Source: Escherichia coli | Lineage (GTDB): Bacteria > Pseudomonadota > Gammaproteobacteria > Enterobacterales > Enterobacteriaceae | Length of the DNA stretch: 64,000 bases | Strand: one strand, 5' to 3' | Assembly (NCBI RefSeq): GCF_001677475.2 | Contig: NZ_CP015229.1 | In this document: positions 1 through 64,000 of the stretch, piece by piece | Layout of the letters: each line of letters starts with the position of its first letter | Position numbering within the stretch: position 1 is the stretch's first letter | Notes under the pieces: generated by a model | What the model saw: only the letters and a program-made list of their open reading frames with translations | What the model was told of the DNA's origin: nothing | The model's database searches: none | Position numbers and translations under genes: made by a program

Positions 1-65
1 AGCCTCCTGAATAGTGATGCTGAATAACATAACCCCATGATATATCGATAAAATAATCTCTACAT

Positions 66-1109
66 TTGAAAATGCACGGTAATTCTGAAATGCAAAAAAT
101 CAACCAAACCAGCGCAATGCCTGAAAAAACTGACGTTCACTGGAGTGGTCGGTTTAGCGTTGCACCAATGCTCGACTGGACGGACAGACATTGCCGCTAT
201 TTCTTGCGTCTGCTTTCCCGCAATACGCTGCTGTATACCGAAATGGTGACCACAGGGGCGATTATTCACGGTAAAGGTGATTACCTGGCGTACAGTGAAG
301 AAGAACATCCGGTAGCGTTGCAACTCGGCGGTAGCGATCCGGCGGCGCTGGCACAGTGTGCGAAGCTGGCAGAAGCGCGCGGATATGATGAGATCAACCT
401 GAATGTCGGCTGCCCGTCTGACCGGGTGCAGAACGGCATGTTTGGTGCGTGTCTGATGGGTAATGCGCAGCTGGTTGCCGACTGCGTGAAAGCGATGCGC
501 GATGTGGTGTCGATTCCGGTGACGGTGAAAACGCGTATTGGCATCGACGACCAGGACAGCTATGAATTTCTCTGCGATTTCATCAATACCGTTTCCGGTA
601 AAGGCGAGTGTGAGATGTTCATCATCCACGCACGTAAAGCCTGGCTTTCTGGGTTAAGCCCGAAAGAAAACCGTGAAATCCCGCCGCTCGATTATCCGCG
701 TGTGTATCAACTGAAGCGTGACTTTCCGCATCTGACGATGTCGATTAACGGTGGCATCAAGTCGCTGGAAGAGGCTAAAGCGCATTTGCAACATATGGAT
801 GGCGTGATGGTCGGGCGCGAAGCGTATCAGAATCCAGGCATTCTGGCGGCGGTAGACCGAGAGATCTTTGGTTCTTCGGATACCGATGCCGATCCGGTGG
901 CGGTGGTGCGTGCCATGTATCCGTACATTGAGCGTGAACTCAGCCAGGGGACGTATCTCGGCCATATTACCCGGCATATGCTGGGCTTGTTCCAGGGTAT
1001 TCCTGGCGCGCGGCAGTGGCGGCGTTATTTAAGTGAAAATGCCCATAAAGCGGGTGCAGACATTAATGTGCTGGAACACGCGCTCAAACTGGTGGCGGAT
1101 AAGCGTTAA
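66..1109 (+). CDS. dusA: tRNA-dihydrouridine synthase A; start may be ATG at 72
   Basis: 347-aa ORF with Dus-family TIM-barrel motifs (FMN-binding region, catalytic Cys in NVGCPS); position upstream of pspG matches K-12 synteny. Confidence 0.9.
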
Positions 1110-1191
1110 CTTTTCACCAAAAAGTAGTCAAATTAACCACGCCCTGCGCACCGTCGCGGGGCGTTTTGCTGTTAAATCAACAGATTATTTT

Positions 1192-1207
1192 TGGCATGAT
1201 TCTTGTA
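1192..1207 (+). promoter_or_regulatory. putative sigma-54 (-24/-12) promoter for pspG
   Basis: TGGCAT-N5-TTGTA about 35 bp upstream of the pspG ATG; pspG is a known PspF/sigma-54 regulon member. Confidence 0.45.
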
Positions 1208-1242
1208 ATGCCAGCAAGAGATTTCATATTTGGGAGAGCATC

Positions 1243-1485
1243 ATGCTGGAACTACTTTTTGTGATTGGCTTTTTTGTCATGCTGATGGTCACCGGCGTTT
1301 CGTTGCTGGGCATTATCGCCGCGCTGGTTGTGGCGACGGCCATTATGTTCCTCGGCGGTATGCTGGCATTGATGATTAAGTTGCTGCCGTGGTTACTACT
1401 GGCGATTGCGGTGGTGTGGGTTATTAAGGCGATTAAAGCACCAAAAGTGCCGAAATATCAGCGTTATGACCGCTGGCGTTACTAA
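1243..1485 (+). CDS. pspG: phage shock protein G, small inner-membrane protein
   Basis: 80-aa ORF MLELLFVIGFF...QRYDRWRY, two hydrophobic helices; matches PspG. Confidence 0.9.
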   Translation: MLELLFVIGFFVMLMVTGVSLLGIIAALVVATAIMFLGGMLALMIKLLPWLLLAIAVVWVIKAIKAPKVPKYQRYDRWRY

Positions 1486-1621
1486 TGGATTGTGCGGATG
1501 ATCACAACCTAAGGTTTTATCCTTAGAACAAAATAGGAATTGATAATCAAATCTGTCACTATTGCGCCTCTAACAGATTCATCGTGCTGTACCCTACATA
1601 CAGCCGAACTATAAAAAGAAA

Positions 1622-1652
1622 GGGCTTCCCAGGTGGAAGCCCTATTTCTTTT
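1622..1652. terminator. bidirectional rho-independent terminator (qor 3-prime end)
   Basis: perfect stem GGGCTTCC-AGGT-GGAAGCCC flanked by T-rich runs on both strands, immediately downstream of qor stop. Confidence 0.7.
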
Positions 1653-2634
1653 ATGGAATCAACAGGCTGGAACCTTGCGTCGCCCGGCTTTCCAGAATCT
1701 CATGCGCACGCTGTGCATCCTTAAGCGGATATTTCTGCTGCTCGGCGACATCGACCTTAATCACACCGCTGGCAATCAAAGAGAACAGTTCATTACTGGC
1801 CTCGGTTAATTCCTCCCGCGTGGTGATATAGCCTTGCAGGGAAGGGCGTGTCACATACAACGAGCCTTTCTGATTGAGAATGCCTAAGTTCACACCGGTA
1901 ACCGCACCTGATGAGTTGCCAAAGCTCACCATTAAGCCGCGGCGTTGCAGGCAATCCAGCGACCGTTCCCAGGTGTCTCTGCCCACGGAATCGTACACCA
2001 CGCGCACTTTCTTACCAGCGGTGATCTCTTTCAATCGCTCGACCAGATTCTCTTCACGATAGTTAATAACCTGCCACGCGCCGGCTTTTAGCGCGCTCTG
2101 CGCTTTTTGCGCGGTTCCTACGGTGCCGATAAGTTTCGCGCCCAGGGCTTTTGCCCACTGGCAGGCAATCAAGCCAACGCCGCCAGCCGCTGCGTGGAAC
2201 AGGAACTGCTCATCGGGTTTAATTTCATAGGTTTTGCGCAGCAGATAATAAACCGTTAAGCCTTTCAGGAAGGATGCCGCAGCTTGCTCAAAAGAAATTG
2301 CCGCAGGCAGAATCGCCGCTTTATCCGCATTAATGTTATGCACAGAGCTGTAAGCGCCTAACGCCGACTGCGCATAGACTACACGATCGCCAGCCTTAAT
2401 ATGCTTTACACCACTGCCGACTTTACTCACGATGCCTGCCGCTTCGGTACCTAATCCGCTGGGTAGTGATGGCGGCGGGTAAAGGCCGCTGCGGATATAC
2501 GTGTCGATAAAATTGATGCCGATGGCTTTATTTTCGACCTGGATTTCATTCTCTGCCGGATCGGCAGGAGTGAACTCTACGGCTTGAAGTACTTCCGGGC
2601 CACCGTGCTTGTGAAATTCAATTCGTGTTGCCAT
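1651..2634 (-). CDS. qor: NADPH:quinone oxidoreductase (zeta-crystallin family)
   Basis: 327 aa from MATRIEFHKHGGPEVLQ; MDR-family nucleotide-binding motif AAAGGVG; ORF-track ORF extends further upstream in frame. Confidence 0.9.
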   Translation of the reverse strand: MATRIEFHKHGGPEVLQAVEFTPADPAENEIQVENKAIGINFIDTYIRSGLYPPPSLPSGLGTEAAGIVSKVGSGVKHIKAGDRVVYAQSALGAYSSVHNINADKAAILPAAISFEQAAASFLKGLTVYYLLRKTYEIKPDEQFLFHAAAGGVGLIACQWAKALGAKLIGTVGTAQKAQSALKAGAWQVINYREENLVERLKEITAGKKVRVVYDSVGRDTWERSLDCLQRRGLMVSFGNSSGAVTGVNLGILNQKGSLYVTRPSLQGYITTREELTEASNELFSLIASGVIKVDVAEQQKYPLKDAQRAHEILESRATQGSSLLIP

Positions 2635-2716
2635 GTGTCCTCCAGAACGTATCGTCAGGGTCTGCTTCATATGGTAAAGTTTCGACCCATTCTTTATCTC
2701 GGTAACTCCATTCACT

Positions 2717-4132
2717 ATGGCAGGAAATAAACCCTTCAACAAACAGCAGGCTGAACCCCGCGAACGCGATCCACAAGTTGCCGGGCTGAAAGTGCCTCCG
2801 CACTCGATCGAAGCGGAGCAGTCGGTGTTGGGCGGTTTAATGCTGGATAACGAACGCTGGGACGATGTAGCCGAGCGTGTGGTGGCAGACGATTTTTACA
2901 CCCGCCCACACCGCCATATCTTTACTGAAATGGCGCGTTTACAGGAAAGCGGTAGTCCTATCGATCTGATTACCCTTGCGGAATCGCTGGAACGCCAGGG
3001 GCAACTCGATAGCGTCGGTGGATTTGCTTATCTGGCAGAACTGTCAAAAAATACGCCAAGTGCGGCGAACATCAGTGCTTATGCTGACATCGTGCGTGAA
3101 CGTGCCGTTGTTCGCGAGATGATCTCGGTTGCGAATGAGATTGCCGAAGCCGGTTTTGATCCACAGGGGCGCACCAGCGAAGATCTGCTGGACCTGGCTG
3201 AATCCCGCGTCTTTAAAATTGCCGAAAGTCGTGCAAACAAAGACGAAGGCCCGAAGAACATCGCCGATGTGCTCGACGCCACCGTGGCGCGTATTGAGCA
3301 GTTGTTTCAGCAGCCACACGATGGCGTTACCGGGGTAAACACCGGTTATGACGATCTCAACAAAAAAACCGCTGGCTTGCAGCCGTCGGATTTGATCATC
3401 GTCGCCGCGCGTCCGTCGATGGGTAAAACGACATTTGCGATGAACCTCGTCGAAAACGCGGCGATGTTGCAGGATAAACCGGTACTTATCTTCTCGCTGG
3501 AGATGCCATCAGAACAGATTATGATGCGTTCTCTGGCGTCGCTGTCGCGCGTTGACCAGACTAAAATCCGTACCGGGCAGCTCGATGATGAAGACTGGGC
3601 GCGCATTTCCGGCACCATGGGTATTTTGCTCGAAAAACGTAATATCTATATCGATGACTCCTCCGGCCTGACGCCAACGGAAGTGCGTTCCCGCGCGCGC
3701 CGTATTGCCCGTGAACACGGCGGCATCGGGCTTATCATGATCGACTACCTGCAACTGATGCGCGTACCGGCGCTTTCCGATAACCGTACGCTGGAAATTG
3801 CAGAAATCTCCCGCTCGCTGAAAGCACTGGCGAAAGAACTGAACGTGCCGGTGGTGGCGCTGTCCCAGTTGAACCGTTCTCTGGAACAACGTGCCGACAA
3901 ACGTCCGGTCAACTCTGACCTGCGTGAATCTGGCTCTATCGAGCAGGATGCGGACTTGATCATGTTTATCTATCGTGATGAGGTGTATCACGAAAACAGT
4001 GATTTAAAAGGCATCGCGGAAATTATTATCGGTAAACAACGTAACGGCCCAATCGGGACGGTACGCCTGACCTTTAACGGTCAATGGTCGCGCTTCGACA
4101 ACTATGCGGGGCCGCAGTACGACGACGAATAA
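2717..4132 (+). CDS. dnaB: replicative DNA helicase
   Basis: 471 aa; Walker A GKTTF, RecA-like C-terminal domain; size identical to E. coli DnaB. Confidence 0.95.
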   Translation: MAGNKPFNKQQAEPRERDPQVAGLKVPPHSIEAEQSVLGGLMLDNERWDDVAERVVADDFYTRPHRHIFTEMARLQESGSPIDLITLAESLERQGQLDSVGGFAYLAELSKNTPSAANISAYADIVRERAVVREMISVANEIAEAGFDPQGRTSEDLLDLAESRVFKIAESRANKDEGPKNIADVLDATVARIEQLFQQPHDGVTGVNTGYDDLNKKTAGLQPSDLIIVAARPSMGKTTFAMNLVENAAMLQDKPVLIFSLEMPSEQIMMRSLASLSRVDQTKIRTGQLDDEDWARISGTMGILLEKRNIYIDDSSGLTPTEVRSRARRIAREHGGIGLIMIDYLQLMRVPALSDNRTLEIAEISRSLKALAKELNVPVVALSQLNRSLEQRADKRPVNSDLRESGSIEQDADLIMFIYRDEVYHENSDLKGIAEIIIGKQRNGPIGTVRLTFNGQWSRFDNYAGPQYDDE

Positions 4133-4184
4133 TAATTATTTTATGAATTAGGTAATTAAAGCAAACACTTATCAAGGAACACAA

Positions 4185-5264
4185 ATGCAAGCGGCAACTG
4201 TTGTGATTAACCGCCGCGCTCTGCGACACAACCTGCAACGTCTTCGTGAACTGGCTCCTGCCAGTAAAATGGTTGCGGTGGTGAAAGCGAACGCTTATGG
4301 TCACGGTCTTCTTGAGACCGCGCGAACGCTCCCCGATGCTGACGCCTTTGGCGTAGCCCGTCTCGAAGAAGCTCTGCGACTGCGTGCGGGGGGAATCACC
4401 AAACCTGTACTGTTACTCGAAGGCTTTTTTGATGCCAGAGATCTGCCGACGATTTCTGCGCAACATTTTCATACCGCTGTGCATAACGAAGAACAGCTTG
4501 CTGCGCTGGAAGAGGCTAGCCTGGACGAGCCGGTTACCGTCTGGATGAAACTCGATACGGGTATGCACCGTCTGGGCGTAAGGCCGGAACAGGCTGAGGC
4601 GTTTTATCATCGCCTGACACAGTGCAAAAACGTTCGTCAGCCGGTGAATATCGTCAGCCATTTTGCGCGCGCGGATGAACCAAAATGCGGCGCAACCGAG
4701 AAACAACTCGCTATCTTTAATACCTTTTGCGAAGGCAAACCTGGTCAACGTTCCATTGCCGCATCGGGTGGCATTTTACTCTGGCCACAGTCGCATTTTG
4801 ACTGGGTGCGCCCGGGCATTATTCTTTACGGTGTATCTCCGCTGGAAGATCGCTCCACCGGTGCCGATTTTGGCTGTCAGCCAGTGATGTCACTAACCTC
4901 CAGCCTGATTGCCGTGCGTGAGCATAAAGCCGGAGAACCTGTTGGTTATGGTGGAACCTGGGTAAGCGAACGTGATACCCGTCTTGGCGTAGTCGCGATG
5001 GGCTATGGCGATGGTTATCCGCGCGCCGCGCCGTCCGGTACGCCAGTGCTGGTGAACGGTCGCGAAGTGCCGATTGTCGGGCGCGTGGCGATGGATATGA
5101 TCTGCGTAGACTTAGGTCCACAGGCGCAGGATAAAGCCGGGGACCAGGTCATTTTGTGGGGTGAAGGTTTGCCCGTAGAACGTATCGCTGAAATGACAAA
5201 AGTGAGCGCTTACGAACTTATCACGCGCCTGACCTCAAGAGTCGCGATGAAATACGTGGATTAA
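4185..5264 (+). CDS. alr: alanine racemase, biosynthetic
   Basis: 359 aa; PLP-lysine motif [10 protein letters not shown]; located directly downstream of dnaB as in E. coli. Confidence 0.95.
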
Positions 5265-5288
5265 TCGTTCTGTAATATTTGATTGTCT

Positions 5289-5322
5289 GTGCCGGATGCG
5301 GCGTGAATGCCTTATCCGGCCA
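5289..5322. repeat. REP (repetitive extragenic palindrome) element
   Basis: GCCGGATGCGGCGTGAATGCCTTATCCGGC imperfect palindrome typical of E. coli REP. Confidence 0.75.
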
Positions 5323-5516
5323 ATAAAATCTTACTAATTCAATAAGTTGATATTCTTTCATGCTCTTATAAAGGTCGTGCATCTGGCGGATGTACGTTTG
5401 TCATGAGTCTCACTCTGTTGCTAATTGCCGCTCGCCCCTGAACATCCTCTCGATCTTCGCCTTCTTCCGGTTTATTGTGTTTTAACCACCTGCCCGTAAA
5501 CCTGGAGAACCATCGC

Positions 5517-6710
5517 GTGTTTCAAAAAGTTGACGCCTACGCTGGCGACCCGATTCTTACGCTTATGGAGCGTTTTAAAGAAGACCCTCGCAGCGACAAA
5601 GTGAATTTAAGTATCGGTCTGTACTACAACGAAGACGGAATTATTCCACAACTGAAAGCCGTGGCGGAGGCGGAAGCGCGCCTGAATGCGCAGCCTCATG
5701 GCGCTTCGCTTTATTTACCGATGGAAGGGCTTAACAGCTATCGCCATGCCATTGCGCCGCTACTGTTTGGTGCGGACCATCCGGTACTGCAACAACAGCG
5801 CGTAGCAACCATTCAAACCCTTGGCGGCTCAGGGGCATTGAAAGTGGGCGCAGATTTCCTGAAACGCTACTTCCCGGAATCAGGCGTCTGGGTCAGCGAT
5901 CCTACCTGGGAAAACCACGTAGCAATATTCGCCGGGGCTGGATTCGAAGTAAGTACTTACCCCTGGTATGACGAAGCGACTAACGGCGTGCGCTTTAATG
6001 ACCTGTTGGCGACGCTGAAAACATTACCTGCCCGCAGTATTGTGTTGCTGCACCCATGTTGCCACAACCCAACGGGGGCCGATCTCACTAATGATCAGTG
6101 GGATGCGGTGATTGAAATTCTCAAAGCCCGCGAGCTTATCCCATTCCTTGATATTGCCTATCAAGGATTTGGTGCCGGTATGGAAGAGGATGCCTACGCC
6201 ATTCGCGCCATTGCCAGCGCTGGATTACCCGCTCTGGTGAGCAATTCGTTCTCGAAAATTTTCTCCCTTTACGGCGAGCGCGTCGGCGGACTTTCTGTTA
6301 TGTGTGAAGATGCCGAAGCCGCTGGCCGCGTACTGGGGCAATTGAAAGCAACAGTTCGCCGCAACTACTCCAGCCCGCCGAATTTTGGTGCGCAGGTGGT
6401 GGCTGCGGTGCTGAATGACGAGGCATTGAAAGCCAACTGGCTGGCGGAAGTAGAAGAGATGCGTACTCGCATTCTGGCGATGCGTCAGGAACTGGTGAAG
6501 GTATTGAGCACAGAGATACCAGAACGCAATTTCGATTATCTGCTTAATCAGCGCGGTATGTTCAGTTATACCGGTTTAAGTGCCGCTCAGGTTGACCGAC
6601 TACGTGAAGAATTTGGTGTCTATCTCATCGCCAGCGGTCGCATGTGTGTCGCCGGGTTAAATACGGCAAATGTACAACGTGTGGCAAAGGCGTTTGCTGC
6701 GGTGATGTAA
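5517..6710 (+). CDS. tyrB: aromatic amino acid aminotransferase, GTG start
   Basis: 397 aa from [13 protein letters not shown] with GGAGAA RBS 8 bp upstream; class I aminotransferase PLP-lysine region [14 protein letters not shown]. Confidence 0.9.
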
Positions 6711-6729
6711 TGCAGGAAAGCAGGCTGGA

Positions 6730-6756
6730 GTTACCCAGCCTGCAGTGAAATTAAAC
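6730..6756 (+). terminator. hairpin downstream of tyrB (probable terminator)
   Basis: GCAGGCTGG-AGTTAC-CCAGCCTGC stem-loop 20 bp after tyrB stop. Confidence 0.5.
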
Positions 6757-6931
6757 TGTCGTCGCTTTCACTCTTTCTTTGTAGATGATTTTTTTGATGC
6801 CATCGTTCTACGTGAGAGGTAATAAAACGTTGTTAGTTCTAACTTGTTAAGTTTATCCCAATGTTCTGGAGTGCTTTTCCCTGTTTTACCGTGTGGAGTA
6901 ATAATTTCTGCACATCTAACCATTATTAAAT

Positions 6932-7141
6932 TTAATAATAAGTATCGGGTTTGTTACGATAGAATTTTTCTATATCCTCAAGAATATGCTTTGCCTTATT
7001 GCCTGTGACTTTCTGAGATTCAATTATATCATCGTTAAATTCTAAAGTTAATGAGAACTCATTTTTTCCGCTTTGTGTAAGTTTAACATTATATTGCGTC
7101 GTAATTTTTAAATGAATATGTCCTGTAATGAGAATAATCAC
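6932..7141 (-). CDS. small hypothetical protein (possibly yjbS-like); may be the C-terminal fragment of a frameshifted gene
   Basis: 69-aa ORF in AT-rich DNA; overlaps out of frame with the upstream 122-aa ORF. Confidence 0.35.
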   Translation of the reverse strand: MIILITGHIHLKITTQYNVKLTQSGKNEFSLTLEFNDDIIESQKVTGNKAKHILEDIEKFYRNKPDTYY

Positions 7142-7457
7142 TTTTAGTTACCTCAGCAAAACAGCAAAGTGTGCAAATATACATACAATCTTTCTTACCC
7201 CTGATTTTGTTAACTAAATCAATAAATGCGTGAAAAAGTTTATTTGCAATAGAACTTGATGCTTCTTCTCCAGGTCTACAAAAATCTTTTGCAATTTTTA
7301 ACTGTGTTTCTATATATAAAAAGAGATCTTTGGCATAAGAGAAATCTTTATTATTTAGTGCATCTAGCTCAACAGGTAAAGATGTCGTTTTGTTGCTATT
7401 CACATATGATATATTCATATCATCATCTCCATCGGGAGTAATAAAATTAATCACCAT
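7089..7457 (-). pseudogene. AT-rich ORF that may be the N-terminal part of a frameshift-disrupted gene
   Basis: 122-aa ORF overlapping 6932..7141 by 53 nt in a different frame on the same strand; low GC compared with flanks. Confidence 0.3.
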
Positions 7458-7540
7458 TGTTGGGTAAGCGGCTGGTCAATCAGAAATCATCTTTATAAAC
7501 TTCGATTGTTTTTGTAATGCTGTATCATTAAGTTCATTAA

Positions 7541-8533
<993 letters not shown>

Positions 8534-8538
8534 CAGAG

Positions 8539-8576
8539 CGGGAGAGCGTGATGCTCTCCCGAATGCTGTTTTTTTA
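8539..8576 (+). terminator. rho-independent terminator of aphA
   Basis: CGGGAGAGC-GTGAT-GCTCTCCCG hairpin followed by TGTTTTTTT. Confidence 0.8.
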
Positions 8577-8643
8577 ATCACACCTTTATCCTTTCGCTGT
8601 CTTGCTGCAAACTGATTAAGAGAGTTTTATCAAGGAGCAGCAC

Positions 8644-9060
8644 ATGTGGTATCAAAAGACGCTCACGCTTAGCGCCAAATCTCGTGGGTTTCATCTGGTA
8701 ACGGATGAAATTCTGAATCAGCTGGCTGATATGCCGCGCGTTAACATCGGCTTACTGCATCTGTTGCTGCAACATACCTCCGCCTCTCTGACACTTAATG
8801 AGAACTGCGATCCCACCGTACGCCACGACATGGAGCGTTTTTTCCTCCGCACCGTTCCCGACAACGGAAATTATGAGCATGACTATGAGGGAGCAGACGA
8901 TATGCCTTCTCATATCAAATCCTCAATGCTGGGAACATCGCTTGTATTGCCGGTGCATAAAGGGCGTATTCAGACCGGCACCTGGCAAGGCATCTGGCTG
9001 GGGGAACATCGCATCCACGGCGGATCGCGTCGCATCATCGCGACACTACAAGGGGAGTAA
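8644..9060 (+). CDS. yjbQ: UPF0047 family protein YjbQ
   Basis: 138-aa ORF; size and position match E. coli yjbQ. Confidence 0.8.
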
Positions 9061-9063
9061 AAA

Positions 9064-9420
9064 ATGACCATTTCGGAGTTGCTACAATATTGCATGGCAA
9101 AACCAGGTGCAGAACAGAGCGTGCATAACGACTGGAAAGCGACGCAGATCAAAGTGGAAGATGTACTGTTTGCGATGGTGAAAGAAGTAGAAAATCGCCC
9201 CGCTGTTTCGCTGAAAACCAGCCCGGAGCTGGCGGAGCTGCTACGTCAGCAGCACAGCGATGTGCGTCCAAGCCGCCATCTGAATAAAGCGCACTGGAGC
9301 ACCGTGTATCTCGACGGTTCGCTGCCAGATTCGCAAATCTATTATCTGGTGGATGCGTCTTATCAGCAGGCGGTGAATTTGCTGCCGGAAGAAAAACGTA
9401 AATTGCTGGTGCAACTCTGA
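9064..9420 (+). CDS. yjbR: uncharacterised protein YjbR
   Basis: 118-aa ORF starting 4 bp after yjbQ stop; synteny with K-12. Confidence 0.8.
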   Translation: MTISELLQYCMAKPGAEQSVHNDWKATQIKVEDVLFAMVKEVENRPAVSLKTSPELAELLRQQHSDVRPSRHLNKAHWSTVYLDGSLPDSQIYYLVDASYQQAVNLLPEEKRKLLVQL

Positions 9421-9427
9421 AAGGAAA

Positions 9428-9449
9428 AGGCCGCTCAGAAAGCGGCCTT
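9428..9449. terminator. bidirectional hairpin terminator between yjbR and uvrA
   Basis: AAGGCCGCT-CAGAA-AGCGGCCTT perfect stem in 34-bp convergent intergenic gap. Confidence 0.7.
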
Positions 9450-9454
9450 AACGA

Positions 9455-12277
9455 TTACAGCATCGGCTTGAGGAAGCGTGCCGTATGCGAAGCTTCGCAC
9501 TCTGCGACGGTTTCTGGCGTACCGGAGACGAGGATCTCGCCGCCCCCACTGCCGCCTTCCGGTCCCAGGTCGACAATCCAGTCAGCGGTTTTGATCACGT
9601 CGAGATTGTGCTCAATCACCACAATGGTATTGCCCTGATCGCGCAGTTTATGCAGTACGTCGAGCAGTTGCTGAATATCGGCGAAGTGCAGACCGGTGGT
9701 CGGCTCGTCGAGAATATACAGCGTCTGCCCAGTGCCGCGTTTTGACAGCTCACGCGCCAGCTTCACGCGCTGGGCTTCACCACCAGAAAGCGTGGTTGCG
9801 GACTGCCCGAGGCGAATGTACGTCAGGCCAACGTCCATCAACGTTTGCAGCTTACGCGCCAGAGCTGGCACCGCATCAAAGAACTCACGCGCCTCTTCGA
9901 TGGTCATATCCAGCACTTCGTGGATGGTTTTGCCTTTGTACTTAATCTCCAGCGTTTCACGGTTATAGCGTTTGCCTTTGCACTGGTCGCACGGTACGTA
10001 GATATCCGGCAGGAAGTGCATCTCCACTTTGATCACACCGTCGCCCTGACAGGCTTCGCAGCGTCCGCCACGGACGTTAAAGCTGAAACGTCCTGGCGTA
10101 TAACCGCGCGCACGGGATTCCGGTACGCCCGCAAACAGTTCGCGCACAGGCGTAAACACGCCGGTATAGGTCGCCGGGTTAGAACGCGGAGTACGACCAA
10201 TTGGGCTTTGGTCGATATCGATCACTTTATCGAAATGCTCCAGCCCCTGAATATCGCGATACGGTGCCGGTTCGGCAATGGTCGCACCATTCAACTGGCG
10301 TTGGGCAATCGGGAACAGTGTGTCGTTAATCAGCGTCGATTTACCGGAACCTGAAACCCCTGTGATGCAGGTAAACAGACCGACTGGTAGCGTCAGCGTC
10401 ACGTCTTTCAGGTTATTACCGCGTGCGCCTGTCAGCTTCAGCACTTTTTCCGGATTCGCCGGAACGCGTTTCTTCGGCACCTCAATCTTGCGTTTACCGC
10501 TCATGTACTGCCCGGTCAACGACTCAGGCACCGCCATAATCGCTTCCAGTGGACCTTCCGCGACCACTTCACCGCCGTGAACACCCGCACCAGGACCGAT
10601 ATCGATCACATGGTCAGCGGCGCGAATCGCGTCTTCGTCGTGCTCCACCACAATCACGGTATTACCGAGATCGCGCAGATGGATAAGCGTACCCAACAGG
10701 CGCTCGTTATCGCGCTGGTGCAGGCCGATAGACGGCTCGTCCAGTACATACATTACGCCAACCAAGCCCGCACCAATCTGGCTCGCCAGACGAATACGCT
10801 GGGCTTCACCGCCAGAAAGTGTTTCTGCCGAGCGGGAAAGTGTCAGGTAATTCAGGCCGACGTTAACGAGGAATTTCAGGCGATCACCAATCTCTTTAAG
10901 GATTTTTTCCGCAATCTTCGCCCGCTGACCTGCGAGTTTGAGATTGTTGAAGAATTCCATCGCATGACCGATGCTCATGTCGGAGATAGCAGGTAGCGGC
11001 GTATTCTCGACATAAACGTGGCGCGCTTCCCGACGCAGACGCGTCCCTTCGCAGCTGGCGCACGGACGATTGCTGATAAACTTGGCTAATTCTTCACGTA
11101 CCGCACTGGATTCCGTCTCTTTATAACGGCGCTCCATATTGTGCAGCACGCCTTCGAACGGATGACGACGAATGGAGGTATCGCCACGATCGTTCATGTA
11201 TTTGAATTCAATATTTTCTTTGCCAGAACCGTACAACACCACTTTATGCACATTCGCGCTCAGGCTGCCCCACGGCGCTTCGACGTCGAACTTATAGTGA
11301 TCTGCCAGCGATTTCAGCATCTGGAAGTAATAGAAGTTGCGGCGATCCCAGCCTCGGATCGCACCACCTGCCAGCGACAGTTCCGGATTCTGGATCACGC
11401 GGTCAGGATCGAAATATTGCTGTACGCCAAGGCCGTCACAGGTCGGGCAGGCACCCGCCGGGTTGTTAAACGAAAACAGGCGTGGTTCCAGTTCACGCAT
11501 ACTGTAGCCGCAAATTGGGCAGGCGAAGTTGGCGGAAAATAGCAGCTCTTCCGCTTTTGGATCGTCCATATCGGCAACTACCGCGGTACCACCGGAAAGC
11601 TCCAGCGCGGTTTCAAACGACTCTGCCAGACGTTGGGTGAGATCGTCACGCACCTTGAAGCGATCAACCACCACTTCAATGGTATGTTTCTTTTGCAGCT
11701 CCAGTTTCGGCGGATCGGAAAGATCGCAGACTTCGCCATCAATACGAGCACGGATGTAACCCTGGCTTGCCAGGTTCTCCAGCGTTTTGGTGTGTTCGCC
11801 TTTGCGCTCTTTAATGATTGGCGCGAGCAGCATCAGACGCTTGCCTTCCGGCTGGGACAACACGTTATCCACCATCTGACTGACGGTTTGCGCCGCCAGC
11901 GGTACATCGTGGTCCGGGCAGCGCGGCTCACCAACGCGAGCGTACAGCAGACGCAAATAGTCGTGGATTTCGGTGATTGTCCCCACCGTAGAGCGCGGGT
12001 TATGAGACGTCGATTTCTGCTCAATTGAGATGGCAGGAGAAAGCCCCTCAATATGGTCGACGTCCGGCTTTTCCATCAGTGACAGAAACTGCCGCGCGTA
12101 GGCGGAAAGGGATTCAACGTAACGGCGCTGCCCTTCGGCATATAAGGTGTCGAAAGCGAGCGAGGATTTGCCAGAACCCGAAAGCCCAGTCACGACAATG
12201 AGCTTGTCGCGGGGGATAACGAGGTTGATGTTTTTGAGATTATGGGTGCGGGCGCCCCGAACTTCGATCTTATCCAT
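9455..12277 (-). CDS. uvrA: excinuclease ABC subunit A
   Basis: 940 aa; two ABC ATPase modules ([10 protein letters not shown] and [10 protein letters not shown] Walker A) with zinc-finger CxxC pairs. Confidence 0.97.
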
Positions 12278-12362
12278 TCACCTTTCCCGGATTAAACGCT
12301 TTTTTGCCCGGTGGCATGGTGCTACCGGCGATCACAAACGGTTAATTATGACACAAATTAAC

Positions 12363-12378
12363 CTGAATGAATATACAG
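12363..12378. promoter_or_regulatory. LexA (SOS) box in the divergent uvrA/ssb promoter region
   Basis: CTGAATGAATATACAG matches CTG-N10-CAG SOS box consensus, about 85 bp upstream of uvrA start. Confidence 0.8.
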
Positions 12379-12531
12379 TATTGGAATGCATTACCCGGAG
12401 TGTTGTGTAACAATGTCTGGCCAGGTTTGTTTCCCGGAACCGAGGTCACAACATAGTAAAAGCGCTATTGGTAATGGTACAATCGCGCGTTTACACTTAT
12501 TCAGAACGATTTTTTTTCAGGAGACACGAAC

Positions 12532-24697: not shown

Positions 24698-26656
24698 TTA
24701 CGATGGCATCGCGATAGCCTGCTTCTCTTCAAGCAGCTTCTCGACTACGCCAGGATCGGCAAGCGTCGAGGTATCGCCCAGGTTGCTGGTATCGCCCGCC
24801 GCAATTTTGCGCAGAATACGGCGCATAATTTTGCCGGAGCGGGTTTTAGGCAGGGAGTCGGTCCAGTGCAGCACGTCTGGCGTCGCCAGCGGGCCAATCT
24901 CTTTACGCACCCAGTTGCGGACTTCTGCGTACAGTTCTGGTGACGGTTCCTCCCCGTGATTAAGCGTGACGTAGGCGTAGATCGCCTGACCTTTAATATT
25001 GTGCGGAATACCTACTACGGCGGCTTCGGCAATCTTCGGATGCGCCACCAGCGCCGACTCAATCTCCGCCGTCCCCAGACGGTGACCGGAGACGTTCAGC
25101 ACGTCATCCACGCGCCCGGTTATCCAGTAATAGCCATCTTCATCGCGACGCGCGCCGTCGCCGCTGAAATACATATTTTTGAAGGTGGAGAAGTAGGTCT
25201 GTTCAAAACGTTCGTGATCGCCAAACAGCGTACGCGCCTGACCCGGCCAGGAGTCGGTGATCACCAGACTGCCTTCGGTGGCCCCTTCCAGCGGGTTACC
25301 TTCGTTATCGACTAACGCCGGTTGCACGCCGAAGAACGGACGTGTTGCCGAACCGGCTTTCAGCTCGGTAGCGCCAGGCAGCGGGGTGATCATGAAACCG
25401 CCAGTTTCGGTCTGCCACCAGGTATCGACCACCGGGCATTTCTCGTTGCCGATTTTTTTCCAGTACCACTCCCACGCTTCCGGGTTAATTGGCTCGCCCA
25501 CGGAACCGAGAATGCGCAGTGACGAACGATCGGTGCCTTCAATCGCTTTATCGCCTTCCGCCATCAGCGCACGAATCGCCGTGGGCGCGGTATAGAGAAT
25601 ATTGACCTGATGCTTATCCACCACCTGTGCCATACGGGCAGGCGTCGGCCAGTTCGGTACGCCTTCGAACATCAGCGTGGTCGCGCCGCAGGCCAGCGGG
25701 CCGTACAGCAAATAACTGTGTCCGGTAACCCAGCCCACATCGGCGGTGCACCAGTAGATATCACCCGGATGATAATCAAAGACATATTTAAAGGTCAGCG
25801 CCGCGTACACCAGATAACCACCGGTAGTGTGCAGCACGCCTTTCGGCTTCCCGGTAGAACCGGAGGTGTAGAGAATAAACAGCGGATCTTCGGCGTTCAT
25901 CTCTTCCGCCTGGTGCTGATCGCTGGCTTGCTCAACCAGGTCGTGCCACCACAGGTCGCGCCCTTCCTGCCAGTCGATTTTTCCGCCAGTACGCTTCAGT
26001 ACCACCACATGCTCTACGCTGGTGACGTTCGGGTTTTTCAGCGCGTCATCAACGTTTTTCTTCAGCGGAATACTACGCCCGGCACGCACGCCTTCGTCGG
26101 AAGTGATCACCAGTCGTGAGTTAGAATCGATAATGCGTCCGGCAACGGCTTCCGGCGAGAAGCCGCCGAAAATTACCGAATGCACCGCGCCAATGCGGGC
26201 GCAGGCCAGCATCGCAACCGCGGCCTCCGGCACCATCGGCATATAAATCGCCACCACATCGCCTTTTTTAATGCCCAGCTCGAGCAGGGTATTAGCGAAG
26301 CGGCAGACGTCGCGGTGCAGCTCTTTATAGCTGATATGTTTGCTCTGGCTGGCGTCGTCGCCTTCCCAGATGATGGCGGTACGATCGCCGTTTTCTTGCA
26401 GATGGCGGTCAAGGCAGTTTGCCGCTAGATTCAGCGTGCCGTCCTCGTACCATTTAATGGACACATTACCTGGGGCAAAGGAGGTGTTTTTCACCTTCTG
26501 GTAAGGTTTGATCCAGTCAAGAATTTTTCCCTGTTCGCCCCAGAAGGTATCAGGTGCGTTAATAGATTGTTGATACATCGCCTCGTACTGCTGAGGGTTT
26601 ATCAGGCAACGGTCTGCGATGTTGGCAGGAATGGTGTGTTTGTGAATTTGACTCAT
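24698..26656 (-). CDS. acs: acetyl-CoA synthetase
   Basis: 652 aa; AMP-binding motif [11 protein letters not shown]; regulatory lysine region SGKIMRR. Confidence 0.97.
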
Positions 26657-26907
26657 GCTTTTGTTCTCCTTGTAGGATGTTAATAATATGTGGCATAAGA
26701 GTTAAATGTAGGGGTATTGGCAGTTTTGTTTAGTATTTGGGCGACAGATCACGCAAAAGTAGAATTGTGCAAATAAACGGCAGGGTAATTTTTGAAGGTC
26801 AGCAACAAAAGTTGATTAATTCTTTGAGGAACATGTAGTTATGCATGCTGTTGAAAAAGAGGAAGATACTGACTAACTCTAAAGTGGTATTTTACATGCA
26901 CTTACAA

Positions 26908-26921
26908 TTGATTAAAGACAA
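26908..26921. promoter_or_regulatory. putative FNR site in the nrf promoter
   Basis: TTGATTAAAGACAA resembles TTGAT-N4-ATCAA; about 130 bp upstream of nrfA start; assignment tentative. Confidence 0.35.
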
Positions 26922-27006
26922 CATTCACAGTGTGGTTATTTGTTACACATAGGGGCGAGCAATGTCATGACAGTGTAGGTGCGGTTACTGTCGTGAAAAA
27001 CAATAA

Positions 27007-28485
<1,479 letters not shown>

Positions 28486-28524
28486 CCCCCGTTCCGCCTC
28501 GCAAGGGGCGGAAAACACAATGGA

Positions 28525-29097
28525 GTGAATATGAGCGTATTACGTTCGTTATTAACTGCCGGGGTGCTGGCGTCGGGCCTGTTGTGGAGCCTGAACGGAA
28601 TTACCGCTACCCCTGCGGTGCAGGCATCGGAAGATCGCTACGAAGTTACCCAGCAGCGTAACCCGGATGCCGCCTGTCTGGACTGTCATAAGCCAGACAC
28701 CGAAGGTATGCATGGCAAACATGCTTCCGTTATCAACCCGAATAACAAACTGCCGGTTACCTGCACCAACTGTCACGGCCAGCCGTCACCGCAACACCGC
28801 GAAGGGGTGAAAGATGTGATGCGCTTTAACGAGCCGATGTACAACGTTGGTGAGCAGAACAGTGTTTGTATGTCCTGCCATCTGCCGGAACAGTTGCAAA
28901 AAGCGTTCTGGCCGCACGATGTCCACGTGACCAAAGTGGCGTGCGCCAGTTGCCATTCCCTGCATCCACAGCAAGATACGATGCAGACGTTAAGTGACAA
29001 AGGACGGATTAAGATTTGCGTCGATTGCCACAGCGATCAGCGCACCAATCCGAACTTTAACCCGGCGTCTGTTCCGTTGCTTAAGGAGCAGCCATGA
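28525..29097 (+). CDS. nrfB: pentahaem cytochrome c, electron donor to NrfA
   Basis: 190 aa (or 188 from second Met); signal peptide; five CxxCH motifs. Confidence 0.95.
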
Positions 29098-29765
29098 CCT
29101 GGTCTCGTCGCCAGTTTCTCACCGGCGTCGGCGTGCTGGCAGCCGTCAGCGGCACCGCAGGACGCGTGGTGGCGAAAACATTGAATATCAATGGGGTGCG
29201 TTACGGCATGGTGCATGACGAGTCGTTATGTATCGGCTGTACCGCCTGTATGGATGCTTGTCGGGAAGTGAACAAGGTGCCGGAAGGCGTCTCGCGCCTG
29301 ACGATTATTCGTAGCGAGCCGCAGGGCGAATTTCCTGATGTGAAATATCGCTTCTTCCGCAAGTCTTGCCAGCACTGCGATCATGCGCCGTGCGTTGACG
29401 TCTGCCCAACCGGTGCGTCTTTTCGCGATGCTGCCAGTGGGATTGTCGATGTTAATCCGGATCTCTGCGTCGGTTGTCAGTACTGTATCGCCGCCTGTCC
29501 GTACCGCGTGCGCTTTATCCATCCGGTCACGAAGACGGCGGACAAATGCGATTTCTGCCGTAAGACCAATTTGCAGGCCGGTAAACTGCCCGCGTGCGTT
29601 GAAGCTTGCCCGACGAAAGCACTGACGTTTGGCAATCTGGACGATCCCAACAGTGAGATTTCGCAACTGCTGCGCCAGAAGCCCACTTACCGCTACAAGC
29701 TGGCGCTGGGAACCAAACCGAAGCTGTACCGCGTACCGTTTAAATATGGGGAGGTGAGCCAATGA
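29094..29765 (+). CDS. nrfC: 4Fe-4S ferredoxin-type subunit, Tat signal
   Basis: 223 aa; RRQFLTG twin-arginine motif; four CxxCxxCxxxCP cluster motifs. Confidence 0.95.
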
Positions 29766-30718
29766 CGCAGACTTCCGCATTTCATTTTGAATCGCTGGTG
29801 TGGGACTGGCCGATTGCCATCTACCTGTTTTTGATTGGTATTTCTGCCGGTCTGGTGACGCTGGCCGTGCTGTTACGTCGCTTCTACCCGCAGGCGGGCG
29901 GTGCAGACAGTACGTTGCTGCGCACCACGCTGATTGTCGGGCCTGGCGCGGTGATCCTTGGTCTGTTGATCCTCGTCTTCCACCTGACGAGACCGTGGAC
30001 CTTCTGGAAGCTGATGTTCCACTACAGTTTTACCTCGGTGATGTCGATGGGGGTGATGCTGTTTCAGCTCTACATGGTGGTGCTGGTGCTGTGGCTGGCG
30101 AAAATCTTTGAACATGATTTGCTTGCCCTGCAACAACGCTGGTTGCCGAAGCTGGGGATCGTGCAAAAGGTTCTGAGCCTGCTGACGCCCGTTCATCGCG
30201 GACTGGAAACGCTGATGCTGGTGTTGGCGGTGCTGCTGGGGGCTTATACCGGCTTTCTGCTGTCGGCGCTGAAATCGTATCCGTTCCTCAATAACCCGAT
30301 CCTGCCGGTGCTGTTCCTCTTCTCCGGCATCTCGTCCGGTGCGGCGGTAGCGCTGATCGCCATGGCGATACGCCAACGCAAAAATCCGCATTCCACGGAA
30401 GCGCACTTTGTTCACCGTATGGAAATCCCCGTGGTATGGGGTGAAATCTTCCTGCTGGTGGCGTTTTTTGTCGGCCTGGCGCTGGGCGATGACGGTAAAG
30501 TGCGTGCACTGGTGGCGGCGTTGGGCGGCGGTTTCTGGACGTGGTGGTTCTGGCTTGGTGTCGCCGGGCTGGGGCTGATTGTGCCAATGTTGCTCAAACC
30601 GTGGGTCAATCGCAGTTCCGGCATTCCTGCCGTGCTGGCGGCGTGTGGGGCCAGTCTGGTCGGCGTGTTGATGCTGCGTTTTTTCATTCTCTACGCCGGA
30701 CAGTTGACGGTGGCGTAA
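29762..30718 (+). CDS. nrfD: NrfD/PsrC-family integral membrane quinol dehydrogenase subunit
   Basis: 318 aa, about eight TM helices; start overlaps nrfC stop. Confidence 0.95.
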   Translation: MTQTSAFHFESLVWDWPIAIYLFLIGISAGLVTLAVLLRRFYPQAGGADSTLLRTTLIVGPGAVILGLLILVFHLTRPWTFWKLMFHYSFTSVMSMGVMLFQLYMVVLVLWLAKIFEHDLLALQQRWLPKLGIVQKVLSLLTPVHRGLETLMLVLAVLLGAYTGFLLSALKSYPFLNNPILPVLFLFSGISSGAAVALIAMAIRQRKNPHSTEAHFVHRMEIPVVWGEIFLLVAFFVGLALGDDGKVRALVAALGGGFWTWWFWLGVAGLGLIVPMLLKPWVNRSSGIPAVLAACGASLVGVLMLRFFILYAGQLTVA

Positions 30719-30797
30719 GCCAGAAAAGAGGTGGTTTCTGGACGTATTCCTTCCTGAAGTCGGTTTTCTGGCGTTGTTGTTAAGTCTCGGGGTCAAC

Positions 30798-32456
30798 GTG
30801 TTGACCCCGTTGACGGCCTTTGCGGGAGTGTGGTTGCGCTGGCCTGCCATGATGCGGCTCACTTGCATCGGCATTCTGGCGCAGTTCGCGCTCCTGCTGC
30901 TCGCCTTTGGCGTACTGACGTATTGTTTTCTCATCAGCGATTTCTCGGTCATTTATGTCGCCCAACATAGCTATAGCCTGCTGTCGTGGGAACTCAAACT
31001 GGCGGCGGTGTGGGGCGGTCATGAAGGTTCGCTGCTGCTTTGGGTGCTGCTGCTTTCCGCCTGGAGCGCGCTGTTTGCCTGGCATTATCGGCAGCAAACC
31101 GATCCGCTATTTCCGCTGACGCTAGCCGTTTTATCTCTCATGCTCGCCGCGCTGCTACTGTTTGTGGTGCTGTGGTCCGATCCCTTTGTACGGATATTTC
31201 CGCCAGCAATCGAAGGCCGCGATCTCAATCCGATGCTGCAACATCCCGGTCTTATCTTCCATCCGCCGCTGCTCTATCTCGGCTATGGCGGTTTGATGGT
31301 GGCGGCGAGTGTGGCGCTGGCGAGTCTACTGCGCGGCGAGTTTGATGCGGCCAGCGCCCGAATTTGCTGGCGCTGGGCGTTACCTGGCTGGAGTGCATTA
31401 ACTGCGGGGATCATCCTCGGTTCCTGGTGGGCCTATTGCGAACTCGGCTGGGGCGGCTGGTGGTTCTGGGATCCGGTGGAAAACGCCTCTTTATTACCCT
31501 GGCTTTCTGCCACTGCGCTGCTGCACAGTTTGTCCCTGACACGCCAGCGGGGGATTTTCTGCCACTGGTCGCTGTTACTGGCGATAGTTACTCTGATGCT
31601 GTCGCTGCTGGGCACGTTGATTGTCCGTTCCGGCATTCTGGTTTCGGTCCATGCGTTCGCGCTGGATAACGTCCGCGCCGTGCCGTTGTTCAGCCTGTTT
31701 GCACTGATTAGCCTTGCGTCTTTGGCTCTGTATGGCTGGCGAGCGCGGGACGGTGGCCCGGCGGTGCGTTTTTCGGGGTTATCGCGGGAAATGTTAATCC
31801 TCGCTACGCTGTTGCTGTTTTGCGCAGTGCTACTGATCGTGCTGGTGGGAACGCTTTATCCGATGATTTACGGCCTGCTGGGCTGGGGACGCCTCTCCGT
31901 TGGCGCGCCGTATTTTAACCGCGCGACGTTACCGTTTGGTCTGTTGATGCTGGTGGTGATTGTGCTGGCGACGTTTGTCTCTGGCAAACGCGCGCAGCTT
32001 CCGGCGCTGGTAGCTCATGCGGGCGTGCTGTTATTTGCCGCCGGGATCGTGGTCTCCAGCGTCAGCCGTCAGGAGATCAGCCTGAATTTACAGCCGGGTC
32101 AGCAGGTGACGCTGGCAGGATACACCTTCCGTTTTGAGCGCCTCGATCTACAAGCCAAAGGTAATTACACCAGCGAAAAAGCGATAGTGGCGTTATTTGA
32201 CCATCAGCAACGCATTGGTGAACTGACACCGGAGCGGCGTTTTTACGAAGCACGTCGTCAGCAAATGATGGAGCCGTCAATTCGCTGGAACGGCATCCAT
32301 GACTGGTATGCGGTCATGGGTGAAAAAACCGGAGCGGATCGTTACGCTTTTCGTTTGTATGTACAAAGCGGTGTGCGCTGGATCTGGGGGGGAGGATTGT
32401 TGATGATTGCGGGCGCATTGTTAAGCGGATGGCGGGGGAGGAAGCGCGATGAATAA
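30798..32456 (+). CDS. nrfE: haem lyase NrfE (CcmF paralogue); start uncertain (GTG 30798 or TTG 30774)
   Basis: about 552 aa polytopic protein with CcmF-like WGGWWFWD motif. Confidence 0.9.
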   Translation: MLTPLTAFAGVWLRWPAMMRLTCIGILAQFALLLLAFGVLTYCFLISDFSVIYVAQHSYSLLSWELKLAAVWGGHEGSLLLWVLLLSAWSALFAWHYRQQTDPLFPLTLAVLSLMLAALLLFVVLWSDPFVRIFPPAIEGRDLNPMLQHPGLIFHPPLLYLGYGGLMVAASVALASLLRGEFDAASARICWRWALPGWSALTAGIILGSWWAYCELGWGGWWFWDPVENASLLPWLSATALLHSLSLTRQRGIFCHWSLLLAIVTLMLSLLGTLIVRSGILVSVHAFALDNVRAVPLFSLFALISLASLALYGWRARDGGPAVRFSGLSREMLILATLLLFCAVLLIVLVGTLYPMIYGLLGWGRLSVGAPYFNRATLPFGLLMLVVIVLATFVSGKRAQLPALVAHAGVLLFAAGIVVSSVSRQEISLNLQPGQQVTLAGYTFRFERLDLQAKGNYTSEKAIVALFDHQQRIGELTPERRFYEARRQQMMEPSIRWNGIHDWYAVMGEKTGADRYAFRLYVQSGVRWIWGGGLLMIAGALLSGWRGRKRDE

Positions 32457-32832
32457 AGGACTTCTCACGCTACTGCTGTTATTTACCTGTTTTGCGCGCG
32501 CTCAGGTTGTAGACACCTGGCAATTCGCCAATCCGCAACAACAGCAACAGGCGTTAAATATTGCCAGCCAGTTACGTTGTCCGCAGTGCCAAAATCAGAA
32601 CTTACTGGAATCCAACGCGCCGGTGGCAGTCAGTATGCGCCATCAGGTTTACAGCATGGTGGCGGAGGGGAAGAACGAAGTCGAAATCATTGGCTGGATG
32701 ACCGAACGCTACGGAGATTTTGTTCGCTATAACCCACCGTTAACGGGTCAGACGCTGGTGTTGTGGGCGCTGCCTGTGGTGTTGTTACTGCTGATGGCAC
32801 TGATCCTCTGGCGAGTGAGGGCGAAGCGATGA
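32449..32832 (+). CDS. nrfF: haem lyase subunit NrfF (CcmH-like)
   Basis: 127 aa; LRCPQC thiol motif; start overlaps nrfE stop. Confidence 0.95.
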
Positions 32833-33425
32833 AACAGCCCAAAATACCGGTGAAAAAGCTGACAATACTCACGATTTTGATGGTATTTCTCTGTGTCGGC
32901 AGTTATCTGTTAAGCCCAAAATGGCAGGCGGTACGTGCGGAGTATCAGCGTCAGCGCGATCCGCTACATCAGTTTGCCAGCCAGCAAACCCCGGAAGCGC
33001 AGCTTCAGGTATTGCAGGATAAAATCCGCGCTAATCCACAAAACAGCGAACAATGGGCGTTACTGGGCGAGTACTATCTGTGGCAAAACGATTACAGCAA
33101 TTCGCTGCTGGCGTACCGTCAGGCGTTGCAACTACGTGGTGAGAACGCTGAACTGTATGCGGCGCTGGCGACGGTGCTTTATTACCAGGCCAGCCAGCAT
33201 ATGACCGCCCAGACTCGCGCAATGATCGACAAAGCCCTCGCGCTGGACTCTAACGAAATCACTGCTCTGATGCTGCTGGCTTCCGATGCGTTTATGCAGG
33301 CGAATTACGCGCAAGCCATCGAACTATGGCAAAAAGTGATGGATCTCAACTCACCCCGGATCAACCGGACACAGCTGGTCGAGTCGATTAATATGGCGAA
33401 ACTGTTGCAGCGGAGATCGGATTAA
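32829..33425 (+). CDS. nrfG: haem lyase subunit NrfG (TPR protein)
   Basis: 198 aa from [10 protein letters not shown]; TPR repeats; start overlaps nrfF stop. Confidence 0.9.
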
Positions 33426-33769
33426 TCATCTGGTGATGAAGATTATGTTATTGAGCTGCATAAAAAATAATCGAATGAACATATGCCAAAAATAATCACC
33501 AATCAGTATTATTGCAGATTAAACAAATAAAAATCTTTCCATAACAAATGGTTATTCATTAATCCTGCCATAAACTCGCGTTATTATGCATTAATGCAGC
33601 GAAAAGCTCTGTTGTTAAAGGGTTGCGCAACATACCGCGCAAATGATACTGATCATAAGCGTTAAAAAAATCTACAAACCAACGCAACACAATTCATGCC
33701 CTGGCAGTAGTATGTCACGTTCTCGCGTTTCTGAACGGGGAACGGCGCTCCATTGAGGAAGTCATTCAT

Positions 33770-35083
33770 ATGAAAAATATAAAATTCAGCCTGGCCTGGC
33801 AGATTCTGTTTGCTATGGTGCTGGGCATTCTCCTGGGAAGCTACCTGCACTACCATAGCGACAGCCGCGACTGGCTGGTCGTCAATTTGCTCTCTCCGGC
33901 GGGTGATATCTTCATCCATCTGATCAAAATGATTGTTGTGCCGATTGTGATCTCCACGCTGGTGGTGGGTATCGCGGGTGTGGGTGATGCCAAACAGCTC
34001 GGGCGTATTGGCGCGAAAACCATTATCTACTTCGAGGTGATCACCACCGTCGCCATCATTTTGGGGATCACTCTGGCGAACGTCTTCCAGCCCGGTGCCG
34101 GGGTGGATATGTCGCAGCTGGCGACCGTCGATATCTCGAAATATCAGAGCACTACGGAAGCGGTACAAAGCAGTTCCCACGGCATTATGGGCACGATTTT
34201 GTCGCTGGTGCCGACGAACATTGTGGCGTCGATGGCGAAAGGCGAAATGCTGCCGATCATCTTCTTCTCGGTGCTGTTTGGCCTGGGGCTTTCCTCCCTG
34301 CCCGCGACGCATCGTGAACCGCTGGTGACCGTGTTCCGCTCCATTTCTGAAACCATGTTTAAAGTGACTCACATGGTGATGCGTTATGCACCGGTGGGTG
34401 TGTTTGCGCTGATTGCGGTGACGGTGGCTAACTTTGGTTTCTCTTCTCTGTGGCCACTGGCGAAACTGGTGCTGCTGGTGCATTTCGCCATTCTGTTCTT
34501 CGCGCTGGTAGTGCTGGGAATTGTGGCGCGCCTGTGCGGGTTAAGCGTCTGGATCCTGATTCGTATTCTGAAAGATGAGCTGATTCTGGCGTACTCCACT
34601 GCCAGCTCTGAAAGCGTGTTGCCGCGAATTATTGAGAAGATGGAAGCCTACGGAGCACCGGCGTCGATCACCAGTTTCGTGGTGCCGACCGGTTACTCTT
34701 TTAACCTTGATGGTTCGACGCTGTATCAAAGTATTGCCGCTATTTTCATCGCGCAGTTGTATGGCATTGACTTGTCCATCTGGCAGGAAATCATTCTGGT
34801 GCTGACGCTGATGGTGACCTCGAAAGGGATTGCTGGCGTGCCGGGCGTGTCGTTTGTGGTGTTGCTGGCAACGCTGGGCAGCGTAGGGATCCCGCTGGAA
34901 GGTCTGGCGTTTATTGCCGGTGTTGACCGTATCCTCGATATGGCGCGTACTGCGCTGAACGTGGTGGGTAATGCGCTGGCGGTGCTGGTGATTGCCAAGT
35001 GGGAACACAAATTTGACCGTAAGAAAGCGCTGGCTTATGAGCGCGAAGTGCTGGGCAAATTTGATAAAACTGCGGATCAATAA
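33770..35083 (+). CDS. gltP: glutamate/aspartate:proton symporter
   Basis: 437 aa; dicarboxylate/amino-acid:cation symporter family. Confidence 0.95.
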   Translation: MKNIKFSLAWQILFAMVLGILLGSYLHYHSDSRDWLVVNLLSPAGDIFIHLIKMIVVPIVISTLVVGIAGVGDAKQLGRIGAKTIIYFEVITTVAIILGITLANVFQPGAGVDMSQLATVDISKYQSTTEAVQSSSHGIMGTILSLVPTNIVASMAKGEMLPIIFFSVLFGLGLSSLPATHREPLVTVFRSISETMFKVTHMVMRYAPVGVFALIAVTVANFGFSSLWPLAKLVLLVHFAILFFALVVLGIVARLCGLSVWILIRILKDELILAYSTASSESVLPRIIEKMEAYGAPASITSFVVPTGYSFNLDGSTLYQSIAAIFIAQLYGIDLSIWQEIILVLTLMVTSKGIAGVPGVSFVVLLATLGSVGIPLEGLAFIAGVDRILDMARTALNVVGNALAVLVIAKWEHKFDRKKALAYEREVLGKFDKTADQ

Positions 35084-35090
35084 TTGAAGA

Positions 35091-35160
35091 TTGCCGGGGA
35101 TATCCACCCGGCAATGTGTGGATGCCTGATGCGACGCTTAACGCGTCTTATCAGGCCTAC
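35091..35160. repeat. hairpin plus REP element downstream of gltP
   Basis: TTGCCGGGGATATCCACCCGGCAA hairpin followed by GCCTGATGCGACGCTTAACGCGTCTTATCAGGCC REP. Confidence 0.8.
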
Positions 35161-35161
35161 C

Positions 35162-35851
35162 TTAACCGTTAGTTAATTTTTCAAACTCTTCACACCCGGT
35201 ATCAAACCCTTCCATACAGCTCAGATTTAACCAGTGCAGCGCCTTTTGTTTGTTCTTCTCGATAAAACCTTCTTCACCGTTTAAGAACATCATTCCCGCC
35301 CAGTACTCGGAATAACCGGTTCGGGAAATTGCAGAGCTGCGTTTGAAATACCAGGTTGCCTTGTCATCGTCGGCCTTAATGCCCACGCCGTTGGCGTAAA
35401 TCAAACCAAGCAGCATTTGGGCATCGACGGCAGAGTCGTTCTCCAGATCTTCCGAGGCGTTTTCTAACAGCGAAATCGCCTTTGGATAATCCGGTTTACC
35501 CGCTTGAGTATTTACCAGAATATGCGCCAGCGTTACTTCACCTTCTTTACTGCCCGCTTGCGCCGCTTTCTCTGCAAGAACTTTTGCTTGTGGATAGTCC
35601 AGACTGACCGGATTGGTGATTTTGATCTGCGCCAACAGCGCGCAGGCATCAGCATCACCGCTGTCGGCGGCTTTCTGTGCCCAATATTCGGCTTTGCTCA
35701 AATCGCCGGAGCTAAACCAGCTGTCGGCAAGAAAATATTGTGCGCGTCGGTCCCCGGCCTCTGCTGCCTTTAAATACTGGCTGCCAGGCTCGGAGTCGTT
35801 CGCGTGGGCAAAGAATGTCAAAAACAACATCAATGCGATAATTTTTTTCAT
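35162..35851 (-). CDS. yjcO: Sel1-repeat (TPR-like) periplasmic protein
   Basis: 229 aa; signal peptide; repeated Sel1-like motifs. Confidence 0.85.
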   Translation of the reverse strand: MKKIIALMLFLTFFAHANDSEPGSQYLKAAEAGDRRAQYFLADSWFSSGDLSKAEYWAQKAADSGDADACALLAQIKITNPVSLDYPQAKVLAEKAAQAGSKEGEVTLAHILVNTQAGKPDYPKAISLLENASEDLENDSAVDAQMLLGLIYANGVGIKADDDKATWYFKRSSAISRTGYSEYWAGMMFLNGEEGFIEKNKQKALHWLNLSCMEGFDTGCEEFEKLTNG

Positions 35852-35908
35852 TTTGATAATACGATTGGGTAGGGAGTAACCAGTATAAAGAGTTCGAATG
35901 GATAAAAA

Positions 35909-35935
35909 AACAGCCTCCGAAAGGAGGCTGTAGAA
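35909..35935 (-). terminator. rho-independent terminator of fdhF
   Basis: minus strand reads CAGCCTCC-TTTC-GGAGGCTG followed by TTTTTTT, 10 bp after fdhF stop. Confidence 0.8.
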
Positions 35936-35944
35936 AGGACTGTA

Positions 35945-38092
35945 TTACGCCAGTGCCGCTTCGCGCAGGCGAGTTTTCAACTTGTTGTACTCGTCAATCA
36001 CGTACTGCTCGGCGGCGCGCTGATCGGCGATCGGCTCGACGCGCACGGCGCAGTATTTGTATTCCGGCGTTTTCGTAATCGGGCTTAAGTTTTCGGTAAC
36101 CAGCTCGTTACAGGCACCAATCCACCACTGGTAGGTCATATAAATCGCCCCTTTGTTCGGACGATCGCTGACCTGCGCACGGGTGATAATTTTGCCTTTA
36201 CGCGAGTGCACCCAAACCAATGCCTCATCTTCAATACCCAGACGTTTGGCGTCTTCGGTATTGATTTGTGCGTAGCCAGGTTCATCAGCCAGCGCCGCCA
36301 GTGCCGCACAGTTACCGGTCATCGAACGGCAAGAGTAGTGACCAACTTCACGCACCGTTGACAGTACCATCGGATACTCGTCGGTGAGTTTGTCGATTGG
36401 CGCTACCCAGTCGCAGGTGAAGAACTGCGCCAGACCGTTCGGGGTATCAAACTTCTCTTTAAACAGATAAGAAGTCCCCTGATCGGCATCTGAAGTATCG
36501 CGGCAAGGCCACTGAATGAAGCCCAGTTCGCCCATTTTCTCGTAAGTCGCACCGTAGAAATCCGGGCACAGATGACGCAACTCATCCCAGATCTCCTGGG
36601 TGTTGTTGTAGTGCATCGGATAACCCATACGGGTGGCGATTTCACTGATGATTTGCCAGTCCGTTTTCAGATCCCATTTCGGTTCAACCGCTTTGAAGAA
36701 ACGCTGGAAGCCACGGTCAGCCGCAGTAAACACGCCTTCATGCTCGCCCCACGACGTTGACGGTAAAATAACATCCGCCGCCGACGCGGTTTTGGTCATA
36801 AAGATGTCCTGAACGATGACCAGTTCCAGATCTTCAAAGGCTTTACGTACTGCCGACAGCTCCGCGTCAGTTTGAAGCGGATCTTCGCCCATAATGTACG
36901 CGGCACGCACTTCACCATGCGCTGCGCGGTGCGGCAGCTCGCTGATGCGATAACCGGTATGAGCAGGCAGGCTTTCCACGCCCCAGGCTTTGGCGAATTT
37001 CTCGCGGTTAGCCGGATCTTTCACGTACTGGTATCCCGGATACGTATCCGGCAGCGCGCCCATATCGCAGGCACCCTGCACGTTGTTCTGACCACGAACC
37101 GGGTTTACACCCGCATGCGGCTTACCGAGGTTACCGGTCAGCATCGCGAGGCTGGTCAGAGAACGCACGGTTTCCACGCCCTGGTAGAACTGGGTTACAC
37201 CCATGCCCCACAGGATGGCGGCGCTTTTCGCCTGGGCATACATCCGTGCCGCCTGACGAATCTCACTGGCGCTGACGCCGGTGATATCTTCAACCGACTC
37301 CGGCGTGTAGCCTTCAACGATTTTACGATACTCTTCAAAGCCTTCTGTACGGGAAGCGACGAAAGCTTTGTCGTACAGGTTTTCTTCAATAATGACATGA
37401 CCCATCGCATTCAACAGCGCGATGTTCGAGCCGTTTTTCAGTGCAATGTGCATGTCAGCAATGCGCGCGGTTTCAATTTTGCGCGGATCGCAGACGATAA
37501 TTTTCGCCCCGTTACGTTTAGCGTTAATTACGTGGTTCGCCACGATTGGGTGGGAATCCGCCGGGTTGTACCCGAAAACGAACACTAAATCGGTATTATC
37601 AATTTCGTTAATAGCATTGCTCATTGCGCCATTACCGACCGATTGGTGCAGACCTGCAACCGATGGGCCGTGTCAGACACGAGCGCAGCAGTCAACGTTA
37701 TTGGTACCAATAACGGCGCGCGCAAATTTTTGCATTACATAGTTGGTTTCGTTACCCGTACCACGCGAGGAGCCGGTCGTCTGGATGGCATCCGGACCGT
37801 ACTTCTCTTTGATGGCGCTCAGGCGCTCGGCAACGTAATTCAGTGCCTCATCCCAGGAAACAGGTTCGAGTTTGCCGCCACGCTGGCGACGGATCATGGG
37901 GGTTTTCAGGCGCGGGGTCAGGATCTGGGTATCGTTAATGAAGTCCCAGCCATAATAACCCTTCAGACACAGGGTACCCTGGTTGGTTTTCCCCTGCGCT
38001 GCCTCCGCCCGGACGATTTTGCCGTTATCGACGACCAGGTTGATTTTGCAACCTGATGCGCAATAGGGGCAAACCGTGACGACTTTTTTCAT
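35945..38092 (-). CDS. fdhF: formate dehydrogenase H (selenoprotein; UGA at codon 140 decoded as selenocysteine)
   Basis: two same-frame ORFs (139 aa + 559 aa) separated only by TGA at 37673..37675; N-terminal CPYCASGCKINLVV 4Fe-4S motif; total 715 codons. Confidence 0.95.
37625..37672 (-). ncRNA. SECIS element (mRNA stem-loop directing SelB-dependent Sec insertion)
   Basis: sequence immediately 3-prime of the in-frame UGA (CACGGCCCAUCGGUUGCAGGUCUGCACCAAUCGGUCGG) can fold as a hairpin. Confidence 0.8.
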
Positions 38093-38142
38093 CGGTCTCG
38101 CTCCAGTTAATCAAATCACGCATACGCGCTCTCGACTACAGT

Positions 38143-38159
38143 ATGCATCTTTTATGCCA
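38143..38159 (-). promoter_or_regulatory. sigma-54 promoter of fdhF
   Basis: minus strand TGGCATAAAAGATGCA matches the GG-N10-GC -24/-12 consensus, about 50 bp upstream of fdhF start. Confidence 0.7.
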
Positions 38160-38289
38160 CATTTTATTTGGGGTCATTCCCTGATATTACGGGCACTATT
38201 TATTCAAAACTCTGACGAAAAACAGGCTGTCGTCAGTTTTGACGTGACGAAACGAAATACCGCGTGACAGCCATCACGCGGCAGACATT

Positions 38290-39756
38290 TTATTTTTTCT
38301 CGACGACGGGACTTGCCTGATACCCGCCGCCCAGCGATTTCATCAACTGAATGCTTTGGATCACCCGGCGGCTGTCCAGCATCAGTAATGACATCTCCTC
38401 GGCAAGCACTGGCAACCGGGCTTCGGTGGCCTGTAAGCGGCTGGTTAAGCCGCGTTGATAGGCGGCCTCGGCAGCGCGCTGGGTGAAGCGCGTTGCTTCC
38501 ACGCGTTCAGCCTGCATCTCTCGCTCGTCGTTGAGCGTTTGCAGACGCGTGCCGTTGACGGCAACGTCGCGCACCGCATTCAGCACTGACTGGTTGTAAC
38601 GTTCAATCATCATGTTGCTGGCGGCGCGAGTGCCTTCGAGATTGGCATTCAACCGTCCACCGTCAAACAGCGGCAATTTCAGACCTGGGATAAAGTTGAA
38701 CTGGCGACTGGTTTTTTTGAATAAGGTATCCAGGTGGATAGAATCCAGGCCGAAAAACGCTTTGATATCAAAGCTCGGATAGAACAGCGCCCGCGCGGAA
38801 TCCACCTGATCTAATGACGCCTGAACATACCAGCGCATAGCTTGCAGATCCGGGCGTCTGGCGAGCAACTCATAAGAGAGTGTCGCCGGAATACCGGTCT
38901 GGACTTGCGGTAATGCCACCGGTTTGATCTCCGGCATATCGCTGGCTCCCGCGCCAATCAATGCACGCAGAGATTCTCGCGTTTCGGTGATTTGCCCTTT
39001 AACGGCAGCAATTTGTTTATCGACCGCCAGAATCTGTGCCCGCGCGCCGTGGAAAGGCACTTGCGCTTCCAGACCGTGCGCCACTTTACTCTGGTGCGCT
39101 TTCACCGCGTAATCAATCACATCGCGTGTTTGTTCTAACAGATCGAGCATCTGATAGCTGGCCTGCATACTGTAATAAAGCTGCGCTACGCCCGTGGTCA
39201 GCGATAGTTCTACTGCTGCGGTTTCTGCCAGCGCTGCATTATGCGCGCCAATGGCGGCGGCAACCGCTGAGCGATGCACACCCCACAAATCAAGATCCAG
39301 TCCGGCAAACAAACCGACTGTGGCTTCCGTATAGTACGGCCCGTCCATCCCCAGTGCGGGCGCATCCATCGCATAAGGGCTTAAAAAGCCGTTCGCCGAG
39401 ACACGTTGGCGGTTGAGCATCCCTAACGCTGCGACCTGTAATTGTGAACCGGCATCTAACAAATCGGCCTGCGACTGCGCTTTTTCTTCCCGCAGTTTCG
39501 CTTCGGCGAGGGTGTGTGAACCACTTAGCGTCCGTTGGATCAGTGCATCCAACTGCGGGTCATTGAGTTGTTTCCACCACTGCGCCTGCGGCCAGCCGGA
39601 GCTGGCAAGATGAATATCATCGGCCAGTTTGATTTGTTCCGGTTTGAGCTGTTGATGAGGCGCAGAATCCTTACGTACCAGGGCACAGCCGGAAATCAGC
39701 GTCGTGCTGCCGAGAATGCTGCACAACAGCAGGCGTGAAAGTTGACGATTGATCAT
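38290..39756 (-). CDS. mdtP: outer-membrane efflux factor (OMF/TolC-like lipoprotein)
   Basis: 488 aa; lipoprotein signal (LISGCA); OMF family. Confidence 0.9.
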   Translation of the reverse strand: MINRQLSRLLLCSILGSTTLISGCALVRKDSAPHQQLKPEQIKLADDIHLASSGWPQAQWWKQLNDPQLDALIQRTLSGSHTLAEAKLREEKAQSQADLLDAGSQLQVAALGMLNRQRVSANGFLSPYAMDAPALGMDGPYYTEATVGLFAGLDLDLWGVHRSAVAAAIGAHNAALAETAAVELSLTTGVAQLYYSMQASYQMLDLLEQTRDVIDYAVKAHQSKVAHGLEAQVPFHGARAQILAVDKQIAAVKGQITETRESLRALIGAGASDMPEIKPVALPQVQTGIPATLSYELLARRPDLQAMRWYVQASLDQVDSARALFYPSFDIKAFFGLDSIHLDTLFKKTSRQFNFIPGLKLPLFDGGRLNANLEGTRAASNMMIERYNQSVLNAVRDVAVNGTRLQTLNDEREMQAERVEATRFTQRAAEAAYQRGLTSRLQATEARLPVLAEEMSLLMLDSRRVIQSIQLMKSLGGGYQASPVVEKK

Positions 39757-41804
39757 TGCGTGGCTCCTTGTACCTGTTCCGTGGCGGGCGTTAATACCGG
39801 GGCTGTCCAGTCTGGCAAGCGGGCGAAAAGCTGGCAGACGTGTTGCTCCTGTTTTAATAAGGTCGGCAGGATGGCCTGCGAGGCGGGTGTTTCTTCAAGC
39901 GTTATTTGAGGAGAACGGCTGAGTGCGGTTGCCAGACCGGCGGCGTATTTCTCCAGTGCGTCGGCAAACTGACCTGCTCTGTCCGGCTGGAGCGCGTTAT
40001 CCAGCGCCTGCGCCGAGTTCCAGGTTGCATCCCAGGCGTGAAGAATATCGCGGCCCTGACGAATAACCGTTTGCGAACGTTCAATCAGTAAAGCGCGTTC
40101 TTCGCTGTCCAGTTGACGCTCCAGCGCCACGCGTTGGCACATCTCTTCACAGGCATTAAACGCCGCATGCAGACCTATACGAATTTGCAGATAAGTGCGC
40201 AGAGCCGTGACTTCCTGTTGGCGCGGGATACGCATCAGTTTGCTTAACATACCCAGCGCGCCAGCCAGTTTTTGCGGCAGTGCACGCGCTTCGCTTTCAG
40301 GCCAGACAAAGGTGTAAATCACCGCCGATACTGCCGTACCGATAAGAATGCCGATGGCACGATCGCGTATTTCCACCAGGTCGTAAAACGGACCAAAGAC
40401 GTTTTCGAGCGTGGCGAGAGCAAAGGTCACCACCATCTGCGTGCCGATATAAGAAGAACGCTCAGAGCTGGTGGCGAACCACGCACCTGCCAGGAAAATC
40501 GGTGCCAGTACGAGCAGCAATTCGACAATGTTGTCCAGCCATGGCATGACCAGTAGCGTAAACAGCAACGCCAGAATTGCACCACAAAAAGCTCCGCCAA
40601 AACGTAGCGCCATCTTCTGGTACGAAGAACCGATATTAGGGTTAGCGACGATCACGCAGGTCAGCATACAGGTGTGAATGCCTTCCCAGTCCACGCCGCT
40701 GTAGAAGGTGTAACAGATCAAACAGGCCAGCAGCGTTTTTACTGCGTAACGCATATAGTCCGGATTAGTAAAGGCATCGGCGACCATTGACGGCGGTTTG
40801 GCGGCGGGCGTTGGCGGTGTGTGCGGATCCATCTGACCAAGCTGTAACAGTGTCTGGCAGATATTCTCCAGGTTACATTCCCGTGCCGCCATCGCTTCAT
40901 CTTCACTAAGCCGCCAGTCGCTTTGCCAGCACTGCCCTTTGGCAATAGCATGTTGCAGCTTGGTGATTTCAATGGCTAATTTTTGCCGAAACTCAATGAT
41001 TACCTGCGAATCAGCAAAAGAGGTGGGATCGTAGCGATTCAGCGTCGAGTAAATGTAGGTTACCGTTGCCACGCAGCTTTGCCACCATGCGCTCTGGGCT
41101 CGCCAGTTGGCATCATCCGCGAGGCAAAAGACATTGAGTTTTTGCAGCGCCAGCGTCTCTCTTTCAATCCGCGTTTCGGGTAGCGGTGCGAGGCTGTCCG
41201 TCAGGTGGCTAATGGCATCATCAAGCCGATCATTAATCGCCTGATGCATCTGCGTAATGGCACGACTGGGAAACCACAGCACGCCGATTAACGTCATCAG
41301 CAAGGTTGGATAGAGGCCAACAACGATACACCACAGGGTTAAGCGCACGACCACTTCCGGATAGTCGAGCATGGCGGGGAAGGTTTGCCCGTAAATAGCG
41401 ACAATGGCGACGGCGAAAAAGACCAGCCCCAACCGATGGGTGCGCATCAAAAACATACAGCCCATCAGGATAGGACCTGCGATGATCAATCGGATCAACG
41501 GTTCGCCATATGACCATTTGTAGATCAAAAACAGGCTGGCGATCTCCAGCACCGTGGCGACCACAAACAAGATCGCCACAAATTTGGTGTAAAACGCGTT
41601 CGACTGAATACCGTAAAACAGCACTGCCAGTGATAACGCCACAAAAGGGATCTCAAAAGTCATCGAGATCAGAATCACCAGTAGGCAGCCTACCCAGAGT
41701 TGCACGGTCTGCGGCACACGACCTGGCCGCCGCTCGCTTAACTCTTCATGAAAGAACGCCAGCAGCCTGACCACCGGTAATGGCAGGGAGTTGAGCGCGC
41801 TCAT
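39753..41804 (-). CDS. mdtO: putative aromatic-acid exporter-family efflux inner-membrane protein
   Basis: 683 aa; two hydrophobic domains; start overlaps mdtN stop. Confidence 0.9.
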   Translation of the reverse strand: MSALNSLPLPVVRLLAFFHEELSERRPGRVPQTVQLWVGCLLVILISMTFEIPFVALSLAVLFYGIQSNAFYTKFVAILFVVATVLEIASLFLIYKWSYGEPLIRLIIAGPILMGCMFLMRTHRLGLVFFAVAIVAIYGQTFPAMLDYPEVVVRLTLWCIVVGLYPTLLMTLIGVLWFPSRAITQMHQAINDRLDDAISHLTDSLAPLPETRIERETLALQKLNVFCLADDANWRAQSAWWQSCVATVTYIYSTLNRYDPTSFADSQVIIEFRQKLAIEITKLQHAIAKGQCWQSDWRLSEDEAMAARECNLENICQTLLQLGQMDPHTPPTPAAKPPSMVADAFTNPDYMRYAVKTLLACLICYTFYSGVDWEGIHTCMLTCVIVANPNIGSSYQKMALRFGGAFCGAILALLFTLLVMPWLDNIVELLLVLAPIFLAGAWFATSSERSSYIGTQMVVTFALATLENVFGPFYDLVEIRDRAIGILIGTAVSAVIYTFVWPESEARALPQKLAGALGMLSKLMRIPRQQEVTALRTYLQIRIGLHAAFNACEEMCQRVALERQLDSEERALLIERSQTVIRQGRDILHAWDATWNSAQALDNALQPDRAGQFADALEKYAAGLATALSRSPQITLEETPASQAILPTLLKQEQHVCQLFARLPDWTAPVLTPATEQVQGATQ

Positions 41805-42835
41805 TATTGCGGCTCAAGATTAGCGACTGCCGACGCGCCAATACGGAACATTTCCGGGTCAGGTTTATCGACCATGATTTTGACCGGAAAACGCTGGGCA
41901 ACGCGGACCCAGTTAATAGAACGAGAAACTTTCGGCAGGCCGCCCAGCACCAGGCCGCCGTCATCCGGTAGCACGCCGTAGCCAATCGAATCCACTTTAC
42001 CTTCGAAGGTTTTGCCGCTGTCGCTCATCAGGCGAATCGTTGCGGGTGTACCTGAGCGAATATTTTTCAGATCGGTTTCGCGGAAGTTGGCGATCACGTA
42101 CCAGTGACGAGTGTCGATTAGGGTAAAAATAGGGCGCATGGCAGAAGCAAATTGCCCGACGGAGGTTTTGAGAGAAATGACCCGGCCATCAAACGGCGCG
42201 CGAACGGTCGCCATTTCCAGATGCAGTTTGGTCAGGGCAATATCCGCTTCGACCGCCGCACGTTGCGCCACCAGCGCATCGACGCCGCTGACGGCGCTGG
42301 CGGCTGACTGCGCCTGTAACAATACGGCATTAAGATCCGCTTCTGCGGCGCGCTGCGCCGTTCTTGCACGGTCAACGTCTTCCGCTGAGACAAAACCTTC
42401 TTTCAATAATGGCTCGGTGCGGCGTAATGTATCTGTGGCCTGTTTCGCGGCGGCACGGGCTTTTTCTACCGTGGCATTAACCGAGTCGGCACCAAACTGT
42501 TGCGCGTCAACGCTACGCTGGGTGAGCATAATTTGCTTATCCAGCGCCGCGAGGGAGGCTTCGGCTTTCGCCAGATTGGCTTCGTACGGGCGCGGGTCGA
42601 TGCGGAACAGTAAATCGCCCTGTTTCACTGCCTGGTTGTCGGTGACCGCCAGTTCTACAATGCGACCGCTGACTTCCGGCACCACATCAATGGTATCTGC
42701 TGACGCGTAAGCGTCATTAGTTGATGGCGCACTGTCTACGCGCCAGATAACGAAAACAAGGGCAACCAGCGCCAACGCAACCACTAACAGAGCAGGGAAT
42801 TTACTGCGAGGAGCTTTTTTCGGCGTACTTTCCAT
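41804..42835 (-). CDS. mdtN: membrane fusion protein (HlyD family)
   Basis: 343 aa; N-terminal TM anchor, coiled-coil and lipoyl-like domains. Confidence 0.9.
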   Translation of the reverse strand: MESTPKKAPRSKFPALLVVALALVALVFVIWRVDSAPSTNDAYASADTIDVVPEVSGRIVELAVTDNQAVKQGDLLFRIDPRPYEANLAKAEASLAALDKQIMLTQRSVDAQQFGADSVNATVEKARAAAKQATDTLRRTEPLLKEGFVSAEDVDRARTAQRAAEADLNAVLLQAQSAASAVSGVDALVAQRAAVEADIALTKLHLEMATVRAPFDGRVISLKTSVGQFASAMRPIFTLIDTRHWYVIANFRETDLKNIRSGTPATIRLMSDSGKTFEGKVDSIGYGVLPDDGGLVLGGLPKVSRSINWVRVAQRFPVKIMVDKPDPEMFRIGASAVANLEPQ

Positions 42836-42853
42836 GAGCGCGTCTCAAATAGA

Positions 42854-43129
42854 TTAGAAAAATGCCAGCCAGAGCAGCATGGCGTAGAGAGCAAAAAGGG
42901 CGGTATAAATAATTCCGACAAATGCCAGATTGATATTTGCCCGCTGAATAATTCGCCTCGCGATGAGCGTCAAAATAAGGCTGGCAATAGCGCAGAAAAA
43001 CCAGCTGGGATAATAAGCGCCGATCACCGGGATTGCCGGAGATAATGAGCATCCCGAAACCATGAAGACGGGAATTATCCAGGCTGTTTTTTTGAGTTGC
43101 ATCGCCATGCGAGAGAGAACTGTTGGCAT
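42854..43129 (-). CDS. ytcA: small lipoprotein YtcA
   Basis: 91 aa from MPTVLSRMAMQLKK; lipobox MVSGCS; first gene of the mdt operon. Confidence 0.8.
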   Translation of the reverse strand: MPTVLSRMAMQLKKTAWIIPVFMVSGCSLSPAIPVIGAYYPSWFFCAIASLILTLIARRIIQRANINLAFVGIIYTALFALYAMLLWLAFF

Positions 43130-43301
43130 ATTAAATACATCCTGTCTGCTGCGAACAATATCTGTAGTGAATATCAATATCCATTGAAGGCGTCAGTATG
43201 GCTATTTTCTTGATGAATAAAAATAGCTTTATTCAGCCACCGCATTCATAACTTATATATTTTATGTATTAATTGCCTGTATGTATTTTTATAATAAATA
43301 C

Positions 43302-43328
43302 TTTTGGGGGCTTAAGCGCCCCCAAAAG
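43302..43328 (-). terminator. hairpin terminator downstream of yjcS
   Basis: TTTTGGGGGC-TTAA-GCGCCCCCAAAA perfect stem with A/T-rich flank. Confidence 0.6.
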
Positions 43329-43337
43329 TGAGTGGCA

Positions 43338-45323
43338 TTAATTTGGGGTTACGATATTCACCCACAAATCGAAATTATCCAGACAGGCAATAATTTCTTC
43401 CAGTTTCGCGCCATTGCCAATAATTTTGGCTTTCTTCGCTTTTACCAGATCCGCCATTTTGGCTTGTCCGGTCAGCACGGCGTGCAGATCTTCACGGCTA
43501 ATGTAGAAGGACGCATTGGCTTGCGGTTGCAGCGTTTTACGGTAGTTAAGCACGCTATCGTTCAGGGTCAGGTTGAGGTTATCGCCGTTACTCATATTGA
43601 AGTTCAGGCTGATGTTCTTCCCGGCGGCTTTTTCGCTATCGAGGCGAACAGCCATAAAGTCGAACAGCATTTCGACCGACATCCCGCGAATGGTATCCGG
43701 GGAACCGGTGGTGCCGTGGCTGAACTTATGTACCCCTTCGCGCAGCTCTTTCGCGCCAGTCAGGTAGAAACCGCGCCAGGTGGCTGACTCCGCCTGATAA
43801 CCAAGCTGTTCAAAGTTATTGGCTTGCAGATTCTTCGCCACCTGGTCGCCCGGATTGGCGGCAATCACCTGTTTCAGTAACTCTGCCGACCAGCGATAAT
43901 CTCCCTGCTTGTTTGCTTCTTGCGCCAGGCTGATGACGCGTGCGGAACCGCCCAACGCCTGTACATAACGTTTACCCATCTCCACCTGACCATACGGATG
44001 CAGGTTTGCCGGGTTACCGTCGTAATAGCCGAGGTAGAAGTTATATACCGCACGGGCGTTGTGGCTGACAGAACCGTAATAGCCACGGCTGGCCCAGTTA
44101 TTGGCAAGCGCAGGCGGCAGCTTAATCATGTCGCCGATTTCATTCATGGTGTAGCCCTGGTTTGCCAGGTGCAGGGTCTGGTCGTGAATGTACTTGATAG
44201 TATCGCGATATTTACCAATATAATCATTGATATGCTTATTGCCCCATACCGGCCAGGTGTGCGGCATAAACAGGACTTCCGCTTCGTTACCCCACATATC
44301 CAGCGTTTCGTTCAGGTACTCGGTCCACTTGTTGGTATCGCGGGTTTTCGCGCCGCGCAGAGTGTAGAAGTTGTGCAGGGTATGCGTGGCGTTCTCGGCG
44401 GTACACAGGGCTTTCAGGGCCGGAATATAGAAGTGCATTTCCGCTGGCGCTTCGCTGCCTGGGGTCATCAGGAAGTCAAACTCCAGGCCGTCGATAATCA
44501 TCTTCTCGCCAGTTCTGACGATCGTTTTGGTTGGCGCAATAATGCTTGGGTCACCGGTTGCCAGCGTCACGCCAAGGCCATTACCCACGTTACCCTGCGC
44601 GTTGTGCGGCAGTAACAGGCCGTAAGAGTAGAGCGCACGGCGGCTCATAATGTTACCCGCCAGTACGTTTTCACTGATGGCTTCGTCCATAAATCCAGCA
44701 GGGGCAATCACCTGCACTTTGCCCGATTTAACATCGGCTTCAGAGATAATACCTTTCACGCCACCATAGTGGTCAGTGTGGCTGTGGGTGTAGATAACCG
44801 CAACAATCGGTTTTTGCGGACGATGCTGGAAGTAAAGGTCAAGGGCGGCTTTTGCGGCAGGCGGCGTTACCAGCGGGTCGATAACAATAATGCCTTTCTC
44901 GCCTTCCACGAACGTAATGTTGGAGATGTCCTGACCACGCACCTGATACATTTTATCGGTGACTTTGAACAGGCCAGAAATACCGTTGATCTGTGACTGA
45001 CGCCACAGGCTGGGGTTTACGGTTTCCGGCGCAGCGGCATTAATATCAAATTTGTAATCGTCTGCGCGGTAGTAAACTTTACCGTTCGCATCACGCAGAA
45101 TACCTTCGTTCAGCAGCGGAGCGATAAATCCACGCTGGGCATCGTCAAAATCCTGACGATCGCTAAACGGTAATGATTTGGCGTAATTCTGATTAACCTG
45201 TTGCGTATATTGGGAGGCGGCTTTCGCTTCCTCTTTCGCGTAAGCGGTATTTACCATCATGCCGCTGGCGGCGGTTAACGCAATAACAATCCTGCTCAAA
45301 CGGAATAACCGAGAGTTATTCAT
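43338..45323 (-). CDS. yjcS: alkyl/aryl-sulfatase (metallo-beta-lactamase fold)
   Basis: 661 aa; signal peptide; HxHxDH zinc motif ([11 protein letters not shown]). Confidence 0.9.
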
Positions 45324-45575
45324 ATAAATCTCCATTTATCATTTGTGTCGTAAATATGTAATCCATGCAAAATACGTCATTTAAAGCTGGCGATATCATA
45401 ATTGGGAAATTGCGACTTTAATAAGTAGAAGTGTGAGCTGAACGCGCCATTTTATTAGGCATTTGTGCTGAAGAGGGAAAAGTACGCAAATTTATTATCT
45501 CTGTAAATAATATGAGGTGTTTTATATATTTATTATATATATTGTACTTCGGCAAATACTGAGCACAATTAATCA

Positions 45576-45893
45576 ATGCAACCGGTGTTTTTTATTAAAA
45601 AACGTACCGGAGCAATGGGCGGTCATGTCGCTGGCACCGCAGGATTCTGTGTTGCTGTGCCAGCCTTTTATTCATGGTCAATGAGTGAGGGGATTGATAA
45701 AGAAACCAGGTCGTCAGAGCGCACTGATTATCCGCATTACGCCAGTGAAGTTGCACTGGCTTTTGGTTCACGAGTGGTTGGCCTCGAACTGGCAAAAATG
45801 ATTGTGGATGCGTGGCTGGGCGCGCAGTACGAAGGCGGTCGTCATCAACAACGCGTGGAGGCGATTACGGCAATAGAGCAGCGGAGAAATTGA
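45576..45893 (+). CDS. hypothetical small protein at the yjcS/yjdP junction
   Basis: 105-aa ORF preceded by a very AT-rich 230-bp leader; no recognisable motif. Confidence 0.35.
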   Translation: MQPVFFIKKRTGAMGGHVAGTAGFCVAVPAFYSWSMSEGIDKETRSSERTDYPHYASEVALAFGSRVVGLELAKMIVDAWLGAQYEGGRHQQRVEAITAIEQRRN

Positions 45894-45961
45894 GATTCAT
45901 CCACTACTTGCATGGATGAGTAATGACTAATGTGGATAGAGTTTCTTTTTGAGGTTGGCTA

Positions 45962-46291
45962 ATGAAACGCTTTCCGCTATTTCTTTTATTCACCCTGCTC
46001 ACGCTGTCCACCGTTCCGGCCCAGGCCGATATTATCGACGACACCATTGGCAATATTCAGCAGGCGATTAACGACGCTTATAACCCTGACCGTGGGCGAG
46101 ACTATGAAGATTCGCACGACGACGGCTGGCAGCGTGAAGTGAGCGACGATCGGCGCAGACAATATGACGACCGCCGCCGCCAGTTTGAAGATCGCCGCAG
46201 GCAGCTGGACGATCGCCAGCGCCAGCTTGATCAGGAGCGTCGGCAACTGGAGGATGAAGAGCGGAGAATGGAAGATGAGTATGGGCGATGA
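45962..46291 (+). CDS. yjdP: secreted, Arg/Asp/Glu-rich repeat protein
   Basis: 109 aa; signal peptide; repeated DDRRRQ/RRQL units. Confidence 0.8.
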   Translation: MKRFPLFLLFTLLTLSTVPAQADIIDDTIGNIQQAINDAYNPDRGRDYEDSHDDGWQREVSDDRRRQYDDRRRQFEDRRRQLDDRQRQLDQERRQLEDEERRMEDEYGR

Positions 46292-46332
46292 GGTAGGCTC
46301 GGGTGAGGGGGCCAGCGAGCACATTCTCCCCA

Positions 46333-47091
46333 TCACGCCACCCCAATCTCCATCCCATCAAACCCCGCCTCAAACCCCGACGGCAGTGCGTTTTCCATCA
46401 GCCACGCATCAAACTGGTGGCTGATATGGGTCAGAATCACCCGTGGCGAGCGGATAACCTGATTCAGCGCAAGCACGGTATTTAAATCACAGTGATTACG
46501 CGGTGCATCCTCGCGCGGCGGGTGGCTGCAATCAATCACCATTACCTGCGGCTGATTATTGCGTAAAAATTTCAGCGTTTTTTCCGGCAAGCCAGCGGTG
46601 TCAGACAGCCACGCCACCCGGCTGTGTGCCGTTTCCAGCAGATAACCGAAGGTCAGTTTTGAGTGGTTGAGCGGCAGCGGCGTGACCTGTAATCCCTGCA
46701 AATCAAACATCACAAATGGCTCCACCGTGTGGCTGAAATCAAGCAGGCCCGGATGTTTAAACAGATCGTCGCAGCCCTGTTCATCCGGCGGGCCGTAGAT
46801 CGGGATCGAATCGCCCACGCCCCAGCGCAGCGGAAACAGCCCCTGCACGTGATCCATATGGTAGTGCGTCAGCAAAAACTGCTGGAACGATCCGGGCGAC
46901 CAGCGATCGGCGAGATCGTGCAGCCCGGCGTCGATCAGGGTGATCGCGTCGTTAAACTTCACGACGCCGCTGCATGGCTGGCGGCGATACTGCGGTGAGC
47001 GCCGCGCTCTGGCGCAGGCCGCGCACTCACAGCCCCATGCGGGAACGCCCTGTGCGCCGCCAGTGCCAGTAAGTGTGAGGGTCAGGCTCAT
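46333..47091 (-). CDS. phnP: phosphoribosyl cyclic phosphodiesterase (metallo-beta-lactamase)
   Basis: 252 aa; HxHxDH motif ([10 protein letters not shown]). Confidence 0.95.
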
Positions 47092-47092
47092 G

Positions 47093-47527
47093 TTACAGCG
47101 CCTTGGTGAAGCGGAAGTGGCTCTGCTCGTAGCCTTCGCGCAGATAGAAACGGTGCGCGTCGTGGCGCTTGACGTTGGTGGAAAGCTCGGTCATTTCGGC
47201 CCCGGCCTGGCGGGCTTCTTCTTCTGCCCATGCCAGTAATTTACTGCCGACATTCAGACCGCGCGCCTGCGGCATCACCACCAGTTCCTGAATTTCGCCG
47301 ATCCAGTTGACATGATGCAGATGAAACTGCAAATGCAGGCCGATCATGCCGACAACTTCGCCATCCAGCAGCGCCAGATGGTAGCGCATGTTCGGGTCGC
47401 GCAGGTTGGCGTTAAAGCCCACGCGAAACGCGTGGTGGTCAAACTCCGCCTGTTTTAGCTCACAAATCAGCGCGTAAACTGCGTCGGTATCGTACTGCGT
47501 GGCCGGGCGAAGCTCACAAGCAGGCAT
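47093..47527 (-). CDS. phnO: aminoalkylphosphonate N-acetyltransferase (GNAT)
   Basis: 144 aa GNAT fold. Confidence 0.95.
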
Positions 47528-48071
47528 GGTGTTTCTCCTTCTGATGAATCAGCGTCAGCAGCGTGTCGACCGACTGGCGCAGGCTGCCGTCATTATTGAG
47601 CGTATGGCAATCCTGAGGAGTATAGCGGGCGGCGCGCGCCAGCCGGGCGTTAATTTCACTGGCGTTTTCACGGCCACGGTTTTCCAGGCGCTGGCGCAGG
47701 ATCTCCGGCGAAACCTGTAAGCAAATGGGCAGCAGCGCCGATTGATAGCGCGCCCGCGCCTGCGGCAAATGTGCGCGTGAGCCGTTGACCACCACGTCAA
47801 ATCCAGCGTGCAGCCAGAGGTCAATCTCGACGCCGATGCCATAATACAGGCCGTTGGCGTGCCAGCTTAAGGCCAGAAGGTTCTGCCCCGCGCGGGTAAA
47901 AAACTCCTGCTCGCTCAGGGCGATATGGTTTTCACTTCCGGCGCTGGCGGCGCGCGTGATGTAGCGATGCGCTACCAGTAGCTGAGTTTGTTCCCGCTGG
48001 CGAAGTTCCGTCAACAGACTGTCTTTTCCGGAGCCAGAGGCCCCCATTAACCAAATCAGTTTTCCCGTCAT
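47514..48071 (-). CDS. phnN: ribose 1,5-bisphosphate phosphokinase
   Basis: 185 aa; P-loop GASGSGKDS. Confidence 0.95.
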
Positions 48072-49207
48072 CAGAACACCCTTTTCCCCTGACGCCAGAC
48101 GTGGTCGATGTGAATGTGATTGCCCTTGCGATGCGCCAGCACCAGGTCGGCGCGTTTACCCTCGCCAATCACCCCGCGATCCTGAAGATTCAGCGCCTGG
48201 GCCGGGTTTTTGGTCACCAGCTTCACCGCCTGCGGCAGCGTAAAGCGGTTGCTCTGGTCATCGGCGACGCGGAACGCCGCATCCAGCAGGCTGGCGGGGT
48301 AGTAGTCGGAAGAGAGGATATCCAGCAGGCCAAGCTGTGCCAGCTCACTTGCCGCCACGTTACCGGAGTGCGAACCGCCGCGCACGATATTCGGCGCGCC
48401 CATCAGCACGTTCATACCATGCTTGCGTGAGGCTTCTGCGGCTTCGAACGTGGTAGGAAATTCGGCGATCACGCTACCAAGCTGGTGGGATTCGGCAACG
48501 TGGGCGTGCGTGGCGTCATCGTGGCTGGCGAGCGCAATGTGTCGCGCGCGGCACATTGCGGCGATGGTTTCGCGATTTGGCTGCGACCAGCGTGCGGCGA
48601 GCGCCAATTGCTCTTCTTCGTACTGCTGCATCTGCGCATCGGTGAGGGAATATTTGCCCTGATAATATTCGCGATACTTCTCGCGATTGGCGAACTGGCG
48701 CTGGCCTGGCGAGTGGTCCATCAGCGATACCAGCGTCACCGGTTCGCGCTGCACCAGTTTTTCAAACAGCGGCAGCGTGGTGTGATGCGGCAGTTCGCAG
48801 CGCAGGTGCAGGCGGTGCTCGGCGCGGTTGACGCCGCGTTTCTGCGTCTCTTCGATGGCGTTGATCATCTTCTCCAGATTCTCCAGCCGATCGCCGCCGT
48901 CGCGCACATCACCAATCGCCACGGCGTCCAGTACGGTGGTGATGCCGCTTGCCACCATCAGCGCGTCGTGGCTGCTCATCGCCGAATGGGCGGGCCAGTC
49001 GACTTTCGGGCGCGGGGTGAAGAATTTATCGAGGTTGTCGGTATGCAGCTCAATCAGGCCGGGTAGTAGCCAGCCACCTTCGCCGTCCATCGCTTCCGGC
49101 TGGCGGCTCTGGCTTTCGGCAAAGGCGCGAATTTCGCCATCCTGTACTTCCAGTGAACCGTGCACCACTTCGTTTTCCAGCACCAGTTTGACGTTATTGA
49201 TAATCAT
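48071..49207 (-). CDS. phnM: amidohydrolase-family RPnTP diphosphatase
   Basis: 378 aa amidohydrolase fold. Confidence 0.95.
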
Positions 49208-49884
49208 GAAGAGGCTCCCATCGGGTGCAGGCGGTCGGCGACGTCATTGCGTACGGCTTCGTCATGGAAGATACCGACGATGGCTGCGCCACGGGCTTTA
49301 GCTTCGAGAATCAGTTCCACCACCGCGGCGCTGTTTTTGGCGTCCAGCGAGGCGGTAGGTTCGTCGAGCAGCAGAATGGGGTAGTCGACGATAAAGCCAC
49401 GGGCGATGTTGACGCGCTGCTGTTCGCCGCCGGAGAAGGTCGATGGTGCAAGGTGCCACAGGCGTTCAGGCACGTTCAGGCGCGTCAGTAATCGGGCGGC
49501 TTTAGCGGCGCAGGCTTCACGCGGTACGCCGGTATCGAGCAGAGGCTGCATCACCACTTCCAGTGCCGAAATACGCGGGATGACGCGCAGAAACTGGCTC
49601 ACCCAGCCGATGGTGGTTTTGCGGATCTCCACCACTTTGCGCGCTGGCGCGGTGACCAGGTCTACCCATTCCTCACCGTGTTTGATCTGGATTTGCCCTT
49701 CGTCGGGCAGATAGTTGGCGTACAGCGAGCGCAGCAGGGTTGATTTTCCGCTGCCGGAGTGGCCGTGAAGCACCACGCATTCGCCTGCGTTGACGGTGAG
49801 CGAGGCACGTTGTAAGACGTGCAGGCGCACGCCGTTTTGCTGGTGCAGGATGAAGGTTTTACTGACGTTTTGTACGTTAATCAT
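49204..49884 (-). CDS. phnL: C-P lyase system ABC-type ATPase
   Basis: 226 aa from [11 protein letters not shown]; Walker [10 protein letters not shown]. Confidence 0.95.
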
Positions 49885-49904
49885 TTTTCGCCTCGTGGTT
49901 CGGG

Positions 49905-49990
49905 TGTCGGATGTGACGCTGACGCGTCTTATCCGACCTACGGGGAGCGCATTTGTCGGCCGGATAAGGCGTTTACGCCGTATCCGGTAC
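49905..49990. repeat. REP element cluster between phnL and phnK
   Basis: paired palindromes TGTCGGATGTGACGCTGACGCGTCTTATCCGACC and GTCGGCCGGATAAGGCGTTTACGCCGTATCCGG. Confidence 0.75.
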
Positions 49991-49994
49991 TGGC

Positions 49995-50753
49995 TCAATT
50001 CTGCAAAACCGATGACACCAGCAACTGGGTGTACGGGTGGTGCGGGTCGTCGAGCACGCGGTCGGTTAACCCACTCTCCACCACTTGCCCCTGTTTCATC
50101 ACCAGCAAACGGTCCGCCAGCAGGCGGGCGACGCCCAGATCGTGGGTGACAATCACCACCGCCAGATTCAGCTCCACCACCAGACCGCGCAGCAGATCGA
50201 GCAGGCGCGCCTGTACCGATACATCCAGCCCGCCGGTCGGTTCATCCATAAACACCAGCTTCGGATGCGTCACCAGGTTACGGGCAATCTGCAAACGTTG
50301 CTGCATGCCGCCGGAAAAGGTGGTCGGCAGGTCGTCGATCCGGTTGGCGGGAATCTCCACCTCTTCCAGCCACTTCTGCGCGGTGGCGCGGATGTCGCCG
50401 TAATGACGCGCCCCGGTTGCCATCAAGCGTTCGCCGATGTTGCCGCCCGCCGATACCTGACGGCGCAGGCCGTCGAGCGGATGCTGATGCACCACGCCCC
50501 ATTCGGTGCGCAGCAGGCGACGGCGGTCGGCCTCGCTCATGCCATAGAGGGAACGGTTTTCATAGTGAATCTCCCCCTGCTGCGGCGTCAGGCGCGCGGA
50601 GATTGATTTCAGCAGCGTGGTCTTCCCGGAGCCGGATTCCCCGACAATGCCTAGCACTTCCCCCGGCCATAAATCAAAAGAGACATCGCTAAAGCCTTTG
50701 CCCGGCGCGTAAAGGTGGGTCAGGTTATTGATCGAAAGTAACGGTTGATTCAT
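49995..50753 (-). CDS. phnK: C-P lyase system ABC-type ATPase
   Basis: 252 aa from [11 protein letters not shown]; Walker [10 protein letters not shown]. Confidence 0.95.
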
Positions 50754-51595
50754 TGGTTTTTTGCCTCGCTCTGTTGGCGGCAATAATCGGTATCGGAGCA
50801 GACAAACATGCGGTTTCCGGCGTCATCCAGCACCACTTCATCAAGATAGCTGTGGGTCGATCCGCAGATGGCGCACGGCTCATCCCACTGCTGGACGGTG
50901 AACGGGTGATCGTCGAAATCGAGGCTTTCCACGCGGGTAAACGGCGGCACCGCATAGATGCGCTTCTCACGCCCTGCGCCGAACAGTTGCAGGGCGGGCA
51001 TCATGTCCATTTTCGGGTTATCGAATTTCGGGATCGGCGACGGGTCCATCACGTAGCGCCCGTTCACCTTCACCGGATAGGCGTAGGTGGTGGCGATATG
51101 ACCGAAGCGGGCGATATCTTCATACAGCTTCACCTGCATCACGCCATACTCCTCCAGCGCGTGCATGGTGCGGGTCTCCGTTTCTCGCGGCTCGATAAAG
51201 CGCAGCGGTTCCGGGATCGGCACCTGGAAGATAACTATCTGATCTTCGGTCAGCGGCGTTTCGGGGATACGGTGGCGCGTCTGGATAAGCGTCGCATCAT
51301 CCGTGCGTTCGGTGGTGTTCACCCCGGTCACGCGCTTAAAGAAGTTGCGAATCGACACGGCGTTGGTGGTGTCATCCGCGCCCTGGTCAATCACCTTCAA
51401 CACGTCGCTTTCGCCAATCACGCTGGCGGTGAGCTGTATGCCGCCGGTTCCCCAGCCGTACGGCATCGGCATCTCGCGCCCGCCAAACGGCACCTGATAA
51501 CCGGGGATCGCTACCGCTTTTAAGATGGCGCGGCGGATCATGCGTTTGGTCTGCTCGTCGAGGTACGCAAAGTTGTAGCCGCTCAGATTAGCCAT
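50750..51595 (-). CDS. phnJ: C-P lyase catalytic radical-SAM-like subunit
   Basis: 281 aa from MANLSGYNFAYLDEQTKRM; C-terminal CxxCxxxxxC cysteine cluster. Confidence 0.95.
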   Translation of the reverse strand: MANLSGYNFAYLDEQTKRMIRRAILKAVAIPGYQVPFGGREMPMPYGWGTGGIQLTASVIGESDVLKVIDQGADDTTNAVSIRNFFKRVTGVNTTERTDDATLIQTRHRIPETPLTEDQIVIFQVPIPEPLRFIEPRETETRTMHALEEYGVMQVKLYEDIARFGHIATTYAYPVKVNGRYVMDPSPIPKFDNPKMDMMPALQLFGAGREKRIYAVPPFTRVESLDFDDHPFTVQQWDEPCAICGSTHSYLDEVVLDDAGNRMFVCSDTDYCRQQSEAKNQ

Positions 51596-52652
51596 GGTTC
51601 TGCTCCTGTTGCAGACGTTTGAGTAGCTCCAGTTCAGCCTGGAAATCGACGTAGTGCGGGAGTTTGAGGTGCGAGACAAAGCCTGCAGCTTCGACGTTGT
51701 CGGCATGCGCCAGCACGAACTCTTCATCCTGCGCCGGGCCTGTCGCGTGCTCGCCGTACTCCGGGGCTTGTAGAGCGCGGTCAACCAGCGCCATCGCCAT
51801 CGCTTTGCGCTCGCTCATGCCGAACACCAGCCCGTAGCCGCGCGTGAAGTGCGGCGGCTCATCCGGCGGGTCGATAAAACCGTTGACCATTTCACATTCG
51901 GTCATCAGCAGTTCGCCGACGTTCACCGCAAATCCCAGCTCTTCCGGCACAATCGACACGTCGATATAGCCGCTGCGGATTTCGCCTGCGAACGGATGAT
52001 TGCGTCCGTAACCACGCTGGGTGGAGTAGGCTAGCGCCAGCAAATAGCCTTCGTCGCCGCGCATTAATTGTTGCAGGCGGGAGGAGCGTGAGCAGGGGTA
52101 AACCGGCGGCGTGCGGGTGATGTCGTCCGGCTGTGCGCCGCTATCTTCTTCAAACTTCGCCAGCCCCTGACGCGCCAGCAGGCTGAAAACGTGCGGCGAC
52201 GGCTGTTGTTCGCTGTCGGCTGTGGTCAGCGTCGGCGCTTCGCCGTTTGCCAGCAGGGTGAAATCGAGCAGGCGATGGGTGTAGTCGTAGGTTGGGCCAA
52301 GCAGCTGGCCGCCGGGAATATCTTTATAAACCGCTGAAATACGCCGTTCGAGACGCATCTCCGTGGTGTCGAGCGGCTCGCTTACCGCGAGCTTCGCCAG
52401 CGTGGTGCGGTAGGCGCGTAGCAGGAAAATCGCTTCAACGTTATCGCCGCTGGCCTGTTTCAGCGCCAGCGCAGCCAGTTCGCGGTCGGCAATGCCGCCT
52501 TCGGTCATCACGCGATCTACCGCGAGGTTAAGCTGCTGTTCAATCTGGGCGACGCTCAGTTCAGGCAAATCGGTATCGCCCCGGCGTCGGCTCTCTTGCA
52601 GGGCGTGGGCGGCGTCGATCGCCTTCTCGCCCCCTTTCACGGCAACGTACAT
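51588..52652 (-). CDS. phnI: C-P lyase core complex subunit
   Basis: 354 aa from [13 protein letters not shown]. Confidence 0.95.
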   Translation of the reverse strand: MYVAVKGGEKAIDAAHALQESRRRGDTDLPELSVAQIEQQLNLAVDRVMTEGGIADRELAALALKQASGDNVEAIFLLRAYRTTLAKLAVSEPLDTTEMRLERRISAVYKDIPGGQLLGPTYDYTHRLLDFTLLANGEAPTLTTADSEQQPSPHVFSLLARQGLAKFEEDSGAQPDDITRTPPVYPCSRSSRLQQLMRGDEGYLLALAYSTQRGYGRNHPFAGEIRSGYIDVSIVPEELGFAVNVGELLMTECEMVNGFIDPPDEPPHFTRGYGLVFGMSERKAMAMALVDRALQAPEYGEHATGPAQDEEFVLAHADNVEAAGFVSHLKLPHYVDFQAELELLKRLQQEQNHG

Positions 52653-53236
52653 CAGCACACCTCCACATGAGTGGTTCGCGGGATAGCCAGCAGGCGCTCG
52701 CCGCAGGTCAGGATCAGGTCGATGCCGAGCGGGAACGGGTGCGGGCGCTCGGTGAGTTCGTGCAGAATGCACTCTGGCAGCTGCGGAGCGATCATTCGTT
52801 CTTCGGCAATACCCGCGCCAGTAAGGCGCAGCATGCGCCCGCCGCTCAGGCTGACGACCTGTAAAATCAGCGTCGCGCCCGCTTCCGGCGCAACAGCGGT
52901 GCCGCTGGAAAGAGCGTTGAGCTGTTCGCTGGAAATCGCCTCATCCGTTACCGCGAAGGTCGCCAGTTCCGGTTGATTGACCAGAGGCGCGTTGGTATGA
53001 AAACGCAGGCTCTGGCTGACGATATCGTTACTTAATGGCGCGGAAAGCCACACCGGCGTGTCGTTATCGGCCAGCGTCAGCAGCACGCTGGTGGTGGCGA
53101 TATTCAGCGGCTGCCAGCCGCGTTTGAGCTGATGCAGGGCGACAATCACGCCCGGCTCGCTCATGGCCTTTAACAGGCGACGAAAACTGTGCTGGGCATC
53201 CTGCACGGGAAGCATAAAAGCGGTTTCCAGGGTCAT
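52652..53236 (-). CDS. phnH: C-P lyase core complex subunit
   Basis: 194 aa. Confidence 0.95.
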
Positions 53237-53685
53237 GCGTTGTCTCCGCGAACCATCGTAAAGAAGTCGACCCGGCTGGCGTTCACTTCGGCCTGGCGTG
53301 CGGCAATGCGTGCCATACGGTCAGCATCCAGCGGGGCAATAAGGGTTTCTGATAAGTTTTGAAAGTGGCGAGATTGCTGCATCAGCGCGTCAATCAGCGC
53401 GCAGCGTTCGGCATGCTGTTTATCACGCCCCAGCACCCAGCTGTAGCCGAGCGTGCCGTCAGTCAGGCGCACGGCGGCGCGGGTCAGCGTGGCGTCGCCG
53501 GCAAAAAAGCGTTCGCCGGTGCCGCCCATCCGCGCCTGAATCTGCACCAGGCCAGTTTCGGCGGCGCGGATTACTTCATAGTCGGCGGTGATGTTCAGCG
53601 CGTTCAGGCGGGCTGCCAGTTCAGCCGGTTGGCTGTGCGCCAGTACGGACATCCAGTGCTGGCGGGTCGCGGTATCTGCGTGCAT
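53233..53685 (-). CDS. phnG: C-P lyase core complex subunit
   Basis: 150 aa. Confidence 0.95.
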
Positions 53686-54411
53686 TCAGTGCTCCATAGT
53701 GAATTCAATCATGTCGGCGCGCGTCAGGCTGACGGAGTACTCCGCCGGGCTGCTTTCACCGTCACGGTGGTTAAGGGTGCGCACGCACAGCAGCGGCGAC
53801 ATATTCGGGATTTCAAGACGCTGGCACTCTTTGGCCTGGGCGCGGCGGGCGCTGATCCGCGTCTGGCTGCGGCGCAGCGCAATCCCCGTTTGCTCGCGCA
53901 GAAAATCGTGCAGCGAGCCGCTGTCGAAGCGTTGCAGCGTCGGCCAGAGAGTAAGGTCCGCGAAGTAGTGGTCGATTAAACAGAGCGCGACGCCGTTGAC
54001 CCGACGCAGGGTGCGCAGGTGGATGACGTTCTCGCCCTCGGTTATCCCCAGCGCGTCAGCGACGTGACCGGAGGCGGGGCGCAGCACCGACAGCAGTTTT
54101 TCGCTGGTGGGATGGCTGCCCTGGTCCAGCAGGTTCTGGCTAAAACGCGCCTGGGCGTTGAGCGGGTAATCGAACGGGCGCATCAGCACCAGCACGCCGA
54201 CGCCCTGACGGCGTTGTACCCAGCCTTTTTCCACCAGTTGGTCGATGGCGCGGCGCAGGGTGTGGCGATTCACCTCAAAGCGCGCCGCCAGTTGCTGCTC
54301 GGCGGGAAGATAGTCGCCGCAGCGATAGTGTTGACGAAGCTCCTGCTCAAGTTTTGCGGCTATCTCCTGATAGCGTGTTGGGTAGCTGGTCGGATGTGTA
54401 GACAAGTGCAT
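53686..54411 (-). CDS. phnF: GntR-family transcriptional repressor of the phn operon
   Basis: 241 aa; N-terminal GntR HTH, UTRA effector domain. Confidence 0.9.
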   Translation of the reverse strand: MHLSTHPTSYPTRYQEIAAKLEQELRQHYRCGDYLPAEQQLAARFEVNRHTLRRAIDQLVEKGWVQRRQGVGVLVLMRPFDYPLNAQARFSQNLLDQGSHPTSEKLLSVLRPASGHVADALGITEGENVIHLRTLRRVNGVALCLIDHYFADLTLWPTLQRFDSGSLHDFLREQTGIALRRSQTRISARRAQAKECQRLEIPNMSPLLCVRTLNHRDGESSPAEYSVSLTRADMIEFTMEH

Positions 54412-54431
54412 AGCTATCAATGCCTCGCTTA

Positions 54432-55211
54432 TCAGATAAAGTGCTTACGCAACCGTTGAGAGAGGAAATCCAGCAGGCTGACCGTGACGATAATCAGCAC
54501 CATCAGGGCGCAGGTTTGCTGGAACTGGAAACCGCGAATCGCTTCCCACAGCGTGACGCCAATTCCGCCTGCGCCGACCATGCCTACGACGGTCGCCGAA
54601 CGGACGTTGGATTCGAAGCGATAGAGAGAATAGGAAATCAGCAGCGGCATCACTTGCGGCAGCACGCCGTAGAGGATCTCTTCGAGCTTGTTGGCACCAG
54701 TGGCGCGAATACCTTCCACCGGGCCGGGTTCAATTGCTTCTACCGCTTCGGAAAGCAGCTTGGAGAGCACGCCGGTGGTGTGGATAAACAGCGCCAGCAC
54801 GCCAGCGAACGGGCCAAGGCCGACGGCGACCACGAACAGCATGGCGAAGACCATTTCGTTAATGGCGCGGCAGGCGTCCATCAGGCGGCGTACGGGCTGG
54901 TAAACCCACCACGGCACCAGGTTTTCGGCGCTCATCAGGCCAAAGGGGATGGAGAGAACCACCGCCAGCGCGGTGCCCCAGACGGCGATTTGCAGCGTGA
55001 CGGCCATTTCGGTGAGGTAATCCTGCCACTGGCTGAAATCGGGCGGGAAGAAGTCGGCGGCGAACGTCGCCATGTTGCCGCCGTCTTTAATCAGCGTGAG
55101 CGGGGCCATTTCCGCGCCCTGCCACGAGACGACCAGCACGGCGAGAACAATGGCCCAGCTCAGAAGCGAGAACCAGCTGCGCTTGGGTGGGGCGATGGTG
55201 ATGGTTTGCAT
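54432..55211 (-). CDS. phnE: phosphonate ABC transporter permease (apparently intact)
   Basis: 259-aa uninterrupted ORF with ABC permease TM pattern. Confidence 0.9.
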
Positions 55212-55233
55212 ATATTGCTCCGTTTAATGTTTT

Positions 55234-55325
55234 CTCCCTCTCCCTGTGGGAGAGGGCCGGGGTGAGGGCATCAGCGTGCGCATTTCCCCCTCACCCTAAC
55301 CCTCTCCCTCAAGGGAGAGGGGACC
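55234..55325. repeat. GC-rich intergenic palindromic repeat cluster between phnE and phnD
   Basis: nested inverted repeats CTCTCCCTGTGGGAGAG, GGGTGAGGG...CCCTCACCC, CCCTCTCCCTCAAGGGAGAGGGG. Confidence 0.6.
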
Positions 55326-55336
55326 GATCGAGCACA

Positions 55337-56353
55337 TTACTGCACCGCTTTACTCACCGAACTCATCGCGCTTAACGCGTTGTTCAGGCGGTCCAGGTCA
55401 TCCAGTTGCGCCTGAATCTCGGTGGTTTTCGCCAGTTTGTCCTGCTCATTCAGCCCTTTATTGCCTTTCACACCCTGCATCTCTTTAAACAGCGCGAGCT
55501 GGCGAATCGGCACCAGTTGCAGGTCGCTGGAGGCGCGGAACGGGGCCCAGCCCAGGCGCTCCAGCACCGCTTTCTCTTCCGGCGTTTTGCCGTAGTTCAT
55601 AAAGAAGTCGTAGATCTTGTCTTTGGTGGTTTCGGAAAGATTTTTGCGCCAGACGATCGGATCGCCTGGGATCAGCGGCGATTTCCAGATCACCTTCAGT
55701 TCTTTGAGCTTCTCCGGTGCGGAGGTTTTCAGCTTGTCGAGGTTTTCGGTGTTGTTGGTCGCCACATCCACTTGTTTGTTGGCGACGGCCAGCGCGTTGG
55801 TTTCATGCCCGGCGTTGACGGTGCGCTTGAAGTCGCTGGCGGAAATATTGTTTTTGGCGAAGACGTAGTAGCCGGGGACGAGGAAGCCAGAGGTGGAGTT
55901 AGGATCGCCATTGCCAAAGGTGAGATCTTTACGCTTCGCCAGCAGATCGTTCAGGTTGTTGATCGGACTGTCTTTGTTGACGATCAACACGCTCCAGTAA
56001 CCCGGCGATCCATCCGCCGCGACCGTCTGGGCGAAGACCTGACCGTTGGCGCGATCCACCGCTTCCATCGCCGACAGATTGCCGTACCAGGCGATATCCA
56101 CTTTGTTGAAGCGCATTCCCTGGATAATGCCCGCGTAGTCCGGGGCAAAGAAGGCGTTGACCTTTACGCCCAGCTTCTTCTCCATATCCTGTAAGAACGG
56201 CGTCCATTGCGGTTTCAGGTTTTGCTGTGATTCCGTTGAAATAATGCCGAAATTCAGCGCCTTTTCCTGCTCTTCGGCGTGCGCCGGGCTTAACAGGGTG
56301 CTGAGGCTGAACATGCTGGTGAAGGCCAGCGAGGCAATTATCTTAGCGTTCAT
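55337..56353 (-). CDS. phnD: phosphonate ABC transporter periplasmic binding protein
   Basis: 338 aa, signal peptide. Confidence 0.95.
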   Translation of the reverse strand: MNAKIIASLAFTSMFSLSTLLSPAHAEEQEKALNFGIISTESQQNLKPQWTPFLQDMEKKLGVKVNAFFAPDYAGIIQGMRFNKVDIAWYGNLSAMEAVDRANGQVFAQTVAADGSPGYWSVLIVNKDSPINNLNDLLAKRKDLTFGNGDPNSTSGFLVPGYYVFAKNNISASDFKRTVNAGHETNALAVANKQVDVATNNTENLDKLKTSAPEKLKELKVIWKSPLIPGDPIVWRKNLSETTKDKIYDFFMNYGKTPEEKAVLERLGWAPFRASSDLQLVPIRQLALFKEMQGVKGNKGLNEQDKLAKTTEIQAQLDDLDRLNNALSAMSSVSKAVQ

Positions 56354-56377
56354 TCGTTTTCCTCAATGATGGGGATG

Positions 56378-57166
56378 TCAGGCAGCTTTCGCGTTTTCTT
56401 CGACGCGGTTGATGCTGCGGTAGAGATGGTCAAAACGTTCGTTATCAAACTGTTGGCTGCTGCCGTCGTAGAAGACGTGCCCCTGGCGCAGGGCGACGAT
56501 GCGTTCGCAGTAGCGCAGGGCGTAATCCACCTGATGCAGCGTGACGACCACGGTAATGCCGTCGTTCTGGTTAATGTCGCGCAGGGTGTCCATCACGATG
56601 CGCGCCGATTCCGGGTCCAGCGAGGCGATGGGTTCATCGGCCAGAATTACCTTCGCCTGCTGCATCAGCGCGCGGGCAATCGCCACACGCTGCTGTTGCC
56701 CGCCGGAGAGGGTGGAAACGCGCTGATGGGCAAAATGCACCATGCCAACGCGGGTCAGCGCCTGTAACGCGCGCTGTTTCTGCTCGCGGGTGAACCAGCT
56801 AAAACAGGTGCGCCAGAATGGCGTGCTGCCGAGCGCGCCAATCAGCACGTTCTCCAGTACGCTCAGGCGATTCACCAGGTTGAATTGTTGGAAGATGTAG
56901 CCGGTGTTGGCGCGGCTTTTGCGGATATCGCGGGCCAGGCGGCCTTCGCGCTGGACTGTGCGGCCCAGCAGCTCGATATGGCTACCGGCAGATTTATCGC
57001 CGGTAATCAAACCGCTTAAGTGACGTAAAAGGGTGGATTTGCCGGAACCCGACGGCCCAAGCAGAGCCACCATTTCACCGTGATGAATGTTCAGATCAAC
57101 CGCGTGCAGCGCCTGATGCTGATTGAAGGTTTTGGCGAGCTTCTCGACACGGATAATCGTTTGCAT
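56378..57166 (-). CDS. phnC: phosphonate ABC transporter ATPase
   Basis: 262 aa; Walker [13 protein letters not shown] signature LSGGQQQR. Confidence 0.95.
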
Positions 57167-57199
57167 GATGCAGCCTCCCTAAAAAAGTGGCTCCATCGT

Positions 57200-57245
57200 G
57201 GCGGATTATTGTGACGATTTTGTTAACTAAAAGTGACTAACGGAT
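57200..57245 (-). promoter_or_regulatory. putative PhoB binding region (Pho box) of the phnC promoter
   Basis: minus strand TTAGTCAC...AATCGTCACAAT: two CTGTCAY-like direct repeats about 11 bp apart, 35-80 bp upstream of phnC. Confidence 0.5.
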
Positions 57246-57298
57246 GAAGAGTTAACGAGATTTCGATGACAGTGCGGGAGGGCGGCCCTCCCGGCGGG

Positions 57299-57742
57299 TT
57301 AGTGCGTTGGTTGTTGTTTGACGACATTAATCATCCACGGTACGCCAAATTTATCGGTGACTTTGCCGAAGCCATGCGCCCAGAAAGTTTCCTGCCAGGC
57401 CATTTCGATTTTTCCGTTAGCGGCAAGGTTGTCAAACCAGCGTTTTCCTTCTTCGACCTGTTGCGAATCGAGCACCAGCGTAAAGCCGGAGTAGCTGGCT
57501 TTTCCTGACGGTATAGCATCGCTCATCATGATATCGCTTCCGGCAATGCGCACATTGGCGTGGGCGATGGCGGTATCGGGAAATTGCATTCCGGAAGGGC
57601 AGTTCTCGGCGCTGTCCTGCGCTGATTTTGGCATTTCGCCGAAGCTGATTTTATAGAGCAGTTCAGCGCCCAACGTACGTTGATAATAAGCAATTGCGTC
57701 GGCACAGTTACCGGCAAAAGAGAGGTAGGGACTTAACGGCAT
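57299..57742 (-). CDS. yjdN: glyoxalase/bleomycin-resistance fold protein
   Basis: 147 aa; synteny downstream of phnC promoter region. Confidence 0.85.
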   Translation of the reverse strand: MPLSPYLSFAGNCADAIAYYQRTLGAELLYKISFGEMPKSAQDSAENCPSGMQFPDTAIAHANVRIAGSDIMMSDAIPSGKASYSGFTLVLDSQQVEEGKRWFDNLAANGKIEMAWQETFWAHGFGKVTDKFGVPWMINVVKQQPTH

Positions 57743-57807
57743 GATGGTGACCTCAGTTAAGAGAAGCCAGTTAAGTGTAGTTCGAAATTTATACAGATGA
57801 GAGGGAA

Positions 57808-57883
57808 GCCTGATAAGACGCGGTCAGCGTCGCATCAGGCTGTCGGCATCGTTGCCGGATGCGGCGCGAGCGCCTTATCCGGC
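57808..57883. repeat. BIME (two REP elements) between yjdN and yjdM
   Basis: GCCTGATAAGACGCGGTCAGCGTCGCATCAGGC and GCCGGATGCGGCGCGAGCGCCTTATCCGGC. Confidence 0.8.
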
Positions 57884-57901
57884 TTACCGATCACAATACA
57901 A

Positions 57902-58237
57902 TCAGTTCTTTTTCACAAACTCAGATTTCAGTTTCATCGGACCAAAACCGTCGATTTTGCAATCGATGTTATGGTCGCCTTCAACCAGGCGGATGTTTTT
58001 CACTTTGGTGCCAATTTTCAGCATCGAAGAGCTACCTTTCACCTTCAGATCTTTAATGATGGTAACGCTGTCGCCGTCAGCCAGCAGATTGCCATTAGCA
58101 TCTTTAACGATCAGCTCGTCGCTTTCCTGTGCAGGTTCTGCGTCGTTCCATTCGTAGGCACATTCCGGGCAGATGTACATGCCGTTATCTTCGTAGGTGT
58201 ATTCGGAGTTGCATTTTGGGCAGTGTGGTAATGACAT
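57902..58237 (-). CDS. yjdM: zinc-ribbon protein YjdM (PhnA-like)
   Basis: 111 aa from [30 protein letters not shown], CxxC...CxxC zinc ribbon; ORF-track ORF starts at an upstream Met. Confidence 0.9.
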
Positions 58238-58636
58238 GTGGATTTCCTCAAAAGTCAGCAGGGCAAAAGCGCCAAAAAACGGCAGATTGCCGAAAAAGGC
58301 CGCAATTATACACAAAATCCCTGAGTTTGTCGGGGGTACTGCTGATTTTAGACGACGATCGTTTTCATTTGAAAGGAAACGCAAAAAGAAAATAATCTTT
58401 TTGCCTCCATTTATTATTTAAGATAAGGTTAATGCTCTACTTGTTCTTTTTTTAATTCAAATGATATTTTTATCTTTCTGACGTTTTAAACGTATCGGAA
58501 GATGTTATTTATTTTAATAAAAAAACACTCTAAATATAAAATTATTTCTTGCAGTAATTATAAAAGCCGAAAACAGAACTCAAAAACAATCTGGCTAAAT
58601 AAAAGTAACAAAATTTGCTTTAAGGAAGAATTTTCT

Positions 58637-64000: not shown

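Follow-up and report, generated by a model that had tools for sequence, protein, structure and literature searches.

The gap between tyrB and aphA in the 64,000-nt stretch of Escherichia coli DNA analyzed here (contig NZ_CP015229.1, the window) carries a genuine pseudogene, derived by a recent frameshift from an uncharacterised orphan gene. Two overlapping minus-strand open reading frames (ORFs) are found in this gap, and they are very probably the halves of a single gene that was made a pseudogene by the insertion of one base. The whole pseudogene occupies 6932..7418 on the minus strand, running from an ATG with a ribosome-binding site (MNISYVN...) to a TAA stop codon.

Gene order in the window is that usual for E. 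coli, with alr (4185..5264) followed by tyrB, aphA, yjbQ, yjbR and uvrA. tyrB ends at 6710 and aphA starts at 7820, and the two genes are 98-99% and 99-99.7% identical, respectively, to their counterparts in E. coli genomes. A GC profile gave values of 0.28-0.33 at ∼6800-7800 against 0.47-0.60 in the flanking genes, which is anomalously low for a genome of ∼51-52% GC. The ORF list places an upstream ORF of 122 aa, starting with ATG, at 7089..7457 (minus strand) and a downstream ORF of 69 aa, starting with GTG, at 6932..7141 (minus strand). The two overlap by 53 nt (7089..7141) in different frames, and the DNA that holds them has a GC content of about 29%. An earlier reading of this DNA made from the sequence alone (the sequence-only reading) had described the same pair of minus-strand ORFs, with a 53-nt overlap, in AT-rich DNA between tyrB and aphA, and its coordinates and composition agree exactly with the ORF list and the GC profile. 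A 317-aa ORF listed at 7580..8533 (plus strand) is an artefact in which aphA is extended upstream to a TTG; aphA is annotated as beginning with the ATG at 7820. Two more AT-rich troughs with a GC content of ∼0.36 were observed at 13001..14000 and 21001..22000, the second of which coincides with the yjcF/actP region, also an H-NS-bound promoter island in PMC3661553.

Complete E. coli genomes were fetched at evenly spaced ranks of 4,379 matching records, giving a sample of 18 of which 13 were intact and 5 broken at this locus. Each of the 13 has a single uninterrupted minus-strand ORF of either 174 codons (525 nt, beginning ATG-GTG-ACT) or 180 codons (543 nt), the longer form arising from an in-frame 18-nt tandem duplication (DISYAK/DFSYAK). 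Counted from the ATG with the ribosome-binding site, the intact product is 161 or 167 aa. Removal of one base from the window pseudogene restored a product of 161 aa from the ATG at 7418, or 174 aa from the ATG at 7457. The repaired 174-aa product aligned end-to-end and colinearly with the intact 161, 167, 174 and 180-aa alleles at 85-94% identity. The upstream ORF corresponds to residues 1-116 of the intact protein followed by six out-of-frame codons and a stop, and measures 122 aa when counted from the ATG at 7457 or 109 aa from the likelier start at 7418. The GTG of the downstream ORF is fortuitous, and its real coding part is limited to 6932..7104, the C-terminal 57 residues (ITTQYNV...PDTYY).

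The sequence-only reading had proposed that a frameshift broke a single ancestral gene of about 175-190 aa. The intact 174- and 180-codon ORFs, with which both pieces are colinear, bear this out, as does the match of the product obtained by single-base correction. Intact homologues exist, and both ORFs align to one orthologue. An intact version in relatives had also been anticipated; this holds within E. coli but not in other Enterobacteriaceae, where none was found and Salmonella has only a spacer of 186 nt.

The intact allele closest to the window is that of E. coli AF39, which is 96.3% identical across the intergenic region. The break site reads TTTAAAATTACG in AF39 and TTTAAAAATTACG in the window. 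Alignments place the lesion at 7105..7109 (minus strand) as a +1 insertion, with A5 on the coding strand (T5 on the plus strand) against A4 in AF39. A change of one nucleotide in the length of a homopolymer is the commonest type of assembly error, and the exact window haplotype was absent from the complete genomes in the collection, as would be expected if the extra A were a sequencing or assembly artefact and the gene were intact in the organism. That explanation is nevertheless very unlikely, because an independent metagenome assembly (contig L009, ENA ERZ926213) has the identical A5 together with the neighbouring SNPs, and two separate 122-aa proteins (P0010 and P0012) exist in the databases; a run of 5 nt is also short for errors of this kind. 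The lesion in the window looks like a real allele. Across 7050..7170 of the window, AF39 was the only member of the complete-genome collection with ≥95% identity, all others being ≤85% identical. The central part of the gene occurs as two haplotypes ∼15% apart, a KITTQYNV type and a DIGNQYKV type, a divergence far above the 1-2% of the flanking genes. The central haplotype of the window is rare and was present in 1 of 5426 complete genomes.

The lesions differ among the broken alleles. In K-12 and ET300 an A7 tract is reduced to A6, each allele having in addition a different second lesion. E1 and a metagenome contig (L024) have a different 1-nt loss in the same tract, O157 Sakai has a 10-nt deletion that removes it, and 32F4 has a CAA to TAA nonsense mutation. 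With the A4 to A5 change of the window, the independent knock-outs number at least five, three of them within one 13-nt stretch; IS1 and IS3 insertions also occur among the alleles. The tract is located at 7042..7054 (minus strand) and reads GCGG-A7-GAG in intact alleles. The three lesion types found there (A7 to A6, the 1-nt loss and the 10-nt deletion) mark it as a local mutational hot spot. In the window and AF39 the A-run is interrupted at this site, which reads A6T. A K-12-type 'YjbS' annotation was found in 13 of 39 evenly spaced rows, and an estimate from the 18 genomes together with the annotation patterns suggests that roughly half of the genomes carrying this AT-rich DNA hold an intact ORF.

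Clustering of lesions at A-runs, namely A4/A5 in the window and A7 in K-12, ET300 and E1, together with the U UUA AAA A-like string created by the insertion, could be read as a functional shift: the gene might use programmed ribosomal frameshifting or be switched on and off by phase variation at homopolymer tracts. We consider this extremely unlikely. Most strains encode the protein in a single frame, neither a shift site nor a two-frame layout is conserved, and the breaks differ in position and type. Slippery heptamers of this type act at −1 sites, whereas restoration of the frame here needs +1, which such a heptamer does not promote. Programmed frameshifting was rejected on these grounds. 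A phase-variable locus was likewise rejected, as the tracts are only 4-7 nt in length with no long simple-sequence tract among them, and the lesions include a 10-nt deletion and a nonsense codon; the second lesions in K-12 and ET300 are a signature of irreversible decay. Loss of a once continuous gene through one inserted base is retained as the reading of the window allele, and as biology such a frameshift pseudogene is an ordinary case.

A likely ribosome-binding site was located at 7419..7435 (minus strand), with GGAG 8 nt upstream of the MNIS ATG at 7418. Both GGAG and this ATG are conserved across all aligned alleles. On reading the sequence, no GGAG-like motif was seen upstream of the ATG at 7457. 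K-12 YjbS and most database proteins begin at MNIS. Because GGAG precedes the ATG at 7418 and most proteins start at MNIS, the real product is probably 161 or 167 aa in length and the truncated window product 109 aa. Whichever start is used, the window allele would yield at most a truncated product of 109-122 aa without the C-terminal beta domain. The same frame stays open for ∼44 codons further upstream (7476..7610, minus strand), past one TGA at 7476..7478. This TGA is conserved in all alleles, and the upstream open stretch contains no in-frame ATG; it could be due to chance or a trace of an older, longer N-terminus.

Homologues of the repaired protein were sought in several collections. No match was obtained in Pfam, NCBIfam or the anti-phage defence library PADLOC, and the best hit in the phage protein families of PHROGs had an E-value of 0.015 to a family of unknown function. 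All that a word-index search recovered were E. coli alleles, fragments and chimeric mis-assemblies. When 1.84 billion representatives were searched exhaustively with a HMMER profile, there were 28 matches, all fragments of the same gene. tblastn against phage genomes gave nothing, and against plasmids gave eight records, all with the flanking chromosomal locus and none representing a mobile copy. A scan of one genome per bacterial species located a single locus, on a probable contaminant contig. This 9.5-kb contig (L008, NZ_JAUFQN010000013.1) in the Flavobacterium paronense CECT 8460 assembly has a degraded copy of the E. coli locus and most likely derives from E. coli contamination of an error-rich long-read assembly. 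By these searches the gene appears to be an orphan, without a detectable homologue outside E. coli.

The protein is computed to be soluble, with a maximum 19-residue hydropathy of 0.73, a pI of 7.6 and a mass of 19 kDa, and its cysteines are not conserved among alleles. An AlphaFold2 model was of low confidence (pLDDT 57) and is laid out as a disordered segment (residues 1-36), two long helices forming a helical hairpin, a five-stranded beta-meander and a C-terminal helix. Comparison of this low-confidence model with known structures gave a match to the CdiI immunity protein of Klebsiella pneumoniae 342 (PDB 6cp9) that was not significant (E = 0.7). The match has no accompanying sequence similarity or neighbouring toxin gene and serves as a lead only. 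Assignment as a CdiI-type immunity protein was rejected, as there was no significant match of fold or sequence and no adjacent cognate toxin gene. Our best guess, a doubtful one, is a small non-enzymatic binding or immunity-like protein.

The absence of a homologue outside E. coli and of any domain match, the low-confidence structure model and the frequent breakage among strains would all fit a different account, in which the ORF is not a real gene and the long frame is a relic or an accident in non-coding, H-NS-binding promoter-island DNA. The K-12 literature indeed sees the region as a transcriptionally suppressed promoter island (PMC3661553). The length and behaviour of the frame argue against this account. 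In 2000 dinucleotide shuffles of the AT-rich DNA the longest stop-to-stop ORF averaged 68-70 codons, with a maximum of 168. The 128-codon open frame of the window was reached in 5 of the 2000, and the intact 186-codon open frame of a sister strain, in DNA of 30% GC, in none. The frame stays open in the 13 intact genomes of the sample, whose alleles differ from one another by as many as 41 sites, and the sole common length polymorphism, the 18-nt duplication, keeps it. The repeated unit (KDISYAKDFSYAKD, site ∼7330..7347) is duplicated in many alleles (L004, L006, L011-L021) and single in the window, K-12, AF39 and Sakai.

Substitution patterns were compared by the Nei-Gojobori method. In the true frame pN/pS was 0.21-0.51 for several divergent pairs (synonymous excess P = 0.002-0.05); the remaining two sense frames gave 0.6-4. 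For some allele pairs pN/pS in the true frame was near 1, which would also fit the non-coding account, and for this reason part of the allele family may already be evolving neutrally. These values show weak, uneven and frame-specific purifying selection on the intact alleles. Given the shuffles, the preserved frame, the synonymous excess specific to the true frame and the GGAG 8 nt ahead of a conserved ATG, it is quite unlikely that the ORF is not a gene, and we continue to treat it as one that has been broken in the window.

The gene lies in an AT-rich block (6712..7680) of ∼970 nt and GC ∼0.30 that fills the tyrB-aphA gap. This block is present in 4356-4378 of 5426 complete E. coli genomes (∼80%). 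Homology of the window to a block-less E. coli genome (L007), to a B2 strain (L028) and to Salmonella (L022) ends at the tyrB stop codon and resumes at ∼7681-7698, about 130-140 nt upstream of aphA. Salmonella has no block, just a tyrB-aphA spacer of 186 nt, and because of this the block is identified as an E. coli-specific insertion. As expected of an islet, it combines low GC with absence from Salmonella and from ∼20% of E. coli. In Table 1 of PMC3661553 the K-12 copy appears as promoter island 4266514_318, is bound by H-NS according to the Kahramanoglou and Oshima data sets and falls in the foreign-DNA class. The window block resembles the horizontally acquired and H-NS-silenced AT-rich islets of Shavkunov, Ozoline and co-workers in its GC of ∼30% and its absence from Salmonella, the H-NS data themselves being for the K-12 copy. 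Given the reported binding of H-NS to the block in K-12, transcription of the gene is probably silenced in laboratory culture.

Other features of the block were also examined. A GC-rich inverted repeat (GCAGGCTGG...CCAGCCTGC) is located at 6720..6743 (plus strand), just after the tyrB stop codon. It is specific to the block, other locus types having their own different hairpins at this position, and it was not called in a terminator scan because no T-run follows it. An Rfam scan of 6600-7900 found no known RNA, and consensus sites for promoters and terminators were no more frequent than in shuffled sequence. A 51-aa ORF (MVRCAEIITPHGKTGKSTPEHWDKL...) was observed at 6768..6923 (minus strand), 8 nt past the pseudogene stop codon. 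Among the sampled alleles, those of the window, AF39, GPEC1209 and ETEC4069 are the only ones in which it is uninterrupted; the remaining 14 have stops or frameshifts in it. Nothing usable was obtained for it from Pfam, NCBIfam, PADLOC or PHROGs. A role as a conserved partner gene was rejected, as it is broken in most strains, many of which keep the main gene intact; the ORF may represent a second gene in decay or be non-coding.

The tyrB-aphA gap is a hot spot that is filled in different ways between fixed junctions, by the AT-rich block, by the Kgu island or by ∼200 nt of unrelated sequence. The ∼200-nt filling was found in 19 complete E. coli genomes (e.g., L007). Most of the remaining complete genomes, of B2/UPEC type, have a 13.8-kb island that encodes a second set of 2-oxoglutarate dehydrogenase and succinyl-CoA synthetase, a DASS transporter, an Ldh-family oxidoreductase and a sigma-54 two-component system. 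Insertion of the KguS/KguR island between tyrB and aphA has been reported in UPEC CFT073 (PMC3694859). This island for alpha-ketoglutarate utilisation (c5032-c5041 in CFT073) uses the same gap and the same two junctions as the block and is an alternative filling, but is unrelated to the block in sequence, with no homology found between the two, and differs from it in being 13.8 kb in length with a GC of 0.50 and in carrying metabolic genes and a two-component system. The block was also considered as the scar left by deletion of the Kgu island, and this was rejected because the junctions share no homology by blastn. Within the Kgu island of E. coli 'clone D i2', the copy of lpdA (L028 12071..13488) is annotated as frameshifted. 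Strain MSB1_1D has an IS1-associated deletion of the block and the 5′ end of aphA. A pnuC and AAA-ATPase gene pair is situated between alr and tyrB in block-less and B2-type genomes (L007 963..2521; L028 5113..6671) and is absent from the window and K-12. The three states of the tyrB-aphA gap (block, Kgu island or short spacer) are useful as a lineage marker.

The K-12 gene yjbS (b4621; WP_001321562.1, 67 aa) is at the same locus and on the same strand as the window pseudogene, with the same tyrB and aphA flanks and the same start (MNISYVNSNKTTSLPVELDALNNKD...), and the K-12 and window DNA is ∼94.5% identical over the whole block. The sequence-only reading had suggested that the downstream piece might correspond to yjbS. 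Mapping does not agree with this: yjbS (L002 2002..2205) falls at approximately 7214..7418 of the window, in the N-terminal part of the upstream piece. In the K-12 allele a G is lost after nt 196, which gives the out-of-frame tail of the 67-aa product, and a second loss removes one A from the A7 tract further on. K-12 YjbS consists of the first ∼60 residues of the gene plus the out-of-frame tail, whereas the break in the window is further downstream and is an independent lesion. Because both the G after nt 196 and the A of the A7 tract are lost, K-12 yjbS is a remnant, with two frameshifts, of a longer gene. Membership of the window gene in the YjbS family is indicated by homology over the N-terminal ∼60 residues and by synteny; a 67-aa product as annotated was not found. 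The 67-aa form results from a frameshift of K-12's own, the ancestral product being 161-180 aa.

Intact E. coli alleles annotated as 'hypothetical protein' (P0002, P0006 and P0007) are colinear with the repaired window product but uninterrupted, and ECs_5773 of Sakai is a truncated 119-aa version of the intact 161/167-aa alleles. In many genomes (L001, L003, L004, L011-L021) PGAP either tags the intact 174- or 180-codon ORF as 'frameshifted' or 'incomplete' or annotates part of it as a separate 83-aa protein (WP_000275035.1). This mislabelling is probably due to the truncated K-12 YjbS serving as a template.

yjbS is among the genes of low transposon-insertion frequency in a TraDIS study of K-12 (PMC5821084), and a 2026 recoding study counts it among the essential genes (PMC13287592). 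Macrophage-adapted clones have been reported to gain IS1 insertions in yjbS (PMC4999529). Essentiality of yjbS is implausible, because the block is missing in about 20% of genomes and the gene is often broken. DNA bound by H-NS is under-represented in transposon libraries. A likelier source of the low insertion density in yjbS would be shielding of the AT-rich DNA against transposition by H-NS.

In the explanation proposed here, the gene rides on the ∼970-nt AT-rich block inserted between tyrB and aphA, and in the window lineage an A-run on the coding strand would have grown from A4 to A5, splitting the gene into two ORFs. The gene itself would be a dispensable, H-NS-silenced accessory gene in slow decay. 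A further-reaching proposal can be made, in which the intact alleles encode a functional, E. coli-restricted protein of 161-167 aa, arisen de novo or from an unsampled donor. Such a protein would be silenced by H-NS, costly or harmful under some conditions when expressed and repeatedly lost by slippage at short A-tracts, yet retained elsewhere under purifying selection as a cargo alternative to the Kgu island at an integration hot spot with three states. We regard this proposal as improbable. If it were true, K-12 yjbS would be a dead fragment and the real gene would never have been studied.

At the level of the gene family, the K-12 reference entry yjbS (67 aa) is an N-terminal fragment of a gene of 161-180 aa, a point of mild value for annotation, and PGAP has apparently been misled by this fragment into marking intact alleles as broken in many genomes. 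The pseudogene of the window is biologically routine, and the practical value of the finding is in the annotation and interpretation of yjbS.

Follow-up and report, generated by a model that had tools for sequence, protein, structure and literature searches.

On the minus strand of the 64,000-nucleotide stretch of Escherichia coli DNA analysed here (the window), two open reading frames follow each other in the same frame with a TGA codon between them. The question raised by this arrangement is whether the frames represent two genes, a gene inactivated by a nonsense mutation, or a single gene in which the internal stop codon is read as an amino acid. The ORF list gives a 139-aa ORF at 37673..38092 and a 559-aa ORF at 35945..37624, both with an ATG start. 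When 35945..38092(-) is translated as a continuous frame, 716 codons result, and the only stops among them are the TGA at codon 140 (37673..37675) and the terminal TAA at codon 716 (35945..35947). The 16 sense codons that follow the TGA (codons 141-156, 37625..37672), HGPSVAGLHQSVGNGA, contain neither ATG, GTG nor TTG, and the first Met past the TGA is codon 157, the ATG from 37624. The preliminary description of the locus had reported the two same-frame ORFs, the TGA and the 16 codons that separate it from the Met, and all of its coordinates and counts were exact; the combined length of 715 codons that it gave was confirmed by the single-frame translation. It had further proposed that the two ORFs are one selenoprotein gene, fdhF, with the TGA as Sec140. 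Our results bear this out through complete identity to solved structures, a Pfam domain (PF00384) that spans the TGA, a match to the RNA model RF01988 and a TGA codon that 80 of 81 orthologous loci share. We consider it virtually certain that 35945..38092(-) represents one gene, fdhF of E. coli or of a very close relative, whose product is formate dehydrogenase H, a selenoprotein of 715 residues, and in which UGA140 is recoded via a SECIS element and SelB.

The identity of the gene was established from the joined translation, in which codon 140 was represented by X. Over residues 1-715 it matches the PDB entries 1AA6, 1FDI, 1FDO, 2IV2 and 7Z0T, described as 'formate dehydrogenase H', with 100% identity, and the sequence common to these entries has a non-standard residue at position 140. 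The alignment with FdhF that the preliminary description had proposed as a check thus places a non-standard residue exactly at the TGA. The NCBIfam equivalog model TIGR01591 (formate dehydrogenase subunit alpha) matched residues 6-685 over its entire length (profile 1-672 of 672) with a score of 1089 bits against a cut-off of 666.25. Three Pfam domains were identified, namely Fe4S4 (PF04879) at residues 1-54, Molybdopterin (PF00384) at residues 61-487 and the molybdopterin dinucleotide-binding domain Molydop_binding (PF01568) at residues 576-682. The match to PF00384 runs continuously through the TGA in the joined translation. When the fragments were searched separately, the 139-aa piece matched profile positions 1-80 and the 559-aa piece positions 98-352; positions 81-97, which are matched by neither, correspond to the 16 codons 141-156.

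Codons 136-141 read CARV-UGA-H and fit the metal-ligand motif CAR-x-(U/C)-H. Codon 140 is aligned with X in 1AA6 and with X or C in 9T1S, 7QV7, 9WXB and 7BKB, and in distant solved homologues the corresponding residue of the motif CAR[VLI](U/C)H is either X (Sec) or Cys. In the 1AA6 and 1FDO structures, which go back to Boyington et al. in 1997, Sec140 is said to ligate the molybdenum. Judged from its identity with the characterised protein, the fdhF product is predicted to oxidise formate and to assemble into formate hydrogenlyase.

The RNA around the TGA was compared with known structural models. The SECIS_2 model of Rfam (RF01988) matched 37626..37680(-) over its full length (model 1-55 of 55) with a score of 87.1 bits, above the gathering score of 70, and an E-value of 1e-18. 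The element begins 5 nt ahead of the UGA and ends 47 nt behind it, and the minimum free energy fold of the 55-mer (-19.7 kcal/mol) is identical to the Rfam consensus structure. Within it lies the minimal SelB-binding apical hairpin of 17 nt, GGUUGCAGGUCUGCACC, at 37645..37661(-), which corresponds to nt 15-31 counted from the U of the UGA. The stem of the folded hairpin has 6 pairs, with a U bulging out at nt 17/18, and is capped by a GGUC loop (G22-G23-U24-C25) at 37651..37654. The published SECIS element of E. coli fdhF is a 40-nt structure with a 17-nt upper stem-loop located 11 nt from the UGA, in which U17, G23 and U24 are critical (PMC8659212). The hairpin at 37645..37661 agrees with this description in its length, its distance of 11 nt from the UGA and its U17, G23 and U24.

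Thus, of what the preliminary description had said about the RNA, the presence of a SECIS hairpin 3' of the TGA is borne out by the RF01988 match and by the suppressed synonymous variation described below, and the comparison with the canonical fdhF SECIS that it had called for revealed the same structure, the same GGUC loop and bulged U and the same 11-nt spacing. The placement needs to be adjusted: a hairpin does follow the TGA, with its core at 37645..37661, but the Rfam element begins 5 nt before the UGA. The stability of a hairpin in 37625..37672, which had been suggested as a test, turned out not to discriminate. A 43-nt stretch has a folding energy of -14.9 kcal/mol (z = -1.28 versus shuffled sequence), and the 51-nt stretch of the preliminary description has the same energy; its z is +0.10, and 103 of 200 shuffles are as stable. 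The energy is not distinct from that of the shuffles, and stability is uninformative because shuffled sequences fold about equally well. Other Rfam matches at or near fdhF were discarded: the related family SECIS_3 reached 35.8 bits at the site, below its gathering score of 63, and Atu_Ti3 (E = 1.8) and Yar_3 (E = 5) were dismissed as chance matches. The observation as a whole goes beyond chance because the evidence comes both from homology, with a Pfam domain across the TGA, and from an RNA model, with the SECIS_2 match on the TGA.

A scan of species-representative genomes yielded 80 Enterobacterales loci with 80-100% protein identity, and one RefSeq locus brought the total to 81. Codon 140 is TGA in 80 of these loci and TGT (Cys) in the remaining one, L066. 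Among the 78 complete CDSs, a count that leaves out two loci ending at a contig edge, TGA at codon 140 is the sole in-frame stop in 77, and L066 has none. The mean amino acid identity to the window is 0.94 in the part N-terminal of the TGA, 1.00 for codons 141-156 and 0.91 in the C-terminal part. In the 78 orthologous CDSs, codons 141-156 are 100% identical at the amino acid level, and the only changes are synonymous third-position changes at P143, Q150, G153, N154 and A156. This conservation on both sides of the TGA argues that both halves are maintained and that the 16 codons are translated rather than being an intergenic gap.

The 17-nt hairpin core shows no change in any of the 82 sequences compared. 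We calculated the synonymous-codon entropy per codon for 79 distinct CDSs and found 0.00 bits for codons 144-149, as compared to a gene mean of 0.98; this is the lowest 6-codon window of fdhF, and the lowest 10- and 14-codon windows likewise start at codons 139-144. The complete lack of synonymous variation at the SelB-binding hairpin is independent evidence of a constraint at the RNA level, on top of the coding constraint. No compensatory base-pair changes were found across the 82 SECIS sequences, a set that is uninformative in this respect because the upper stem never varies. In the lower stem there were only one-sided G-C/G-U changes, and in 51% of the 82 sequences pair 12/34 is not formed. 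This variability fits the published result that the upper hairpin alone is essential.

The preliminary description had regarded a Cys at this position in orthologues as evidence against recoding, which is back to front. Alternation between Sec and Cys at the Mo-ligand position is the norm in this family; a Cys in orthologues therefore speaks for the Sec reading, which is not weakened by the one Cys orthologue found (1/81). The locus concerned (L066:1501-3639 in CALYPF010000061.1, a MAG of an uncultured Enterobacteriaceae bacterium) has 87% amino acid identity, TGT at codon 140 and no in-frame stop, and it keeps the invariant 17-nt SECIS core despite the TGT. It looks like a 'fossil' SECIS left after a recent change from Sec to Cys, or the TGT may stem from faulty assembly. 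A second fdhF copy in this MAG, L077, has TGA. Second fdhF paralogues that keep both the TGA and the SECIS core were also found in Klebsiella, Raoultella, Cedecea, Serratia and others (L045, L048, L056, L065, L069, L071, L072 and L081). These eight copies have no sigma-54 -24/-12 motif in the upstream 120 nt and start a few nucleotides past another ORF; they therefore appear to lie inside an operon and to be regulated differently.

Within the species, the 2,148-nt fdhF sequence has a counterpart in 5,418 of 5,426 RefSeq complete E. coli genomes, with 95-100% identity. Four of the matches come from records with a plasmid label, two copies are present in one genome, and 7 of the 5,426 genomes lack a match. 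Of 5,420 E. coli records, 5,411 carry the 55-nt SECIS element without any change; the variant in strain 14EC007 consists of just two synonymous changes, both outside the core. As compared to the closest RefSeq complete E. coli genomes examined, fdhF of the window differs at 11 nt (99.5% identity), and all of these differences are synonymous. The window thus stems from a lineage that this collection does not represent exactly, possibly Shigella. The gene order mdtO, mdtP, fdhF, yjcO, gltP, nrfG is the usual one, according to the RefSeq annotation of the syntenic region.

RefSeq presents the same 2148 nt as one CDS. The RefSeq records that were listed or opened contain a single CDS, fdhF, which some of them name 'formate dehydrogenase H subunit alpha, selenocysteine-containing'. 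Nevertheless, the preliminary description was right to warn that naive annotation would truncate the gene. The exact 559-aa fragment has been deposited as a separate protein from at least 1,000 contigs (UniRef W8TX44_ECOLX, in a cluster of 11,377 members), and so has the exact 139-aa fragment, also from at least 1,000 contigs (UniRef W8SXU3_ECOLX, in a cluster of 2,374 members). The split mis-annotation of fdhF is thus real and widespread, whereas the curated RefSeq/PGAP annotation is right. As a matter of annotation hygiene, gene calls for fdhF should give a single CDS of 715 codons and record codon 140 as a translation exception (Sec).

The sequences flanking the gene were inspected for signals of transcription and translation. 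A Shine-Dalgarno sequence, GGAG, can be read at 38101..38104(-), 8 nt upstream of the fdhF ATG (38090..38092). No Shine-Dalgarno-like motif was seen in the sequence AATCGGTCGGTAATGGCGCA that precedes the internal ATG at 37624. A putative sigma-54-type -24/-12 promoter element, TGGCATAAAAGATGCA, is located at 38144..38159(-), 52-67 nt upstream of the ATG. The pattern TGGCAYN6TGCW has one match in the window as compared to 0.92 expected, a count close to chance that proves nothing alone. We retained the candidate on account of where it lies and of its recurrence in orthologues: of 80 upstream regions compared, 66 have the motif 50-70 nt ahead of the ATG. The fdhF promoter is the classical sigma-54, FhlA- and formate-dependent one. 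Upstream of the sigma-54-like element, 38160..38260(-) contains repeated motifs of the TCGTCA/TGACGA type, GTCACGTCAAAACTGACGAC ... TTTTTCGTCAG, which sit where we would expect the FhlA upstream activating sequence of fdhF.

At the other end, 14 nt past the TAA, a terminator-like hairpin, ACAGCCTCCTTTCGGAGGCTGT, at 35910..35931(-) is followed by seven T (TTTTTTT). It was recognised by its match to a consensus and has 9 pairs, 6 of them G-C. The same consensus scan detected a terminator-like hairpin at 38258..38283(-) behind the upstream gene mdtP, which marks fdhF as probably a transcription unit of its own. None of selA, selB, selC and selD is located within the 64-kb window, in which the tRNA scan detected no tRNA gene; selABCD are assumed to be present in the rest of this genome. 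Elsewhere in the window, matches at the Rfam gathering level were obtained for the Hfq-binding sRNA sraL at 17197..17337(-) (153 bits) and for the enterobacterial sRNA STnc630 at 63552..63717(+) (178 bits). The REP/BIME-type repeat naRNA4 scored above its gathering score at 24589..24660(+) and 57807..57884(-). A further naRNA4 match at 35092..35157, on both strands and with a sub-threshold score of 44.8 bits, represents a REP-like repeat between gltP and yjcO; lying downstream of yjcO, it is unrelated to fdhF and was set aside.

Could a nonsense mutation at codon 140 have inactivated fdhF? A frame broken by a stop codon and fragments stored as separate proteins in public databases are what such a pseudogene would look like. 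However, this reading is refuted by the conservation data: 80 of 81 species-level orthologues share the TGA at this codon, and 5,411 of 5,420 E. coli records agree in all 55 nt of the SECIS element. The purifying selection on both halves, the lack of any further stop, the dedicated recoding signal behind the stop codon and the full-length 715-residue chain of the solved protein point the same way, and a pseudogene is scarcely conceivable. Mechanical ORF calling does yield two ORFs, as expected for two genes that encode a 139-aa Fe-S protein and, from the ATG at 37624, a 559-aa molybdopterin protein. This split would cut one Pfam domain, though, and the presence of PF00384 profile positions 81-97 in the supposed gap by itself excludes two independent genes. 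Moreover, the 16 gap codons are 100% conserved as protein and vary at third positions only, the internal ATG is not preceded by a Shine-Dalgarno sequence and the crystal structure is that of a single chain, so that the probability of two genes is close to nil.

It is also extremely improbable that UGA140 is read by a near-cognate tRNA as a standard amino acid (Trp or Cys), or that it is a sequencing error for TGT or TGC. The TGT in L066 indicates that a Cys form is viable, and several distant solved homologues have Cys at this position. Still, a SECIS element and a strong RNA-level constraint are found at the site, the TGA is the same across thousands of independently sequenced genomes, the PDB entries of the exact sequence carry a non-standard residue at 140 and SelB- and SECIS-dependent insertion of selenocysteine has been published (PMC4513850). 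A different possibility is that the UGA and SECIS serve a purpose beyond the insertion of selenocysteine. With about 60-70% of the ribosomes terminating at UGA140 (PMC4513850), an abundant 139-residue fragment with the Fe4S4 domain could have an independent function. Another option is a selenium-sensing switch, in which ribosomes that stall or terminate at UGA140 would uncouple translation from transcription and lower the level of fdhF mRNA; such a switch has been proposed for Treponema primitia fdhF (PMC3892789). None of the data in this analysis supports the fragment role or the selenium switch, and we regard this possibility as very unlikely.

The preferred explanation is therefore a single selenoprotein gene, for which the following mechanism is proposed. 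At UGA140, the mRNA just downstream would fold into the SECIS hairpin, and the 17-nt apical stem-loop located 11 nt past the UGA, with its GGUC loop and bulged U, would be bound by SelB in complex with Sec-tRNA(Sec) and GTP. SelB would then compete with RF2 and bring selenocysteine to the A site, after which translation would resume through codons 141-715. Sec140 would become a ligand of the molybdenum centre, and the product would serve as the formate-oxidising subunit of formate hydrogenlyase. For SelB binding, Sec insertion and the catalytic role we infer this from published work on the same E. coli gene, in which SelB- and SECIS-dependent insertion of selenocysteine was obtained on an fdhF fragment both in vivo and in vitro (PMC4513850). 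The recoding efficiency of fdhF is only about 30-40% (PMC4513850), and many ribosomes therefore terminate at UGA140.

The feature is already known, as the founding textbook example of selenocysteine recoding in bacteria, and nothing new was learned about it here. The closest known system is fdhF of E. coli K-12 and its product FDH-H (1AA6, 1FDO, 1FDI and 2IV2, and 7Z0T in the FHL complex). All 715 of 715 residues are identical, including Sec140, the genes are found in the same context (mdtP, fdhF, yjcO, gltP, nrfG), and the differences at the DNA level are synonymous only. The recoding signal likewise corresponds to the fdhF SECIS of Rfam RF01988, with a full-length match above the gathering score, the same structure, loop, bulged U and 11-nt spacing, and no difference detected.

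The comparison extends to fdnG and fdoG (Sec196) and other Sec-containing formate dehydrogenases (1KQF, 1H0H, 6SDR), which belong to the same Mo/W-bisPGD superfamily as the fdhF product. The fdnG/fdoG-type enzymes, like fdhF, have a Sec metal ligand at the homologous position, encoded by an in-frame UGA followed by a SECIS. They differ in that they are about 1,000 residues long, periplasmic, exported by the Tat pathway and membrane-associated, and have their own SECIS sequences, whereas the fdhF product has 715 residues; the match between them is strong in the first ~250 residues only. Finally, the Cys-type homologues of FdhF (such as HDCR FdhF 7QV7, Fdh 7BKB and FdsA 6TG9) share the same fold and the CAR-x-[U/C]-H motif. 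These homologues use a normal Cys codon, for which recoding is not needed, whereas fdhF in the window has the UGA and the SECIS element.

Follow-up and report, generated by a model that had tools for sequence, protein, structure and literature searches.

An FhlA-type enhancer core and a probable mdtP terminator adjoin upstream of the sigma-54 promoter of fdhF in Escherichia coli

Genes and promoter at the locus

The interval 38093-38289 of the window (the whole 64,000-nucleotide stretch of DNA that was analysed) is the 197-nt mdtP-fdhF intergenic region of the E. coli chromosome, read on the minus strand. The interval was found in 5419 of 5426 complete E. coli genomes, with at least 99% identity in 5289 records, and thousands of E. 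coli genomes carry it with 100% identity. The gene order in the identical genomes is mdtN-mdtO-mdtP-fdhF-yjcO, and in the window all of these genes lie on the minus strand. The region is bounded upstream by the mdtP stop codon TAA (38290..38292, minus strand), which closes an ORF at 38290..39756 (minus strand) that is annotated as mdtP in the identical genomes. At its other end, the Shine-Dalgarno sequence GGAG (38104..38101) and the annotated ATG of fdhF (38092..38090) together occupy 38090..38104 on the minus strand, and the sequence AACTGGAGC was nearly invariant across 17 genera. The fdhF frame is broken by an in-frame UGA, as expected (ORFs 37673-38092 and 35945-37624), and a SECIS_2 match of 87 bits was located at 37626-37680 (minus strand), just 3' of this codon. 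A search for RNA families found none known within the intergenic region, only the fdhF SECIS farther downstream. The earlier note on this DNA had called the gene fdhF; this call is correct, because it agrees with the mdtP/fdhF order annotated in the identical genomes, the in-frame UGA and the SECIS_2 match.

The same note had pointed to a -24/-12 element, which we confirmed at 38159..38144 (minus strand) as the sequence TGGCATAAAAGATGCA, with its GG at 38158-38157 and its GC at 38146-38145. It matches a documented sigma-54 promoter: in E. coli, the sigma-54 ChIP-seq site OS41 upstream of fdhF has the motif GTGGCATAAAAGATGCA, 41 nt from the gene start, and the window element is identical to this published motif (PMC4591121). 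The promoter is therefore the documented E. coli fdhF sigma-54 promoter, its occupancy being known from the literature. Salmonella fdhF has a sigma-54 ChIP-chip site, TGGCATAAAACATGCATA, at the orthologous place; its expression is sigma-54-dependent by microarray, and the gene is listed as FhlA-activated (PMC3844500). TGGCATAAAAGATGCA showed the exact GG/-24 and GC/-12 spacing of sigma-54 promoters (TGGCAC-N5-TTGCW) and scored 13.4 bits with a published RpoN matrix of 186 promoters, ranking fourth in the window. It was also the sole match to TGGCAYNNNNNWTGCW in the 64-kb window, which alone is weak evidence because 0.61 matches were expected by chance. In the 17-genus alignment described below, the promoter hexamers TGG.AT and TGCAT were invariant. 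When the C of the -12 GC (38145) was taken as -12, the predicted transcription start (+1) fell at 38133 on the minus strand, 41 nt before the ATG, in agreement with the 41-nt distance in PMC4591121. A sigma-70 promoter scan yielded nothing within the interval.

Other sites of the sigma-54 type were seen in the window. With the RpoN matrix, three sites, at 56908 (plus strand), 39832 (plus strand, inside mdtO) and 29662 (minus strand), scored above the fdhF promoter (14.1-15.5 bits). Either chance or non-promoter binding by sigma-54, as described across whole genomes, may account for them. The sequence TGGCATGATTCTTGTA at 1192-1207 (plus strand) matches the published pspG sigma-54 promoter motif (PMC4591121), and a perfect IHF consensus, AATCAACAGATTA, lies directly upstream of it at 1175-1187 (plus strand). 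The fdhF 5'UTR itself contains a small palindrome, GCGCGTATGCGT (38118-38129, minus strand; about +5..+16), which had the variants GCGCATATGCGC, GCGCGTCCGCGC and GCGCGCAAGCGC in other genera and was absent in the short-leader Enterobacter and Kosakonia. As a conserved RNA hairpin this palindrome was rejected, the consensus fold being weak (3 pairs, -0.8 kcal/mol).

Repeats and a conserved core upstream of the promoter

The earlier note had described GTCGTCA, TGACG and CGTGACA repeats in a block at 38221-38280, about 100 nt upstream of the promoter. With +1 at 38133, this block spans -88..-147, and the repeats were indeed present at or near those coordinates. In plus-strand coordinates, TCGTCA (38230-35) pairs with TGACGA (38245-50), CTGACGA (38212-18) with TCGTCAG (38230-36) and GGCTGTC (38225-31) with GACAGCC (38266-72); copies of CGTGAC occur at 38243 and 38263, and an inverted repeat is formed by CCGCGTGA (38260-67) and TCACGCGG (38274-81). 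Repeat enrichment was assessed by comparing counts in 38205-38285 with those in 2000 dinucleotide shuffles, and the repeats proved far above chance. TCGTCA/TGACGA occurred 3 times against 0.14 expected (reached in none of the 2000 shuffles), CGTCA/TGACG 4 times against 0.53 (1 of 2000), GTCA/TGAC 5 times against 1.19 (3 of 2000) and CGTGAC/GTCACG twice against 0.17 (24 of 2000). No other 81-nt tile in the 64-kb window attained the GTCA, CGTCA and TCGTCA counts of 38205-38285, and the three copies of TCGWCA that the fdhF core holds in a span of 33 nt were the sole such cluster in the window.

For comparison among species, a genome collection was scanned at the species level with the N-terminal 139 residues of FdhF, which gave 80 loci. 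These fdhF loci span Escherichia, Salmonella, Citrobacter, Klebsiella, Raoultella, Kluyvera, Enterobacter, Kosakonia, Pluralibacter, Phytobacter and others, out to Arsenophonus. Two alignments were made of the 230-nt stretch that precedes the ATG, one with all 81 sequences and one with a 17-genus subset. The 81 enterobacterial fdhF upstream regions showed a footprint, TCGnCACGTCA-nnnn-TGACGA ... TTTCGTCAG, at 38252..38212 (about -119..-79). Its invariant or near-invariant blocks on the minus strand were TCGnCACGTCA (38250..38240), TGACGA (38235..38230), C38225 and CGnCA (38217..38213), and the invariant columns across the 17 genera read TCG.CACGTCA....TGACGA....C.......CG.CA. The promoter hexamers and the Shine-Dalgarno region were conserved to the same degree, and outside the conserved blocks identity fell to 10-50%.

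On the basis of this footprint and the TCGWCA cluster, the putative FhlA upstream activating sequence has its conserved core at 38212..38252 (minus strand; -119..-79), arranged as TTTCGTCAC, CGTCAAAACTGACG, 8 variable nt and TTTTTCGTCAG. The core thus reaches 38212, farther downstream than the block 38221-38280. At its center lies a 14-bp inverted repeat, the candidate FhlA box CGTCAAAACTGACG (38231..38244, minus strand; -111..-98), with direct TTTCGTCA half-sites on either side. The arms of the box, CGTC and GACG, were fixed among orthologs, and its spacer drifted (AAAACT, AAATAT, AATTTT, ACTTTT); fixed arms with a drifting spacer are the usual signature of a dimeric DNA-binding protein. The proximal part, TTTTTCGTCAGAGTTTTGA (38204..38222, minus strand), is a possible half-site or degenerate second box, in which TTTTTCGTCAG and GTTTTG were 70-99% conserved. 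It scored only 4.56 bits with the published FhlA matrix described below, and its TTTTCGTCA recurs unchanged at the start of the second hycA-hycB box, TTTTCGTCAAAAATGACA.

The distance between the box and the promoter was also conserved. A -24/-12 element was present in 78 of the 81 orthologs, and in 77 of these 78 a box of at least 7.5 bits lay 60-130 nt upstream of it. From the start of the box to the first G of the -24 GG, the distance was 86 nt in 59 of the 78 orthologs, 87 nt in 4, 77 nt in 8 and 100-101 nt in 4. The GG-to-ATG distance ranged from 50 to 83 nt across orthologs, while the spacing between box and promoter stayed near-fixed. This near-invariant 86-nt spacing argues for a helical-phase constraint. 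Among the divergent lineages, Atlantibacter (L076, L077, L081) had a box of another sequence, TGATAATAATGACA, at 101 nt from the -24 GG, and Arsenophonus (L080) had a near-consensus box, TGTCATTTATGTCG, at 87 nt. Three fdhF homologues (L075, L079 and L082, at about 2700-3000) were without the -24/-12 element, and their enhancer core was degraded too; they may represent copies under different regulation or loci undergoing decay.

Between the enhancer and the promoter, the block CCGTAATATCAGG (38180..38192, minus strand; -59..-47) showed 50-90% column conservation. The IHF consensus WATCAANNNNTTR had no match with at most one mismatch anywhere in 38093-38289. An IHF-assisted promoter at fdhF was accordingly rejected: no IHF consensus at this threshold lies between enhancer and promoter, and CCGTAATATCAGG is not an IHF consensus. 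Upstream of the enhancer, Enterobacter/Lelliottia-type loci (L011, L046, L048, L057, L063 and similar ones, at about 2780-2850) carried a conserved element of about 60 nt, GTTAAGTCTGAACCATTCTGCC..GGCTCCAGCC, followed by GTGACGGAAATTCAA.

Relation to other FhlA-dependent promoters

Reviews describe FhlA as binding ahead of both fdhF and hyc and as activating them in response to formate (PMC11291172; PMC4987338). A study of Proteus FhlA provides a matrix built from 13 characterised FhlA sites, with the 14-position consensus TGWC-RAWRAT-GWCA (PMC7658346). The best match to this published matrix in the fdhF upstream region was the invariant box CGTCAAAACTGACG, with 8.56 bits, a modest score that ranked 68 of about 128,000 window positions and that alone is roughly a 1-in-10 chance event per 100-nt region. 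The fdhF box lies outside the training set of the matrix in this register, because no training site has C at position 1 and the box starts with C in both orientations. When applied to the E. coli hyc/hyp region, the published matrix gave its two top matches at hycA-hycB (16.4 bits) and hycA-hypA (15.4 bits).

A reciprocal matrix was then built solely from the fdhF-ortholog boxes, and 18 kb of E. coli hyc-hyp-hydN were scanned with it. In these 18 kb its top match (18.2 bits) was in the hycA-hycB intergenic region and its third lay upstream of hydN; the hycA-hypA box was absent from its top 10. Its second-best match, GGTCACATTTGACG, is intragenic (L002 11418-11431, inside hycB) and is either a chance match or a real site. 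In the E. coli hycA-hycB intergenic region (L002 11860-11960), two strong FhlA-type boxes, TGTCGAAAATGACA and CGTCAAAAATGACA, lie at a distance of 31 nt from each other; they were the best matches in the 18 kb to both matrices. This two-box region is the distant enhancer for hyp. Between the hyc box and its own -24 GG the distance is 88 nt, compared with 86 nt at fdhF. A cluster rule, requiring at least 3 copies of TCGWCA in 60 nt, selected the fdhF enhancer alone in the window and the hycA-hypA and hycA-hycB intergenic regions alone in the 18 kb. With at most one mismatch, TTCGWCA was found in 2-4 copies in each FhlA-dependent region compared. The hyfA upstream region gave weak matches to either matrix, which neither help nor hurt the assignment.

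These results bear directly on a comparison that the earlier note had proposed, that of the repeats with other FhlA-dependent promoters. By the reciprocal matrix the motif is shared with hycA-hycB and hydN, and by the published matrix and the cluster rule with hyc/hyp. Because the motif is common to other FhlA-dependent promoters, the failure of conservation elsewhere that the note had named as counting against its reading was not observed. A review also quotes, second-hand from Leonhartsberger 2000, an idealised 16-mer FhlA consensus, CATTTCGTACGAAATG (PMC4987338). By hand count, the best registers in the fdhF region matched this sequence at about 7-9 of 16 positions; its left half, ATTTCGT, is present at 38259..38253 and was not conserved among orthologs. 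Since the 16-mer is idealised and quoted second-hand, its lack at fdhF does not exclude the site from the FhlA family. Taken together, the invariant core, the matrix match, the fixed 86-nt spacing and the reciprocal matrix support the view that the repeat block contains an FhlA-type enhancer. Our full-text literature search turned up no paper giving an FhlA footprint on fdhF.

The inverted repeat downstream of mdtP

The distal part of the block forms a terminator-like hairpin at 38258..38283 (minus strand), UGCCGCGUGA-UGGC-UGUCACGCGGUA, followed by the T-rich tail TTTCGTTTCG (38257..38248). It begins 7 nt past the mdtP TAA and overlaps the distal edge of the fdhF enhancer. The terminator scan returned it with 11 pairs, 6 of them GC, a 4-nt loop and the tail TTTCGTTTCG, and the RNA fold had an energy of -19.9 kcal/mol (z = -3.35). 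The scan alone is not significant, because it found 2 sites in 1.2 kb where 1.5 were expected. The T tract is interrupted (TTTCGTTTCG). A stem-loop with a T tract just past a stop codon, as seen here, is characteristic of intrinsic terminators.

Among the 81 loci, the gene directly preceding fdhF was mdtP only in Escherichia, some Kluyvera, Pseudocitrobacter, Superficieibacter and Salmonella arizonae. The full G+C stem was present in mdtP-linked Escherichia, Kluyvera, Pseudocitrobacter and Salmonella arizonae and was found only where mdtP lies upstream; Superficieibacter had a partial stem with two broken pairs, and the 5' arm was gone where another gene replaces mdtP. Pairing was kept through two-sided changes (CGCGTGA/TCACGCG versus CGCATGA/TCATGCG, GC to AU): in 11 mdtP-linked sequences from few and related lineages, 8 pairs were kept, 2 of them with compensatory changes. 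Because the full stem is limited to mdtP-linked loci, has compensatory changes and loses its 5' arm elsewhere, we read the distal inverted repeat at 38283..38258 as probably the intrinsic terminator of mdtP (mdtNOP).

The 3' arm of the hairpin contains a conserved GTCAC (38264..38268, minus strand; -135..-131; 60-80% column conservation), a possible distal FhlA half-site. In 61 of 78 orthologs, some of them from lineages that lack an upstream mdtP, GTCA[CT] preceded the box by 21-25 nt; 52 of these 61 had it there alone, and 9 had a second copy at 38 nt. Since GTCAC is kept without mdtP and the corresponding Kluyvera repeat scores about 11 bits with the FhlA matrix, the 3' arm may also serve as a distal FhlA half-site.

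The conservation of GTCAC raises the alternative, implicit in the earlier note, that the whole of 38205-38285, including CCGCGTGA-N6-TCACGCGG, is FhlA enhancer and that the repeat serves as a palindrome for protein binding and not as an RNA terminator. Besides the retention of GTCAC 21-25 nt upstream of the box even without an mdtP neighbour, Kluyvera ascorbata (L027), which has no mdtP upstream, retains GTGATAAATGTCAC with the inner GTGA..TCAC, the outer stem being lost; in Kluyvera the repeat scored 11.1 bits with the published FhlA matrix, and Enterobacter-type loci have GTGAC-N15-GTCAC at the same place. The upstream activating sequence of fdhF defined by deletions in 1989 reportedly extended to about -140, which also counts for this alternative. 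Several observations oppose it: the full 8-11 bp G+C stem is limited to loci with mdtP ending just upstream, its compensatory changes are a signature at the RNA level, lineages without mdtP show no conservation of the 5' arm, and the E. coli distal repeat reaches only 5.2 bits with the FhlA matrix. We consider an enhancer that takes in the whole repeat block rather unlikely, although enhancer and terminator roles of the distal repeat are not mutually exclusive.

The inner palindrome, cGTGA-N6-TCACg, could alternatively be a CRP-type site exerting catabolite control of fdhF or of the mdtP end. The CRP consensus is TGTGA-N6-TCACA, of which the distal repeat, as read from the sequence, matches 8 of the 10 core positions, and GTGA-N6-TCAC is retained in Kluyvera. 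Against a CRP site, Salmonella arizonae (N5) and Pseudocitrobacter deviate in the spacing and the 5' arm is missing in most genera, so that a CRP site was rejected as highly improbable; to our knowledge, control of fdhF by CRP has not been reported. That all the repeats are a functionless chance feature of a short G/T/C-rich intergenic region has practically no likelihood left. Single repeats of 6-8 nt are common, and many of the two-copy families (e.g., CCTGAT and ACATTTTATTT) are probably due to chance, but chance accounts neither for the shuffle tests and a cluster unique in the window nor for a core that is invariant in 17 genera while its flanks diverge. The footprint across 81 sequences and 17 genera, the shuffles and the fixed spacing to the promoter refute it. 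The proposal that the block 38221..38280 is an activating site thus stands insofar as the block contains an FhlA-type enhancer; the core of that enhancer is 38212-38252, and the distal repeat is likelier the mdtP terminator.

Discussion

The mdtP-fdhF intergenic region is best described as two adjacent, partly overlapping modules, namely a probable terminator of mdtP and a control region of fdhF with a sigma-54 promoter and an FhlA enhancer near -100. We assign this description a probability of about 0.93. The G+C-rich hairpin at 38283..38258 with its T-rich tail would most likely end mdtNOP transcription. In a scheme that follows established knowledge of sigma-54 systems, of bacterial enhancer-binding proteins and of FhlA, sigma-54 RNA polymerase would sit at the -24/-12 element as a closed complex. 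Formate-activated FhlA oligomers at the box and its flanking half-sites would contact the holoenzyme by looping out about 80 bp, and ATP hydrolysis by FhlA would open the promoter. Formate dehydrogenase H would then be made only when formate accumulates in fermentation. FhlA occupancy, formate dependence, looping and terminator activity enter this description from the literature or by inference. A more speculative extension, which we regard as quite unlikely, is that the 3' arm and T-rich tail of the mdtP terminator (GTCAC at -135..-131, TTTCGT) have a dual use, as RNA structure for mdtP and as FhlA-binding DNA for fdhF, and that the 86-/77-nt spacing without IHF reflects helical phasing, with an intrinsic bend or one made by an unknown protein at -59..-47.

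The E. coli fdhF promoter with its FhlA upstream activating sequence is this very locus: the sequence, the sigma-54 motif and the 41-nt leader match, and the enhancer lies near -100. From the late 1980s on, it has served as a textbook case of formate-regulated, enhancer-dependent transcription. The promoter and its activating sequence were reportedly studied by Birkmann & Boeck (1989), Schlensog, Lutz & Boeck (1994) and Leonhartsberger, Ehrenreich & Boeck (2000). Like fdhF, the FhlA sites of hyc/hyp, hycA-hycB and hydN-hypF have clustered (T/C)GTC-N6-GAC(A/G) boxes and TTTCG(A/T)CA half-sites. The fdhF box differs in its outer positions, which are C and G (CGTC...GACG) in contrast to TGTC...GACA at the hyc/hyp/hydN sites, and fdhF has one full box with half-sites in place of two strong boxes. 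NtrC at glnAp2, NorR at norV (three sites) and PspF at pspA and pspG likewise act by looping, from inverted-repeat sites that lie about 80-150 bp ahead of the -24/-12 element. Unlike pspG in the same window, with its IHF site at 1175-1187, fdhF is without an IHF consensus between enhancer and promoter, and its recognition sequence is FhlA-specific. With Rho-independent terminators, 38258-38283 shares an 8-11 bp G+C-rich stem, a 4-nt loop, a T-rich tail and a position 7 nt past the stop codon; it differs from them in its interrupted T tract and in the overlap of its 3' arm and tail with the conserved enhancer DNA of the next gene.

The sigma-54 promoter and the FhlA enhancer of fdhF were thus already known, and the earlier interpretation of this DNA was essentially right; we correct only where the enhancer begins and ends and what the distal hairpin is. 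The terminator reading and the statistics of the 86-nt spacing are additions of the present analysis. The analysis provides precise coordinates for each element of the fdhF control region and keeps the enhancer core distinct from a probable terminator with which it would be fused in a reading based on motifs. The near-invariant arms of the box and the 86-nt spacing, seen across about 80 enterobacterial species, are useful for PfdhF formate biosensors and for annotation of the FhlA regulon.

Follow-up and report, generated by a model that had tools for sequence, protein, structure and literature searches.

The yjdP gene of Escherichia coli is predicted to encode an exported, charged helical protein and is preceded by a candidate RcsB box

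A stretch of 64,000 nucleotides of E. coli DNA (NCBI RefSeq assembly GCF_001677475.2, contig NZ_CP015229.1; hereafter the window) contains yjdP, a known and ordinary gene carried by almost all genomes of E. coli. The explanation that best accounts for the evidence gathered here, and which we judge to be probable, if by a small measure, is that yjdP would constitute a single-gene unit, that its product would be an exported, charged, rod-like protein, and that its promoter would be activated by RcsB. RefSeq annotation and curated family models already cover the gene, together with its signal peptide and DDRRRQL repeat; what is new are hypotheses at the level of annotation, namely that the repeat region is a helix rather than disordered, that the number of heptads is fixed at six, that an RcsB box has left a footprint upstream of the gene, and that a repeat within the signal peptide is polymorphic.

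Identity and layout of the gene

Positions 45962-46291 (+) correspond exactly to an open reading frame that runs from ATG to stop codon and specifies 109 aa. When the product was compared with the NCBIfam model NF041443 ('DDRRRQL repeat protein YjdP'), a score of 148.2 bits was obtained against a cutoff of 90 (E = 7.2e-44), the alignment covering profile positions 1-101 of 101. By this curated HMM, the gene in the window is a plain full-length member of the YjdP family, which bears out the name yjdP given to it in the original prediction, a reading made from the sequence without database searches; the curated family name already rests on the repeat noticed in that reading. The Pfam family PF28054 (YjdP) is precomputed on homologues 98-99% identical to the window protein, while a local scan with a Pfam-A copy predating PF28054 rendered only sub-threshold, coiled-coil-like matches (e.g. 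DUF7900, E = 0.029). Of the 5,426 complete E. coli genomes, 5,404 gave a Megablast match to yjdP, and in each of these the gene bears the YjdP family name. The allele in the window shows 99.7% DNA identity to the nearest complete-genome record, and has H52 where the common protein has R (R52H). Apart from this residue, which lies in the linker, nothing material distinguishes the window allele from the NF041443/PF28054 family, with which it shares the architecture, the repeat and the genomic position beside phnP. The names 'Skp family chaperone' and 'RNase H-like nuclease' found on JGI homologues are automatic labels that were backed by no search, and were discarded. The features read or predicted in and around the gene are as follows.

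45891..45904 (+): RcsB-box-like motif TGAGATTCATCCAC, overlapping an upstream rpiB remnant whose stop codon supplies its first three bases
45928..45933 (+): putative -10 hexamer TAATGT; it would imply a transcription start near 45940 and place the centre of the box near -42.5
45951..45954 (+): Shine-Dalgarno sequence GAGG, 7 nt before the yjdP ATG, read from the sequence
45962-46291 (+): yjdP open reading frame, 109 aa, made up of a 22-residue signal peptide and an 87-aa mature chain
45962..46027 (+): signal peptide, residues 1-22, with predicted cleavage between AQA and D, from the rule-based n/h/c layout of the translation
45986..46012 (+): degenerate 9-nt repeat (L-F/L/S-T triplet) in the hydrophobic core of the signal peptide, with two to three units in the window
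46028..46084 (+): N-terminal amphipathic helix DIIDDTIGNIQQAINDAYN, residues 23-41, predicted from AlphaFold2, hydrophobic moment and conservation
46085..46144 (+): acidic linker, residues 42-61, predicted by AlphaFold2 to be disordered; it holds R52H
46145..46270 (+): six heptad repeats [D/E][D/E]R[R/Q]RQ[Y/F/L/M], residues 62-103, from TRF, the heptad table and lag-7 identity
46271..46291 (+): acidic tail EDEYGR and stop codon, from the translation

yjdP as a transcription unit of its own

The gene located upstream of yjdP varies with the lineage, and can be rpiB, a gene for a hybrid sensor kinase (O157 island OI167), yjcS or an fdh-like gene. Downstream, phnP is convergent with yjdP, and in E. 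albertii yjdP is retained with the als and phn operons both absent. Together, these observations indicate that yjdP is a transcription unit of its own, and they rule out a functional link to the phn or als operons. In published RNA-seq data, yjdP gathered 478 and 672 reads versus 96 and 61 for the upstream rpiB, the two genes changing in opposite directions (PMC6286996, supplement). A terminator search and folding of positions 46280-46350 revealed no significant hairpin past the end of yjdP (z = 0.95).

A candidate RcsB box upstream of yjdP

When the regions upstream of yjdP were aligned (79 distinct loci), similarity was found to start abruptly at TTGAGATTCCTCCGCTAC, the sequence further upstream being unrelated; the GAG block at the Shine-Dalgarno sequence was also kept across loci. 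A motif of the form TG(A/G)GA-N4-TC(C/T)-N-(C/G) was shared by all 84 sequences, those of the window and of 83 orthologous loci, at a position between -71 and -75 relative to the ATG. The consensus published for the RcsB box is TN(G/A)GAN4TC(T/C)NA (PMC7913699); the motif in the window matches it at 7 of the 8 specified positions, the final A being a C. Between genera, the motif varies at positions that are degenerate in the RcsB consensus, the final A being replaced. The motif resembles the validated RcsB site of osmC (TGAGATTTATCCTA), and is like the crystallised RcsB site of rprA (TGAGACGAATCTGA), which spans -33 to -53 (PMC7913699), both in sequence and in its position relative to the -10. 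A TAnnnT hexamer follows the box in 82 of the 84 loci, at a distance of 23 nt in 76 of them and of 24 nt in 6. Within the window, the RcsB-type pattern was found once, versus 1.28 times expected by chance; since the motif by itself is no rarer than chance would have it, the case for an RcsB box rests on the phylogenetic footprint together with the published induction of the gene.

Regarding the latter, yjdP RNA increases 9.5- and 10.6-fold in the presence of a LolCDE inhibitor (PMC5105897, Table 1), in a table where Rcs targets predominate (osmB, bdm, the wca genes, rcsA, ivy, mliC and yjbEFGH). RpoS and Cpx genes were induced as well in this data set (PMC5105897), so that the induction of yjdP is not specific to Rcs. 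Searches of the literature and of supplementary files found no direct Rcs-dependence, rcsB-mutant data, structure experiment or phenotype for yjdP. Judged from the footprint and the induction, direct control of yjdP by RcsB is likely.

The conserved block might also be the target of another regulator (a heterodimer partner of RcsB, CsiR or an RpoS-dependent element), or a core promoter element, a reading that we regard as unlikely. It would accommodate the missing terminal A of the consensus and the co-induction of RpoS and Cpx genes, as well as the ChIP-seq peak of CsiR found at yjdP and the 3.5-fold repression seen when CsiR is induced (PMC5217608). The sequence TTGAGA, moreover, looks like a -35 hexamer; however, it was rejected as such because no conserved -10 is found 16-18 nt downstream of it. 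Instead, the TAnnnT hexamer lies 23-24 nt past the 14-bp box, as occurs at rprA, and the positions that vary between genera are exactly those at which RcsB sites are degenerate, which argues for RcsB. A sigma-70 promoter scan of positions 45300-46500 returned no site and no canonical -35/-10 pair; this was not surprising, as it is what would be expected of an activator-dependent promoter with a poor -35.

The signal peptide and its variable 9-nt repeat

Residues 1-22 of YjdP (MKRFPLFLLFTLLTLSTVPAQA, followed by D) are organised like a Sec signal peptide, with n, h and c parts and A-x-A at -3/-1. In a rule-based reading, MKR forms the n part, FPLFLLFTLLTLSTV the h part, and PAQA, preceding the D, the c part. 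This layout bears out the signal peptide of the original prediction, and A-x-A followed by D or N is kept in 78 of 83 YjdP orthologues. A lipobox ([LVI][ASTVI][GAS]C) is absent from the cleavage site, the YjdP of the window having no cysteine; in the 21 orthologues whose signal peptides do have cysteines, the surrounding residues (e.g. LLFC) do not fit a lipobox. The presence of a signal peptide predicted to be cleavable makes export likely, and points to the periplasm as the probable location of YjdP. No localisation or proteomic report on YjdP was found in the searchable literature.

The degenerate triplet repeat in the hydrophobic core of the signal peptide corresponds, in other E. coli strains, to perfect 9-nt units (CTGTTCACG, Leu-Phe-Thr) that give rise to proteins of 112 and 118 aa. 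It behaves as a variable-number repeat, with YjdP lengths ranging from 112 to about 121 aa among E. coli strains. When evenly sampled genomes were inspected, matched yjdP lengths of 339, 348, 357 and 366 nt were seen in 5 of 60. This repeat is a commoner length polymorphism of yjdP than changes in the number of heptads.

Heptad repeats of the mature protein

TRF detected a 21-nt period at positions 46145-46217 (score 76). When the YjdP sequence was compared with itself, the identity reached 0.63, 0.50 and 0.48 at lags of 7, 14 and 21, respectively; lag 8 gave 0.33, and no other lag outside the multiples of 7 exceeded this value. In register, the six heptads read DDRRRQY, DDRRRQF, EDRRRQL, DDRQRQL, DQERRQL and EDEERRM; hydrophobic residues recurring six times in a row at an interval of 7 arose in only 1.5e-5 of the shuffles of the repeat segment. 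The tandem repeats described in the original prediction are therefore real, although the unit proposed there, DDRRRQ(Y/F/L)(D/E), had 8 residues because the first acidic residue of the following unit was counted in; the true period is of 7 residues (21 nt). The statement that repeats dominate the product after the signal peptide, ending in an acidic tail, held for the tail (EDEYGR) but not for the extent of the repeats, which make up 42 of the 87 mature residues. A non-repeat N-terminal part of 39 residues (23-61) had been missed. The composition is as unusual as had been suggested: charged residues account for 54% of the positions in the mature protein, and for 69% of those in the repeat region. 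The net charge of the mature chain is -9, concentrated in its N-terminal half.

Over 83 loci, the consensus heptad is D/E, D/E, R, R/Q, R (92%), Q (73%) and L/Y/F/M. The residue at position 7 is L in 72% of cases, Y in 16%, F in 5% and M in 5%, while the residues located 3-4 positions away from it are R, Q, E or D. With a single hydrophobic position per heptad, the a/d core of a canonical coiled coil is absent.

Predicted structure of YjdP

The order of charges in the repeat region departs from that of its shuffled versions. Pairs of opposite charge at i+3/i+4 number 34, versus 20.6 ± 3.3 in shuffles (a fraction of 1e-4 reached 34), and pairs of like charge number 2, versus 19.4 ± 3.3. As read from the sequence, this pattern is of the type that stabilises an alpha-helix through salt bridges between side chains. 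When mature YjdP was modelled with AlphaFold2 together with 13 diverse family members, one unbroken helix of ~54 residues was predicted (mature residues 33-86; block pLDDT 83-95), a result to be read knowing that AlphaFold2 tends to give a helix for any charged heptad sequence. Aspartate is a weaker helix former than glutamate. Mature residues 2-18 were predicted to be helical as well (pLDDT about 58), and residues 19-32 had no secondary structure, the pLDDT being <50 for residues 21-30; the pTM of the monomer was low (0.39). The N-terminal helix showed a hydrophobic moment of 0.52, versus 0.205 ± 0.10 in shuffles, its hydrophobic residues falling at mature positions 3, 7, 10, 14 and 17. The repeat region is thus predicted to be a long charged helix, not disordered.

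A helix with heptad periodicity might oligomerise as a coiled coil. According to this possibility, YjdP would be an Lpp-like periplasmic rod or spacer held together by the heptad seam and by the a/d-type N-terminal helix, with a length set in whole heptads. The strict 7-residue period with its conserved hydrophobic position would agree with it, as would length variants that shift by whole heptads only and the spacing of the hydrophobic residues in the N-terminal helix. When a tandem dimer joined by a GS linker was modelled, the pTM was 0.45 versus 0.39 for the monomer; however, the pLDDT was not raised, and that of the N-terminal helix fell to about 42. A search with the YjdP profile against PDB sequences gave only weak matches to coiled-coil or designed-helix proteins, the best being M protein (E = 0.024), and these would also agree with a coiled coil. 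Foldseek found no match in the PDB for the monomer model, although a fold search with a single long helix is uninformative; for the fused dimer, it found only non-significant matches to extended helices, with no hairpin or coiled coil. Neither the sequence nor the fold searches of the PDB identified a relative. Moreover, a hydrophobic residue occupies just one core position, the second being R/Q/E, and there is neither a lipobox nor a conserved C-terminal lysine for Lpp-type anchoring. We view a coiled-coil oligomer as improbable.

Conservation, repeat number and selection

The YjdP family is small and narrow, with 50 clusters at 50% identity among 1.84 billion representatives. The 80 genomic loci recovered all belong to Enterobacteriaceae and to >20 genera, including Escherichia, Citrobacter, Enterobacter, Raoultella, Kosakonia, Kluyvera, Leclercia, Buttiauxella and Cedecea, as well as Klebsiella oxytoca. 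The layout of a signal peptide followed by DDRRRQL-type heptads is shared by 83 orthologous loci; 76 of them have six heptads, 4 have five, 2 have seven and 1 has eight. The variable parts are the signal peptide and the linker, the latter varying more across genera than any other segment of the mature chain. For yjdP as a whole, dN/dS lies between 0.06 and 0.30. The repeat region has a pN of 0.03-0.25, and its pS ranges from 0.17 (closest pair) to 0.97, being largely saturated. For the N-terminal helix, dN/dS is 0.06-0.09 in 6 of 13 pairs, and in the rest ranges from 0 (no nonsynonymous change) to 0.33 or is undefined. The repeat region is thus under strong purifying selection, with individual positions conserved and not just composition.

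The alleles that depart from six heptads do so in exact units. A 102-aa allele of Escherichia shows an exact 21-nt deletion, and a 123-aa allele of E. albertii an exact 42-nt tandem duplication. At ≥95% identity, the 102-aa allele was present in 18 of 5,405 complete-genome records, and it was found on >1,000 contigs of a larger collection. The comparison of repeat number among strains that the original prediction had proposed therefore points to a number that is nearly fixed at six, with rare changes of whole heptads. An invariant repeat coupled with absence of expression, the outcome named as contrary to that prediction, was not what was found, since rare heptad variants exist and the gene is both transcribed and inducible.

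These data also bear on the original proposal of a disordered, secreted, low-complexity polyampholyte, in which composition rather than structure would matter and the repeat number would drift between strains. The high proportion of charged residues, the pLDDT <50 of the linker, the existence of the 102- and 123-aa alleles, and the lack of a globular fold or of a PDB match would all be compatible with such a protein. Against it, AlphaFold2 gives a confident helix for the repeat region, the order of the charges is far from random in a helix-stabilising way, each heptad position is kept (e.g. the R at position 5 in 92% of cases, and the hydrophobic residue at position 7), the dN/dS is low, and 92% of the loci examined have six heptads. 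Disorder would fit the acidic linker, with its low pLDDT and variable sequence, but not the repeat region, whose predicted helix (pLDDT 83-95), helix-type charge order and position-wise conservation all speak against it; as a description of the whole protein, the proposal is distinctly unlikely.

Finally, the idea that yjdP is a spurious or decaying reading frame devoid of function, to which the disruption of the gene by IS1 in one strain, its absence from the reduced-genome literature other than in listings, and the lack of a known phenotype might be thought to lend weight, can be considered effectively refuted and has next to no probability, given the occurrence of yjdP in >20 genera and in nearly all complete E. 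coli genomes (5,404 of 5,426), the purifying selection acting on it, its transcription and inducibility, and the conservation of its promoter region and ribosome-binding site.

Comparison with known proteins

Charged single alpha-helix domains (ER/K, SAH) occur in, for example, myosin VI/X and caldesmon. YjdP shares with them a long helix (predicted in its case), a dense set of opposite charges at i/i+3/i+4 with few clashes between like charges, and the lack of a globular core. It differs in that its helix is built on D and R (plus Q) instead of E and K, in its predicted export to the periplasm, and in having a strictly conserved hydrophobic residue at every 7th position, a seam that textbook ER/K helices lack.

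The Braun lipoprotein Lpp, domain II of TolA, and CpoB are periplasmic coiled coils or rods. YjdP is likewise small and probably exported, with a dominant (predicted) heptad-periodic helix and a length quantised in heptads. Unlike Lpp, it has no lipobox, no C-terminal lysine for linkage to peptidoglycan, and one hydrophobic core position per heptad; oligomerisation as in Lpp-type rods was not supported by the fused-dimer model or by Foldseek. YjdP can thus be likened to ER/K helices for its charge network and to Lpp-type rods for its heptad quantisation, but lacks a defining feature of each.

With the small Rcs-induced envelope proteins OsmB, Bdm, Ivy, MliC, YpeC and YmgD/G, yjdP has in common its induction upon inhibition of LolCDE; its product has no sequence similarity to them. 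Spy, CpxP and Skp are, like YjdP, small, exported, induced by envelope stress and helical (as predicted in the case of YjdP); a Pfam scan gave no match of YjdP to the OmpH/Skp or LTXXQ families at E < 1. Hydrophilins are said to have been defined by Garay-Arroyo et al. in 2000 by a glycine content >6% and high hydrophilicity. YjdP is highly hydrophilic, as hydrophilins and LEA-like proteins are, but the mature chain contains only 4 Gly in 87 residues (4.6%), which sets it apart from them.

Proposed mechanism and role

According to the model that we favour, damage to the envelope (e.g. mislocalisation of lipoproteins, or damage to the peptidoglycan or the outer membrane) would switch on the Rcs phosphorelay, and RcsB~P would bind the candidate box at 45891-45904, centred near -42.5. 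From an activator-dependent promoter, transcription would then most likely start at about 45940, ~22 nt ahead of the ATG. The YjdP precursor would be exported through Sec and cleaved after AQA, releasing a mature protein of 87 residues that would consist of an amphipathic helix of 18 residues, an acidic flexible linker of ~20 residues, and a helix of ~54 residues. The latter, ~8 nm long and made of six heptads of the type acidic-acidic-R-R/Q-R-Q-hydrophobic, would form a rod stabilised by salt bridges and bearing a single hydrophobic seam. The acidic N-terminal half and this seam might bind components of the envelope or cationic agents.

Our best guess is that YjdP may be made under stress to act in the periplasm as a shield or a binding rod. 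Analogy with other small periplasmic proteins induced by Rcs leads us to prefer a protective or binding role, such as the shielding of envelope components or the sequestering of cationic agents, over that of a structural spacer. A more specific reading, in which all of the following would hold jointly, is quite doubtful: that YjdP is an Rcs-induced, periplasmic, charged single alpha-helix, a rigid rod of ~8 nm with a fixed length of six heptads; that it serves, in the stressed envelope, as a spacer or as a polycation-binding shield; and that the variable LFT repeat tunes its export in some E. coli lineages.

Significance

The follow-up of this gene yields concrete hypotheses that are cheap to pursue, namely a conserved charged helix of fixed length and a promoter of its own with an RcsB-box-like site across >20 genera. 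Such a site would place yjdP in the Rcs envelope-stress response, beside lysozyme inhibitors and osmotic-stress lipoproteins. If this is true, YjdP would be another small periplasmic effector of Rcs, and would offer a tractable system in which to study, outside the cytoplasm, a helix stabilised by salt bridges.

Upstream junction of yjdP

The als (allose) operon is missing from the window; the slot upstream of yjdP at which it is absent (45336-45893) follows yjcS:

43338-45335, minus strand, yjcS

Beyond yjcS lies an rpiB remnant made up of two pieces, in which approximately codons 29-53 are fused to codons 118-149, the fusion point being a GCACTGGC microhomology near 45750-45760. This arrangement of yjcS, rpiB remnant and yjdP is common to 1,568 of 5,426 complete E. 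coli genomes; in O157, the slot that holds the remnant in the window is occupied by the OI167 island. The TGA stop codon of the upstream gene provides the first three bases of the conserved RcsB-box-like motif (45891-45893 in the window; 2914-2916 in the comparison locus L003), an overlap seen with two different upstream genes, namely the rpiB remnant in the window and a hybrid sensor kinase in O157. Whatever the variable cargo upstream, its end thus always coincides precisely with the start of the conserved yjdP promoter block. A second regulatory input to yjdP may be CsiR, for which a ChIP-seq peak has been reported within K-12 yjdP, with CsiR induction leading to a 3.5-fold repression (PMC5217608).

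Repeats outside the heptads

The hydrophobic core of the YjdP signal peptide is encoded in part by a 9-nt (Leu-Phe-Thr) tandem repeat, found at the following positions in the window and in two yjdP loci of other genomes:

45986-46012, window
3025-3078, L001
3025-3060, L002

Some E. coli lineages carry perfect CTGTTCACG units in variable copy number, which results in matched yjdP lengths of 339, 348, 357 and 366 nt in 5 of the 60 genomes sampled. The window copy of this repeat is degenerate, a version that is presumably stable. In Raoultella (L049, L076 and L041) and Klebsiella (L033 and L045), the acidic linker of YjdP has its own short repeat, two to four copies of (D)DDRY or DDGRY. These lineages thus show a second low-complexity expansion specific to them and distinct from the heptads.

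Downstream spacer and disruption of yjdP

The spacer separating yjdP from the convergent phnP gene spans 41 nt in the window (46292-46332), where no significant hairpin was found (z = 0.95). Its length is 27 nt in L001, L002 and L005, whereas O157 and FLI21 have longer versions of 76 nt and 146 nt, respectively. For the K-12 spacer, a published study reports a conserved G-quadruplex/hairpin element (PMC5100583). In E. coli FLI21, yjdP itself is split by an IS1X2 insertion (L004, 2074-3179), so that this isolate, at least, can do without the gene.

Follow-up and report, generated by a model that had tools for sequence, protein, structure and literature searches.

The phn operon of Escherichia coli packs most of its genes end to end, and one junction stands out: what fills the gap between phnK and phnL, and does it set the expression of the genes on either side? 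We examined this in a window of 64,000 nucleotides (the whole stretch of DNA analysed, from contig NZ_CP015229.1). An earlier note on this DNA had described an intra-operon gap of about 110 bp holding two REP palindromes, in an operon most of whose other junctions overlap. Mapping K-12 genes onto the window bore out this description. The operon lies on the minus strand, the gap runs exactly from 49885 to 49994 (110 nt) between the phnK stop (TGA, 49997..49995) and the phnL start (ATG, 49884..49882), and two REPs are found in it. Seven of the 12 other phn junctions overlap by 1-14 nt (G/H, H/I, I/J, J/K, L/M, M/N and N/O); of the rest, F/G abuts, O/P leaves a 1-nt gap, and C/D, D/E and E/F are separated by 24, 125 and 20 nt. 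K/L is the only long junction of phnG-P, and the other structured element inside the operon lies in the phnD-phnE gap.

Table 1 Features at the phnK-phnL junction of the window
Feature	Position	Strand	Description
phnK coding sequence	49995..50753	-	252 aa; end-to-end alignment with K-12 phnK, 94.2% identity
phnK stop TGA	49995-49997	-	gene annotated as PhnK in E. coli matches
Spacer from phnK stop to first hairpin stem	49988..49994	-	7 nt, mRNA GCCAGUA
REP-B, Y-type	49955..49990	-	mRNA sense, GTACCGGATACGGCGTAAACGCCTTATCCGGCCGAC; stem 49960-49987
Tail-to-tail linker	49942..49954	.	13 nt, GGGGAGCGCATTT on + strand
REP-A, Z2-type	49906..49941	+	GTCGGATGTGACGCTGACGCGTCTTATCCGACCTAC; inverted relative to mRNA; stem 49906-49937
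Spacer with phnL ribosome-binding site	49885..49905	-	21 nt; GAGG 49891-49894, 6 nt before ATG
Gap without 49906-49994			phnK TGA would directly adjoin CGAACCACGAGGCGAAAAATG
Possible Rho loading region	49785..49919	-	C-rich, G-poor mRNA stretch; C/G up to 2.08
phnL coding sequence	49204..49884	-	226 aa; ATG 49882-49884

A Y and a Z2 REP unit lie tail to tail in the gap

A repeat finder placed two imperfect, mutually inverted palindromes in the gap, with arms at 49906-49919 / 49924-49937 and 49960-49972 / 49975-49987 that are 86% and 92% complementary. Folding of the transcribed strand gave RNA hairpins of -20.3 kcal/mol (z -5.6) for REP-A and -18.3 kcal/mol (z -4.1) for REP-B, and of -44.2 kcal/mol (z -5.0) for the entire gap. 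Using patterns derived from each palindrome together with an ungapped scan of the window, we located relatives at 5291, 24628, 35143, 57804 and 57854, against a chance expectation of 0-0.02 in shuffled sequence. A 200-nt query spanning the gap found similar places at a median of at least 27 per E. coli genome. To assign types we compared both units with Y and Z2 consensus sequences: REP-B represents the Y type, with 4 mismatches over 34 positions, and REP-A the Z2 type, with 6 over 36. Other copies in the window match these consensus sequences at 1-3 mismatches, the Y consensus fitting the copies at 5291 and 57854 and the Z2 consensus the 24628 copy with 1 mismatch.

Both units lie outside coding sequence, form imperfect palindromes of ~20-40 nt that give stable stem-loops, belong to a multicopy family and carry the GTAG/CTAC tetranucleotide end. 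A further hallmark of REPs, a cognate RAYT (REP-associated tyrosine transposase) elsewhere in the genome, would not be expected among the genes of a 64-kb window. The CTAC tail of REP-A is at 49938-49941; that of REP-B, which is CTAC in K-12 and in 6 of 10 strains, reads CGAC in the window. The gap element is a small mosaic REP element (BIME) made of one Y and one Z2 unit tail to tail. It is a canonical pair, already known and the same as in K-12, whose gap is equally long and differs at 5 of 110 positions, and as such it changes nothing in the understanding of REPs or of C-P lyase. K-12 has 355 annotated REPs (PMC12306157). Its RefSeq annotation holds no repeat features anywhere, not even at malE-malF, so their absence at this junction is uninformative.

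The Rfam model of naRNA4 (RF02564) scored the gap at 33.7-37.2 bits, below the gathering threshold of 59.5 bits, and found true matches in the window at 57807-57884 (85.5 bits) and 24589-24660 (73.8 bits). Other Rfam matches above threshold were sraL (17197-17337), STnc630 (63552-63717), SECIS_2 (37626-37680) and, at 24589-24660, a naRNA4-like REP pair. REP325, the source of naRNA4, resembles the phnK-phnL pair in placing Y and Z2 units between two co-transcribed genes, but its units stand head to head and score above the naRNA4 threshold, whereas those at phnK-phnL stand tail to tail and score below it. Located in the yjdM-yjdN operon beside phnC, REP325 attenuates its downstream gene, partly via Rho, and stabilises its upstream gene (10.64898/2026.03.23.713779). 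In the window its orthologue is the yjdN-yjdM gap at 57743-57901, which has 159 nt and one head-to-head Y/Z2 pair; the K-12 gap has 657 nt.

The alternating orientation of Y and Z2 across a short linker is also the make-up of BIME-2, which reportedly binds DNA gyrase, a result said to go back to Espeli and Boccard in 1997. Taken at face value, this composition could make the pair a gyrase or nucleoid-protein site that relieves supercoiling in a long, strongly induced operon. We consider such a DNA-level role very unlikely: BIME-2 forms tandem arrays whereas the phnK-phnL element is a single unit, the BoxC allele described below has no known gyrase link, and REP325 showed neither a chromosome-compaction role nor REP-REP contacts (10.64898/2026.03.23.713779).

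Transcription and translation signals around the pair

A consensus scan of 49885-49994 found no terminator-like site, and neither hairpin is followed by a U-tract, the sequences in these places being CCGACAAAUGCG and ACACCCGAACC. The same scan of the gap found no internal promoter. Lacking both U-tract and promoter, the pair is neither an intrinsic terminator nor a restart point. The transcript beyond the hairpins is C-rich: 78-nt windows starting at 49919-49863 reach a C/G ratio of 2.08, the 99.5th percentile across the phn operon, in a stretch that covers the phnL start and the spacer ahead of it. Judged by composition, this stretch is compatible with a rut-like Rho loading site.

One open reading frame does cross the gap. 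It was called mechanically at 49204..49998, begins at a TTG overlapping the phnK stop (TTGA, 49996-49998) and remains open into phnL, in K-12 as in the window; read literally, phnL would start at this TTG and gain 38 N-terminal residues encoded by the REPs. We rejected such an extension as next to impossible. A TGA closes the frame in the BoxC allele, a conserved Shine-Dalgarno sequence lies 6 nt before the ATG, alignments with PhnL homologues of 80 species begin at residue 1-2, and the NCBI PGAP annotation gives phnL 681 nt and 226 aa in all strains fetched (8/8). A run of 38 stop-free codons is in any case unremarkable in GC-rich sequence, and the open frame is apparently a matter of chance.

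Two structured alleles share the junction in E. coli

The REP pair occupies the junction in 4,840 of 5,426 complete E. coli genomes (~90%). In a further 546, a pair of BoxC/triplex motifs is found instead, within an element of 176 nt. All but one of the 5,387 genomes with the phnK-phnL locus (5,386) carry one or other allele, and none of the E. coli genomes sampled had an empty junction. The BoxC allele consists of one type A and one type B motif in mutually inverted orientation and fits the published BoxC/PIT/TMECO consensus, CCCTCNCCCN3-6GGGNGAGGGN3GGGNGAGGG (PMC4666352). This family is unrelated in sequence to REP, and its RNA at the junction forms a single long hairpin (-95 kcal/mol) as opposed to two short ones. 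BoxC/PIT motifs are reported to mark variable loci and to have no promoter or terminator activity (PMC4666352). Rfam microRNA matches on BoxC loci were discarded as spurious.

The same family occupies the phnD-phnE junction of the window (gap 55212-55336, minus strand) as an inverted BoxC/triplex pair at 55236-55268 (+) and 55288-55321 (-), which folds as RNA at -72.8 kcal/mol; in K-12 this gap holds two REPs. The phnD-phnE junction is polymorphic in E. coli, with a BoxC-type element in 368 genomes (the full pair or a form ~65 nt shorter) and apparently the REP version in most of the remaining ones. Beside it, the phnE gene of the window (54432-55211) does not have the inactivating 8-bp duplication of K-12 phnE and is apparently intact, at 259 aa. 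The annotated start of K-12 phnE1 lies in a REP (L001 7444-8282), and its true start is likely ATGCAAACC, after GGAG.

Among 10 divergent strains with the REP allele, the gap shows a mean difference of 2.5%, compared with 12.6-13.8% at flanking third codon positions, and 9 of its 110 columns vary against 65 of 195 at those positions (Fisher p = 3e-7). The spacer ahead of phnL is invariant across these strains, and the BoxC allele keeps its 18 ATG-proximal nucleotides unchanged (CGAACCACGAGGCGAAAA). The 13-nt linker has one variable column. Only the stop-proximal spacer, with 3 of 7 columns variable, evolves fast. Within the stems, 21 of 23 base pairs never vary, one alternates between A-U and G-U and another is disrupted in one strain only; no covariation was seen in the stems of the 10 strains, which is uninformative since so many pairs are invariant. 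This conservation may reflect local function or, equally, homogenisation among REP copies.

In the locus extracts of two strains, the BoxC and REP pairs replace one another with identical boundaries (6286-6461 vs 6286-6395, respectively). The flanks are free of substitutions for 2,240 nt towards phnL and for 460 nt towards phnK, against ~70 substitutions elsewhere in 12.7 kb, and because they are clean against this background the exchange is recent and precise. Sequence likeness also extends across the two families. AAATGCGCTCCCC, in the REP linker at 49942-49954, resembles CAATGCGCGCACCGCTCCCC in a BoxC flank (L002 gap), and AATGTGCAGGCGTTGAT resembles AAATGCGCACGCTGATG when 55269-55287 of the window is set beside L001 8229-8336. 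These similarities hint at one mosaic element of which REP and BoxC units may both be modules.

The window does not come from K-12. Around the gap (701 bases, 49600-50300) identity to K-12-type genomes is 94.4% and the best match is the soil isolate VCSW7 at 99.1%, and a 12-kb stretch (20000-32000) reaches at most 97.5% identity to any of the 5,426 complete E. coli genomes. By these identities, the source genome is a divergent Escherichia lineage.

Repeats recur at the junction in other lineages

A scan for PhnL in species-representative genomes yielded 80 loci, and ~15 of 79 carry a structured repeat between phnK and phnL. REPs of different families, each of its lineage's own type, occupy the junction in Escherichia, Citrobacter, Enterobacter, Pluralibacter, Kluyvera, Cedecea and Pseudomonas. 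A single REP is present in Enterobacter cloacae, Enterobacteriaceae bacterium RIT691 and Kluyvera, two stand tail to tail in Citrobacter werkmanii and Pluralibacter, and three are found in Enterobacter asburiae, where the linker of the REP pair resembles the 13-nt linker of the window. The Cedecea junction carries a REP, and three Pseudomonas loci have Pseudomonas-type REPs with GTAGG...CCTAC ends. BoxC-like triplex elements, which hold the junction in 10% of E. coli, also occupy it in Devosiaceae, as inverted pairs at three loci (Pelagibacterium, Devosia; CCCCTCCCC..GGGGAGGGG-TTA-GGGGTGGGG). In Leclercia, one Enterobacter and one Citrobacter the junction is an empty 7-9 nt, with the stop beside the ribosome-binding site; because such close relatives manage with an empty junction, the pathway does not need the element. 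At the neighbouring J/K, L/M and M/N junctions the loci scanned held no structured repeats, a terminator-like hairpin being the one exception.

A record labelled Pseudocitrobacter faecalis DSM 27453 carries, in its phnK-phnL gap (1203-1500 of the extract), an expanded BoxC array of 298 nt in which three additional units of ~62 nt stand in tandem. Its phn DNA is 92% identical to that of E. coli and its PhnL protein 98%, and the label may merit a check.

Across these genomes, occupancy of the junction is recurrent and lineage-specific. The pattern fits selection and tolerance alike, since K/L alone among the junctions of that stretch is non-overlapping. The pair may have landed as a passenger in the one insertion-tolerant junction of phnG-P, with no meaningful effect on expression and with its conservation due to concerted evolution among REPs. 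We regard this as possible but rather unlikely. It would suit the empty junctions of close relatives, a copy number between 0 and 3 in Enterobacter, Citrobacter and others, the lineage-specific REP types, the overlapping and repeat-free J/K, L/M and M/N junctions, and the acceptance by the E. coli site of an unrelated BoxC element from a family reported to lack promoter and terminator activity (PMC4666352). Against it stand the lack of any empty junction among 5,386 E. coli genomes, the conservation of the linker and spacer outside the REPs, the strong structure of both alleles, and the biased expression of REP-separated tandem gene pairs genome-wide (10.64898/2026.03.23.713779).

The opposite extreme would be that the phnK-phnL boundary is a convergently selected operon break point, not just a tolerant insertion site. 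Unrelated repeats in separate lineages, a junction never empty in E. coli and the precise exchange of alleles on an otherwise identical haplotype all point that way, although we think convergent selection unlikely. Were it to hold, selection would have favoured a structured element that uncouples the core-complex genes phnG-K from the accessory set phnL-P, and REP and BoxC units might then be interchangeable modules of one mosaic-element class.

A putative internal boundary of the phn transcript

We prefer, with about an even chance of its being right, the reading in which the two hairpins form an internal mRNA boundary, with a modest dosage step down from phnC-K to phnL-P and with phnL translation uncoupled from that of phnK; the harmless passenger is less probable. 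Support for a boundary comes from the stability of the hairpins, the conservation of the gap in E. coli and the C/G ratio downstream, and from the strong structure of both E. coli alleles, BoxC being even more stable. RNA polymerase would mostly read through the pair, as expected both from the missing U-tract and from the need for phnL-P during growth on phosphonate. The untranslated, structured gap and the C-rich stretch after it might permit a degree of Rho-dependent attenuation. Once the transcript had been cleaved or terminated further downstream, 3'-to-5' exonucleases would be stopped at the hairpins, and its phnC-K part would outlast phnL-P. Ribosomes finishing phnK would unwind the first stem, as it begins 7 nt past the stop, and phnL would be translated from its own ribosome-binding site and not by coupling. 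The net result would be a modest drop in dosage from phnK to phnL. Such a stabiliser or partial-terminator role is the textbook one for REPs; it is plausible here and fits what could be tested in sequence.

Established systems offer close parallels. At malE-malF and hisJ-hisQ, REP hairpins lie within a polycistronic operon directly past a coding sequence, as they do at phnK-phnL (PMC5927463, PMC12306157). The malE-malF structure stabilises the upstream mRNA segment: its REPs bar 3'-to-5' exonucleases and the upstream segment accumulates (PMC5927463). The upstream segment at malE-malF is one binding-protein gene, compared with eleven genes at phnK-phnL, and the phnD-phnE element, which follows a binding-protein gene, is the closer positional analogue. 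REP hairpins more generally act as exonuclease barriers that mark the processed 3' ends of Rho-terminated transcripts (PMC6061677). Among 146 tandem gene pairs separated by REPs, the ratio of upstream to downstream expression is raised, with wide scatter, and REP effects differ widely with context (10.64898/2026.03.23.713779).

Published expression data constrain the size of any step. RNA-seq of K-12 after 2 and 4 h of phosphorus starvation gave a single phnC-P transcript, with expression decreasing along the operon (PMC3734233); because phnC-P was assembled as one transcript, any termination at the REPs is at most partial. Samples with weak expression gave assemblies broken at K/L, with phnG-K in one and phnL-P in another (PMC3734233), and these breaks could be an artefact of discarded multi-mapping reads over the repeats. 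The supplements of that study (Li 2013) hold transcript assemblies only, with no per-gene values (PMC3734233), and the low-phosphate phn fold changes of Choudhary 2020 are noisy and do not reach significance (PMC7657598). Why PhnK and PhnL should need unequal dosage is not obvious, because both bind the core complex as dimers (PMC9947105). Among the papers covered by our literature search, none joined phnK or phnL with REPs, and the RepRanger supplements make no mention of phn.

The closeness of the first stem to the phnK stop raises a further possibility, that the effect is mainly translational. The hairpin would then stall ribosomes at the stop, mRNA cleavage and tmRNA rescue would lower PhnK, and phnL would be uncoupled. 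As relayed in PMC12306157, citing Liang, Rudd and Deutscher 2015, a REP lying <16 nt past the stop codon of a gene reduces translation of that gene (example nrdAB), and the phnK stem lies within this distance, at 7 nt. In every REP-bearing relative measured the first REP likewise begins 4-12 nt past the stop, and phnL has its own conserved Shine-Dalgarno sequence. Closeness to stop codons is, however, common for REPs generally, we found no PhnK tagging or protein data, and phnK-phnL differs from that class of REPs in that a downstream gene of the operon must still be expressed. We therefore consider a chiefly translational role quite improbable, and favour the mRNA boundary.

Discussion

Novelty in this analysis is mild and confined to two points, the repeated filling of the phnK-phnL junction and the recent exchange between REP and BoxC pairs. 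Should the element indeed reduce phnL-P expression below that of phnC-K, it would add another example of REPs that adjust relative gene dosage inside an operon. The junction offers three natural alleles, namely the REP pair, the BoxC pair and the empty form, in an operon of environmental interest, since phn degrades phosphonates and glyphosate and frees methane from methylphosphonate.

Follow-up and report, generated by a model that had tools for sequence, protein, structure and literature searches.

The phn operon of Escherichia coli acts by an established mechanism, in which expression is induced by PhoB, phosphonates are imported by PhnCDE, and the C-P bond is cleaved by PhnGHIJKLM together with PhnN, PhnP and PhnO. 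The closest known system to the locus described here is the functional operon of E. coli B and of most natural isolates, as for example strain 042, and a functional phnE has been described for the vast majority of isolates (PMC6469041). According to the same study, K-12 is cryptic through an 8-bp GCTGGCGT insertion at nucleotides 407-414 of the phnE ORF, and Pi is also taken up through PhnCDE (PMC6469041). The first-pass annotation of the present locus had described the K-12 allele as cryptic through a short duplication, which agrees with that publication and with the RefSeq K-12 record, where phnE (b4583) is marked as a pseudogene.

For the permease itself, no structure of PhnE was found in the PDB copy searched. 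Its nearest solved relative is MetI, the permease of the methionine importer MetNI (PDB 3DHW/6CVL), which was matched over residues 125-254 with an E-value of 6e-6. Both proteins share BPD_transp_1, the permease fold of type I ABC importers, while the homology is only distant and the substrate and the binding protein differ. Based on this relative, a PhnE dimer associated with two PhnC subunits would be expected by analogy.

In the window, i.e. the whole stretch of 64,000 nucleotides that was analysed, all fourteen genes from phnC to phnP, reported as present by the first-pass annotation, were found colinear with the cryptic operon of K-12 and in the same order as in E. coli 042 (Table 1). A comparison of the 13 K-12 Phn proteins other than PhnE with the window by tblastn resulted in gapless alignments, which covered 100% of each query with 95.7-100% identity. 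Each of the corresponding 13 genes comprises a start codon and a stop codon with no internal stop, and each of the 14 products passed a curated NCBIfam or Pfam cut-off, with TIGR03293, TIGR03292, PF05861 and PF06007 supporting the products of phnG to phnJ. The full-length PhnP shows 97.6% identity to its K-12 counterpart, and the annotated PhnP lengths differ in the comparison with E. coli 042 (256 vs 252 aa). In PhnJ, the essential residues G32, C241, C244, C266 and C272, which represent the glycyl-radical site and the radical-SAM cysteines, are all kept.

The description of the gene junctions as overlapping was borne out for seven of the 13 junctions (G/H by 4 nt, H/I by 1, I/J by 8, J/K by 4, L/M by 4, M/N by 1 and N/O by 14), while it did not hold for the remaining ones. 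These comprise four gaps of 20-125 nt (C/D 24 nt, D/E 125, E/F 20 and K/L 110, the last computed from the phnL start annotated in K-12), the abutting genes phnF and phnG, and a 1-nt gap between phnO and phnP.

Table 1. Coordinates of the phn operon, its elements and neighbouring features in the window.
Feature	Position	Strand	Details
phnCDEFGHIJKLMNOP operon	46333-57166	-	14/14 genes, K-12 order, full length
33-nt PhoB-box region	57211-57243	-	
PhoB-binding motif GTTAACAAAATCGTCACA	57210-57227	-	upstream of phnC; promoter alignment
phnC, transporter ATPase	56378-57166	-	NF007438, 608 bits (cut-off 365); 98.9% aa identity to K-12
phnD, periplasmic phosphonate-binding protein	55337-56353	-	TIGR03431, 376 bits (cut-off 261); 99.7% aa identity to K-12
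phnD-phnE spacer	55212-55336	-	125 nt; GC-rich nested palindromic repeat element; alignment with K-12
phnE, phosphonate ABC transporter permease	54432-55211	-	259-aa ORF, ATG start, 0 internal stops
8-bp tandem tract GCTGGCGT GCTGGCGc	54791-54806	-	ORF nt 406-421; 2 copies, in frame, ON
phnF, GntR-family repressor	53686-54411	-	NF007486, 519 bits (cut-off 363); 100% aa identity to K-12
phnG, phnH, phnI, phnJ (C-P lyase core complex)	53233-53685, 52652-53236, 51588-52652, 50750-51595	-	96.4-99.4% aa identity to K-12
phnK, phnL, phnM	49995-50753, 49204-49884, 48071-49207	-	above NCBIfam equivalog cut-offs
phnN, phnO, phnP	47514-48071, 47093-47527, 46333-47091	-	above NCBIfam equivalog cut-offs; phnK-phnP products 95.7-100% aa identity to K-12, full length, 0 internal stops
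Antisense ORF, 281 aa (rejected as a gene)	54420-55265	+	
yjcS, alkyl sulfatase gene	43338-45335	-	
Truncated rpiB	45576-45893	+	105-aa ORF
yjdN-yjdM spacer	57743-57904		1 REP/naRNA4 copy at 57807-57884 (Rfam RF02564)
Second naRNA4/REP copy	24589-24660	+	Rfam gathering-score match
sRNA STnc630	63552-63717	+	Rfam gathering-score match
sRNA SraL	17197-17337	-	Rfam gathering-score match
SECIS_2, selenocysteine insertion element	37626-37680	-	Rfam gathering-score match; presumably the fdhF SECIS

The earlier reading of phnE as a single 259-aa ORF was likewise confirmed, with phnC and phnD adjoining on the same strand. Since the ATG is preceded by a GGAG at 7 nt and by a TAA in the same frame at 5 codons, it is the sole plausible start of the gene. 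The product matched positions 8-251 of the 252 positions of the PhnE equivalog profile TIGR01097 with 311.3 bits (E = 4.5e-93; curated cut-off 216.7 bits) and contained the PF00528 (BPD_transp_1) domain with 91.8 bits compared to a cut-off of 26.4. Its amino-acid sequence is 100% identical to WP_001193496.1, which carries the PGAP label 'phosphonate ABC transporter, permease protein PhnE' and is annotated in E. coli 042 and ECCNB12-2. Compared to K-12, phnE showed 26 nucleotide differences in 780 positions, and only one of the amino acids differed: removal of the 8 bp from the K-12 gene restores a protein of 259 aa that is distinguished from the window PhnE solely by V21I. The overlapping ORF on the opposite strand was rejected as a gene, as it gave no Pfam match at E <= 1. 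Its GC content peaks at codon position 1 (0.755) and is not high at position 3, while the sense phnE shows a GC3 of 0.781; since the complement of a genuine gene would show this pattern, the antisense ORF is almost certainly spurious.

An alignment of phnE with K-12 MG1655 (NC_000913.3), which had been proposed for counting the 8-bp copies, revealed two copies in the window and three in K-12. The tract reads GTTC GCTGGCGT GCTGGCGc TG in the window, compared to GTTC GCTGGCGT GCTGGCGT GCTGGCGc TG in K-12, where the additional copy causes the frameshift and the OFF state. ORF nucleotide 406 is the first position of the unit in both sequences, and unit and position agree with the published insertion (PMC6469041). 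While the raw frame of K-12 phnE is out of register after approximately residue 140 and then stops, the window gene stays in frame, as its tract comprises two copies instead of the inactivating three. A blastn comparison of the whole operon showed these 8 bp to be the sole indel within the coding sequence relative to K-12. A frameshift, named beforehand by the first-pass annotation as the observation that would speak against an intact operon, was present neither in phnE nor in any other phn gene on realignment. Tandem Repeats Finder reported nothing for phnE at a minimum score of 30, which can be explained by the two-copy 8-bp tract being too short, and the tract was therefore defined by alignment.

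The frequency of the two alleles was determined with a 111-nt K-12 segment across the three-copy tract as the query, for which matches were obtained in 4,944 records of complete E. coli genomes. The 1,000 records with an identity of at least 99% and the 9 records between 95% and 99% were read as three-copy, while 3,086 records between 90% and 95% and 849 records between 80% and 90% were read as two-copy. The assignment of the two lower bands follows from the sampled full-length rows, all of which span 103 nt and thus comprise an 8-nt gap. Accordingly, 3,935 of the 4,944 records (approximately 80%) carry two copies and 1,009 (approximately 20%) carry three, although laboratory derivatives of K-12, among them MC4100 and S17-1, raise the latter share. 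The three-copy class also comprises isolates from humans, chickens, cattle and wastewater. In 1,000 of the 1,009 three-copy records, the flanks differ from K-12 by at most one mismatch, whereas the two-copy records show from 0 to 4 or more. A restriction of three copies to flanks identical to K-12 would be too strong a statement, since the band of at least 99% tolerates one mismatch per 111 nt.

Concerning the origin of the locus, the best identity among 5,426 complete RefSeq E. coli genomes amounted to 98.3% over the 1.1-kb phnE region, 97.6% over the 16 kb of the phn region (44000-60000) and 97.2% over positions 1-24000, which include the housekeeping genes uvrA and dnaB. Since the identity over these two long segments does not exceed 97.2-97.6%, housekeeping genes included, the strain belongs to a divergent, poorly sampled Escherichia lineage that is unrepresented among the complete genomes. 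An exact 50-nt phnE pattern had no match in the GTDB species-representative genomes, and the genome of the window is therefore not among these representatives. Positions 44514-51071 (6,558 nt) of the window are 100% identical to contig ABOXPT010000005.1 of NCBI assembly GCA_033692315.1, and the index lists this contig in 3 samples. Judged from its alleles, the locus resembles a mosaic: ECCNB12-2 matches the promoter and the alleles of PhnC and PhnH, while 042 matches the phnD-phnE spacer and the neighbourhood of yjcS and truncated rpiB.

In this neighbourhood, the als operon is absent and yjcS abuts instead, an arrangement identical in E. coli 042, in which PGAP labels the rpiB remnant as 'RpiB/LacA/LacB family sugar-phosphate isomerase'. 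K-12, unlike the window, comprises an intact rpiB-als region. A variation in the copy number of a REP array was observed on the other side of the operon, where the yjdN-yjdM spacer of K-12 (15743-16399 of the compared K-12 segment) contains about 5 tandem REP copies compared to the single copy in the window.

Relative to K-12, the 13 genes other than phnE showed 417 nucleotide differences and 45 amino-acid differences. Together with the values for phnE, the low number of amino-acid changes compared to the many nucleotide changes across all 14 genes fits purifying selection and an operon in use. The missense differences include 8 in PhnN and 7 in PhnH. The two replacements of glycine by an acidic residue in PhnI, G98E and G264D, are common to 042 and ECCNB12-2, and many other amino-acid replacements relative to K-12 are likewise found in these two strains. 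Apart from such allelic SNPs, no differences separate the window from the functional operon of the E. coli 042 type, which shares the two-copy tract and an identical PhnE.

The spacer between phnD and phnE contains a palindrome of CCCTCTCCC..GGGAGAGGG around GGGTGAGGGG..CCCTCACCCC, and the corresponding RNA hairpin showed a calculated minimum free energy of -77.6 kcal/mol (z = -7.6). The same element is found in E. coli 042, while K-12 comprises an unrelated REP-like element in its place and ECCNB12-2 a third variant of 64 nt. Since a 1.1-kb query including the spacer gave a median of 3 hits in each genome, the element is probably a dispersed repeat, and it resembles 'box C'. Based on its predicted folding, the hairpin could lower the expression of phnE and the downstream genes, although the identical element is present in E. 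coli 042. By analogy to the REP at malE-malF, the element may set the ratio of phnD to phnE expression.

Upstream of phnC, the window motif GTTAACAAAATCGTCACA is identical in 16 of 18 positions to ATTAACCAAATCGTCACA, the motif instance determined by PhoB ChIP-seq in K-12 (PMC10294691). In that strain, the RNA-seq read counts of phnC decreased from 32,470 in the wild type to 13 in the delta-phoB mutant (PMC10294691). The PhoB-box region showed three SNPs compared to both K-12 and 042, two of them within the 18-nt motif; the CGTCACA half-site is unchanged, and the left half-site is narrowly missed by a C-to-A SNP. Among the complete E. coli records, 263 carry this promoter haplotype with an identity of at least 99%. 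Among five PhoB-regulated promoters tested in K-12, the phnC Pho box showed the lowest affinity (PMC4447250), and since the box is thus already weak in K-12, the two motif SNPs are kept as a caveat on expression. The regulator genes phoBR lie outside the window.

Altogether, the phnCDEFGHIJKLMNOP operon of the window is very probably the ordinary, functional one of E. coli, and the other readings were weighed against this one. In K-12, phnE reportedly undergoes reversible phase variation, for which Iqbal 2004 is cited in PMC6469041. Applied to the present strain, phnE would be a reversible contingency locus captured in its ON phase, whose two copies may slip to three and thereby generate Phn- subpopulations, so that its intact state would not be fixed, a possible but rather doubtful explanation. 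The tract is still there as an intragenic tandem repeat with 15 of 16 nt repeated and with a unit of 8 bp that is not a multiple of 3, both alleles occur among complete E. coli in the proportions given above, and the reversible switching of the tract, including reversion by slippage, is cited from Makino 1991 and Iqbal 2004 (PMC6469041). However, two copies represent a poor substrate for slippage, in line with the empty result of Tandem Repeats Finder, and the near confinement of three copies to K-12-like flanks suggests inheritance within K-12-like lineages and laboratory derivatives over frequent independent switching. That the two-copy state itself is an artefact of sequencing or assembly is extremely unlikely: while miscalls of short tandem repeats can occur in principle, a tract of 16 nt is trivial on any sequencing platform, two copies are the norm of the population, and the neighbouring 6.5 kb of the operon agree completely with the contig listed in 3 samples.

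An operon that is intact and yet poorly expressed or phenotypically silent, due to the variant PhoB site, the hairpin acting as an attenuator or the missense changes, would be compatible with the SNPs in the PhoB-bound region, the low affinity of the Pho box, the stable phnD-phnE hairpin and the divergence of the lineage. We consider it improbable, since the promoter haplotype is shared by many complete records, the CGTCACA half-site is intact with the C-to-A SNP outside the left half-site, the same hairpin is present in E. coli 042, and the strong synonymous excess over all 14 genes argues for use. It is also hardly to be expected that the operon of this lineage is wired unlike that of K-12, with the variant PhoB site altering the onset of expression and a stronger hairpin in place of the REP altering the ratio of PhnD to the permease and the C-P lyase, or, more broadly, that the OFF alleles reflect a true contingency locus of the population instead of a K-12 laboratory quirk.

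Returning to the ordinary functional operon as the preferred reading, it is reasonable to predict from the genotype that the strain is Phn+ without prior mutation. Since phnE is in frame, the strain should grow on phosphonates such as methylphosphonate as the sole P source without selection of revertants. Under phosphate starvation, PhoB would activate the phnC promoter, periplasmic phosphonate would be bound by PhnD and imported by the PhnC/PhnE ABC importer, and PhnGHIJKLM with PhnN, PhnP and PhnO would cleave the C-P bond via ribosyl-phosphonate intermediates with recycling of the ribose-phosphate. Gene content, reading frames, repeat copy number, family membership and allele frequency were read directly from the sequences; for expression, phosphonate transport and the growth phenotype, the above is what we infer from the genes present.

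The intact phnE of the window should therefore be annotated as a gene and not as a pseudogene, and it represents the already known, ordinary state of E. coli. Since the two-copy allele is the usual one, there is nothing special about phnE in this strain. The population count adds modest context, namely that the OFF allele, at a share of complete records raised by laboratory derivatives, resides mostly on K-12-like flanks. The strain is predicted to be able to use phosphonates, and an uptake of Pi via PhnCDE is possible. For the biology of the species this matters little: K-12 is the exception, and this strain carries the standard Phn+ genotype.

Follow-up and report, generated by a model that had tools for sequence, protein, structure and literature searches.

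The DNA analysed here, referred to as the window, is a stretch of 64,000 nucleotides from Escherichia coli. Four genes of the phn operon lie around the element under study, all on the minus strand (coordinates are those of the window):

56378-57166, minus strand: phnC (ORF list and annotation of matching genomes)
55337-56353, minus strand: phnD (ORF; annotated as phnD in matching genomes)
55337-55339, minus strand: stop codon TAA of phnD (from ORF 55337-56353)
55212-55336: phnD-phnE spacer, 125 bp, between two minus-strand ORFs
55209-55221, minus strand: start region of phnE, with the RBS GGAG at 55218-55221 and the ATG at 55209-55211 (sequence and ORF)
54432-55211, minus strand: phnE, intact (ORF and annotation of matching genomes)
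53686-54420, minus strand: phnF (ORF list and annotation of matching genomes)

The genes phnCDEFGHIJKLMNOP form one transcription unit, in which the 12 genes 3' of phnD need read-through from the phnC promoter. The flanking genes had been named phnE and phnD in a sequence-only reading of the window, and both the ORFs and the annotation of matching genomes agree with these names. The GGAGC core of the phnE RBS is kept in all E. coli alleles and in most other species. The window's phnE is intact at 259 aa; compared with it, phnE of K-12 MG1655 (K-12 locus L001, positions 4444-5282) has one additional 8-bp unit in a short tandem run (CGCCAGCA), at a site corresponding to about 54803, and this unit gives rise to the known phnE frameshift pseudogene. 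The RefSeq start of K-12 phnE1 (L001 position 5282) is placed within the REP pair, with the ATG that matches window position 55211 lying 51 nt further downstream, so that this annotated start is to be used with practical caution.

A repeat search of the spacer located nested inverted repeats of CCCTCTCCC/GGGAGAGGG at 55236-55244/55248-55256 and at 55300-55309/55312-55321, together with a 27-nt arm pair (55242-55268/55288-55314) that contains GGGTGAGGG/CCCTCACCC. These repeats combine into a single near-perfect palindrome, or hairpin, of 86 nt (55236-55321). The nested repeats between phnE and phnD reported in the sequence-only reading are thus confirmed by repeat search and fold; the length of 90 bp given there is close but inexact, the measured hairpin being 86 bp and the unit conserved across the family 108 bp. 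Folding of the RNA, which that reading had proposed as a check, yielded -77.6 kcal/mol for the transcribed (minus) strand (z = -7.6; 0 of 200 shuffles equal) and -72.8 kcal/mol for the plus strand (z = -6.8; again 0 of 200), while the unit as single-stranded DNA folded at -31.5 kcal/mol (z = -5.6). The pattern CCCTCTCCC-N1-8-GGGAGAGGG occurs twice, both times in the spacer and nowhere else in the 64-kb window, with 0 occurrences expected by chance.

We identified the element as an inverted, tail-to-tail pair of BoxC units, a family assignment that sequence comparison makes virtually certain. Its parts are as follows:

55229-55336: complete BoxC inverted pair, 108 bp, two units of ~54 bp tail-to-tail (span matching the K-12 hrpB-mrcB copy)
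55229-55235, plus strand: head of the type B unit, GTTTTCT (similar heads precede most K-12 type B units)
55236-55268, plus strand: type B BoxC/TM-ECO motif, CCCTCTCCC-TGT-GGGAGAGGG-CCG-GGGTGAGGG (exact consensus match)
55269-55287: central spacer, formed by the tails of both units and making the loop of the long hairpin (RNA and DNA folds)
55288-55321, minus strand: type A BoxC/TM-ECO motif, CCCTCTCCC-TTGA-GGGAGAGGG-TTA-GGGTGAGGG (exact consensus match)
55322-55336, minus strand: head of the type A unit, TGTGCTCGATCGGTC as read on that strand, adjoining the phnD stop codon (K-12 type A heads are alike)
55233-55323, minus strand: predicted stem-loop in the phn polycistronic mRNA (RNA fold of -77.6 kcal/mol)

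BoxC was reportedly first named in the early 1990s by Bergler et al., and we know of no transposase for it. The same motif has been described under three names: BoxC in the 1990s, PIT by Hoyne and Maher in 2000 (for 'potential intrastrand triplex'; Hoyne et al. 2000, in PMC4666352), and TM-ECO by Holder et al. in 2015 (PMC4666352). Its consensus is 5'-CCCTCNCCC N3-6 GGGNGAGGG N3 GGGNGAGGG-3', with subtypes set by the second loop, TTA in type A and CCG in type B, and all five of the five inverted pairs in K-12 join one type A with one type B unit (PMC4666352). In the window the consensus is matched exactly twice, at 55236-55268 on the plus strand and at 55288-55321 on the minus strand, with 0 matches expected in shuffles; the second loop is CCG in the plus-strand unit (type B) and TTA in the minus-strand unit (type A), in agreement with the A+B rule.

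Comparison with individual K-12 copies gives the same picture. The type B half is letter-identical to TM-ECO no. 1 and no. 4, and the type A half equals TM-ECO no. 2 except for one trailing base. TM-ECO no. 1 and no. 2 are located between hrpB and mrcB, and alignment with this copy shows near-identity across 108 bp (55229-55336), with similarity ending abruptly on both sides and the sole differences falling in the central loop (55269-55287). Similarity among BoxC copies thus reaches past the triplex motif and defines a unit of about 54-56 bp whose ends are conserved. The heads also correspond: among 16 K-12 units extracted from nine loci, GTTTTCT or a near variant (GTGTTCT, CTTTTCC, TTTTTCT) precedes most type B units, and type A units are preceded by a head like GYGCWCRATCGGTC, which is exact in L002 and L003 and looser elsewhere. 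All testable defining features of BoxC are present in the window element, and we found no structural difference between it and the K-12 copies. The 'other small enterobacterial intergenic repeat class' to which the sequence-only reading had likened the element is thus BoxC, both halves being exact consensus matches. That reading was also right in setting the element apart from the REP family elsewhere in the window: the REP core GCCGGATG/GCCTGATG, a ~35-bp imperfect palindrome, is absent from 55212-55336 and present in the K-12 allele, and canonical REPs stand elsewhere in the window, for example at 24608/24628 and 57828/57854. A search of Rfam 15 at a permissive E-value returned only generic hairpin (miRNA precursor) models, at no more than 28 bits against gathering scores of 55-168.

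Canonical REP cores (GCCGGATGCGGCG / GCCTGATGCGACG) occur in the window at 5291, 24608-24640, 35124, 57828-57866 and 63520. Two of these sites are inverted pairs (BIME-like), one of them close to the phn promoter region, a short way downstream of yjdN.

BoxC is rich in GC and occurs in many dispersed intergenic copies on the chromosomes of E. coli and other Enterobacteriaceae, with no association with mobile elements; it is absent from Salmonella enterica subsp. enterica. In K-12, 23 copies have been studied in detail, and 63 loci were catalogued across 56 strains (PMC4666352). The family and the A+B pair arrangement are therefore already known, and the copy described here is absent from K-12, where a REP pair sits. 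The phnD-phnE locus, being free of BoxC in K-12, consequently lies outside the 23 copies studied in detail, and in the supplements of Holder et al. (PMC4666352) a search for the two gene names turned up the K-12 yjdP-phnP copy alone. The repeat, so far without a name in the window, can be called BoxC/PIT/TM-ECO, and its annotation should be that of a repeat rather than that of a gene or regulatory site.

The K-12 copy between yjdP and phnP is a complete BoxC unit (TM-ECO no. 22). At the corresponding place in the window (46296-46325) there is just a 3' remnant of it (GGGTGAGGGGGCCAGCGAGCACA); the C-stem and the first G-stem are gone, and the sequence upstream is unrelated. The window and K-12 thus differ in opposite ways in their BoxC content at the two ends of the phn operon.

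In the phn mRNA, the predicted stem-loop starts 13 nt past the phnD stop codon and ends ~12 nt ahead of the phnE Shine-Dalgarno sequence. A GC-rich hairpin of such stability, placed where a gene ends, might be an intrinsic terminator or attenuator that lowers read-through from phnD into phnE-phnP, a role that sits poorly with the dependence of the 12 downstream genes on the phnC promoter. We found no U-tract after the hairpin on either strand (the mRNA-strand sequence past it is AGAAAACAUUAAACGGAGC), and a promoter and terminator scan called no site on the element. In earlier work, PIT elements acted neither as promoters nor as terminators and left RNA polymerase unaffected (summarised in PMC4666352). 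The missing U-tract and the published negative assays together lead us to treat a terminator role as excluded for practical purposes, that is, as extremely improbable.

The position of the hairpin between stop codon and RBS also raises an action on translation, in which it would impede termination or ribosome release at the phnD stop codon, or mask the phnE RBS. Liang, Rudd and Deutscher reportedly proposed in 2015 that REP elements within about 15 nt of stop codons impede termination and ribosome release. The distance of 13 nt in the window falls within this range, and across species (loci listed) pairing begins at a median distance of 3 nt from the stop codon. The minimum-energy fold has GAGCA in the Shine-Dalgarno region of phnE paired with UGCUC of the type A head, in a 5-bp outer helix. 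This helix is weak, however, and its conservation in REP alleles is not evident, so that we consider an effect on translation very improbable.

To see how the element is distributed, we compared the 125-bp spacer with complete E. coli genomes by BLAST. Matches were present in 5338 of 5426 genomes, at a median of 13 places per genome (range 1-26), with 64497 chromosomal places against 44 on plasmids; the search for further copies that the sequence-only reading had called for thus shows the element to be far from single-copy. The 4306 genomes that match at >=80% coverage were considered as a count of the phn locus and rejected, the coverage stemming from the near-identical hrpB-mrcB copy. Alleles at phnD-phnE were instead counted in the 5426 genomes using queries with unique flanks:

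Full BoxC pair at phnD-phnE: 361 genomes (6.7%)
Full pair or deletion derivative, same orientation: 1340 genomes (24.7%)
K-12-type REP spacer: 3875 genomes (71.4%)
64-bp collapsed BoxC, opposite orientation: about 180 genomes (about 3%), obtained by subtraction and spread ranking with a palindromic query that also caught collapsed alleles

The junction is strongly polymorphic among strains, and the sequence-only reading's alternative of a single-copy sequence invariant in all strains does not hold. Spacer length ranges from 60 to 125 bp among the alleles read. The full pair occupies 124-125 bp (window, L010), and about 980 of the 5426 genomes carry one-hairpin deletion derivatives of it. In three collapsed alleles the deletion could be traced: between two GGGAGAGGG direct repeats (60 bp), between two CCCTCTCCCT direct repeats (61 bp), and between CCCT repeats (67 bp). 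The REP alleles comprise a 105-bp canonical REP pair in K-12, O157:H7 and PA45B, and the same pair minus 16 bp in L007 (89 bp). The 64-bp allele of L006 has its type A head on the phnE side, its type B head on the phnD side and an 'mm' stem, CCCTCGCCCC. In L006 the entire element is turned round and belongs to another subtype, an indication that it was acquired independently. Despite this variety, every E. coli allele examined has a hairpin, with folds of -24 to -73 kcal/mol. Collapsed alleles with a 9-bp stem are commoner in E. coli than the full pair, indicating that the full 86-nt structure is not required.

Collapse of this kind has been described for the family as a 'palindrome effect', and the surroundings of TM-ECO sites are more variable than control sites (PMC4666352). 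The end points of the three deletions, all in direct repeats, fit this effect. At the DNA level, the long palindrome is unstable: deletions between the direct repeats inside it repeatedly reduce it to one short hairpin.

These observations bring up an explanation at the level of DNA, in which a non-B structure (a purine-motif intrastrand triplex, a G-quadruplex or a cruciform) would stall replication or attract repair and so generate the local variability. A single strand of the consensus forms a purine-motif intrastrand triplex in vitro by CD and NMR, and rearrangement is more frequent at TM-ECO loci (PMC4666352). The 21-mer GGGAGAGGGCCGGGGTGAGGG, which equals window positions 55248-55268 (the type B arm), is the Klebsiella pneumoniae G-quadruplex candidate KP-PGQ-5, with melting at 58.6-63.6 C (PMC11170735, a review). 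The DNA hairpin of -31.5 kcal/mol and the several independent deletion alleles at phnD-phnE are in line with such a structure. Nevertheless, a stable triplex in vivo is not in evidence, DMS footprinting having given no protection (PMC4666352). Moreover, REP and private hairpins occupy the same slot without a triplex or G4 motif, and instability, being a property of the sequence, leaves unexplained the retention of a hairpin in this particular place, behind phnD, by 71 of 73 species (among the loci listed; see below). We therefore regard this explanation as improbable.

Each G-rich arm, 55248-55268 on the plus strand and 55288-55310 on the minus strand, has four G3 tracts. One and the same repeat has thus received three independent structural labels in print: hairpin, triplex and G4.

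We extended the comparison of the junction beyond E. coli by a PhnD scan of species-representative genomes. The best 80 loci were listed, none of them from Escherichia or Shigella, where the closest relatives would be expected, and the junction was callable in 73, with the phnE start anchored on PKRSWF. Across these 73 the median phnD-phnE spacer is 104 nt long, and the fold of the spacer reaches -19 kcal/mol or better in 71 of them. The neighbouring spacers of the same loci, used as controls, are short, with medians of 24 nt for phnC-phnD and 11 nt for phnE-phnF. Pattern matching assigned 31 of the 73 spacers to BoxC, 27 to a REP-like class (Citrobacter, Salmonella arizonae, Cedecea and others), and 15 to 'other'. 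On reading, the last group was found to contain 7 degenerate BoxC elements (Buttiauxella, Kluyvera), 5 lineage-specific GC hairpins (three in Atlantibacter, one in Enterobacillus and one in L088), and 2 spacers of 22-23 nt without a hairpin (L090 and L091). BoxC motifs in this spacer occur beyond E. coli in Enterobacter, Leclercia, Lelliottia, Kluyvera, Huaxiibacter, Silvania, Pseudocitrobacter and Buttiauxella; the BoxC copies of Enterobacter number more than 100. All four possible arrangements of the inverted pair are found at the junction among the loci listed: B+A- in 7, A-B+ in 6, A+B- (that of the window) in 3, and B-A+ in 3.

Two further features of these loci deserve mention. In Pseudocitrobacter faecalis (L019) and P. 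vendiensis (L020; positions 1501-2800 of both loci), phnD has 96% nucleotide identity to the window, compared with 97% for K-12 and 83-85% for other genera; the P. vendiensis spacer is the same as the collapsed E. coli allele L011, and that of P. faecalis holds two tandem BoxC pairs in 251 bp. This pattern of identities suggests that the phn region may have moved horizontally between Escherichia and Pseudocitrobacter in recent times. In addition, expanded spacers of 183-261 nt with tandem partial BoxC-like units occur in L087 (Buttiauxella izardii), L094, L057 and L042, with four ~40-nt repeats of CCCTCTCCCTCAGGAAAGGTGGAAATCCGGTCAAT in L087, suggesting that BoxC fragments were amplified locally.

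What, then, is kept at this junction? Adjacent spacers stay short while the phnD-phnE spacer is filled by different palindromic families according to strain and genus. A hairpin is kept whatever its family or orientation, it is specific to the site after the binding-protein gene, and private hairpins stand where there is no repeat, three points that speak for retention of the hairpin itself. The occurrence of all four pair arrangements fits a function that is independent of orientation, as that of a hairpin would be. We propose a conserved 'hairpin slot', in which selection would keep a strong stem-loop after the binding-protein gene while REP/BIME elements, BoxC and private hairpins replace one another. 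This proposal is a tentative one, to which we give a chance somewhat below even. The slot, with REP and BoxC taking each other's place within one species and across genera, is the part of this analysis that goes beyond the literature searched.

A REP element between malE and malF stabilises the message of the upstream binding protein, and the same role has been shown for 3' structures that follow the binding-protein genes of other ABC operons. By analogy, the BoxC stem-loop would act as follows. Lacking a U-tract, the hairpin would let RNA polymerase pass; once an endonuclease had cut the message further downstream, 3'-to-5' exonucleases would be halted at the hairpin; the phnC-phnD segment would then outlast that of the distal genes, and the cell would make more of the periplasmic binding protein PhnD than of the permease PhnE. 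The thing kept would be the hairpin, not a particular sequence. Given its position, its fold and the comparison across species, a function of the stem-loop in stabilising phnCD mRNA is a serious candidate, though we rate its chance just short of even.

The main competitor is a neutral one: the element could be a neutral or selfish repeat that, like REP, spreads by some copy mechanism and stays in this permissive slot only because its insertion is harmless there. The rapid turnover of content at this one site within E. coli (REP pair, BoxC in both orientations, deletion derivatives) is what such a repeat would produce, and the four pair arrangements across genera (loci listed) can be read in the same way. 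No established function for BoxC emerged from the literature searched; the authors of PMC4666352 saw no general regulatory pattern, the published work reports no regulatory activity, and the greater variability of TM-ECO sites relative to control sites accords with neutrality (PMC4666352). The activities listed in that paper's summary of the PIT work do not include mRNA stabilisation (PMC4666352). On the other hand, neighbouring intra-operon spacers are almost never expanded, and in none of the E. coli alleles seen has the hairpin been lost altogether, and we consider a purely neutral origin unlikely, though it deserves to be taken seriously.

A more specific form of the neutral argument concerns the recurrence of hairpins, which could result without selection if palindromic repeats prefer existing hairpins or the 3' ends of genes. 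Repeats that are hairpins by nature may just settle wherever the genome tolerates them, or in hairpins already present; in K-12, 8 of 10 BoxC sites examined lie just 3' of a gene, and the spacers of L090 and L091 do without a hairpin. Atlantibacter, Enterobacillus and L088 speak against this, having neither BoxC nor REP and yet a private GC hairpin at the same place. A tolerated repeat and a functional stem-loop could, moreover, both be partly true.

Together, these considerations lead us to favour, with a little more confidence than an even chance would warrant, a combined explanation: the element is a known BoxC repeat, which as an mRNA stem-loop would stabilise phnCD and as a DNA palindrome is prone to collapse. 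With the full pair, collapsed hairpins and a REP pair all present as natural alleles, E. coli offers a series well suited to testing an RNA role of BoxC.

It is instructive to compare the element with known repeat and RNA systems. Like MITEs and ERIC (IRU) sequences, it is a palindromic, dispersed, non-coding sequence found in some strains and missing from others. Terminal inverted repeats separate from its body, as expected of a MITE, were not recognised, nor was a target-site duplication at the unit ends. When the allele of the window was aligned with that of K-12 and with seven further E. coli alleles, no empty site came to light; the aligned alleles differ over the whole spacer, from RBS to stop codon, so that insertion boundaries are not definable. 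ERIC (127 bp) is unrelated to it in size and sequence. The protective 3' structures described for differentially decaying operons by Dar and Sorek 2018 (PMC5927463) resemble it in being stable stem-loops free of a U-tract after the substrate-binding gene of an ABC operon; phn is absent from the main text of that paper (PMC5927463).

The REP/BIME (PU) elements, among them the intercistronic REPs of malE-malF and hisJ-hisQ, are likewise small, GC-rich, palindromic intergenic repeats, often placed just 3' of genes and inside operons, and a REP pair fills the same phnD-phnE slot in 71% of E. coli genomes. The two families are unrelated in sequence, the window element having no REP-like match, and they differ in mobility: RAYT is a transposase family dedicated to REP, and BoxC has no known counterpart. 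They differ also in what is established of their action, since mRNA stabilisation has been demonstrated for REP, whereas for BoxC we infer it. If the interpretation proposed here is correct, BoxC would be the functional equivalent of REP as a stabiliser of mRNA 3' ends.
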